Source: Chara braunii
Lineage: Eukaryota > Plantae > Charophyceae
Direction of reading: 5' to 3'
Assembly (NCBI GenBank): GCA_003427395.1
Contig: BFEA01000010.1
Location: 5,566,608-5,613,720 of the forward strand
DNA: 47,113 nucleotides
This document shows, piece by piece, positions 1 through 47,113 of the stretch. Made by a program: the position numbers and the translations under genes. Position 1 is the stretch's first letter. Each line of letters opens with the position of its first letter. The notes under the pieces were generated by a model. It had not been told where the DNA came from, made no database searches, and saw only the letters and a program-made list of their open reading frames with translations.

Positions 1-25
1 ATATATATATATATATATATATATA

Positions 26-782
26 CAGGGTTGTCAGACCGAAAGTACGTCGGCCCCTAAGCAGACCCCCGAACGTTCAGGCGTTCGGGTCCCCGTACGG
101 GGCCCAAACTTAAAGGGATTCGGAGCCCGCAAAAAAATATTTTGGCACCTAGTAAATATTTTTAGTTTTTTTTGAATTTTTGTTTGTGAGTTCTTTCTGA
201 TGTAAGATATGTCCCTCTTAATTTTCAAGCTATTCTGTAAAGCCAAACAAAAATGAAAAATTGACAAACATGGTGGTGTCAAAACTTGGTTGCCCACTCA
301 CTAATTTGTTTTTTCTCTCTTTTGACTTCTTGGTTTTCCTTTATTTTGGGCCATGAAAAAAAATATTATTTTTTCAAACTTTATTTGTAGATTCTCTATT
401 ATGTAAGATACACATACAAAAAATTTCATGACATTTGTCTGATCCAAAACAAAATGAAAAACTGCCAATGATGGCGGTGTTAACAACGTGCTCGCCCATT
501 CAATAATTTCATTATCATTTTATAATTTTTAATTTTTAATTTTTATTATTATTATGCATTGATTTTTATTTCAAATTTGGTAAAGAATTTGGATGTTACG
601 TTGAGACAAATATTGTTCACTTTATTCTTCTGCATAACATGTATGTTTTTCATATTTTTTGGAGTTTTTTTTTTTTTTTTTTCCCGTGTTTAGTTGAACA
701 ACCGAACGCGTCGGGGAGGGGTGCCAAATGTTCGGGTGTTCAGGTTCGGGCGTTATGCCCATCCCAAACGTCGGCAACTCTG
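26..782. mobile_element. Non-autonomous DNA transposon (MITE-like), copy 1, in TA-rich DNA
   Basis: Termini CAGGGTTGTC(AGAC) at 26 and GTCGGCAACTCTG ending at 782 are imperfect inverted repeats. Both sides are flanked by TA. Subterminal CCGAAC/GTTCGG motifs; no coding capacity. Confidence 0.7.
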
Positions 783-800
783 TATATACATATATGTATA

Positions 801-1562
801 CAGGGTTACCTGCGTTCGAGACGGACCGAACGCCCAAACCCGAACGCCCGAACGTATGGGACCCCTTGGGGATGCGTTCGGCCATTCGGGCCGAAAGCGG
901 ACCCCAAAAAAAAAAAAAAAAAAAAAAAAGTTATCCAAAAATACTGAAAAAAAATATATTATGAAAAAAAATAAATTAAACAAGATTTGCCAGAGCATTA
1001 CATCCAAATTCCTAACCAAATTTGAAATAAAAATAAAATACCGCAAACAAATACTAATAATAAAAATAAATAAAAATAAAAAGAAACGTAAATTTAGTGA
1101 GTGTTCGAGCATGTTTTCGACATCGCCATCTTTGGCGATTTTTTTTTTTTTTTTTTGGCATAGCTAAATACCCTGAAAATTTACAGATGTGTACTTCACA
1201 TAATACAAAAGCCACTAAAAAAGTTTCAAAAAATAATAACATTGTTTAGGCCCCGAACTAAAGTGAAACCAAAAAGTAAAAAGTGAAAAAAAACGTGGGC
1301 GAGCACATTTAACACCGGCATCTTTGGAGATTTTCAATTATTATTAAACTCATCCAAATAAGGTGAAAATTTAACGGCCTATACCTCACGTCATAGAGAA
1401 TTTGCAAAAAAAAACTCAAAAAAAAAAAGATATTTTTAGGCCTCGAAATAAGTTTTGGAGGGGGCCGAACGCCGTCAGGTTCGGACCCCGTACGGAACCT
1501 CGAAGACCCGTACGTACGGAGGTATGGCCGGGGACCTCCCTACGTACGGGCTGGTGACCCTG
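801..1562. mobile_element. MITE-like element, copy 2, inverted relative to copy 1
   Basis: Starts CAGGGTTACC (801) and ends GGTGACCCTG (1562), with TA flanks. Internal ACATCCAAATTCCTAACCAAATTTGAAA (~1000-1027) is the reverse complement homolog of TTTCAAATTTGGTAAAGAATTTGGATGT (~569-596) in copy 1. Confidence 0.7.
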
Positions 1563-3985
1563 TATGTATATATATTTGTTTTATTTAGATACAACAAAGT
1601 ATTCCCAATCACTATCACATCTCGCTGTATATAAATATACATACAAATAAACAAACGTCTAACATACACATAAATAAACTTATAACACAACTCCTCCTCT
1701 TTCTCTTCTGAGAATGGAAACAACGAATGTACGGACACTAAAATTAGATCGTATTTAAAATTGAAATTGGTAATACGCCTGCATATGCATGCCAAACATC
1801 AAATGATAACATCAGGTAAACCAAACAAGCTGACACCTATATCTGGAAAAAACATTCGAAACACATCTGAACAATCATATACACGACAACAAAAGCTGAG
1901 CAACCCCGTTTACCAATTAAGACCGCACAATTATACCCATAACATAAAAAATACTTAAAGTTCCCCTACACCAAAACCTAAAAAAAAAGGGGACGTAAAA
2001 CACCTACCAAACCTACGCATGTTTGAATTTTTCCTACAAACAGACACGACAATCTCCCAACCGGCCTAACCATGAAAACACCAATCATACGAAGCGATTA
2101 GCCGAAAAAACCTACCTAAAACAAACTTGAAATATCATACAAACATATCAGTACATACAAAATTGTAAAATATGATTAAAAAAAAAAACTCAACTTTCCG
2201 ATAACACGTTTCATTCAAGCTGAATCCAATAGACCGATACAACAGTCCATCAATCTGCCTTCAAATCATTACAATCATGACAATAGAATCACAATCCGAG
2301 CATGCATTTGAAGAAATAAAAGAAACCATTAAGACTCTTTTACGAAACAGGGTTTATAAGTGCAGACTCCAAATAATTGCCAAAAACATACTATGAAATC
2401 CTATGACATATCAACCATTTCGTTTTGACCCAATGAAAGTGTTCCAAATACCGCAGAATAAGTATACAAAGTAAAATCAGTACAGCTTAACAGAAATTAA
2501 AAAAAAAATGATTCAAGGTTTTTATAAACACCTATATTACTTAACAATAAAATAATAACTCACATCTTAATACTAAACCAATTACACCTCATCTTACAAA
2601 AATGTGAGTGTATGAAAGTAAAAAAACAGGTTTGGTTTGGATGGAGCCGACATTAAAAAGACATACCCCTACGAAACCTCCATCACGAGGGTACGGGGAG
2701 GGACACACACACACACACACACATACACACACACAAACTCATTTTTTATTAATAATATTAATAATTAATAAAATTAAGTATTAATAATAAGTAATAATAA
2801 ATAATAAAAATAGCGCTCTGAGTTTTGTCGAGCCTGGGTACTACTTCGTTTTATTTCTGGTACTCTCCTTGAAAGAACAAAAAAAAACAAAAAAAGAAGA
2901 AGAAAAGTTGCAGCCGTAAACCTCAGAAAAGAATGGAAAAAAAAAAAAAAAAAAAGCTTTGGCCGTGATTGCATTTGTATACATGCTTGGAAGTGGTAGT
3001 GTGAGTGTGCCCTCAATGAGGGCATCTCAGCCCCGCGGCCAGGTTGTCAGATTCCAAAAAGAGAATAAAAGGGGGGAAAAACGGGCACATGGATCCGACC
3101 GTGAAAATGGATGGATACATTCCCCTAAGTATCAGTGTGATAAGCCTTACAATCCTCTAACAAAACACATGTTGAGCAGATCGTGGACAGCTTGAGCAAT
3201 TCACGGACAGGGGACTCATAAGAAACAGACGGCCAACAAAAGAAAGAAAATAGTAACATTGAGAATGTGACCACCTTACATGTAAGGTGCATTCTGTGGA
3301 GGAAGATTGTGAGCACGGCCTCCTCCACTACCCAGCCCGACATCATTGCAGTATTTTTTTTTTTCCTTTTTTCTGTCACTATAAAATTCAGATTTATGGG
3401 ATATTACCGACACTGTCTCCCACCCCGAAAAGTTCGGGTACTGGCCAAGAAATCGTAATTTCTTAACACTAGTGGAGATAATGGTGATTTAAGGAAAAAA
3501 AAAATGATAATAAAATAAATAATAATAGAAAAATAACCCAAGCTAGCACTCGGGCCGTCCTAGTCACCCTATTTTCCCGGGCGGCTCGGCCGTGCTAGGA
3601 CAAAGGAAGGTCAAAAAAAAAAAAAATAATAAAAAAAATGAAACTCTAATTAAATGGATAAAAAATCAATTCCTTTTACAAGTTGTTCATCTTCCCTCCA
3701 CAAATTGAATAAGCCTATCCCAAAATTATGCTCGCCAGAATGATGATATCCTTAGCCGATGGCGCATCAAAAACTCAACTAAAGAACTTCTCCAATACAA
3801 AAAATCCTTGATACCTATACACTAACTTTTTCATAAAACATAAAACTTTTGAGACTCACAATTAAGTTGAATTAACTGCACAAATACAGAAAATAAAAAA
3901 TACTGGCTCAGTGTGTAAAAAATGTCGCGAAAAAACGAAAAAAAAAAAAAAAAAACGGAAAAAAAAAAACGGAAAAAAAAAAAAA

Positions 3986-4136
3986 NNNNNNNNNNNNNNN
4001 NNNNNNNNNNNNNNNNNNNNNNNNNNNNNNNNNNNNNNNNNNNNNNNNNNNNNNNNNNNNNNNNNNNNNNNNNNNNNNNNNNNNNNNNNNNNNNNNNNNN
4101 NNNNNNNNNNNNNNNNNNNNNNNNNNNNNNNNNNNN
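3986..4136. other. Assembly gap (N run) within A-rich (CGAAAAAAA)n low-complexity DNA
   Basis: N run seen directly. Confidence 0.99.
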
Positions 4137-4239
4137 AAAAAAACGAAAAAAAAAAACGAAAAAAAAAACGAAAAAACGAAAAAAATAAAAAAAAATAAGG
4201 AAAACAAAAAAAACGAAAAAAAACATATAACGACAGACT

Positions 4240-4700
4240 AAGATACACAAACGACAATACTTTTCTCAGGAACACCCTGCAGAAAATTTCAAAAAGACAA
4301 AAATTAGTGATACACCTCCAAGTAGAATGACAACAAAGATAAGGACAAACTACATCACGAAAAAACCGCCTTAGCACAAACAGTATAAACCCACTACAAA
4401 ACGACTAATTACACTGCGACCGCTCCCGCTCCCGCTACTGCATAAGCATATCGCAAAAAAACGAAGATATGCATATGGTGACGGACAAACAAATGCAAAC
4501 CACGAGACTTTTCCAGGAACACCCTGCAGAGAAGGTTTCAGAAATACTAAAACGCGTGATACACTTCCAATGAGATTGACACGTAGAATTAGGACAAAAT
4601 ACATCATGAAAAGTACGCCATAACATGAACACTACAAAGCCGATAAAACGACTAATTAGAATACGATCCCTCCTCCTACTACCTATTGCTAAACCTTGAA
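4240..4700. repeat. Diverged tandem duplication, period ~247 bp
   Basis: CAGGAACACCCTGCAGA...GTGATACAC occurs at ~4267 and ~4514, followed by similar AGGACAAA..ACATCA and AAACGACTAATTA motifs. Confidence 0.75.
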
Positions 4701-5317
4701 CTATGCATAGGGTCTTGTTATGCACACCGTAACCCATACATTCGTACATACCACTCGACTACAGAAGCAATGATCAAACACGTTATTTTCTCTCCTCAAC
4801 CTAAAATGACAGAACCCCATCTCCCCCAAAATCAGATTAAATCAAACACCTCCCATAAACATACCCAAAATATGCCTTGCTTACTACCCCTTCCATTTCC
4901 TTACTCGAAGTTAGATCCACACACAACTATATACACTGGTACTAACTTGCATTGCTATCCACCTCAGCCCGACCGGTGCTACCGGACTTGCCTGCAATTG
5001 CCTGTTGGGCACTCCTAGGGCTACGGAACACGTGATCTGCAATGATCACACCTCATTCCCTTCTCCGCTAAGACACGGACTCTTCTTTTTATCCATGCAC
5101 ACGACTTGACACTCCATAACAGAACGAGGGTGATCTTACACGTAACGTACACAAAGGCAGAAGTGCTGTGAGCATTAATTTCTGCAAGAGTTGTTTACTA
5201 CAAGACAATCAAGAGGCAATGGCTACACCCGAGGATGCCACATCCTCTCAAACGTTCAATCTTCAGGTAAGATGATAACTATTTAAGAGTGTCATTAATG
5301 TCGTATACCCTACCACA

Positions 5318-5380
5318 ACACCCTCTAATGAGCTGCTATGGGTGCTGGGAAGCAAAAAGTGCGCTTCAGGGCGTGCACCC
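5318..5380 (+). ncRNA. Decayed minimal type I hammerhead ribozyme (Penelope-like)
   Basis: ACACCCT-CTAATGA-GCT...AGC-AAAA-AGTGCGCT-TC-AGGGCGT gives stem I CCCT/AGGG, stem II GCT/AGC and a near-palindromic stem III. The core differs from CTGATGA/GAAA by two G>A changes. Loop GGGTGC can pair with the 3' flank GCACCC. Confidence 0.55.
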
Positions 5381-8300
5381 CCCCTTTGGTAGTCTTCAAC
5401 AACCATCTCTAACCTTAGTTTAAGTTATAATCTGCTCCCCCCTGGTTAATTCTTCAAAATTAAAATGCATTTTCTTGTTATGAGGTTGATGGCTAAGTTA
5501 AAATTTTTCTCTTAACCCAACCAATGTTAATCATGTTGCTAACTTAACGTTACTTTACGATTGGACATATATATGGTCTGGTTCCTCATTGTACGTGGGG
5601 TAGCCGTGTTCTACACACCCACTACACACACTCCCAGATGTTGCATCCTCTTGCTAAGTTGGGGTCGACTCCCCTGCTTACAGACCTTTTATTTGATCCT
5701 AAGTATTTTTTTGCGATCCTTACTCATCTGCAGGATACCATACTAACCGTACCGTACCATTCCTATCCTCCACCTCCCACCCCCCTCCCCCGCCCATCCA
5801 CCCCCTACCTAAACATAACAAACGACTGTGACTTTCATACATACATGTTGCTACATATAAGTTCATGATACTACCACACATAATTCGAGTATATGTATTA
5901 AATACCATGATATACTCATAGATCCTGCATTAGGCTGCATACTTGCCTCGCTTGCCGCATCAACAAATCATCTCTGACTGGGCACATGATCGCAAATCAA
6001 CCTTAAACATATTCACCTACAAAATCTCATCTTAAATCCTCTTCGTAAATACGGTATTACTGATCTCTACAACGTTACCGATTCGTAACCACGTAGAAAT
6101 TGTATGATAAACAGATCGCATAAATCTTGCATGTACTTATACCTCCCTAAAATACCAAATAGTTAACACACGACTGTTTTGTAATTGATACTAAGCATAC
6201 TAATCTTGTATACTCTGTCTGGCGGCAAATATCCCCGTCATTCATCCTCTAAATATGTCGGTCATGTTGCCTCTACAATCCAAATTCGAATTTGTACATT
6301 TACGACCTCCACTTATAAAAAATCATGGCTAATCAACCGAGGTTAACAAGTCAACGCACTATACCTCACGATACGATTTGATACCTATTGTAAAAAAGTC
6401 CTACAACACATACAAACTGGAGAACATATTCCGCTTTGGTCTAACTAATTAATATTCGCCTAGACTAATCTTCCCTATTCTTTGTTCTTCCCCATACCGT
6501 CTTAATACGACCTCATAGCCTGAATAGCGCAACATACTCAAAAACGCTGCGAACTTTCACCTACAGAAAATCCCACATACACATGATAAACGTATCCCAC
6601 TTTGAAGGGACTGGTTACATATTCACCACTTATTACATCCTAATCAGCCCTAAGCTTAACACCTATTTTTTATTTCCTGCCCCGTACAAATCCTTAGTTA
6701 ATAAAAAAACCCTCATTACCATTAAAACGCCCTATACCCCCGACCGATAATGCACTGAATTCCCCTTCACAATAATTCCAACCATCTTCTGGTTTGAAAC
6801 TTTTGTGGTGTTCTGCATATCTGAAGTCATTCTTCTTTATTTTTTTGTTCACTTTTGTGAAGAATGACATGCATGTTCCCTACTTATGCTACACCTTGCC
6901 AAGTATTATGCTTAACCTTATGAACTACGAGTAAGAAACCCTGATCATAGAAGTAGACACTGATCATTTGATGTTTGTTGAGGTTAACTAAATAGAATAT
7001 ATGAATATTTGATTACTTTGGAAAAATTCAATACTTTAATGATCGATACATGAATACCCTAAGAAAAATAAAATAAAGTTTCGATACACTCGTATAATAT
7101 TGATTTATATATGGCTACGCCGGTTATTTATTACCTTATATATACACCGCAAGCTCACGAAAAAACATACGGTGACAAAACGAAACATGATTTCTTGTTC
7201 TGACCACGAGACCAATGATAGGTTGCTTACCGTCCCAACATAAATTGTAATAGTACATACCTCATGGTATCAAACATATTTGAAATACTGATCGATATTT
7301 GATCCGTGTACTTTGTGTAGATAATCTACCTTTTTACGGAATAAGGTGTGTTGCTCTAGACCTCTGTTCTGAGATGATAGACCTAATTAGGATCGTTTTG
7401 TTCTATACTACAAAAACACTAATACAATACTATCGCACCAAATGTCTGTGTTCCTTGGATAATAAGAGATAATGAATGAATTAGATACTTCGTGGGTCTC
7501 GACATATAATTGCCATTGAATACGGAACAGGGCAGGATGATTGATTGATTCGTCTGATTGCACTAGTTTAGTTTCTCATCACCTCTGCTTTTATATGGGT
7601 TATTTTCTCCAGTTTTAAGAGAGTTAGTACCGCCCTTCATTTCCACTTTGGGCAAAGAAAGCCAATTGTTGGATAGGCGTTTGTGCATTAAGCACATGTT
7701 TTCGTATATGAGACATGTCTTGGATGAGATTACTGATCAAATTGGGAGAGAATCAAATGGTCATACTTTGGGTGATGAATCTGGTGATCCATTGCTTGTG
7801 ACGGCTCTTAGCGTACGGTGGTAAAAGAAAATTTTTGCTCACCCTAAGAAAAGAGGAAGAGAGAGAGGCTTACATGTTCACTGTGGATCATCACCACCAA
7901 GGATCGGGCGACCAGTTCCCCAGACAAAGCACGCCCTCTCGACGTAACTATTTCGGACCAGGAAGATAACCTTTGTGTATTTATTAGCACTAAATTGGGG
8001 TTGTTATTATCATAGTATTGAATCTATTGATATTGCTGGCTATTATTATTATTATTATTTTATTTTATTATGATTTATTAACAGGGGTAGACTGTGGCAA
8101 TTATCAATCTTGGACGAGAAAAAATCTAGTAATTGTAAGCCATCAGCTCAAGCCGATTATGTCCCTGCTGTTTGTGCACACCACCCGTAGCTCCTATCAT
8201 GTATGATCGATTGAAGGGTCCGATGAAGTGTCTTGATTGTTGTAATCTCGATTGTTGCCACTGAGGATGATGAGGGAAGTTCGTTGAACCTTATGATTCG

Positions 8301-9350
8301 GGGGAAAAATGAGTCGTAACGAGGTATCCGTGGGAAAATCGGCAATAGAACCATTGATACGAGAATGTTTGATCTTCGGGGTGCACGACGCTGGCTTACT
8401 CTCCTACCCACTGTCCTTAACCCTCCTCCCTGCTCAACTAATGAACAATTTTTCCGCGAATGTGGAACGTCATGTGATACCTCGCCGGATCAGAGATACG
8501 AGCAATATTTTCAGGCGTTTAGCCCGAACTACACCGTTGAGATCAAATCACCAGTAGCACTGTAGTTTCTTTTAGTGGAGTCTGTCGATTCGATGACCAG
8601 TTGCGGCGGTAGGATAAAAAGGGACAAAAGGGATGAGGTGGAGATGGCGTCACACAGGCGAAGAAGGCAAAAATGAAAAGTAAGAAGAGGAGGAAAGACA
8701 CATACGGGAAAGGTGATGAAAACGGCGGAGGCATATTCGACGAGCTTGTGTGTGTCATTTGTTCCTCTATACGTATGCCTATATGTAGTCATGTTCAAAT
8801 AGACTCAAAACAGGCGTGACTGTGCCACGTTGTTTCGTCGGAGTTTTACCGACACAACAGAAGAATGGACCGGCAGTCTATCCAGGATGCATTTTGACTG
8901 ATGGATAGGGACGCGCAACATCACCCAGGATTGACGATATTCCTAAGAAAAGTGCTCGATTTTACAGCAACTTTGCAGTCCAGGCAAACCGGTCATCCAA
9001 ACCCCTGACAAGAAAGGGAAAGTAAGACTGAGAAACTAATCTCACACAGTGATAAAACCTACTGTATGTCTACGGATGTACGTCTGTATCAGGTTGGGAG
9101 GGTGTTTACGTATGTGCCGAGAGGTACGCACTCTATCGACAAACATGCATGCATACTGAAGAAGGATAGAGAAGAGGGGCAACCACGTGAGGAGAGAAAG
9201 AGCATTCTAAGAGAGGTAGAGAGAAGAAGGTAGAAGACAAGGGAAAGGTGGGAAAGGAAGAGCCACTTACCTCGAAGCGCCATGCTTGTGAATCAAAGTT
9301 GCGATACGAGAAAGACCCTCGTAGTTTTTTGGAAATAACACACATACATA

Positions 9351-9510
9351 AATGTCGAGAAGATCAGTCGCAGTTTTGACACCACAAAGATTGATTGGTC
9401 GATTGGGGGGGGATCGATTGAAAACCTTTTAAATGTCGAAAAAATCAGTCGCAGTTTTGGCACCACAAAGATTGATTGATCGATTGGGGGGGGATTGATT
9501 GAAAACCTTT
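9351..9510. repeat. Tandem duplication, 2 x ~80 bp
   Basis: AAATGTCGA..ATCAGTCGCAGTTTTG..ACCACAAAGATTGATTG..CGATTGGGGGGG..ATTGAAAACCTTT occurs at 9351 and 9431. Confidence 0.9.
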
Positions 9511-9559
9511 CCCTTTGTTTGTGGGATTGCCTTTTTTCCAGATAAACTCTCTGAGTGTT

Positions 9560-9598
<39 letters not shown>

Positions 9599-9859
9599 AG
9601 AAAATGGAGAAAGAAGAGACAAGTGCAGTCAAGTACAGACACACGAACAGACGACCAGGCACTGACAGAGTCTGACACAAAAAACAGATAGACATGACAG
9701 ACACTGACCGACGAACAAAGATGAACAAACAAACAAAAGGACAGACACAGGAAAGAGAGAGAGAGTACTTTGGCGGGGGACACTGACCGGCGACCTTCAG
9801 ATACAACGCACCCTAACAGACAAAAAAAATGGCTTGTCTACGTTGACAATCGTTCTTTA

Positions 9860-9892
9860 AAATTATTATTAATATTATATTTATTATTATAT

Positions 9893-9941
<49 letters not shown>

Positions 9942-10305
9942 TATTATTGTTATAAAAAAAATTATGTCAACTAGCGAACAACTGAGCGGAAGGAAGACGG
10001 TCGCTAAAAAGAAGAGGGAGGAGGTTCGACAATAAAACATCGAAGAGAAAGCGCAACTCATTGAGGTGCAACGAAGGCTTCCTCTCTTTTTATCTGCGGT
10101 ATGATCCCAACGTTGATGTATTGGACCGGAGAGATGACGTACATTCGTTGCTACTCTATTATAATGAAGTTCTTTTATTATTATTCTTATTATTATTATA
10201 GTTATATTATCTTATTAGTGGTTATTATTTAAATTGTTTTATTATTGTTACTATTATTATTATTATTACTATTATTATCGTTATTCTTATTATTATTGTT
10301 ATTAA
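9860..10305. repeat. (ATT)n microsatellite tracts
   Basis: Imperfect (TTA)n at ~9860-9950 and ~10175-10305. Confidence 0.9.
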
Positions 10306-12759
10306 TTTTGGAATTGAGTGCGTAATAGAGGAAAGGGAGTGTGTGCAAAGGAGAACAGGGAAAGAGAGAGAAGAGGTAGTTGGGGATGTGTCAAGTCGAT
10401 TGAGCATGGGCGATGGGTGGTCTGGAATGAGGAGATGGGATGCTGCTTGGTTGTGGAAATGCGACATGAAGCAATGTGGCAAGAGGGCGGTTGTTGCTGC
10501 TTGCCTCCATTTGACTTAGACGACGGGCTGCATTTTCTCCCTCATGCAGTAATCACATCTCGTTTTCCTCACTCTGTTCAAAGTTTATCTCACGTCAATC
10601 ATTTTAAGATGACGGGCCTCGCCGCGCCACTCACCAAATAAGAAAAGAACAAATCAACAGATACATCTCTCCACGGCTTATCGGGAGATTTATTCTCATC
10701 TTGCACATTCGGTAAGTGTTGCAGCGAGATCCGTGATCCCATGATGGTTGCTCACATTCAGATATGATCTCTCTCAAGTTCTCTCAAACTCACATATGGT
10801 CTGCCCGACTTCCCGTGTCATATCACCTCCCTCTTTCACTTCTTCTTTTTCTGTCTCGGTGCATCTCCCATCTACCAGCACTTTCGTAGTTGTTGGATGT
10901 ACTCTGTATTGGATATATGTATACCCTATGACAACTTTTTGCATACTACCTTGAACAAGTTGATTCGTTGGGTGATTTCTTTTCTCCTCTCTCTTTGTTG
11001 CTCTTCTGTGTGTGTGTATGTGTGTGTGAGAGAGAAGAGAGAAGGGAGATAGATAGACAGCCAGACAAACAAGACAAATAATCAGACAGACACGGACAGA
11101 CTGACGTAAGAAGCCATACATGACTGACAGGGATGAACAAACAGATGAATGAACAAACACGGAGAGAGATTGAGAGAGAGCGGGTGGGGCTCACAAAGAA
11201 GCATGCGCGGAAGTAGAAGAAGAAGAGGATGAAGTAGAAGAAAAAGACGAAAAAGGTGGGGAGTTGCGGTCAAGAGTCAACCCACAGGCAAGGGTCACGA
11301 CCCACAGTCAAAAGTCATGTTCCACAGATAAAAGGTCGTGATTCATAGACTCGAGAAGCAGCACACCGAATTAAAAATTTGGAGAAAAGTACCAGGTCTG
11401 GATATTCTGTAGGAAGTGGGTCGTGGGCATGTGGTACCGGATCCGAGTCAAGTCAGAGGAAGCAGGGGCTGGGGGCGAGTTGAGGCTCAGTCCAAGTCAA
11501 TATAAGGACTGACCAGCCACGTTTCGGAAGATTGTTCATTCATGAGAAGTGTGGAAGCGCTGCTGAAGCGTTTGAGCACTATCTGCGAGTCACATGCGTG
11601 TGAGAGCCCTCCTAAGCACCGATGCACTGAGAGGGGGGGCGGCCAATGCCGCATGAGTTAGTAGTAAGGATAAAGTTGAATTGCAACAAAAGTATTCAAA
11701 AGTCTGGATTCCCGAGTAGAGGTGCAGGGAGAGCGAGAGGAGAGAAGAAAGGAAGAAGAGGCAGATGCAGGCTAAAGCCGGCAAATAAACAAACATCCGG
11801 ACATAGGCAAACAAAAAGACAGTCGAGTGCAGATAAACAAATAAACGAACAGACACAGACAAGCAAAACAGACAAATTGACAAGGCACAAACAAACGGAC
11901 TGACAGACACAAACAAACAGGCAGACACGCGCACAAACAGAAGGAAGCGAGGTTGGTAACGCAAAAGCACGTACCTGACCTCGGCAATAGTCAAATATCC
12001 CCATACAGTTCGGTTTTGCTGCTGATATCGAACAGTTGGACTGACCATTCTGTGTGATCTTAGTCTAGGGGCAGACTGCCAGGTGGGAGGGAAAACTGTG
12101 GAATATGGAGATATCCACACATCCACCACGGAGCAAAGCAGTGTCTATCCTATCCACCTCACTATCGAATCCGGCAGACTGTCGGTTCCTGCCACCCACT
12201 TAGCCAGGAGGTCACCCCATCAAAACTTTCGTTGTCGCCTACAGGCAACACAGACATCCCGAACCGGACGATCCCCACCTCGATGTGCCTACCCCGCGCC
12301 GGCTGTCAGGTGAGTGCCTCTTCTCCCTTCGACGGCGCGCCCTTCCTGCCCCTATCACCCATGCATTCGCTTTGCCTCTCACGGCAGTCCTACGAGGTAA
12401 GCACTCCCCACTCCCTCTCTCTCTCTCCCTCTCTCTTAGCACCCAGTATGCGAGTGTACCCTGACCGCTTGCTCAACCAGATCCAGTTCAAGTGAAAGGG
12501 GGGGGCTAACCGGCGGGAAGAAGAAACTCTCGAATCGTAATGACAGGAAAGGAGGCCTCTATCACAATCGGGGGGGGGTCGTTGGTATGGGAACTAAGCT
12601 TCATCACTCAGAAAAAGAAAAGAAAAAAAACAAAAACAAGAAATAAGAACGAATCTTTCACTAGAAATCGGGTCGGTTCATTCCCATTTTTCACAGCCTC
12701 CTCCCGGGCGCAGCTTCTTTACTAACAATCTCAAAATTAACTACTAAACTCTAAGTCTA

Positions 12760-13230
12760 ACACTACCCTTCGATTCGCTTAATCCCCAAACCCCAATTTC
12801 GCCTGTTATCTCGCTCGAAGCCATCGAGAATCGAGCAGGATTCAAGACCTTTACTCACGCTATCACCCCTCCTGCCATAGCTCGGCGCACCCCCTATCTC
12901 ATCTAACTTTCATCCTACTAACTTTCTTCCAAAACTGACTTCATAATCCGGTTCGCCCGACCTCAAAATGCTAATCTACCACCTTCTTTCACTCGATTCC
13001 ATCAAGAATCGAGTGAAATCTTGTTTCTTCACTCCTTGCCTTCTCTTCCCCCGCCATAGTCTCCGCGGCCACCTTGTCTTACTAACTCTACTTCTACATA
13101 TCTAACTCCCAATCTAATCGCATATTTGGGGTCACCATGGCAAAAAACCCCCATTTCGCAACTTGGCCCGTTCGATTCCATCGGGGAACGGGCGAGCTAC
13201 CCTGCTTTTAACCCGCCATAGCTCCTCGCT
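12760..13230. repeat. Degenerate tandem repeat, ~170-190 bp period, ~3 units
   Basis: TCGA(AG/TT)CCATC..GAATCGAG and GCCATAG recur at ~12815, ~12993 and ~13172. Confidence 0.55.
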
Positions 13231-14739
13231 GCACTCTCTCCGCCTCGCATGCACTTGGACGCGGTTCCCGTCCGGGTTCACTCAACTCCCACCTTTTGCT
13301 GCGTCCGCTGATCCGTCTCTCCGCCTTACCTCCCTGTGCCTGGCGCTCGTCACCCGTTGCCTCCCCGATACCCCGCATGCACCCAGCGCCGGACCCCGTC
13401 CCGATTCATCCTCTTCTGCCACTTCGCCCGTTCGCTCGTCTCTATCTCCCTCGCGTCCGGTTCCTTCGCTCCGTCAGCCCTTTTCCCTGGCTCAGCGTCG
13501 TCGCTCCGCCCACCTCATTGCCCTACCGTCCGTCGCTCCACTACCTTTACACTCGAAGCCTTCGACTCACAGTCCTACCGCCTACGGCCTTGCTGCCCTA
13601 GCGCTGGGCCTGGGCGGCCCCGCCTTGCCTCTTTCGCGTTGCTCCGCCGTTGCTAACGCAGTGCCCATCCGATAGTCGCTCCACAGTGGTCCGCCCATCG
13701 GCCTTTCCTGCGCTATTTGCCATGGTCATCCCCGAGTGGCACTGAGCAACGCCCGCCTCGGTGCTCATAGGGGGAGGGGACCGGGCAAGAAACATAGTGA
13801 CTGGTCTATGGGAGAGGCTCAACCCAGATGCTACTGGCTGACCTCTGCCCTACTCAGGCATTTGCCCCCTACCCCTCGGGCCGGAACGGGCACACCCACG
13901 CCAAAACCCTCTCTCAGCAGGTCGCTGATGGCGTGCGGTAAACTTAAGAGGGCCCCGTCACCTAGGCTGCCGTCTGCCCCGTAGGCTAATCACCCACCGG
14001 CTCACAGGCACGTTGAACTCCTCGGTCCCTATCTCAAGACAGGCAGGGTAGAGAACTTCCGACAGCATCTCGAATACACAGGAACCCGAACTCGGGTCCA
14101 TTTTTTCAACATTTCGATAGGGAACCGGCCAGGCCAGACCCGCCGGCTCCCCCGCGGGTCTTGGGACCGACAATAAAACTTAGGGATAATAATAAAAATA
14201 AGAGCCAAACATCGAAAAGATAATGAAACTAGGGCCGTCGCGTCGCCTACCTTCGATGTCGTGCACCCCGTCTATCAAGCAGACCTCCCACCTTTGTCGA
14301 GGCCGTCCTCCGCACGTAGCACAAGTCACAAGCAAGCGCACCAATCAAAAGACAAAAATCCCTTTAATCCAATTTTAGATCAGAAATAGATAAATAATCA
14401 AAATTTTTTGATCGGCGATCACGTCGGCTCTTCAGTCATTGATGAAGGAAATCACGCGCGCCTCAAGTCTGAGCGCCCAGACACTCTTTATCCTAGTCAA
14501 CCGTCCGGTCAACCTCGACCACAGATGCAGCCGCGCCTCGCACAGAGTACTTAATTTTTAAACCAAAGCTATTTTCTGCCACTTGCAAAAACCAGGGCGG
14601 ATACCCTTGCAAGGGTATTCACACCGACACCACCCCCTACCCCTACCACTGCCTCCCGCCTGACGCCTACTCGTCCAGCTACTGACGAGCCTTCTATTGA
14701 CTATTCTCATACCATCGCTAAGGACGGCACTGTCGAGTC

Positions 14740-16634
14740 TCGCTCAGGTCATTGTCCGATAGCCTTCTACTCCCGTCAGCTCCTGCCCACCGAGATAAAC
14801 TACACCGTTGATGAACGTGAGGTTCTCGCAGTAGTTTATGCCGCTTGGCACTGGCGTCACTACCTGCACGGGGCACCATTCATAGTGTGCACGGACAACT
14901 TTGTTGTCCATGCTTTTCTGACAAAATCGAAGCTCACTCCTCGACAGGCTCGCTGGTCGCGCGACCTATCTGAGTTTAGTTTCACCACTAAGCACTTCAA
15001 GGATGAAACTAATCGGGTTGCAGATCCAGCTCGCTTCTATCTCGGTCACCACTATTCACCACTCGGTGATCGACGAGTTTCGCACTAAGTACCGCCACTG
15101 CCCCGACTATCGTGATATCCACGCGACCCTTTGGAGTGGCAAGACTATCCCAAACTAGTCTCTCGGGGATACTGGCACGGTTCACAGGGCACCAGAGATC
15201 CCCGTATTTGCGTTCCCTTCACTGGACAGCTACGTGTCCGGGCAATAACAGAGTTTCATGACCAGGCAGCTGCCGGTCATATGGGCTTCCACAAGACGTT
15301 GGCTCGTGTGAGCCGCCTGTACGTTTGGTCGAAGCGCAAGGACTTTGTGAAGGATTACGTCACAGAGTGCCCCACCTGTCAGGAGGTGAGCAGTGCGAAC
15401 CACTTGCGTTATAGTTTGCTCCAACCTCTTCCTATCCCTGAGGGTCGTTGGCAGTCCATCTCGATGGACTTTACCGGTCCTCTTCGTCCTCCGACACCCC
15501 ACGGTCATAATGTTATCCTGGTTGTCGTCGACCGCTTCACGAAGCGTGCACGCTTTGTTTCGTGCCGCTATGCCATCAGTGCACGTGAGGTCGCCGACCT
15601 CGTGTTTAACCAAGTCATGCGTGACCACGTTTTATCTCTGAGCATCATACTGACCGTGACCCGCACTTTACCAACCGATTCTGGCGACGACATCACGAGG
15701 TTTACGGCACCTAGCTCCGCTTCTCCTCGTCTTACCATCCCCAGACTGATGGTCAGACCGAGGTCACAAACAGGACTCTCCGAAAGATTGTTCGTGACGA
15801 CCAGCAGTGGGATCTCCATCTTGCCCACGCGGAAATAGTCTACAACCACGCCATCTCGCCAGCCACTGGGATGTCACCTTACTATTGCGACATCGGTCCT
15901 CGTGTTTCCACGGACTTCCTTCGCCCGTCACAGATGCACCCCGATACGAATGTCCCGCGCTGGATGATTGGGTTGCACACATGACGTCGATCATGAAGAC
16001 CGCACATGAGCACATAGCCGCTTCCCAGACTCGCATGGCAGCACGTGCGAACCGATCGAGGATGGATCATCCATTCAAAGTCGGTGACGATGTGCTTATT
16101 GACGCCCGCTACTTACAGCTCGAAGCGGACACGCTTCGCAAGTTTCGGCGTCACTTCTTTGGCTCATGTCGCATTCTCCGTTCTGATACGGCTTCTAGCC
16201 CGATCAACTTCCGTGTGAAGCTGCCCGACTACCTACGCTAGGCTCGTGTGCATGATGTTCACCGCGTCTCGTTATTGCGTCCTTACCGCAGACCGTCTGA
16301 GCGTTTCGTTGGACGACCATACGAGCGTCCTCCACCCATCATGGTGGACGGCCACGAGGAGTTCCTTGTTTCATACATCATTGGTCGCCGAGGCACCGAC
16401 GACAACCCTCCTCACGTCGAGTATCTCGTACGTTGGAAGGGTTACCCTGCTGAGGAGGCTACTTGGGAGCCCCTCGAGCACTTGCAGCACGCTCGCATGT
16501 TGATGCGTGGCTATGATCGAGCTCGTCGTGTTGGGTTGACTGCTCCTCCTCAGCCCACTGACCATCCTCCTTCTCCATCGGTTGAGGAGACCTCTGAAGT
16601 CGAGCCTGCCCCATCTGAGGCAGACCTTCATTAG
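14740..16634 (+). mobile_element. Decayed Ty3/Gypsy chromovirus pol fragment (RNase H - integrase - chromodomain)
   Basis: RNase H PIAFYSRQLLPTEINY..EREVLAVV..WRHYLHG..TDN. Integrase Zn finger H(DQAAAG)H..CPTCQ; WQSISMDF, VVVDRFTK and a frameshifted YHPQTDGQTE. Chromodomain EEFLV..EYLVRWKGYPAEEATWEP. Multiple frameshifts and stops. Confidence 0.95.
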
Positions 16635-18114
16635 CAGCCGGATGCTTCTGAGCGTCCACAACGCACTCATCATCGTCCTGCTCGATACGACAATTGACTC
16701 TGACTTATCTTCCCACGTCCTTGACTTCTCCGTACTCCATCCATTCCAGTTTTTCCACTTCATCTCGTCGACGTTGAGGCTCTTCCTCGACGGCATTTCG
16801 GATTTCTCATCATGGACATCATCGGCAGCTTCATGGACTTCATCACGATCAGCTCTGCCTACTTCAGACGTCATCACCCTCTGACCACTTTGCCCTGTAC
16901 AGTACCCTGCTTGTGTCGCATGATGGTCTCCCTTCGTCGGGTTCCTCTGAGTAGGACTCTTCCTTGGTCTATGCATAGGCATCAGGACCGTAGCGTTGCC
17001 CTGGCTTCCCAGCTTATGGATCCAACTCCGACTTCCCTCACTTTATGAGTCATTTGCGTGATTCCCTTACCCATCACCTTTCTACCCTTTGTCGGCCCTC
17101 ACGCCCTAGTTAGGCAGCCTCGCATGCTTCATCTAGGTGCGCCCAGTATACCAGGCTCCCTTGTTCCCTTGCATGGTCGACCATCCATAGCAGTCACCCC
17201 TTTAGTCGAGCATTACCCGCCCTGATGGTCTATCTGTTAGGGTCATTGGTTTTTTTCGCTCCCAGTTCCCTACCCTCATTGAGCCTGATGACATATGTCT
17301 CCCTGTCATTTTGTGTGGATGCCCTTAGGAGTTATCGCCCCCTGGGCTGCATTCGCCACCCTCAGAGACCATCCCACCCTTTGGTTCGCGAGACACTCCT
17401 CTTGTGACATATGGTTGTCTTGTTGTTGCTTTGTTGCTCTCAGACTGAGGCCACTGCCTCTGACATTTCTATGATTTAGTTGTTCTGCTTTTGCTGTTCT
17501 TAGGACTTATACATTAGTTAGTTGTTTCTAGACTAAGGCTACTGCCTCCAACATTCTAGGACCTAGTTGTCATTATTTTCTGCATTCCTAGAACATGTAT
17601 GCTAGTTAGTTGCTTCTGCTTTCACTTAGGCTGTTAGCTGTGACATTGTTGTTTTTTGTGACATTTCCTATCCTAGGTTGCATCGCATGGACTCAGCATG
17701 GAGCTTGCTCCACATCCTAGACTACTCAGGTTTGCTTTTTCTTTGGTAGAGTTCCGCTTCTTGGCGGAAGCGTGCTTGTATCTAGGCGATCCATCACAGA
17801 CCGAGGATCGTGTAGCGGACGTCTGGTTGGCCTGTGAGACCAGCCCCTTGGCCTGTTCTCACAGGCCTGTGTTGTATTCAGGGCAGTCCAGTCCAGGCCG
17901 GTACCTATGTCGGTACCAGCCAGTCCAGTCCAGTCCCGTCAGTCCGCTGGGGTATACCCCAGCTGTTATCTGTTTTTCGATTCCTTCTACATTCGCACAC
18001 TGTGGAGTACGTGCGTTGGAGTCTGGCGTGGGAGCTGCGCTGTGCCATCTCGCTCCCCCCTTCTCCCTCCATCTCCATCTCTATCCCCGGCGGAGCACCA
18101 CACCTGGTGGGTCC

Positions 18115-18149
<35 letters not shown>

Positions 18150-18316
18150 NNNNNNNNNNNNNNNNNNNNNNNNNNNNNNNNNNNNNNNNNNNNNNNNNNN
18201 NNNNNNNNNNNNNNNNNNNNNNNNNNNNNNNNNNNNNNNNNNNNNNNNNNNNNNNNNNNNNNNNNNNNNNNNNNNNNNNNNNNNNNNNNNNNNNNNNNNN
18301 NNNNNNNNNNNNNNNN
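18150..18316. other. Assembly gap after (CT)n
   Basis: N run seen directly. Confidence 0.99.
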
Positions 18317-18549
18317 CGCGCGCTCAGTCTCATTGCTTTGGCTACCTTAGGGCTGCGTTCCCTGCACCCACCTGGTAGACAATCTGTCAGTGTGCAGACG
18401 CAGAAGAAAGCAGCAGCTCTCTCGGAGGGTGTGTTTGCCTGTGCTGTGTGGGCCGGGATGGGAAGGGAGGGGGAGAGGCACGAGAGGCGGTTGTACAGGC
18501 GACGGAGGAAGTGTGAGGAGCTGGACTGCAGCGGCTCTGCATATATTTA

Positions 18550-19040
18550 GAGGCTTGCCACACAGGCTGTCGAAACAGCTGTCAGAAAAAAATAGGAAGT
18601 CTGGGGTCGACAGTGTACCCCCCCTTCGCCACACAGGCTGTCGAGGGGTAATGTTTTTGGTCATGGCCAAATGGACTCCGCCTTTCAACACGACACGGCC
18701 GTCACGGAACAGTCCCTGACATTGCAAATTCGAATTCGAACGCAATTCTTGAAAGGCAGGTGGGGCACTTTCGAATTTCCGTCTCCTGCAGGCGGGGGCT
18801 AGGTCCCACTTGCACGAATTAAGAAACAGTGACCGTAGATAGCAAAGATCAACGGCCGAAATCTCCTGATTTGCGCAAATGGGACCTTGCCCCGGGAGGA
18901 AACGAATGGGGGAGGGTGGCTGTCGAGCGTACCATTCTGACACCTGTTGAATTTTTTTTGAGCCGCAATTCTTCGAAAGTCTGTGTGGCCATGCAAAATT
19001 GTCGAAAACCTGGTTTTCGGCAACCTGTGTGGCGAGCTTC
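18550..19040. mobile_element. PIF/Harbinger (Tourist-like) MITE with TTA target-site duplication
   Basis: Terminal inverted repeats GAGGCTTGCCACACAGGCTGTCGAAA / TTTCGGCAACCTGTGTGGCGAGCTTC. TTA flanks at 18547-18549 and 19041-19043. An empty-site paralog GCATATATTTAAATTGGAGCTC lies at ~19087. Confidence 0.85.
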
Positions 19041-19618
19041 TTAGATTGGAGCTCCCGTATATGATGAGCTGGACTGCACCGGCTTCGCATATATTTAAAT
19101 TGGAGCTCATCATAGATTGAAGCTCATCATAGATTGGAGCTCCGTACATGATGAGCTGGACTGCACCGGCTGCGTGTGTGATGGATGCGGAGCTGGACTG
19201 CTCCGGTTGCGTGTGTGGTGGATGGGGATTTTGACTGCACCGGCTGCGTGTGTGTGGGTGGGGAGGGGCTACAATGAGGGCAGGATAGGAGAGGCACGAT
19301 GAGAGAGACAGAGGAGGTGCAAGAAAAACGCGGGTCCGTACTGTGTTTTCGCGGGCGGGAGGTGTTCCGTACTGTATTTTGGCAGGAACCTCTGTCTTAT
19401 GTCGTCGTTGACGTGCTTACTCACAAGACCGCTAAGCAGCCAGACTACTCCCCCTCTCGCGGGCACTCGTCCGCCGCTTGCGTTTGGTGACCTGCATTAC
19501 ACTTCCAACCGCGTAGATCCCTCCCTTGCCATCTCCCACCTGTCACTCACTACCGGGACCTACTCCCTGAAGGTATACTTGAGGAAGACGACCGGATCAG
19601 GAAGTCAGTCATTCAGTC

Positions 19619-19625
<7 letters not shown>

Positions 19626-19687
<62 letters not shown>
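19626..19687. repeat. (CT)n microsatellite
   Basis: Seen directly. Confidence 0.95.
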
Positions 19688-19689
<2 letters not shown>

Positions 19690-20339
19690 GGGACTCTGTT
19701 TCAAAACTGGCACGCAGTGTGTGTGACCATGCTTCTCCTTCGTTTCCTTGCCCTCACGACAGTTGTATCTGCGTGTGAGTTATGACTAAAGCGGTCGAAG
19801 CAGAGGATCGTCGGCGGAAAGAAGGGGGCGGAGATGTGAACTTCAACGTCACTGGAGTGTCGGCGCTACTCTCACTTTCGTTTCGATTGCTGCGTGCGGG
19901 TTTCTTTTGGAGAGTCCGAGCGCCCTTGAACGAATGATCGGTCATGGCACTGGCCTCCCTGTTCCATGCCAGCAGTCTCAACTCCGGCTGTAGGCTGTTG
20001 TTGTCAGTCTGTTCAATCGATGACTGCTCACGTTATGTCCTCGAGGTGTTCGTTCGACTTGGGAGCGTGATGAGGATGAGCTGAGCAAGCCTCCGTCTTG
20101 GACAGAAAAGCGCGTCACAGGTGAAAGAAATCGTCTTCTGAAGTGGTCTCTGTATTCTTAACTCGACATTTGTATAGCACGTATCTAGCACGGTCTTCCG
20201 TAGATATCCGCTTGCATATATCTGGTTAATCCTTGTCCAGCGGTCGCTAATGCCTGCCACGAGCTAATCCTCTCTTTCTTCCTCTCTCTGAAGGTCCCTG
20301 CTTCTGAGACGGGAACAGCGAAATGTGCACGTGCTAGTC

Positions 20340-20340
<1 letters not shown>

Positions 20341-20431
<91 letters not shown>
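20341..20431. repeat. (GA)n microsatellite between repeated GGTCCCTGCTTCTG motifs
   Basis: Seen directly; the motif occurs at ~20293, ~20452 and ~20539. Confidence 0.9.
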
Positions 20432-20433
<2 letters not shown>

Positions 20434-21298
20434 GGTAGATGTGCGCCTGAGGGTCCCTGCTTCTGAGAGAGAGAAAAACGGCGACTAGGCTATAAGTATG
20501 GAGGCGATACGTGGGCAAGTTGGTGATGTGCTCCTGAGGGTCCCTGCTTCTGGGAGAGAAGAATGGCGGCTAGGCGGTGAGTATGTAGTCAATGCGTGGG
20601 CAAGTGGGTGCAGAGGGGCATGCCCGGGGACTAGATGATCGATCGATTGGGGCATATTTCTGCTTCCACTGTTATATTGACATTATTTCTCTCTCTTTCT
20701 GGCGCTCTCCCGCGCCCTCGCGCTCTCTCGTGCTCCCTTGCGCTCTCTCGCGCTCTCTCGCGGTCTCCGCGGCTCTCCGCGGTTCTCGCCCACTCGCGCT
20801 CTCTTCTGTTCGAGGACCACGATTGGTGACTTTCTCTGATCCGCTTGCTCCCTTTTCCTCCCGCCACTGCTGCAGTTGCTCGCAGTAACGTCTGAAGATT
20901 CTCGGACTGCACTCGAAAGGGAAAGAGGCACTCCAGATTTTAGAAAGTCGAAACTCTAGTCATTTACCTCCATATCTGGTTCCCCTTGCTCTTCTTGTGT
21001 ATTTTCTTCCTTATTCTTGTGATTCTCGAGGGTGGTCCCATGAAGATTGGGCGAACTCCTTTTGACGAAGATGCTGGCTCGACAACCAGGTGAGCGAGCG
21101 GGCTAGCTCAACGTCTGTTGAGTTACTTCTTCCTGCTCCAGCTGCTGCGACCCGACAGAGAGAGCTTGTGCGAACCTTGCAATCAGATCGAAACACGGCG
21201 ATAGTCGGTTGGTCAATCAATCTCTGCGGCGATAGTTGACGATCAATCTCTGTAATTCAGCGCGCAGCGCCCTTATTTTGTAAGTTATTACTGTGCAC

Positions 21299-21301
<3 letters not shown>

Positions 21302-21376
<75 letters not shown>
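21302..21376. repeat. (GA)n microsatellite upstream of the protease gene
   Basis: Seen directly. Confidence 0.95.
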
Positions 21377-21378
<2 letters not shown>

Positions 21379-22199
21379 TCGTCTGGAGTAGAGGAAAATC
21401 GAAATGCAGGTGTCTGTGCGAAGAACTGAGTAGTGGGCGATGGTGGGTGGTGCTACCTGTTCTTCTGCCCGTGATTGATGTCAGTTGTACTCTCGGAAAG
21501 ACTAGTCAGGCTGTATATTTCGTTCCTTCATAATGTCTGTTGTATTGTATTCCTATCGGCCGCCGCAAGTATCTGATGTCCATGGATTAGATTATTAGTG
21601 CTCTCTGGGGTTCATGGTGCTTTGTAGAACCGCCAAATCGGTTGTCCTGGTGTTACTGTTAGAGAGGCGCAGTGTAACCTGAAGAAGACTTTATCGGGTG
21701 TTCATGTCGCGTTTGAAGACTCTTAGCAGCGGACTCTTTATAATTTACGGCGAGAAAGGTTTTGTTGTCTCTCCGGAGCGTCGACTGGCATGAAGTTCGG
21801 GGTCACGGCGATGAAGCAATGGTTACTCCGCTGATCAACAGAAGAGTGTATAGATTGGGTGAGGGGAGAATGGAAAGAGCACAGGAAAGGAAAGAGAGTG
21901 AAAATGACCAGGCAAAAGATGTGCGAAGCGACGGAGTTTTTCTGCTCGTGCTCTGAAGTATCTGTCAAGGTTTCTGTTTTAGATTCTCTGTACCTGGTCA
22001 GGTTATGGTTATTATTCGGTGTCGGACGTCCTCGTCAGTTGTTTTTTTCTGTGGGCAACGAGCTGCTGTAGATGTAACAGGTCTCTCATAGTGACCTCCT
22101 CTTCTCCTCCTCTACGCGTCCTGTTCCCTCTTGTGCATTTCTGTCATTGCTTGTCGTTTTGATTTTTTTGTAATAATTTCGTTTAATCTTCAGCGTTAC

Positions 22200-22233
<34 letters not shown>

Positions 22234-22586
22234 GTATTCTTGTTTCCCTTCTCTTTCTCTGGGCTCTTTTTGGTTTTCGTTTTTTTTATTTGGTTGCTTT
22301 TCCCTCTCTGTGCTCTTTATTATTTCCCCCCCTTTTTTTTTTTTTTTTTGCCTCTCTCGGTGTGTGCTCGTTCTTGTTCAGCTGTCTGTCGTTTCCTTTT
22401 CCCACTTTCACTTTTTACTCCGTCCCCTGCCCCCTTCCCTTCTCTGCTTCCCTTCTCTGGGTGTTGGCACGGCCGTGGCGTAGTCGCTCCTCTAGAAGTC
22501 TTTGTTTTTTGCGTTCTTTCCGCCAGTTTTGGCGTCTTGATCGGGAAGAGGGTCAATTTCTCTCGGCGGAACGACCTGCAGCAAGG

Positions 22587-24002
22587 ATGCAGGCAGCCCC
22601 GCCTGCTGTCTGGTGGGAGGAGTCAGAGTCACAGAAGTGGCAGGAAGGTTGCAAGGCAGAGAGGGAGGCGCGGTGGTACCCGGGACAGGACTGGGAAGAT
22701 ACAGCAATCGCTTACACAGAGGCATGGAGGGAGAAGCCGCCCAATGCCAAGTCGGATTTGCACTCGTCCCAATGGGGGGGAGAACGGAAAAGTGACCAGG
22801 TGTGGTGGCAATCCGATGGGCAGTCCGAGTGGGAAGAGGACTGGGATTCGGATCGCCATCAGGAGGACGACGGGGAGGAAGGGGAGGAGGAAGAAGGAGA
22901 TGAAGACGAGGATGATGATGAAGAAGAAGAAGAAGAAGAAGAAGAAGAAGAAGAAGAAGAAGAAAAGGATGATGCTGTGGCGGACGTCCATGATGACGAT
23001 GACGAGGATGTGGATGCAATTGATGAGAGGGTCTCCTCTCTCGCGAGCTCCATGTACGGCAACGGAGATTGCGACGAAGTGTATGATGGGTGTCTTGGTA
23101 ACGACGCCCTGGAGAACCGGATTTTCCCGCCGAGGATTGACCATCTTAGGATTGAGAAAGGAGAGAGAGAGGTAGTGACGATGGGAGGGAAAGTAAATGG
23201 GCGCGATGGTGGGTGGATTGGGGGGGGGGGATATGAATCTGCGTGCCACGTCGTCGGCGGCGGTGGGTATTGCGGAAGAGCACATGAGTGCCGCTCTTTG
23301 AGTTCTAAGGAGGATGATAGGTTGTTGAGTTATGGGAGTGTTTTCTTGCGTCAACGAGATGTCAATCTTCTTGCTGAACCCAATTGGATCAACGATAAAA
23401 TAATTCAGTTTTACTTCGCTTATTTATCCTCGGAGAAAGCTCGTAATTGGAGAGTTCTCCTCATGGATCCGTCGGCGTCTTTCTGGTTGTCCCATTGCCC
23501 CGATCGTGGGGACGTGTCGAAGGTCGTCGATCAGTTCGAGTTCAACAGGAGGGTTGTTGTTATGTTTCCTGTAAACAATTACGATTATGTGTTCGATAGC
23601 GTTTGGGAAGGCGTAGGAGGAGGGGGGAGTCATTGGAGTCTGTTGGTCTATGTGAGGGACGAAAATCAGTTTCATCACTTTGACTCCAATGGCGGTGTGA
23701 ATTATCGCCACGCCTTGCATCTTGCGAATGCCACGTGGCGCTTTCTAGGAGCGCCGTGCAGGCCGCCGATCATACAAAAGTCAACGCCTCAGCAAACCAA
23801 TGGCCACGATTGTGGGATGTATGTGATCGCCATTGCCGACGTGCTGTGTGCGCTCTATCTCAGTTTACACCTCCATTCATTGGGGAGGAGACTGTCGCCG
23901 TCGAGGGTTGCGCAGGAGGTTGACCAGCTGACTGCCACGTGGATCAGACAGATGAGACTGACAGTGCGGGACTTAATCCAGTCACGAACTCTCTGCCATT
24001 GA
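22587..24002 (+). CDS. NEDP1: NEDD8-specific protease 1 / SENP8-like cysteine protease (Ulp1/peptidase C48) with a long Trp-rich and acidic N-terminal extension
   Basis: First ATG at 22587 (MQAAPP), 471 aa, uninterrupted. C-terminal domain LLSYGSVFLRQRDVNLLAEPNWINDKIIQFYF..VMFPVNN..GGSHWSLLVY..HFDS..PQQTNGHDCGMYVIA contains the His-Asp-Cys triad and oxyanion Gln typical of SENP8/DEN1. Confidence 0.9.
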   Translation: MQAAPPAVWWEESESQKWQEGCKAEREARWYPGQDWEDTAIAYTEAWREKPPNAKSDLHSSQWGGERKSDQVWWQSDGQSEWEEDWDSDRHQEDDGEEGEEEEGDEDEDDDEEEEEEEEEEEEEEEKDDAVADVHDDDDEDVDAIDERVSSLASSMYGNGDCDEVYDGCLGNDALENRIFPPRIDHLRIEKGEREVVTMGGKVNGRDGGWIGGGGYESACHVVGGGGYCGRAHECRSLSSKEDDRLLSYGSVFLRQRDVNLLAEPNWINDKIIQFYFAYLSSEKARNWRVLLMDPSASFWLSHCPDRGDVSKVVDQFEFNRRVVVMFPVNNYDYVFDSVWEGVGGGGSHWSLLVYVRDENQFHHFDSNGGVNYRHALHLANATWRFLGAPCRPPIIQKSTPQQTNGHDCGMYVIAIADVLCALYLSLHLHSLGRRLSPSRVAQEVDQLTATWIRQMRLTVRDLIQSRTLCH

Positions 24003-24234
24003 GCTCTTGAGTGCATACACGCTGCTCAGCGTTTGCAGATTTCTGTTTCTGTCACGTTGGTGGCCCGTATAAGGAGGTCGGGGCCACCGCCGCCGCAGTC
24101 GCTGCTTAAGTGGAGACGGAGGACTTGAGGTATATATACATACATATATGATATCTATTTGTGACGACATATATAACTGTATCTCTAGTCCGCTGGTTGT
24201 GATATTTTGGTGCACATTGGGGACTGCGCACCGG

Positions 24235-24765
24235 CGGATGCGGTTCTGCTGTGCGACTGCGCGACTATGCGACTGCGACAGTGGGACTGTGCGCTTCTGC
24301 GCCCGAATGCGATTGATCGAGTCGTCGGTCTTTACATTGTGGGGGTAGGTAGGTAGTCCAAGTCAACAAGGTGATAGCGATCGCGTGGTGTCGTTGATGA
24401 GGCCGAGGACTGGTGATCACGATCGCAGTGTCATCACTCAGATGCAGCGGACGTGGATAATCTGCGGCGAATTGCGGGTTCTGNTGTCATCACTCAGATG
24501 CAGCGGACGTGGATAATCTGCGGCGAATTGCGGGTTCTGCTGTGCGACTCCGCGACTGCGACTGTGGGACTGTGCGCTTCTGCGCCCGAATGCGATTGAT
24601 TGAGTCGTTGGTCTGTACATGGTGGGGGTAGGTAGATGGTCCAAGTCAACAAGGTGATAGCGATCGCGTGGTGTCGTTAAGCTATGAGGCTGAGGAGCGG
24701 TGATCACGATCTCAGTGTCATCACTCAGCTGCAGCGGACGTGGATAATCTGCGGGCGAATTGCAT
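24235..24765. repeat. ~290 bp tandem duplication with an internal ~55 bp duplication at a single N
   Basis: GGTTCTGCTGTGCGACT..TGGGACTGTGCGCTTCTGCGCCCGAATGCGATTGAT at ~24242 and ~24533. TGTCATCACTCAG..GCAGCGGACGTGGATAATCTGCGG occurs three times. Confidence 0.85.
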
Positions 24766-25601
24766 GGTAAGGGGGTGACTCGGAGACCATCCACGCTCTT
24801 CTCCTCCGAGGCGCATGTGCCGGCGGGCTATTGGCCCCCTTCTTCCAGGGAGAGGTCTGTCGATGGAGTCAAGATCTCAATGCGATCTATGATGTGTCAG
24901 GTAGGGGTGGCGGCGCCAGGTCATCCATGTCGGAGTTCGTGTTGTCAAGTGTTGGAGATTCTTGCGTCTTTTATTGTATACAAAAAAGAAAGGATGCGTG
25001 GTTTTGTTGTTCGGATTGCACGCTCCTAGGCAAGGAGAGTGACGACGAATGTGGCTGAGTCAAAAGGGAGAGGATAAAAAGGGGTTGTCCTGGTGGCTGC
25101 GGCCTTGCCTAAAGAGAATGCACGTGCAGCATGGCTGTGTTTCATCCAACAGGTGGCTTCGATAGGCTCACAACGATCCAATTGGAGGAGGGTGACGAAG
25201 ATGTGGGGGGGATAGGGGGAAGAGGAGGAGAAGGGTATCCATAGCCTCCTCAGTGTCCTTTATGGTGGCCATTGTTGTCTCGGAGCATCTCCCCACTGCT
25301 CCTTTCCCTGCATTTGGATTGGGCGATTTTGTCGATAGGGCATATGTGCTAGTTGTTTTCTGTTCTTGGTTTTGTCCTCTGTTTGTTCTTTACTCAGAGC
25401 AAACGGCTGTGCGTTTGAACAGCGGGGCACACGATCGGATTCATCATTCACACGGCGATGTCCCTGTTGATGTTGCTCTGCATGCCCGTAGGCGTGGTAA
25501 ACTTGTGCTTTGAGCAACGTAAACAAACGGAAGGCAACCCCCCCTGTCTGTGAGGGGCATACGCAACATATGGACAGAGAGCCGCAGGTGGGGGTTTGTG
25601 G

Positions 25602-25604
<3 letters not shown>

Positions 25605-25654
<50 letters not shown>

Positions 25655-25661
25655 NNNNNNN

Positions 25662-25700
<39 letters not shown>

Positions 25701-25707
25701 GATTGTG

Positions 25708-25760
<53 letters not shown>
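25605..25760. repeat. (GA)n/(GT)n compound microsatellite abutting the 3' end of the decayed Penelope-like element
   Basis: Seen directly. Confidence 0.95.
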
Positions 25761-25764
<4 letters not shown>

Positions 25765-26879
25765 GCAATATTTGGACTGTGCGCGAGGGTTTACTTTCAC
25801 AGAATACACGTCTTGTCCATCATGCAACCAAAACAGTCGCAATTACCCTTCTACCTCTTTGCTCAGGTAATCCTTTCAGCTATTATGATCAGTATATATA
25901 CCCTTTGGTCCAAATACTTCCCCTTCTGGTTGAACCCTGGTCCCTGTAGTCTCCTGTCATCATCGAGTCATCGTCGCGTTGCTGAATGACCACCGTTCAA
26001 ATGTTCTTCTAGTCGTGATATATCGAAATCATTCCTTCTTCAAAAAACTTTGCGTCATTACGTCACCTGAAGTATCTTCGTCCTTGCTGCTGATATTGGT
26101 TATCCCGATGCTCTTCTGGTCGCGATATGTCAAAAAATTCGTTTCTCAAAAAACTTTGCATCTTCATACGCAATGACATATTCTGGTAGAGCTTTCAAGC
26201 ATCTGTCCTCGTTTGTGAATTTTAATTTAATTTATTTTATTTGGATTTTGGAATTTGGACTTTTTGTTGTCCTTGCTTGTAGTGCTTTTGCGAATCTTCG
26301 AGTGTTGTATCGGTTGAAATCTTGAGATCGGAGATTGATTGTACTTTCCTTGGTCAGTACATTTTTTGAAGAGTCTTGTTTTGAAAAAAAAATTCGACTG
26401 TTTGGTATTTATTTTCGTATGACTTTATCTTCGAAACTCTAGAAATTTCAGTGTTGTATCGGTTTAAATCTTGAGATCGGAGATTGATTGTACTTTCCTT
26501 GGTCAGTACATTTTTTGGAGAGTCTTGTTTTGATTTTTTTTTTTTACTGTTTGGTATTTATTTTCGTACGACTTTATATTTGAAACTCTAGAAATTTTTG
26601 CTTGGGCTTCCCATTCGAAATCCGACAAGGTTTTATATTTCGATATGTTTTCGTACAATTCCTTCAATATTTTCGAGAGAGCCTCAGGTCACCATATTTG
26701 TGTTTCATGTATGGGTACTCGGTTGTATATCTGTTGTATTTTGTTTGATGGAAAGGGGAACTTACTGTTTGTTCTTTCTGTGGACATTTCAATATTGTTT
26801 TTGTGTTTTATTTCTTATTTTAGCAATTCATTATGTCTTTCTTTTTCAGAAATCTAAGAAGATATTTCGTTTTGTGTTG
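25761..26879 (-). repeat. 3' pseudo-LTR of the decayed PLE, with an internal 149 bp tandem duplication at 26301-26598
   Basis: Aligns to 30368-31367 from ACTTGCAATATTTGGAC to TTGTGTTG. Confidence 0.85.
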
Positions 26880-29800
26880 TTTGTACAATTCCTGATAAAG
26901 GCCAAAATGGTCGAACGTGTTGTCATCCATGAGTATTCCAACAATTTAAGCTTTGTGCAATATAAGTTCAATAGGGCGAACAAGTTCATGTCATATGTGT
27001 TTGGTACCATTCTGTGGAAAGTGTCGATGATCGTCAACACTTTCGTGTTCATGTAGTCGACACTTTTTAAATGACGGGTAGACTGAATAAAGAGAGAACT
27101 TGCCAATTGCTCCCGGAGTGTAGCTTCATTCTTAAGTTTATGCGTATATTTCAGGAGGGGTCCATGATCCATCTTCGTGATTCTTGTTTCTAAATAATTC
27201 CATTTTGTACTTTGCATATTTTGCGTGATTCTACTTTTAGTGATGAGTGATAACACTTTGTGAATGAATTAAAGCATGCGGTTTCAGTTTCAATGGTTTT
27301 TCGATTAACAACTACTATGATATTACATCATCAACAAATCTAATACCGTGTACGAGTTTTGGTCCATACCGATTTCAAAACGCCATTTGTATTCGTCATC
27401 TGTGCAAAGTTTGCGATCGGCGGACTAAATCCTTTTCCCATGGGCATTGTCGTAACAATGTATCTTGTACTTTGAAGTATGCATGTTGAATATGAAAATA
27501 TAGGAGGTCAATTTTCGTTGTTTTCCATTCATGTATGTGTCATGTGCTTTTTTAAAATTTATATGTTTTTTTTTAATTTTATAGCATAGATGAGTTTTCC
27601 TTTTGTCTTTCGCTATACTTAGTATCTATTGTATGACGTTCAACACATGTGTATGTTTTAAGTTAAAGAATATATCCTTTATGTCATATGTCGCTCATGG
27701 CACAGTGACATCTTGCTCATATGTCTGTGTTGTCGTTTTGTTGCATTCTTTTAGTTTTGGAACCAGTTGATTTGTACCCTGCAGGGCAAATCCTAATTGC
27801 CACGTACTGCATAGCAAATATAAGGCTCTTGACAAAAATTTTAATGCGTGTCATGTGGGTTCACTGTATGTTGGTACAATTGGGTGTGTTCTGGATACAT
27901 CTTTGTTTTTTGGTATTACGTACGCATTTCCATATAATCTATTATCATCCCACTTAACCACTTTCCCAAATGCATGATATATTTGCTCTACTTGTTGGAG
28001 AATCTCACATGTTGTTTGTTGGATGACTTCGTAGTGTACAAACTCTAAGAAGACGGATTTGCTTTTTTCAAACCACGCCCTTGGGCCTTGCGCATTCAGT
28101 ATATGTTTCATCGGGATTTTTATCTAGCCGTGATAATATATATATCCCTTCAATTTGTTCTTCACCTGCCACACTACAGAGATATCCAGGTGCTGTTTAT
28201 CATTGATGTTCGAGATCATACAATCGGATAAATCCTCATGTGTTCCTTGCATAAATCTTATTTTTGGTGGTATGCAAGGATGTAGTCTGTACTATGGCTC
28301 TATGCACTATCTGTTTTCCTGTTCTTGCATTCATATAAGGTACGTTCTTTGCATTCTACACGAGTTCGTTTTCTTCAATGTGACTTAATCGACAAGCAAC
28401 ATGTGATTTTATCTTTGGAAGCTGACTCATTAGGCATTCACATACGGGCAGTGTCTCCATTACCTGTCTGTGATTATGCAAGATTTCATCGATTGGTTTT
28501 TATTTTTTTTTAACATTACCTGCATGCGTGATACCAAATCTTTTGTCAGGTTGAAATTCTTTATGCTTCCAATTATAGCATCGGATGTTGCGTTGCGAAT
28601 TTGCTTTATGTTGATTTGCGTGACATATGAAATTTTGAATGTCAATCTTCGTTTGATATAGAATGCAAACTTTTTTTTTGATATCCTGGCAAATACACCC
28701 TTTAAAGTTCCACGTCTCTTGCCCATGATGAAACCGACTTTTGTCAGTAGGACAAGTAGATCATCCAATGATAACTTAGATAATTATTTCCTTCTTCATG
28801 GGGCTTTTAGACAGTTAATCAATGTGTTCCTATGTTTATTCGATGATGGTCCTGTGTATATTAACTTGATAACGCAGAATGTATAGCCACCTTCCAGTAA
28901 ATTTCTGCATTCCTTGAGCTTATACTGTACTTCCTCTACGTCAATTATGATAAACTCGAATGTTGGTTTGATCACCTTCCATTTCTCATATCATAACTTG
29001 CCTTCAATACTTTGTATTGTTGCTTTCGGTTGTAGAATCTGGATCAACTTCATTGTGTGAGTGAATCTCGTAGATTTAAACATTACCGACATATTTTGAT
29101 TAATTGTACTTCTCCCGGATTTCTCTTCTCTTCTTTGATTTATATTCTTTCGTTGCTTCCTTTTCTTTCCCATGTATGCTCATGTATGGATTTAGTCTGT
29201 TAACGAGAGCCTCTTCTATCTTGGTTACTTCGGACTTCACCGCCGTCCATATTGGTATGAGTGCGTACTTATGCCAACCAAATTTCCATAGCCAGCTGTA
29301 TAACTTGTGTTGCACACCCTTCCCAATCTTCCGAGCCAGGTTAACATGCTCACACCACCTATTATCCACTCGCCGCCCCATCTTCCCTATGTAAAAGTGA
29401 CTACACCATGGTGAAGCGAGTACATATACACAATGATTCGCATCTAGGAGTGTATCTACTCGTGTATACTGAGCCGTCCATAAATCCACAAATGATCAGT
29501 ATAACCTATTATAGACTATCGAGGGCAGTATTCCATGACCAGTACTGATCATTAGCAATTGAGGGCAGTGTATCTACTCGTGTATACTGAGCAGTTCATA
29601 TCTCCTCCTTGAGGTCGGTTGTGAACCATGCTCTGTTACCACGCGGTGAAAAATCGTTTCGCCTCAGTTCCCACTGCCTTTGACCAAATATTTTGGGTGA
29701 TTCCGATTCAACTATTTTTTTCCTAACTGATGTTGATCTTAATTTGCGTCTACGGTCTCGTGGTGTTCTGGATATCCCTTGTTTGATTCACTTTCTTCCT

Positions 29801-30367
29801 TGCGATGCCGATTACGATGATGAAGAGGAGTGTCTGTGCCTCTGTCTCACCGACGATGAACGCGAACGCGCCATCTTCCCTGAAGTACTTGGCACCGTGG
29901 GTGTGGTAATTGGCACATTGGTTATAGTACTTTGCACCTTGGGTGTGGTTCCTCCACAAAACGTCACGAATGAAAAAGGATCACAAAATCAGGTTGGTGA
30001 AGATAAGAAAAGAGACAAATACACGAGTGAACTACGTACTGAAATGAAGGAGTATGACAAAATAACAAAAAATCCAACATGGTAAAATAGCGAACATGTC
30101 ACAAACAGACCAACCAGAAATGTACAATAAGCGTTGAATCGAACCTCCAATCGCTAAAAGATAGCGCTGCCAATACCCAACAAATAACCAATCAAACCAG
30201 CTTCATGCATTCGTTCCAACTGCAACTACTAAGCCACCGGTTAGTATGATCACGACAAGTAGAAAAACACAAATATATGTAGCCTATAGTTGTATACCAA
30301 CCTGGAATCAATGCCGATCTTCACGGGTGCTTCCCGTGAGTTCAAAGCACCGTGCCTTGAGATATAC

Positions 30368-31367
30368 ACTTGCAATATTTGGACAACACGTGCGAAACTT
30401 TACTTTCACAGAATACACGTCATGTCCATGGCATGTGACCAAAACAGTTGCGATTACACTTCTACCTCTCTGCTCATGTAATCCTTTTAACCATTATCAT
30501 CAATATATATACCATTTGGTCCAAATACTTCCCGTCCGACTGAACCCTAGTCCCTGCAGTCTTCTCTCATCATCGTGTCATCGTTGCGTTACTTAATCAC
30601 CACCATTCAGATGTTATTATAGTCGCGATATGTCGAAATCATTCCTTCTCCGAAAAACTCTGCGTCATTATGTCCCTTGAAGTATCTTCGTCGTTGCTGC
30701 TGATATCGGTTATCCCGATGCTCTTCTGGTCGATATATGTTGAAAATTTCATTTCCGAAAAATCTATGCGTCTTCATATCCAATGAAGTGTCTCGGTAAA
30801 ACTTTCATGTATCCTTTATTTCCATCATCTGTCCTCGTTTGTGAATTTTTATTTGATTTGATTTTATTTGGATTTTAGAATTTAGACTTTATTTTTTTTT
30901 ATCCTTGCTTGCAGTGCTTTTGCGAATATTCCGATGTTATATCTGTTTAAATCCTTAGGTCGGAGATCGATTGCACTTTTCGAGGTCGGTACGTTTTTTG
31001 GAGAGCCTCGCTTTGAATTTCTTTTTCGATTGTTTGATATTTATTTCTGTATGACCTTATTCGAAACCCTAGAAATTCTTGCTCGGCCTTTCCATATGAA
31101 ATCCGACAAGGTTTTATATTTCAACATGTTTTGGTACAATTCCTTCGATATTATGAAGAGAGGCCCAAGTCGCCGTATTTATGTTTCATATACGGGTACT
31201 CCATTGTTTAACCGTTGTATTTCGTTTGATAGAAAAGGGAGCTTACTGTTTTTTTTTCTTTCCATGGACATTTCGACATTGTTTTTGTGTGTTACTTACT
31301 TTTGATTTTACCAATTTCTTATGTTTTTCTTTTCCATAAATTCCAAAAGACATTTCACATTGTGTTG
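30368..31367 (-). repeat. 5' pseudo-LTR of the decayed PLE
   Basis: Diverged direct repeat of 25761-26879. Confidence 0.85.
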
Positions 31368-32268
31368 AGGAGGCAGAGAACGTCTTCTTAGTCCCAAGAT
31401 TCCCCGGAAACCTAAACGAAGGGTAGTCAAGCTTCGACACGGGAAACACGTACGGACCGTCTCGTTGAGACTTGTATGAGTCCTTTAACTGATATAAGAG
31501 AACCTCGACGAGGATGTCGAAAAAAACTCCGGGCTATTGTCGGGTGACCAAAAGTAGTCGGCCACCTGAAATGGGGAGAACAAGATCTTCGAGTGAACGA
31601 CTAGATAAAATTTTTTGGGTATTTTTGTCAGACATGTCACGGAAAATTACGGGATCCAAGATAGACTTTTAATTTTCCTTGATCACCCACTGATACTAAC
31701 CCTTAATCTTTGATAATTGGACAACCACTTCTACTGCCCCTAATATCCACCTTTTTCATCTGTTTTGAGATTGTATTCGAATCAGCTGGCCGTGGGACGA
31801 GGGTAAGCTTGCAAGCCCTCACGCGACTTTTTCTACAGCGACCAGTTGACGAGGAAATGGGGCCTCAAATTTTATTTAATTTAATGATGAAATCAAAGAT
31901 AAGTAATAAAATAAAAATTAATAAAAAAAATTAAAATAAATGATTATTTTATTATTGAACATTTTTTACCCAATTATACCCTCGTTGATTTTAACCATAT
32001 TTTACGTATTTATTATTCCTTGCTGATTTAAACCATAGCTACGCCGGACCGGACCCTGGACAAAATCCGGGCTTCGGAACTTGGAACTTCTGAGTCCTTC
32101 CAGGCTTCCGGAACACCGGAAATTTCTGCATGATCCAGACCGAGGTCCGGATCCCCTTTCCGAATATGTATCCGGATACCTCGGATTTTTCGGGAAAACA
32201 AAAGAACACCGCGTACGTACATACAATACCTCGTTGTGTTGTCATATTCGGTGTATAGTAAAAAAAAT

Positions 32269-32520
32269 ATAGGTTATCTGATCAGACGTTTGGGACCCCC
32301 CTGACCGTCTGGGGTTGTCCGCTCGGACAACCGGTCGGACGTCCTTCCCGGGCAGTTTGTTCGAGCCTGAAAAAAAAAAAAAAAAAATGGTACTCAGAAA
32401 AATATGAAAAACAACTATGTTATGCAAAAAAATAAACTAAACAACTTGTGCCTTGGGATGATATCAAAATTCGTTATCAAATTTAAAATAAAAAATAAAA
32501 TAAAATAAAAACCCTATTTT
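32269..32520. mobile_element. Truncated relative of the 26-1562 MITE family
   Basis: ACAACTTGTGCC..ATCAAAATTCGTTATCAAATTTAAAATAAAAAATAAAATA (32431-32505) resembles 980-1040. It is preceded by similar GGGACCCC/TTCG/poly-A architecture. Confidence 0.5.
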
Positions 32521-32550
32521 TTTTTCCTGGGGATCCGGCGTTTCCAAAAC

Positions 32551-32592
32551 GCCGGACCCCCTACATGTATCTGGTCTATGGTTGAGACCAGA

Positions 32593-32637
<45 letters not shown>

Positions 32638-32674
32638 TCTCAACCATAGACCAGATACATGCAGGGGGTCCGGC
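32551..32674. repeat. Inverted repeat with 40-bp arms around a poly-T spacer
   Basis: GCCGGACCCCCTACATGTATCTGGTCTATGGTTGAGACCA (32551-32590) vs TGGTCTCAACCATAGACCAGATACATGCAGGGGGTCCGGC (32635-32674), 1 mismatch. Confidence 0.9.
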
Positions 32675-34962
32675 CGGATTTTGGCAGAAAAAACCAGTTT
32701 TGATTTCGTTCAAAAAATATAATATGCCCGTTTTGACGAAATAGCTGTTACAGAGAGTAGTGCCAAGAAGCAGACCACTAGAGCGCTAGCGTCCAAACGA
32801 AAAGGAATGACTGCTTAATTAAACGCGCGTATGTTTTCGGAGTTAACCATGCACAGACTGATAAATCGTCATTCACATCTCCCATGCGTTCTCAACACAG
32901 AAGCATACAGATTACATTTCTTCCAACACTCTATGATCATCTCGCCCTTAGTCACCCCCAGTACCCGACCTTTTATTCAACCACCACCGAAAACAACAGT
33001 TCATGAGAGCTCGCGCACTAGAAGGTTAACGAGAGCTGAACATGGATGGGGCTGATGACTTCAACTACTTCGCCTGCGCGTTGAACGTGCTCAAGGCAAG
33101 TAGTATCCACCAAGACATGTAGCCCTCATCTCTCTCTTTCGCGTAACTGACTGACGCACTGTCACGCTAATCAAGCACGGAGTGCGCAACACACGGATTT
33201 CAAATATTTCCTCACCCGCTCCTTCAAGAGAGCGGTTTCGTATGCGTGAATCCGGAGGAACAAGTGCACCCCTCCCTACTGCAACAGGCTGATCACGCGA
33301 TGATGATGATTTCTTCGAGTGGGTGGCAGTCTCGCAAACTAATACTTAGAGCTATCGCCTCAACGCCAGTGATGACGTTCGTGGAAATCATGTTCGTGGC
33401 CTGAGCACGCCGCCTGTACTCAGATACAAGCAAAAGAGTAAATTTGAACATGGTACCAATCCCCTCCGTCGATCATGCGGAGGCTAAGAGAGATGAGAAA
33501 GAAGGGGAGTAAACATTCATAGTCTGTGCCACCACGACTGTTCGCTCACGGACATCTCTCAAGGGTCTGACTTCCGCCGTGTACTTGCATTCGTGCCACC
33601 ACACACCATGTGCACTAGTTCGCGACTAGACTCACTCCGGACGTGGAAGATGGCGCGGCCCTCAGAAAACAGCTACTTAGACCCCATGAAGGGGGGATGA
33701 TCTCGCCACTCTGACCATGCGAAGTTGACGTTAACCGCAACTCATAGTCTCTTGGGTACCCCTACCCACGCACTTTGACGTTTTCCTCTCTCTTTTGTGT
33801 CTCGCCTTCCCTTCCCTGTTCTTGAGCGTGACCATTGCGCGCGTGACTGCCTCGTAACTGCTTCGCGCTCTCAGTCCTGTTGCCCTGGTCCTGAGTTGGC
33901 CTTCAGACCTTTCTCCACGGGCTCTGCAGACTGGTGATCTCGCCGCCACTGGTCCCATCCATGCCAAGACAGGGTCGCCTCGGCGTCGCTCATTTCAGAC
34001 CCCCCTTCGGAGTCTCGATCGACGCGCTGCACCTTTCTAGCCGTGGTCCCTGTAGACGAGTTGTCCTCATGGTAAGTGACAATCACCCGCATTCCCACAG
34101 TTACCCCGTCTCACCTGCATCTCCGCTCAGCCCTGTTGTGCGCCTTGGTAATAGCCGCATGCAGTCTCTCGTGTCTTCTCATTTCCTGTTCTAAGTGGCA
34201 ACCAACGTTAATCTTCAACCTTACCTCTCCCGCAGTTTTTCGTATGTCAGTATAGCCTCAACTAAGGTACCCTTCTCATCCTCTCGTTCCCACATCCAAG
34301 AGTACCTGATATACCTTGGCCTATAGCCACGCAGACCATCTCGGTCTGCTATAGCGACCTTCAGAATAGCCAATGGCTTAATACCTGGATCACACACACA
34401 GATAGCCCGCGAACGGGGTACCTCACCGTTCTGCCCTTCTCCCTCAAACTACTAGCGTTAGCCGAATGGGGCTGCCTACGCGCTTCTATCGGCCATTGGC
34501 CAATGACTCGTTTGCTCCACCCTGTATAGGCTCACCACTCACCACGATCCCTGCGCTCTAAATGAACAATTCAAATAGCCCTCCTTTTAAATTCTTCATA
34601 TTAAAAATTTAAAGTGCCCAAAATAATAAAATAAATAAGATCAAATAATTCAAGAAAGGTGGGAGACTGCGACTCAACGGTCAGAGCACGAACCGAACTT
34701 ACTGCGTTACTGTCAATCACTAATCCTCATGATGTAACTACCGTGACAGGCCTGAAGCGGTAGTCCCATAACGAGATACCGACGGACACACTCCTCCCTT
34801 CAAAACACTCCGTCGGCCTACTCCTATTGGGTACCTGCGTCCGATGGCAAGGAGGGGGCTTATGACCCTCCACGCGGGGGGTGATAAGCCTCCTACCAAA
34901 GCGGCCTTGGGATGCCCCCGCTTTTGGGGTCCCACTGAGTGGCGCCCAGCCGGAGAGAGATG

Positions 34963-35930
34963 GTTAACGAGTGCATATATTTTCAGGTCTCCTTTCCAGG
35001 CAGTTCAACCACTTTAGGTTAGTACACCACTTTCAGGTTGTGTGTGGATCTATACATGGGGTTGTCTGGAACCGCCTTCAACCAGTTCAACCACTTCAGG
35101 TTGATACACCACTTTCAGATTGCCTACAGATCTATTGCAAATGGTGGGATGGGGTTACCTGAAACCCCTTTCAGAAGCTTCAACCACTTCAGCAGTTTCA
35201 GGTCCCCACCTGAAATTCGTGAAATGACCTGAAGTGACTGAAGCTTCTGAAAGGGGTTTCAGGTACCCCCATCCAATCGTTTGGATGGGGGTACATGAAA
35301 CCCCTTTCAGAAGCTTCAGCCACTTCAGCGGTTTTGGGTCCCCACCTGAAATTCCTGAAATGACCTGAAGTGGTTGAAGCTTCTGAAAGGGGTTTCAGGT
35401 ACCCCCATCGAAATGGTTGGATGTACCTGAAACCCCTTTCAGAAGCTTCAGCCACTTCATCGGTTTAAGGTCCCCACCTGAGATTCCTGAAATTACCTGA
35501 AGTGGCTAAAGCTTCTGAAAGGGGTTTCAGGTACCCCGATCTAACTATTTAGGGGGGGTTACCTGAAAGCCTTTTCAGAACCTTCAACCACTTCAGCGGT
35601 TTCAGGTCCCAACCTGAAATTCCTGAAATGACCTAAAGTGGCTAAAGCTTCTGAAAAGGGTTTCAGGTACCCGCATCCAACCATTTGGATGGGGGTACCT
35701 GAAACCCCATTCAGAAGCTTCAGCCACTTCAGCGGTTTCAGGTCCCCACCTGAAATTCCTAAAATGACCTGAAGTGCCTGAAAAAACAGGCAGAAAAAAA
35801 CAAACAAATATAAAACTTGTCCTCCAAACCACCCGAAACTTCTGAAATGACCTGAAGTGTCTTTAGGCCATTTCAGCGGCTTCAGACCACTTCAGAATCT
35901 TTCATTCTGAAATTTCAAGTGGTCGTTAAC
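34963..35930. repeat. Palindromic tandem array (~136 bp unit x ~5), probably a foldback-type DNA element
   Basis: Units start at ~35157, 35293, 35425, 35561 and 35697. Each complete unit is self-complementary (ACCTGAAACCCCTTTCAGAAGCTTCA.. / ..TGAAGCTTCTGAAAGGGGTTTCAGGT). The array is bounded by GTTAACGA..TCGTTAAC. Confidence 0.85.
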
Positions 35931-37386
35931 CGCGAGTGCAGCCGGACAGTTCATACACAAGGTGATAAGCGAGAGGCCGGGCCAGTCTAGGCCACCACTT
36001 TGCACTCATGGCTCATGAACGAACCGTGGACTCCTCGCGAGAGCGACAGAAGGAGGAGATCAAAATCCTCCAGGTCAGGACCACCATACCCACTACTCGA
36101 TGGCGACCCTTTGACACTCTCGCCAGGACACCCAGACTATAGCGGGTCTGGTCACCCTATGACGGTAGACCTCCCGTCAGTCAAACTGTCCCGTACCCAG
36201 ATTTTTAACCACTGCGGTCGGGGGCTGGCTCACCCACCAGTTTTTTGGTCTAGGGCGCTCGCTGCCCCGCCCAAATTTTTGAACGTGGGACCCGGTCTAA
36301 CCACGGTTCCAGACTCTGGCGAACCTCATTGGATTGCATCGTGTGACTGTGGTAGGGTTCCAACTGACCCATTTTGACCTCATAGGCTAAACTCCCGGAG
36401 TCTTAGCCTCAGTCAACTACGAAATTCGACACTTGCGTAGGGGACCTGCTGACCCCACCAGATTGAAACCTAATGTGGTAAGGCTATGACTAGCCCCGAC
36501 AATCGAAGCATCTTTAGGTTTAGAGAAGAAAACCCTAGGGACAGACAATCAAACAACATCTCATATCCCCAACCAGACAATCCATGCCCCAAATAACAGA
36601 ACAAACATTTCTCAAGAAACGTCCCTTCAGTCTTAAGAGGCACTGAACATAAGAAAACGACAACCAACAATGCACTTCTTAGAGACCTCACTTCAGCCTC
36701 AGGAAATATGAAGTGTTAATCTCAGAGAGGTCCTTTACCTCATCTGACAGTACAACCAAGAGACCTCCCATCAGCCTCAAGGAAGTATAGAGATACTGAC
36801 CCTATAGAGGTCTCTTCCCTCATCTGAGACAAAAGATAGGCAACTTAGTCAAGAAACACGAAGTTCCCATGTTGACAACTCTCTGGTCAAGCAAGGCTGA
36901 ACTTCTTTATGCCCAACTTCTTGATAACTCTCTTAGACAGGCAACTAAGTAAGAAGACACGAAGTCCCTTTACTGATAACTCTCTAGTCAAATAGAGTTG
37001 AACTTCTTTATGCCGGTTAAATTTTCTCTTCATCAAAAGATTGATACCGATTACTCTTTGAGGTGCCATGACCAAGAGTTCTTTGAACTTAACATCACTA
37101 CAACTGCTTCTCACAGTTGTCCCCTACTCAGGGATATGATGCCTGTGGATCGACTGCGGCCCAATATTCATGACACTGCTCTCATTGTCTCTGTCACTTA
37201 CAAAAATAATGAAATTATGTCAAATGCAGAAACGAGTACATATCATTTGAAAAATATTTCTCATACCTCTCATGTCAGGATTTGACATGCTGAAAATTAA
37301 AATACTGAATTGACAATGCAAGAGTAGTCAAAGTCTGCTGAAGTTCTTGTCTTTGCAGCGTCTCTCTCTGTCTCACTATACTTCTT

Positions 37387-38780
37387 TTAACTTTCTGAAA
37401 CAGTTCTCTTACTTGATGATTGAGTCTTCTTTCTTTTCTTTGTGATCATTGTAGGGATCATGTCATGATCTTTGAAAATAAGCTTACGAAGCCTTGATCC
37501 TGACACCACATCATGAACTCTTAAACCATCCATCTTCGATATCTCATAGACTTTGCCTTTAGCATCACCTGTAATTATGTAGGGACCGAGCCATCTGGAC
37601 TCCAATCGCGTTGTCCACCGAGTCTCAAGGAAATAGTCAAATAGAAGGACAACGTCACCAATCTTTAACTTCTCTTTCCTTATATATCTCTTTTTGTTCC
37701 ATCTCTCTTTATCTGACAGTCTGCTGGTTACCATTCTTTCTGCAACATCTATCGCATCTTGATCAACCTCTGATATCTGTTTTATTCTGATCTGAAGAAG
37801 CTCTGAAATAAAATATTCCCTGTCACTCTCTTGACTTGACCATGTTCTAATTATACTCTCAATGGGTAAAGTAGCATACCGACCATACCACAAAGTGAAT
37901 GGAGCATAACCAGTGGTTCTCTTGACAATAATGTTGTCAACATAGACTGAAACCCTTAATGCCTTCGTCCAGTTACCGAGATTCCCTTCACACCATTTGG
38001 CCAATGAATCCTTCAGAGTTCTATGAACTCTCTCGACAGGTGCGTTTGCTTGAGGATGATAGGTGGTTACATACCGAATTCTAACAACAGTCTGAGAGTG
38101 GTTCTTCTTACGATCTCATTCCTGAATTCAGATCCTCTGTTTGAAACAAACTCTCTAATAAAGGGGTATCTGAGATAAACTTCCTCTATTCAGTCAGCCA
38201 CTTGCTCGACTATCTTCCTTTTCAGAGTCGTAGCTTCAACATATCTAGAAAAATTATCTTTCATGTTCAGTATGCATCTCATACCACCCTTGCCTGAAGG
38301 CATGGTGATGAGGTCCAAGTGAACTCGACTTCCTGGTTCTACCAGGATAGTAGGGAATAAAGACTCAATCATCCTCGCAGTAGACCTCTTCTGACATAAG
38401 ACACATGACTTACAGAATCTGTAAATCATGTCTCTCGTGTCAGACCAGAAGTAGAGTTTAACTGTCTTAAAGTAGGTTGCTTCAACAACCCTGTGGTCAT
38501 CAACAACCCTCTCGTGTAGAGCAACAATTATTTCTAGCTGTCTTTCTTTTCCACAGACCACCCTCAATGGAGGTAGTCCTCCTTTGCCATCCACGAAGAG
38601 GTGACCTCTCTTTGATCTCAACTTCTTGCTTCGGTCTTTGCAGTAAGACTCCTTTAGCCATTCTCTTTTCATCTTTTTTCAATCTCTTGGTAGTTTCCAT
38701 TATATTCTTCAAATTGAATGATATCTTTTCCTCTTTCTTCTCAACTTCTTCTTCATTCTTTGAGCCGGAACTCTCTTTCA
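37387..38780 (-). mobile_element. Decayed Ty3/Gypsy integrase fragment (no chromodomain seen)
   Basis: HERVVDDH..YFW..FCKSCVLCQ Zn finger; VHLDL; YHPQANAPVERVHRTLKDSL (~38065-38005); TTGYAPFTLWYGR; WLGPY motif. Frameshifted. Confidence 0.92.
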
Positions 38781-38815
38781 GTTCATGAGCAGCCACAGCC
38801 GCCGCATTGACCTTA

Positions 38816-39031
38816 GCATTGTCCCTTCGCCGCTCTAGCCGGGTGAGCCAGCTATACATCCCGCGGTCCCCTACGACAGGATAGGTTTTCGCGGGGCACA
38901 ACTTACTTTCCCTGAGGGTGGTGACAGCCCCTCAGGGAACGTAAGTTGTGCCCCGCGAAAACCTATCCTGTCGTAGGGGACCGCGGGATGTATAGCTGGC
39001 GCACCCTCCTAGAGCGGCGAAGGGACAATGC
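38816..39031. repeat. Near-perfect hairpin: 103-bp arms, 10-nt loop
   Basis: 38816-38918 is the reverse complement of 38929-39031 with 4 mismatches and no indels. Confidence 0.97.
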
Positions 39032-39649
39032 AACCGCGTCCGGCTGGGCAGTTCGCGGGATTATTTCTGCATCGTCCTAAGTTGTCTCTAGATATTTTTT
39101 TGTTCCAACTCCTGCGTGACATAGCCGGGAGGGCCCTCGTTCACGCGAGGGCCGATGCGCTGGACAGCGGTCTTCGCCGTTCCCCAGTCTTAGAAATCTT
39201 TTATTTTGATTCGGAACAGCAAAGAATCATGCAAATGTTAATCATAAAATTCTAGTATGTTATGCATGCACAAATTTTGCCAATTTTTTAATTTTGAGAG
39301 TTGTGACAGAATCTTCAAAGAACGCAATCATCAAGTACAGACAATACAAATGGAGCAAAACTGACCGGCTCGAGCAATGACAAGACAAATTAGGGAAGAA
39401 TGAGAATTCATAATAGTCTCAGACAGTATATATGGAGAGAGCATGACCAGTACCAGTCAAGAGTCCTCACTCATCCCTCTGAGTCACACACTCATTTTTT
39501 TATTTTGCTGTGCGTTTTTTCTGCTTCGAGCCATGTCTTCGTATTCCCTGAGGTTGTGGAATCTGGATGTAAAGCCACCTGAAGCCTGCGAGTTCAGAAC
39601 ATTTTCAACCAAGTCCCATGATTCGGAATTCAACCATAGCACGTAACTC

Positions 39650-40663
39650 CTCCCACAAAGTAGGCAGACTGCGGCTAAACAGTCTGTGCAGCCATAGCCA
39701 AGACACACACATGAAATCGAAAAACTGAGTTCCGAAAGTATGTGAACATGCATGCAAAACTGCGAAAGAGCAACATGTGGCGCCCCTCTACCAGTTTCAC
39801 CCGCCCACACGAGATCATCAGGAGGGTAACTCTGAAACAGAGTCTTCGTGCTCGAAGAGGAGACTCTAGCCGTGCCTCCTGCATTAAGTAGTTTCCTCCG
39901 CGTTACACCCTGTCTCCATCCGATGGAGACAAGAAGTCAAGTACCTACCGACAGAGATCTAAAATAAGTAAGCATAGAGGTTGCCGTACGTTACTCTCGC
40001 GACTGTTCAGCGTAAGTCGACTCCTGTCCCCCATAGGTTGTCATAACCCCTATTGCATATTCCACGCCCTCTCTTATCCCCGTGAGTGCCCTGCTAAAAC
40101 TACCAATTGGGCCCTATAGGCCGGTCCTGTTACACGTTTTTGCTGCCCCAATTCAAAACTCGTCATTTCCTAGTCGAAAACTGGCCTCGGTATTTCAAAA
40201 ACGACCAAAGGGTCGGTGCTCCGAGAGTTCCCGGGCTCCGAGAGTTCCCGGGCTCCCGCACCTTCAAAATCCGACTATCGAACCGTCGGTGATGCGAGTA
40301 TCTTAAACTAATAAAGTATGACCAACAAAATAATCAAAAATAACAAAACTCCGCCCTTCCCGAGGATCAAAAAACCCCGTCTGGATTCCTCGGAACCTGA
40401 AATTACCGAAAAAGACTGCATAAAGAGAAAACAGAAAAACAGAAAACAGAAAACCCTTCCCGTAAAATAAAGTGAAAAACATACCACCCTCAGCCGCTGT
40501 CAACGGTTCGACAGCGAGTCCGTCTTTGAATGGGAACCGCCCGAGGAGCCACCCCGTCTATGTTTCCTTGCGTGATTCGCGGTGTACGAGAAGGCTGAAG
40601 TCAGAGTGTGTAGTGCTCGATTAGGCACAGCCTTGGCCAAGTTGGCCAGGGCACCGAGAGAGA
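39650..40663 (-). repeat. 3' pseudo-LTR
   Basis: From CTCCCAC..AGTAGGCAGACTGCGGCTAAACAG to GCCAAGTTGGCCAGG.CACCGAGAGAGA; highly similar to 45561-46593. Confidence 0.95.
39776..39826 (-). ncRNA. Minimal type I hammerhead ribozyme (3' pLTR copy)
   Basis: Minus strand CCCTC-CTGATGA-TCTCGTGTGGGCGGGT-GAAA-CTG-GTA-GAGGG..CCACA. Confidence 0.8.
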
Positions 40664-43403
40664 CCTCCAGGGGTTACCCCCGGAGGTCTGCTTCACAAAC
40701 CGCGAAGCCGATGGCACCTAATACCAGTTCCTTACTCGTTGCCTGGTCCCATAGCCTCTTAATCATCGTGGTCAATACCGCCTTCTTGACCGATTTAGCA
40801 GAGTAGGAGTTGGAGTCCTGCATTGTTTGGTATCGCATAACACCATCCAGATGCAGACTCTCCGAGTTCTTCGTACTCAGGATATAGTGCAGTCGAATTG
40901 GTGGTTGACAGATCATCATTTCGCCTCCCACAAATTGCCAGGTCATGCCACAGTCATCCTTCCGTACGATCTCCAGGTTCTGGTTGTAGATGCCTTCAAA
41001 CGCGGCGAACAAATCTTCCTATTGTATCATCTTCTGGTCTTGTTCCCGTACTCCAGTGATCACCGAGATATCATCCATGACCCGCCAGCCTCCAATCAGT
41101 CTTCTATCCCCGCCAAGCTCATTTATGAATCGTAATTCGGCCATCGCGCATGTGATTGAGGCAAGTATCGAACTAGTTGACTTGCCCATCGGTATCCCAA
41201 ACACCTGCTTTACTATCTTCTCTCCGCATCTCACCACAGTGTGTCTCAGGTCGTACTTCACGCCTTCCAAAATCAGTTTCAGCTTCAAACTCACACAACC
41301 GTCCATCTTCCTCCTGTTGTTGCTGATGACACAGATCTTCCCCCTCCGCGATACTCTAACTTGCTTGCAGCCTTTATCCTTATAGAGTCTGAGCAGGTGG
41401 TGCACTGCTTGTATCACCGTTTCGTGTGGTATACGGGAGAACATGTCCTTGATGTCATAGCACCTCCCGATCGCACTGTCGCAGCCCGCGACTCTCAGAC
41501 GTATTGCAGTGCCAGCTAGCCTTTCCCCTAGTTCAGCGATAGAGTTCAGGTAAAAGGTACTGTTCTCAGGTAGTCGTTTCCGCAGTTGATGCAGAGCCCG
41601 CGCCACACTCCGATGTGTCATCGAGGCTGGGTCTGCGGGTGCAGGCGCAATCGGCCTCCACCGTGTGAGATCCTTGTGCTTGGGGATCACATACGCGGCC
41701 CCCAAACGACCGTCCGGTTTCCAGGTCCCAATCGCCTGAAGTCCGCTCCTCCTGAAGTCATCTCTGCTCTCTTTAAGGACGTCCGCCTCCGCCTCACAGG
41801 TCCCCACTGCTTCGTAATTCGTGTTCCAAGAGAATGTCTTACCGAATCCATGCCGGTAAAGTACGGGGCACAGTACCGCCGTGCCACCTTGATTGCGGTC
41901 TATAGGTGTGAGCACCAGGCCATCTAGATACACCTTCCAATTGAGCACCTCTTCATCCGTCCAGGTTGTACTTGGTCTCTGTTCGCCGATCAGCACCTCC
42001 CTTGGTTCAATCTCTAGAATCTCCTTCACCTTCAAGTGTTGGGTCGCTAAAAGTACGGCCTTAGCCAGTGTGTCTGTGCTGATAGCTCTGGCCGGTTTGG
42101 TCACATTCTTGGAGTTCCTGACAAAGGTAGGTACGTCCATCTCCGAGAAACTCGTTGATACGTGTCCCTCCAATTTGTGCAGATCCAAGTATCTACACGG
42201 GCAAGGGTACTCCTGCATATTCGCATATTTCTTCTGGTTGTGCAGCAGCTCCGCCACCGTCCAGTTCTTTAGCCACAGGACACGACTTCTGGTCTTCACG
42301 AAATCCACAAGAGGTTTCTCCTTAATCGCCCTATCAATTGCTTGCTCCGCCAAGCTCCTTACACCATTCTTCCGGATACGTGAGTCAAAGGGCAGTTTGA
42401 TGTTAACCCTCTTTCTCACGGTCACGCCCGTCTTCCGGGCTATGACCCGATCCAGCTTCATGCGCAGTCGGTGCTTCGTTCCCTTATCACTGAATAAGCC
42501 TGCAGTCTTATAGAGGCCGATGAGCTTCTTTGTAGGCAGAGGCTGCAGTCTGGAATCCGGTCTCGGCCTCTTGAGCAGAGAGATCAACAAGCTCCTATTA
42601 CGCTCGGTCGTGGTCTTTGACTTAATGATTCGCTTGAACCGCACCTCCCCTCCCTTTTCCAATGCCGCCTTGGATACGCCGAGTCTCGATACTTCTCCCC
42701 CAATCACGATTTCAGAGCCCCCGAAAGCTCGCCTAATTCTCCTCCAGCCGTCTATCCAGCTATCTCTGCTAGCAAACTGTACCATTATCTCCCTCCCGTC
42801 AATGTGTTCCGTCAGCCAGCTAAGGACCAAAGTGATATGCATCCCCTGGTATCCCATCATAGTCACTCTCTGCAAGCGTATTGTTCTCCTACATCCGCCT
42901 CTCTCCCGTCTGCCCTTCCTCCATCTGCCCTTTGACAGTTTCTCTTTTCCGCCCTTTCCTCTATCCCTCGAGTTCAAGCTAGGATTAAAAACCGAAATCA
43001 AGTGCTTCTCGAAAGCATAGTCATCCGTGCTATTTGCGTGTCGTAATGGTATCACAACATACATATCCAGTCCAAATCTACGGAGCCATCGGTACAGCTG
43101 CGGCGACTGTCCAAGCGCATTGCTTCTCGTATTCCTACAATGCTCTTTCCACCTTTGGATGATCGGTTTCACCGTACAGCCCACGTATACCTTCTTGGTC
43201 CACGGGCTAGCTAGAGCGTACACGCCCCCGGTGTCCAAATCTAGCAGGCTGGGCAGCTCCTGAGTAATCGTGAGGTATTTTGTTAGCCAAGGGACTTGCC
43301 CCTATGCAGCCAGCAGTAGAGTAGTACAAGTGATGGCGCATTCCACCTTCCGTACCATTTCGCCTGTCACCTCCCGCCCCCATAGCCACGCTCTTTCAGC
43401 CAT
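40500..43403 (-). pseudogene. GIY-YIG endonuclease + reverse transcriptase of the Penelope-like element (longest open part 41019-43238)
   Basis: GIY-YIG GVYALASPWTKKVYVGCT..RWKEH..E..LI..FNPSLN. RT PIDRN, YVIPKHK..RWRPI, YDIKDMFSRIPH, QVFGIPMGKSTS, WRVMDD. The thumb continues in frame past stops at 41021 and 40676 (LRG*P where LRGYP is expected) to TGA at 40502. ATG at 43403, with a TAG at 43304. Confidence 0.92.
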
Positions 43404-43454
43404 CCACGAGCCAAGAAGATTCCAGAGTTCTGCGCGGGTAGGGGGAATTAATCG

Positions 43455-44656
43455 TTATTTGGAATCCTCCATCGGATGCGTCGATGCCGAATGTATGATG
43501 ACCGGTACCGGTCTCGCGGTTGGTCGTTCGGAAGTGGTCTTGTCTTTCACGAACTCCTTACGCGGTGAGCAAGATGCTTTCGTCTTGATCTTCACCGCCG
43601 TGCTCCCCGGTGTTTCGTCGAAGCCGTCGTATGCTAGTTGAACTTGGTGTCGCGCAAGTATCTCCACAGCTTCCGGTTTCTTCGTTTACTTCAGTCCCTT
43701 CTGCTCGCATAGCTTCCTCAGCACGTCCGCTTTCTTGCTGGAGTAAATCTTATGAGCTGAGATGCAGTAATCGATGAGTCCCGTTTGTGAGCACCCGGCT
43801 GATAGACCCTTGAAATTGCCAGTCAAGGGCGTCTGAGGTTCACCATCGATGCCAGGTTCATCCTCCTGTCTCACCGGCAGTTGCTTGGAGCTTTTGCCCC
43901 GTTTGTAAACTCTACTTGGCGGTGTGCGTTCTGAAGGTCTCTTGTCCTTATCCTTCTTCGGTTTCGCTTTCCGCCTCGATCGTTTCACAGTGCGCTTACC
44001 GCGTGCCTTCACCCGCGCTCTGGTTCCTTGCGTGTCAGAGTCACTAGTTGACGAGTCTGATACTTCTTCATTGGATGTATTCTCTGATTCCGACTCCTCG
44101 CTCGACGACTCCAGTACCTTCTTCTTCCGATTCTGGCCTATCTTCCGTTTGGTTCCACTCCCACTTTTCCCAGTGTGCTTCTGTGTCGATTTCCTAGTCT
44201 TCTCAACCGCTTCCTTAGCTTCCGAGTTAGTTCTCCTCCATTCTTCTAGTTGCTCGGCGCGTAGTTGTAATCGAAACTCCTCCGCCTTCTGCGCGAAGTC
44301 TTGGTTTCTACGTATCTCATCTTCCTCCTTGGCTTTTCGTTCTTCCTCCAATCTACGCTTCTCCGGTAGTTCATGTCTTTCCTTTCGAAACTGCCGAAAG
44401 TGCTCCTTCATTTCTTCTAGCTCGGGGTCGCCTTGTTGTAAACTATAGTTTCTCCCTCTCTTCGCCCAGCAATCACGAGCGAAATGTCCGATCTTTCCAC
44501 AGTTAAAACATGTGTTGTTGCCACCCCTCCCCCTCCGCCTCCCCCTCCACTACCGTATCTGTTACCACCCCCATAGTTGTCGTACGCCTATCCCTTGGGC
44601 GCGTTATTGTAACCACCTCCCCCTCCTCCGTCGCCCGGGCCGTTCGTCAGCAACAT
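43455..44656 (-). pseudogene. Gag-like/nucleic-acid-binding region: Gly-rich, CCHC zinc knuckle, coiled coil, Lys/Ser-rich, SAP/HeH-like helix
   Basis: CFNCGKIGHFARDC at ~44511-44470 is in frame with ORFs 43686-44411 and 43455-43667. ATG at 44656 (MLLTNGPGDGGGG), with a TAG at 44590 and one frameshift in the G-run near 44530-44550. KKADVLRKLCEQKGLK*TKKPEAVEILA looks SAP-like. Confidence 0.75.
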
Positions 44657-44729
44657 CCTGTCTACGCCTATCCCTTCGGAGAATCAGCCCGTCCGTCACC
44701 GTCTCTCCGGATAGTGCGTGCACCTCCCG

Positions 44730-45183
44730 TTATCTCTGTCCCTCACTCTTAGCTCGTACTCGATCTACGTCGGCCTTGAAGAATCGTATCAGACTATCGG
44801 AACTACCCTCCAGATAACCCCAATTCCCGGCAGCTAATCAGACGTATGACCGTGCTTTATCGGAGTATACTTGGCTTCGAAGCAGATCGCATTCCTTACT
44901 ATCGGAACTACTCTCTCCAGATATCCACAACTTCACGGTAGCTAACCTGCCGCCTCGTACGTAACACTAACACGGTGGTTTCAATTCTGATCAGCAAGTC
45001 CATCAGCTTCTCATATAAGGCCATACAAAGTGCTTCGTTATTAACGTATCCTATCAGGTAGTGCATAGGCTCAACAGTATCCCTCACGTACTCTTCAAGC
45101 GCTTGGATAAGCCTAGTCCGTACGGTGGAACGCCTCCTGTGTATCTCGCACCTACCGCCGCATCCAGCACATGGCGTCGGCAT
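44730..45183 (-). pseudogene. Upstream ORF of unknown function inside the PLE
   Basis: ATG at 45183, MPTPCAGCGGRCEIH..RLIQALEEYVRDTVEPMHYLIGY..LYEKLMDLLIRIE. A plausible frameshifted continuation ..ECDLLRSQVYSDKARSYV*LAAGNWGYLEGSSDSLIRFFKADVDRVRAK runs to TAA at 44732. Confidence 0.5.
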
Positions 45184-45560
45184 CTCGTCAGAAAGCGGAA
45201 CCTAGTACTAAGAGCCCGACGCCGATAAGTATAACGCCGAGCCCATACAGCAGAGACCATATGGCTGTCGCTCTCCTCATCCCTTCTGTGGGTTCACTCG
45301 GATCGCTCCTCGTCCGAACCAGCCGTCGTGGCCGTTTCTAGCGGCTAGTAAGACCCAGCTTCTCCGGATTGCTTACCTTTGTGTGACCCCTCCGCTCACG
45401 CACCCGCCGTCCGTCGTCACAGTCACCTCATCATGTTACCTCTTACCGTGTCCTGATATCTGCTCTGCAGGTAGCCACGTACCCAGCAGGCGAAGTCATC
45501 CCAAGTCACCGAGTTGTCGAGGTAGCCACCAAGCAGCGCGTGCAGCTGACGGTTACTACG

Positions 45561-46585
45561 CTCCCACGAGTAGGCAGACTGCGGCTAAACAGTTTGTGCA
45601 GCCATAGCCAAGACACACACATGGAATCGAAAAACTGAGTTCCGAAAGTATGTGAACATGCATGCAAAACTGCGAAAGAGCAACATGTGGCACCCCTCTA
45701 CCGGTTTCACCTGCCCACACGGGATCATCAGGAGGGTGACTCCGAAACAGAGCCTTCGTGCTCGAAGAGGAGACTCTAGCCGTGCCTCCTACATTAAGTA
45801 GTTTCCTCCGCGTTATGCCCCGTCTCCATCCGATGGAGCAAGAAGTCAAGTACCTACCGACCAAGATCTAAAATAAGTAAGCATAGAGGTTGCCGTACGT
45901 TACTCTCGCGGCTGTTCAGCGTAAGTCGACTCCTGTCCCCCATATGTTGTCATAACCCCTACTGCATATTCCACGCCCTCTCTTATCCCCGTAAGTGCCC
46001 TGCTAAAACTACCAATTGGGCCCTATAGGCCGGTCCTGTTACACGTCTTTGCTGCCCCGATTCCAAACTCGTCATTTCCTAGCCGAAAACTGGCCTCGGT
46101 ATTCAAAAACGACCAAAGGGTCAGTGCTCCGAGAGTTCCCGGGCTCCGAGAGTTCTCGGGCTCCGAGAGTTCCCCGGCTCCCGCACCTTCAAAATCCGAC
46201 TATCGAACCGTCGGTGATGCGAGTATCTTAAACTAATAAAGTACAACCAACAAAATAATCAAAAATAACAAAACTCCGCCCTTCCCGAGGATCAAAAAAA
46301 CCCCGTCCGGATTCCTCGGAACTTGAAGTTACCGAAAAATACTGCAGAAAGAGAAAATATAAAAACAGAAAACAGAAAACCGTTCCCGTAAAATAAAGTG
46401 AAAAACATACCACCCTCAGCCGCTATCAACGGTTCGACAGCGAGTCCGTCTTTGAATGGGAACCTCCCGAGGCTCCCGAGGAGCCACCCCGTCTATGTTT
46501 CCTTGCGTGATTCGCGGTGTACGAGAAGGCTGAAGTTAGAGTGTGTAGTGCTCGATTAGGCACAGCCTTAGCCAAGTTGGCCAGG

Positions 46586-46593
<8 letters not shown>
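45561..46593 (-). repeat. 5' pseudo-LTR
   Basis: Direct repeat of 39650-40663 that merges into (GA)n at 46591. Confidence 0.95.
45686..45738 (-). ncRNA. Minimal type I hammerhead ribozyme (5' pLTR copy) with palindromic stem III
   Basis: Minus strand CACCCTC-CTGATGA-TCCCGTGTGGGCAGGT-GAAACCGGTA-GAGGGGTG-CCACA. Intact core, ACCGGT palindrome, GUA cleavage triplet. Confidence 0.85.

Positions 46594-46652
<59 letters not shown>
46591..46652. repeat. (GA)n microsatellite
   Basis: Seen directly. Confidence 0.97.
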
Positions 46653-46654
<2 letters not shown>

Positions 46655-47113
46655 AAAAAGGAAGAACGATCGAAAAGTTCGTCGTTTTTTTCTGCTTTTG
46701 TTTTCCTTTTTTTTTTTTTTCAAAACATGTGCGCCATAGCTATACTGTGCACCATTTTCTTTTCTCGACTCTTGCCACTGGCCATGGCAGAGTCTTGACT
46801 GTACTCTCCCTCTGTCGCACACCCATGCGCACACCCACACACTCTCTTGGCCACACTCTCTCTGTAACGCCCAGGCACGCACACACACACACACACTCTT
46901 TTCCCCTCTCTCTCTCTGACACACATGCACACACACAGACACATGGGCAAACTTCATCCCATCTGTCTCTCCGCCTGTGTGTGTGTGTGTGTGTGTGTGT
47001 GTGGGGGTGGGTGGGTGGGCCTCGCTGCACTACTCTCCGAGTGTGCAAAATGAAGAATTAATCCTCCGGTAGAACAGGAAAACTGCTCTTCCCGTAGGAT
47101 AAACTATGGGCTA

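What the first reader, a model, noticed from the sequence alone, without database searches (positions are those of the whole stretch)
39650..46593. Multi-module permuted Penelope-like retroelement: ribozyme, unknown ORF0, CCHC/SAP-like region, GIY-YIG, RT
Seen on the minus strand, in order: pLTR with hammerhead, ORF0, Gly-rich CCHC-knuckle/coiled-coil/SAP-like region, GIY-YIG, RT, then the second pLTR. Established: canonical PLEs place GIY-YIG after RT, while the Naiad/Chlamys clade places it first, and PLEs usually have one ORF and no gag. Inference: this is a green-lineage PLE subfamily with ~1.7 kb of extra upstream coding, including a retroviral-type nucleocapsid knuckle, possibly an RNP-chaperoning system.
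Basis: partly seen in the sequence, partly recalled or inferred. Interest (0 to 1): 0.85.

Follow-up and report, generated by a model that had tools for sequence, protein, structure and literature searches.

The report
Chara Penelope retroelement with hidden ORF0
This is a broken copy of an already described kind of jumping gene from the alga Chara; its one unreported part is a small upstream gene that is likely real and is predicted to make a membrane-anchored protein.

Summary
The anatomy is real: minus strand, (CT)31 – pLTR with hammerhead – ORF0 – ORF1 (Gly-rich, one CCHC knuckle, charged helix, SAP-like motif) – GIY-YIG – RT – pLTR with hammerhead. The upstream modules are not a nested insertion: 8 of 9 other Chara braunii gene models found with the EN-RT also carry ORF1 parts. 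But the design is published. Craig et al. 2021 (PMC8557442) describe C. braunii Chlamys elements with an upstream gag-like knuckle ORF and a 3' hammerhead (Chlamys-2/-5_cBra). Chlamys-5_cBra also targets (CT)n and has the same length and layout. This copy is a dead member of a sister family (about 50% amino-acid identity to a Chlamys-5-like model). Two points are not in the paper's text or metadata. First, ORF0 has an intact 132-codon counterpart in the Chlamys-5 consensus (41 identities over 98 aligned positions, by eye), with a hydrophobic helix and CxxC; here it is split by a frameshift shared with another copy. Second, ORF1 and EN-RT are separated by an in-frame stop at the same place in both families. 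The SAP call is inconclusive, and no RT tree was built.

The parts
46591..46652 (-). (TC)31 host microsatellite at the 5' junction; its last four units coincide with a (TC)4 stretch inside the element's RT C-terminal codons, where the 5' pLTR begins
45561..46598 (-). 5' pseudo-LTR (5'-truncated tandem copy of the 3' end; main body starts at about 45570)
45694..45736 (-). type I hammerhead motif in 5' pLTR; predicted cut after 45699; palindromic 2-bp stem III
   Evidence: same stem I and III as Chlamys-2/-5_cBra rows
45188..45280 (-). ORF0, first part: 30 codons from ATG, one hydrophobic helix (Kyte-Doolittle 19-residue mean 2.33), ends in TGA
   Evidence: 12 of 18 residues identical to the Chlamys-5 consensus ORF, by eye
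44908..45183 (-). ORF0, second part, other frame: 91 codons from ATG, CxxC then three predicted helices
   Evidence: 23 of 70 ungapped identities and same stop position in Chlamys-5 consensus, by eye
43455..44656 (-). ORF1 (about 400 codons; broken by stops at 44590 and 43688 and a frameshift in the G-rich stretch near 44550)
44469..44510 (-). single CCHC zinc knuckle
   Evidence: Pfam zf-CCHC E 2e-7; family profile's best PDB matches are retroviral nucleocapsid knuckles, E 3e-4
44230..44430 (-). conserved E/K/R-rich helix, likely coiled coil, followed by basic and Ser/acidic low-complexity blocks
   Evidence: coiled coil judged from composition, no predictor run
43620..43830 (-). best-conserved ORF1 block; predicted helix-loop-helix, SAP-like but unproven
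   Evidence: (82% mean column identity)
43455..43457 (-). in-frame TAA between ORF1 and ORF2; Chlamys-5 consensus has an in-frame TGA at the same place
   Evidence: by eye
40500..43454 (-). ORF2: EN-linker-CxC-RT-thumb (broken by stops at 43304, 41021, 40676); last ~55 codons lie in the 3' pLTR
42981..43229 (-). GIY-YIG endonuclease without cysteines between the two motifs
   Evidence: Pfam E 9.6e-7; NCBIfam group I intron endonuclease E 1.9e-6, below its cut-off
42195..42203 (-). CxC motif diagnostic of Naiad/Chlamys
40900..41900 (-). RT core with long insertion between motifs A and B'
39650..40663 (-). 3' pseudo-LTR, ending in a ~10-nt tail that repeats the start of the body
39784..39826 (-). 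hammerhead motif in 3' pLTR; predicted cut after 39789; stem III palindrome lost by one transition

Best explanation
This is a full-length but broken copy of a Chara braunii Chlamys-type Penelope-like retroelement, from a sister family of the published Chlamys-5_cBra, which likely spread by endonuclease-nicked, target-primed reverse transcription into (CT)n microsatellites. Shown: domain order, repeats, breaks, co-occurrence of ORF1 with EN-RT in other copies. Inferred, by analogy with the one PLE studied in vitro (PMC11167929): the EN-RT protein nicks the target and starts copying just past the pLTR-body junction of a tandem RNA (hence the short tail). It then runs through one unit into the next (hence the 5' pLTR), and here it stopped where an internal (TC)4 could pair with the target. 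Inferred: ORF1 is the abundant RNA-binding, oligomerising chaperone; EN-RT is made at a lower rate across the stop; ORF0 is a small membrane-anchored accessory protein that is not needed in cis.
For: Window ORFs are 100% identical to C. braunii model CBR_g4324; all 24 proteins found are C. braunii models, each on a contig of different length. 8 of 9 non-self models found with EN-RT carry ORF1 parts; over both searches 20 of 23 (the second search selected for long fused models). Published subtype: upstream knuckle ORF plus 3' hammerhead; Chlamys-5_cBra is 5848 bp with (CT)n target against 5910 bp here; ORF1 starts at nt 921 there (by eye) and 914 nt into the body here. P0017 matches the Chlamys-5 protein almost letter for letter in the SAP-like block (by eye) and is 49.5% identical to the window over ORF2. 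Six contigs of run X1 leave the element's 3' end at 45568 into a CT-type repeat (agreement 0.64). RT look-alikes in the Atlas are eukaryotic RT/HTH_animal clusters, score 0.93-0.97 (a lead only).
Against: No RT tree was built, so clade placement rests on motifs and on kinship to Chlamys-5, which the paper's table lists as included in its trees (figures not seen). All comparisons with the published consensi were read by eye. This copy's own 3' flank is not a microsatellite and no target-site duplication was found. ORF0's frameshift is shared by a second copy about 91% alike, and synonymous excess among close copies is only suggestive (18 of the 40 listed changes, of 51; 13.3 expected; p about 0.07). 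No protein relative of ORF0 was found. RNA reads are scarce: 3, 26 and 7 laid from 0.9-1.7 billion letters of three oligo-dT runs, none 99% alike, none on ORF0.
Confidence: 0.9

Rival explanations
1. The upstream coding region is a nested fragment of a Ty3/gypsy gag or other passenger, not part of the PLE.
For: The knuckle is of nucleocapsid type; gypsy debris lies close by; 3 models that join ORF1-like parts with gypsy RT/RNase H or integrase domains were scanned or labelled (P0011, P0019, P0023).
Against: ORF1 precedes EN-RT parts in 20 of 23 other models at about 40-90% identity and is in the published consensi. The mixed models are best read as gene-predictor fusions of neighbouring elements.
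Confidence: 0.02
2. The element is as described, but ORF0 is a dying relic (or conserved 5' UTR) with no current role.
For: Frameshift shared by at least two copies; another copy has a 14-nt deletion in the hydrophobic part; Chlamys-2_cBra has only ~150 nt before ORF1 and so no ORF0 (by eye); no RNA cover.
Against: Between families about 50% apart, the frame keeps 41 of 98 residues, the hydrophobic helix, CxxC and the stop position, with third-position changes at conserved residues (by eye; binomial p 1e-10 even at 15% chance identity). It is open in the Chlamys-5 consensus.
Confidence: 0.3
3. ORF2 is made from its own start or a spliced RNA rather than by readthrough of the ORF1 stop.
For: In-frame ATGs at 43403 and 43358 in this copy; stop codon and context differ between families; Chlamys-2 has ORF2 in the +1 frame, and both consensi show a TGATG stop-start overlap (by eye); PLEs can carry introns.
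Against: Neither consensus has an in-frame ATG between the stop and the GIY-YIG, and residues just after the stop (PTxxELW) are conserved upstream of this copy's first ATG (by eye).
Confidence: 0.45

Closest known systems
Chlamys-5_cBra (Craig et al. 2021, PMC8557442; sections and supplement parts read)
   Same: Species, length (5848 vs 5910 bp), (CT)n target, ORF1 with knuckle, N-terminal GIY-YIG, hammerhead stems I and III, terminal sequences, position of ORF1 and of its stop, and an ORF0 counterpart.
   Different: About 50% amino-acid identity in ORF2 (via proxy P0017); different hammerhead stem II and GUA instead of GUC cut triplet; ORF0 split here and open in the consensus; ORF0 is not annotated in the paper's text or metadata.
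Chlamys-2_cBra and Chlamys-3_cBra (same paper)
   Same: ORF1 before EN-RT, hammerhead, similar helix-loop-helix motif near the ORF1 end (by eye).
   Different: Chlamys-2 has no room for ORF0 and ORF2 lies in the +1 frame; sequences far more divergent.
Poseidon PAc of Anolis (Frangieh et al. 2024, PMC11167929; main text read)
   Same: pLTR tandem structure, tail, hammerhead, GIY-YIG plus RT; source of the mechanistic model (internal initiation, protein-assisted ribozyme).
   Different: Single ORF, C-terminal endonuclease, AT-rich targets.
Terminons, giant Athena PLEs of bdelloid rotifers (passages of PMC6431247, PMC5408684)
   Same: PLEs with accessory coiled-coil and transmembrane ORFs, so a membrane ORF in a PLE has precedent.
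   Different: EN-deficient RT clade, telomeric, up to 40 kb; no homology to ORF0 was tested or shown.

Membership tests
Chlamys (Naiad/Chlamys PLE clade) | GIY-YIG endonuclease N-terminal to RT | tested here: met
   EN 43229-42981 precedes RT motifs 41459-41081 in one frame
Chlamys (Naiad/Chlamys PLE clade) | EN lacks CCHH and CX2-5CxxC fingers but keeps R, H, E, N | tested here: met
   No Cys between the two motifs; R/H, E and N present (translation, positions; read by eye)
Chlamys (Naiad/Chlamys PLE clade) | CxC motif between EN and RT | tested here: met
   At 42203; present in the homologues that span the region
Chlamys (Naiad/Chlamys PLE clade) | Insertion in fingers between RT motifs A and B' | tested here: met
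   89 residues here against about 88 in Chlamys-2_cBra and about 64 in Penelope, counted by eye in fig. S1 text
Chlamys (Naiad/Chlamys PLE clade) | DK motif before RT | tested here: inconclusive
   Reads DR here, as in the Chlamys-5_cBra row: a shared variant
Chlamys (Naiad/Chlamys PLE clade) | pLTR from partial tandem, tail, microsatellite target | tested here: met
Chlamys (Naiad/Chlamys PLE clade) | RT groups with Naiad/Chlamys in a tree | not tested
Chara knuckle-ORF1 subtype (Chlamys-2/-5_cBra) | Upstream ORF1 with gag-like zf-CCHC | tested here: met
Chara knuckle-ORF1 subtype (Chlamys-2/-5_cBra) | Canonical 3' hammerhead motif | tested here: met
   Core and stems match the published rows; cleavage itself not testable
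Chlamys-5_cBra family itself | Near identity to the consensus | tested here: not met
   49.5% amino-acid identity to proxy P0017 over ORF2; proxy chosen by eye
SAP domain | Profile match or helix-extended loop-helix fold | tested here: inconclusive
   Pfam E 0.055 in 1 of 15; model pLDDT 52 with helix 38-48, 7-residue loop, helix 56-72; best Z 5.0, rmsd 5.7, unrelated
LTR retrotransposon | True LTRs, protease, RNase H, integrase | tested here: not met
   The repeat begins inside RT coding sequence; the element's ORFs hit only zf-CCHC families and GIY-YIG
Retroviral-type Gag | Capsid domain besides the knuckle | tested here: inconclusive
   Pfam and PDB profile matches are confined to the knuckle; whole ORF1 was not folded

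The most novel reading that the evidence does not exclude
A Penelope-like lineage has converged on a retrovirus-like three-gene plan: a membrane-anchored ORF0, a gag-like ORF1, and an EN-RT made by recoding at the ORF1 stop, with ORF0 tethering or moving the RNP on membranes in Chara's giant cells.
Probability: 0.15. Interest if true: 0.65.

Novelty: new member of a known kind. Interest (0 to 1): 0.28.

Why it matters
What remains is a small extension. A conserved, unannotated ORF with a predicted membrane anchor sits ahead of ORF1, and there is an open question of how EN-RT is translated when two consensi have no ATG before the endonuclease. If ORF0 is a working membrane protein it would extend the membrane-ORF theme from rotifer Terminons to an endonuclease-bearing green-lineage PLE and give a compact test case for what such ORFs do.

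Tried and rejected
No genome is held for this window, so no genome-wide copy count or consensus comparison was possible. ORF0 second part: no hit in the word-index search (3 candidates, none at E 1, lengths 50-161 only); 0 hits among 1.84 billion representatives; 0 of 23 other gene models contain it; no Pfam family for the 97-codon frame. Its single-sequence model (pLDDT 79.5) gave only generic helical matches (best Z 7.7, rmsd 4.6, 91 aligned; best viral E 0.84), so no fold is claimed. SAP-like block: no significant PDB sequence match, no usable Atlas hit. RT: no PDB relative for the single sequence or the family profile. Rfam and free folding missed the hammerhead. No RNA holder was listed by the run search. 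Earlier scan findings: none by sequence or words. Literature: six searches listed no other paper describing these Chara elements; most listed papers were seen only as listings. 'ORF0', 'transmembrane', 'hydrophobic' and 'readthrough' occur 0 times in the Craig supplement text and 'ORF0', 'transmembrane', 'readthrough' 0 times in its main text. Figures 5, 6 and 8, one picture-only supplement page and protein lines cut at 400 letters were not visible, so an ORF0 drawn there cannot be excluded. PMC12477816 (passages) only lists Chlamys in Ectocarpus. An 18-nt GT..AG stretch at the ORF0 break was considered as an intron and rejected: too short and frame-neutral.
Full report
Observation. The region 39650-46598 carries two direct repeats, 45561-46598 and 39650-40663, 93.2% identical; the global alignment has 39 substitutions in 1011 bases, mostly transitions. 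Each holds a hammerhead core on the minus strand, at 45731 and 39821, with a five-pair stem I and a two-pair stem III. Rfam and free folding do not find it, so it rests on the core, the stems and the match to published rows. Between the repeats, Pfam finds a CCHC knuckle (E 2e-7) and, further on, a GIY-YIG domain (E 9.6e-7). RT motifs follow in the same frame. The copy is dead: premature stops at 44590, 43688, 43304, 41021 and 40676, and frameshifts in ORF0 and at the start of ORF1.

Do the modules belong together? The window's frames are 100% identical to Chara braunii gene model CBR_g4324, and all 24 proteins found by two searches are C. braunii models on contigs of different lengths. Of the 9 non-self models found with the EN-RT frame, 8 also carry ORF1 parts, 6 of them the knuckle. 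Over both searches 20 of 23 carry parts of both ORFs, in the same order (the second search favoured long fused models). A nested insertion is excluded for ORF1. None of the 23 models includes ORF0.

What is known. Craig et al. 2021 (PMC8557442; I read the introduction, results and discussion, and 6 of 59 supplement parts plus searches) report three Chlamys types in C. braunii. [quoted passage not shown] The window's unit is 5910 bp and abuts (TC)31. The Chlamys-5 ORF1 is plainly homologous to ours, and its hammerhead has the same stems I and III. Model P0017 matches the Chlamys-5 protein almost exactly in one block (by eye) and is 49.5% identical to the window over ORF2. So this is a sister family, not the same one. 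Diagnostic Chlamys features are met: N-terminal EN without zinc fingers, CxC, fingers insertion. I could not build an RT tree. The Atlas's nearest RT clusters are eukaryotic RT/HTH_animal sets, a lead consistent with PLEs.

ORF0. In the window it is a 30-codon frame with a strongly hydrophobic stretch (45280-45188), followed four bases later by a 91-codon frame that starts with CxxC (45183-44908). Translating the first 900 nt of the Chlamys-5 consensus by eye gives one open 132-codon frame at nt 235-633 that matches both parts. There are 12 of 18 identities in the hydrophobic helix, 6 of 10 around CxxC, and 23 of 70 without gaps to a stop at the same position. Twelve residues between the last two blocks, with one gap, were left out of the count. 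Chance is excluded even at 15% background identity. The paper's text and metadata do not mention it (figures not seen). Against a current role: a second copy about 91% alike has no indel at the break, so the split is shared, and a third has a 14-nt deletion in the helix. Synonymous excess among close copies is weak (18 of 40 listed changes, p about 0.07). Chlamys-2 lacks the region. No relatives or specific fold were found. I put 0.8 on ORF0 having been a protein-coding gene of this lineage, and less on it working today in this family. Membrane ORFs in PLEs have precedent in rotifer Terminons (passages).

ORF1. After a Gly-rich start come one knuckle, a conserved charged helix, basic and acidic low-complexity blocks, and a 77-residue block with 82% mean identity among 15 models. 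The knuckle's best PDB matches are retroviral nucleocapsids, but nothing beyond the knuckle resembles Gag. The SAP call has one sub-threshold Pfam match in 15 and a low-confidence helix-loop-helix model: plausible, unproven. A SAP domain is already known in another Chlamys element.

ORF1/ORF2 junction. ORF1 ends in TAA at 43457 and ORF2 continues in frame. The Chlamys-5 consensus has an in-frame TGA at the same residue and no in-frame ATG before the endonuclease. In Chlamys-2 ORF2 lies in the +1 frame, also without ATG (by eye). This copy does have in-frame ATGs at 43403 and 43358. Recoding (about 0.55) and reinitiation or splicing (about 0.45) both remain open.

Mechanism. By analogy with the anole PLE studied in vitro (PMC11167929), the EN-RT likely nicks the target and primes reverse transcription internally, just past the pLTR-body junction of a tandem transcript. 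That would give the ~10-nt tail seen at 39650-39659. Copying on into the preceding unit gives the 5' pLTR. Here it ends exactly at a (TC)4 stretch in the RT C-terminal codons that merges with the host (TC)31, which suggests microhomology-aided joining (inference). Six contigs of run X1 show other copies' 3' ends running into a CT-type repeat, while this copy's 3' flank is unique sequence. ORF1 as RNA chaperone and ORF0 as membrane anchor are inferences. Expression of this copy is not shown: 3, 26 and 7 reads from 6-13% of three oligo-dT runs, none 99% alike and none on ORF0.

Verdict. A real, correctly read element of a kind named in 2021; a new sister family with a likely overlooked ORF0 and an open translation question. 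Interest 0.28.

Noticed in passing
window 25752-31367 (-): A second, much more decayed Chlamys-type PLE: repeats 25752-26447 and 30359-31077 at 80% identity, GIY-YIG remnant near 29430, RT remnant 27500-28500, 3' end against (CT)n; its 3' end reads like the Chlamys-3_cBra consensus by eye.
   Followed up: partly
window 37387-38931 (-): Broken Ty3/gypsy-type integrase (Pfam Integrase_H2C2 E 6e-9) with a 216-bp near-perfect hairpin at 38816-39031 (arms 103 nt, 96%), perhaps a MITE.
   Followed up: no
window 22095-24002 (+): 635-codon stop-to-stop frame whose C-terminal part looks by eye like a Ulp1/SENP8-type cysteine protease, probably a host gene; not scanned.
   Followed up: no
window 14555-15838 (+): Ty3/gypsy-like RNase H and integrase remnants, judged by eye from the translations.
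   Followed up: no
window 35147-35885: About six copies of a ~136-bp repeat with internal inverted symmetry.
   Followed up: no
window 40693-46547, run X1 contigs: 14 joints that skip parts of the element (54-1681 nt), most with short sides; possibly internally deleted copies.
   Followed up: no
window 45700-45750: Contig depth of run X1 peaks over the hammerhead end of the pLTR (206 against 8-65 in the body bins), as expected of many 5'-truncated copies and related families (depth is no copy number).
   Followed up: no
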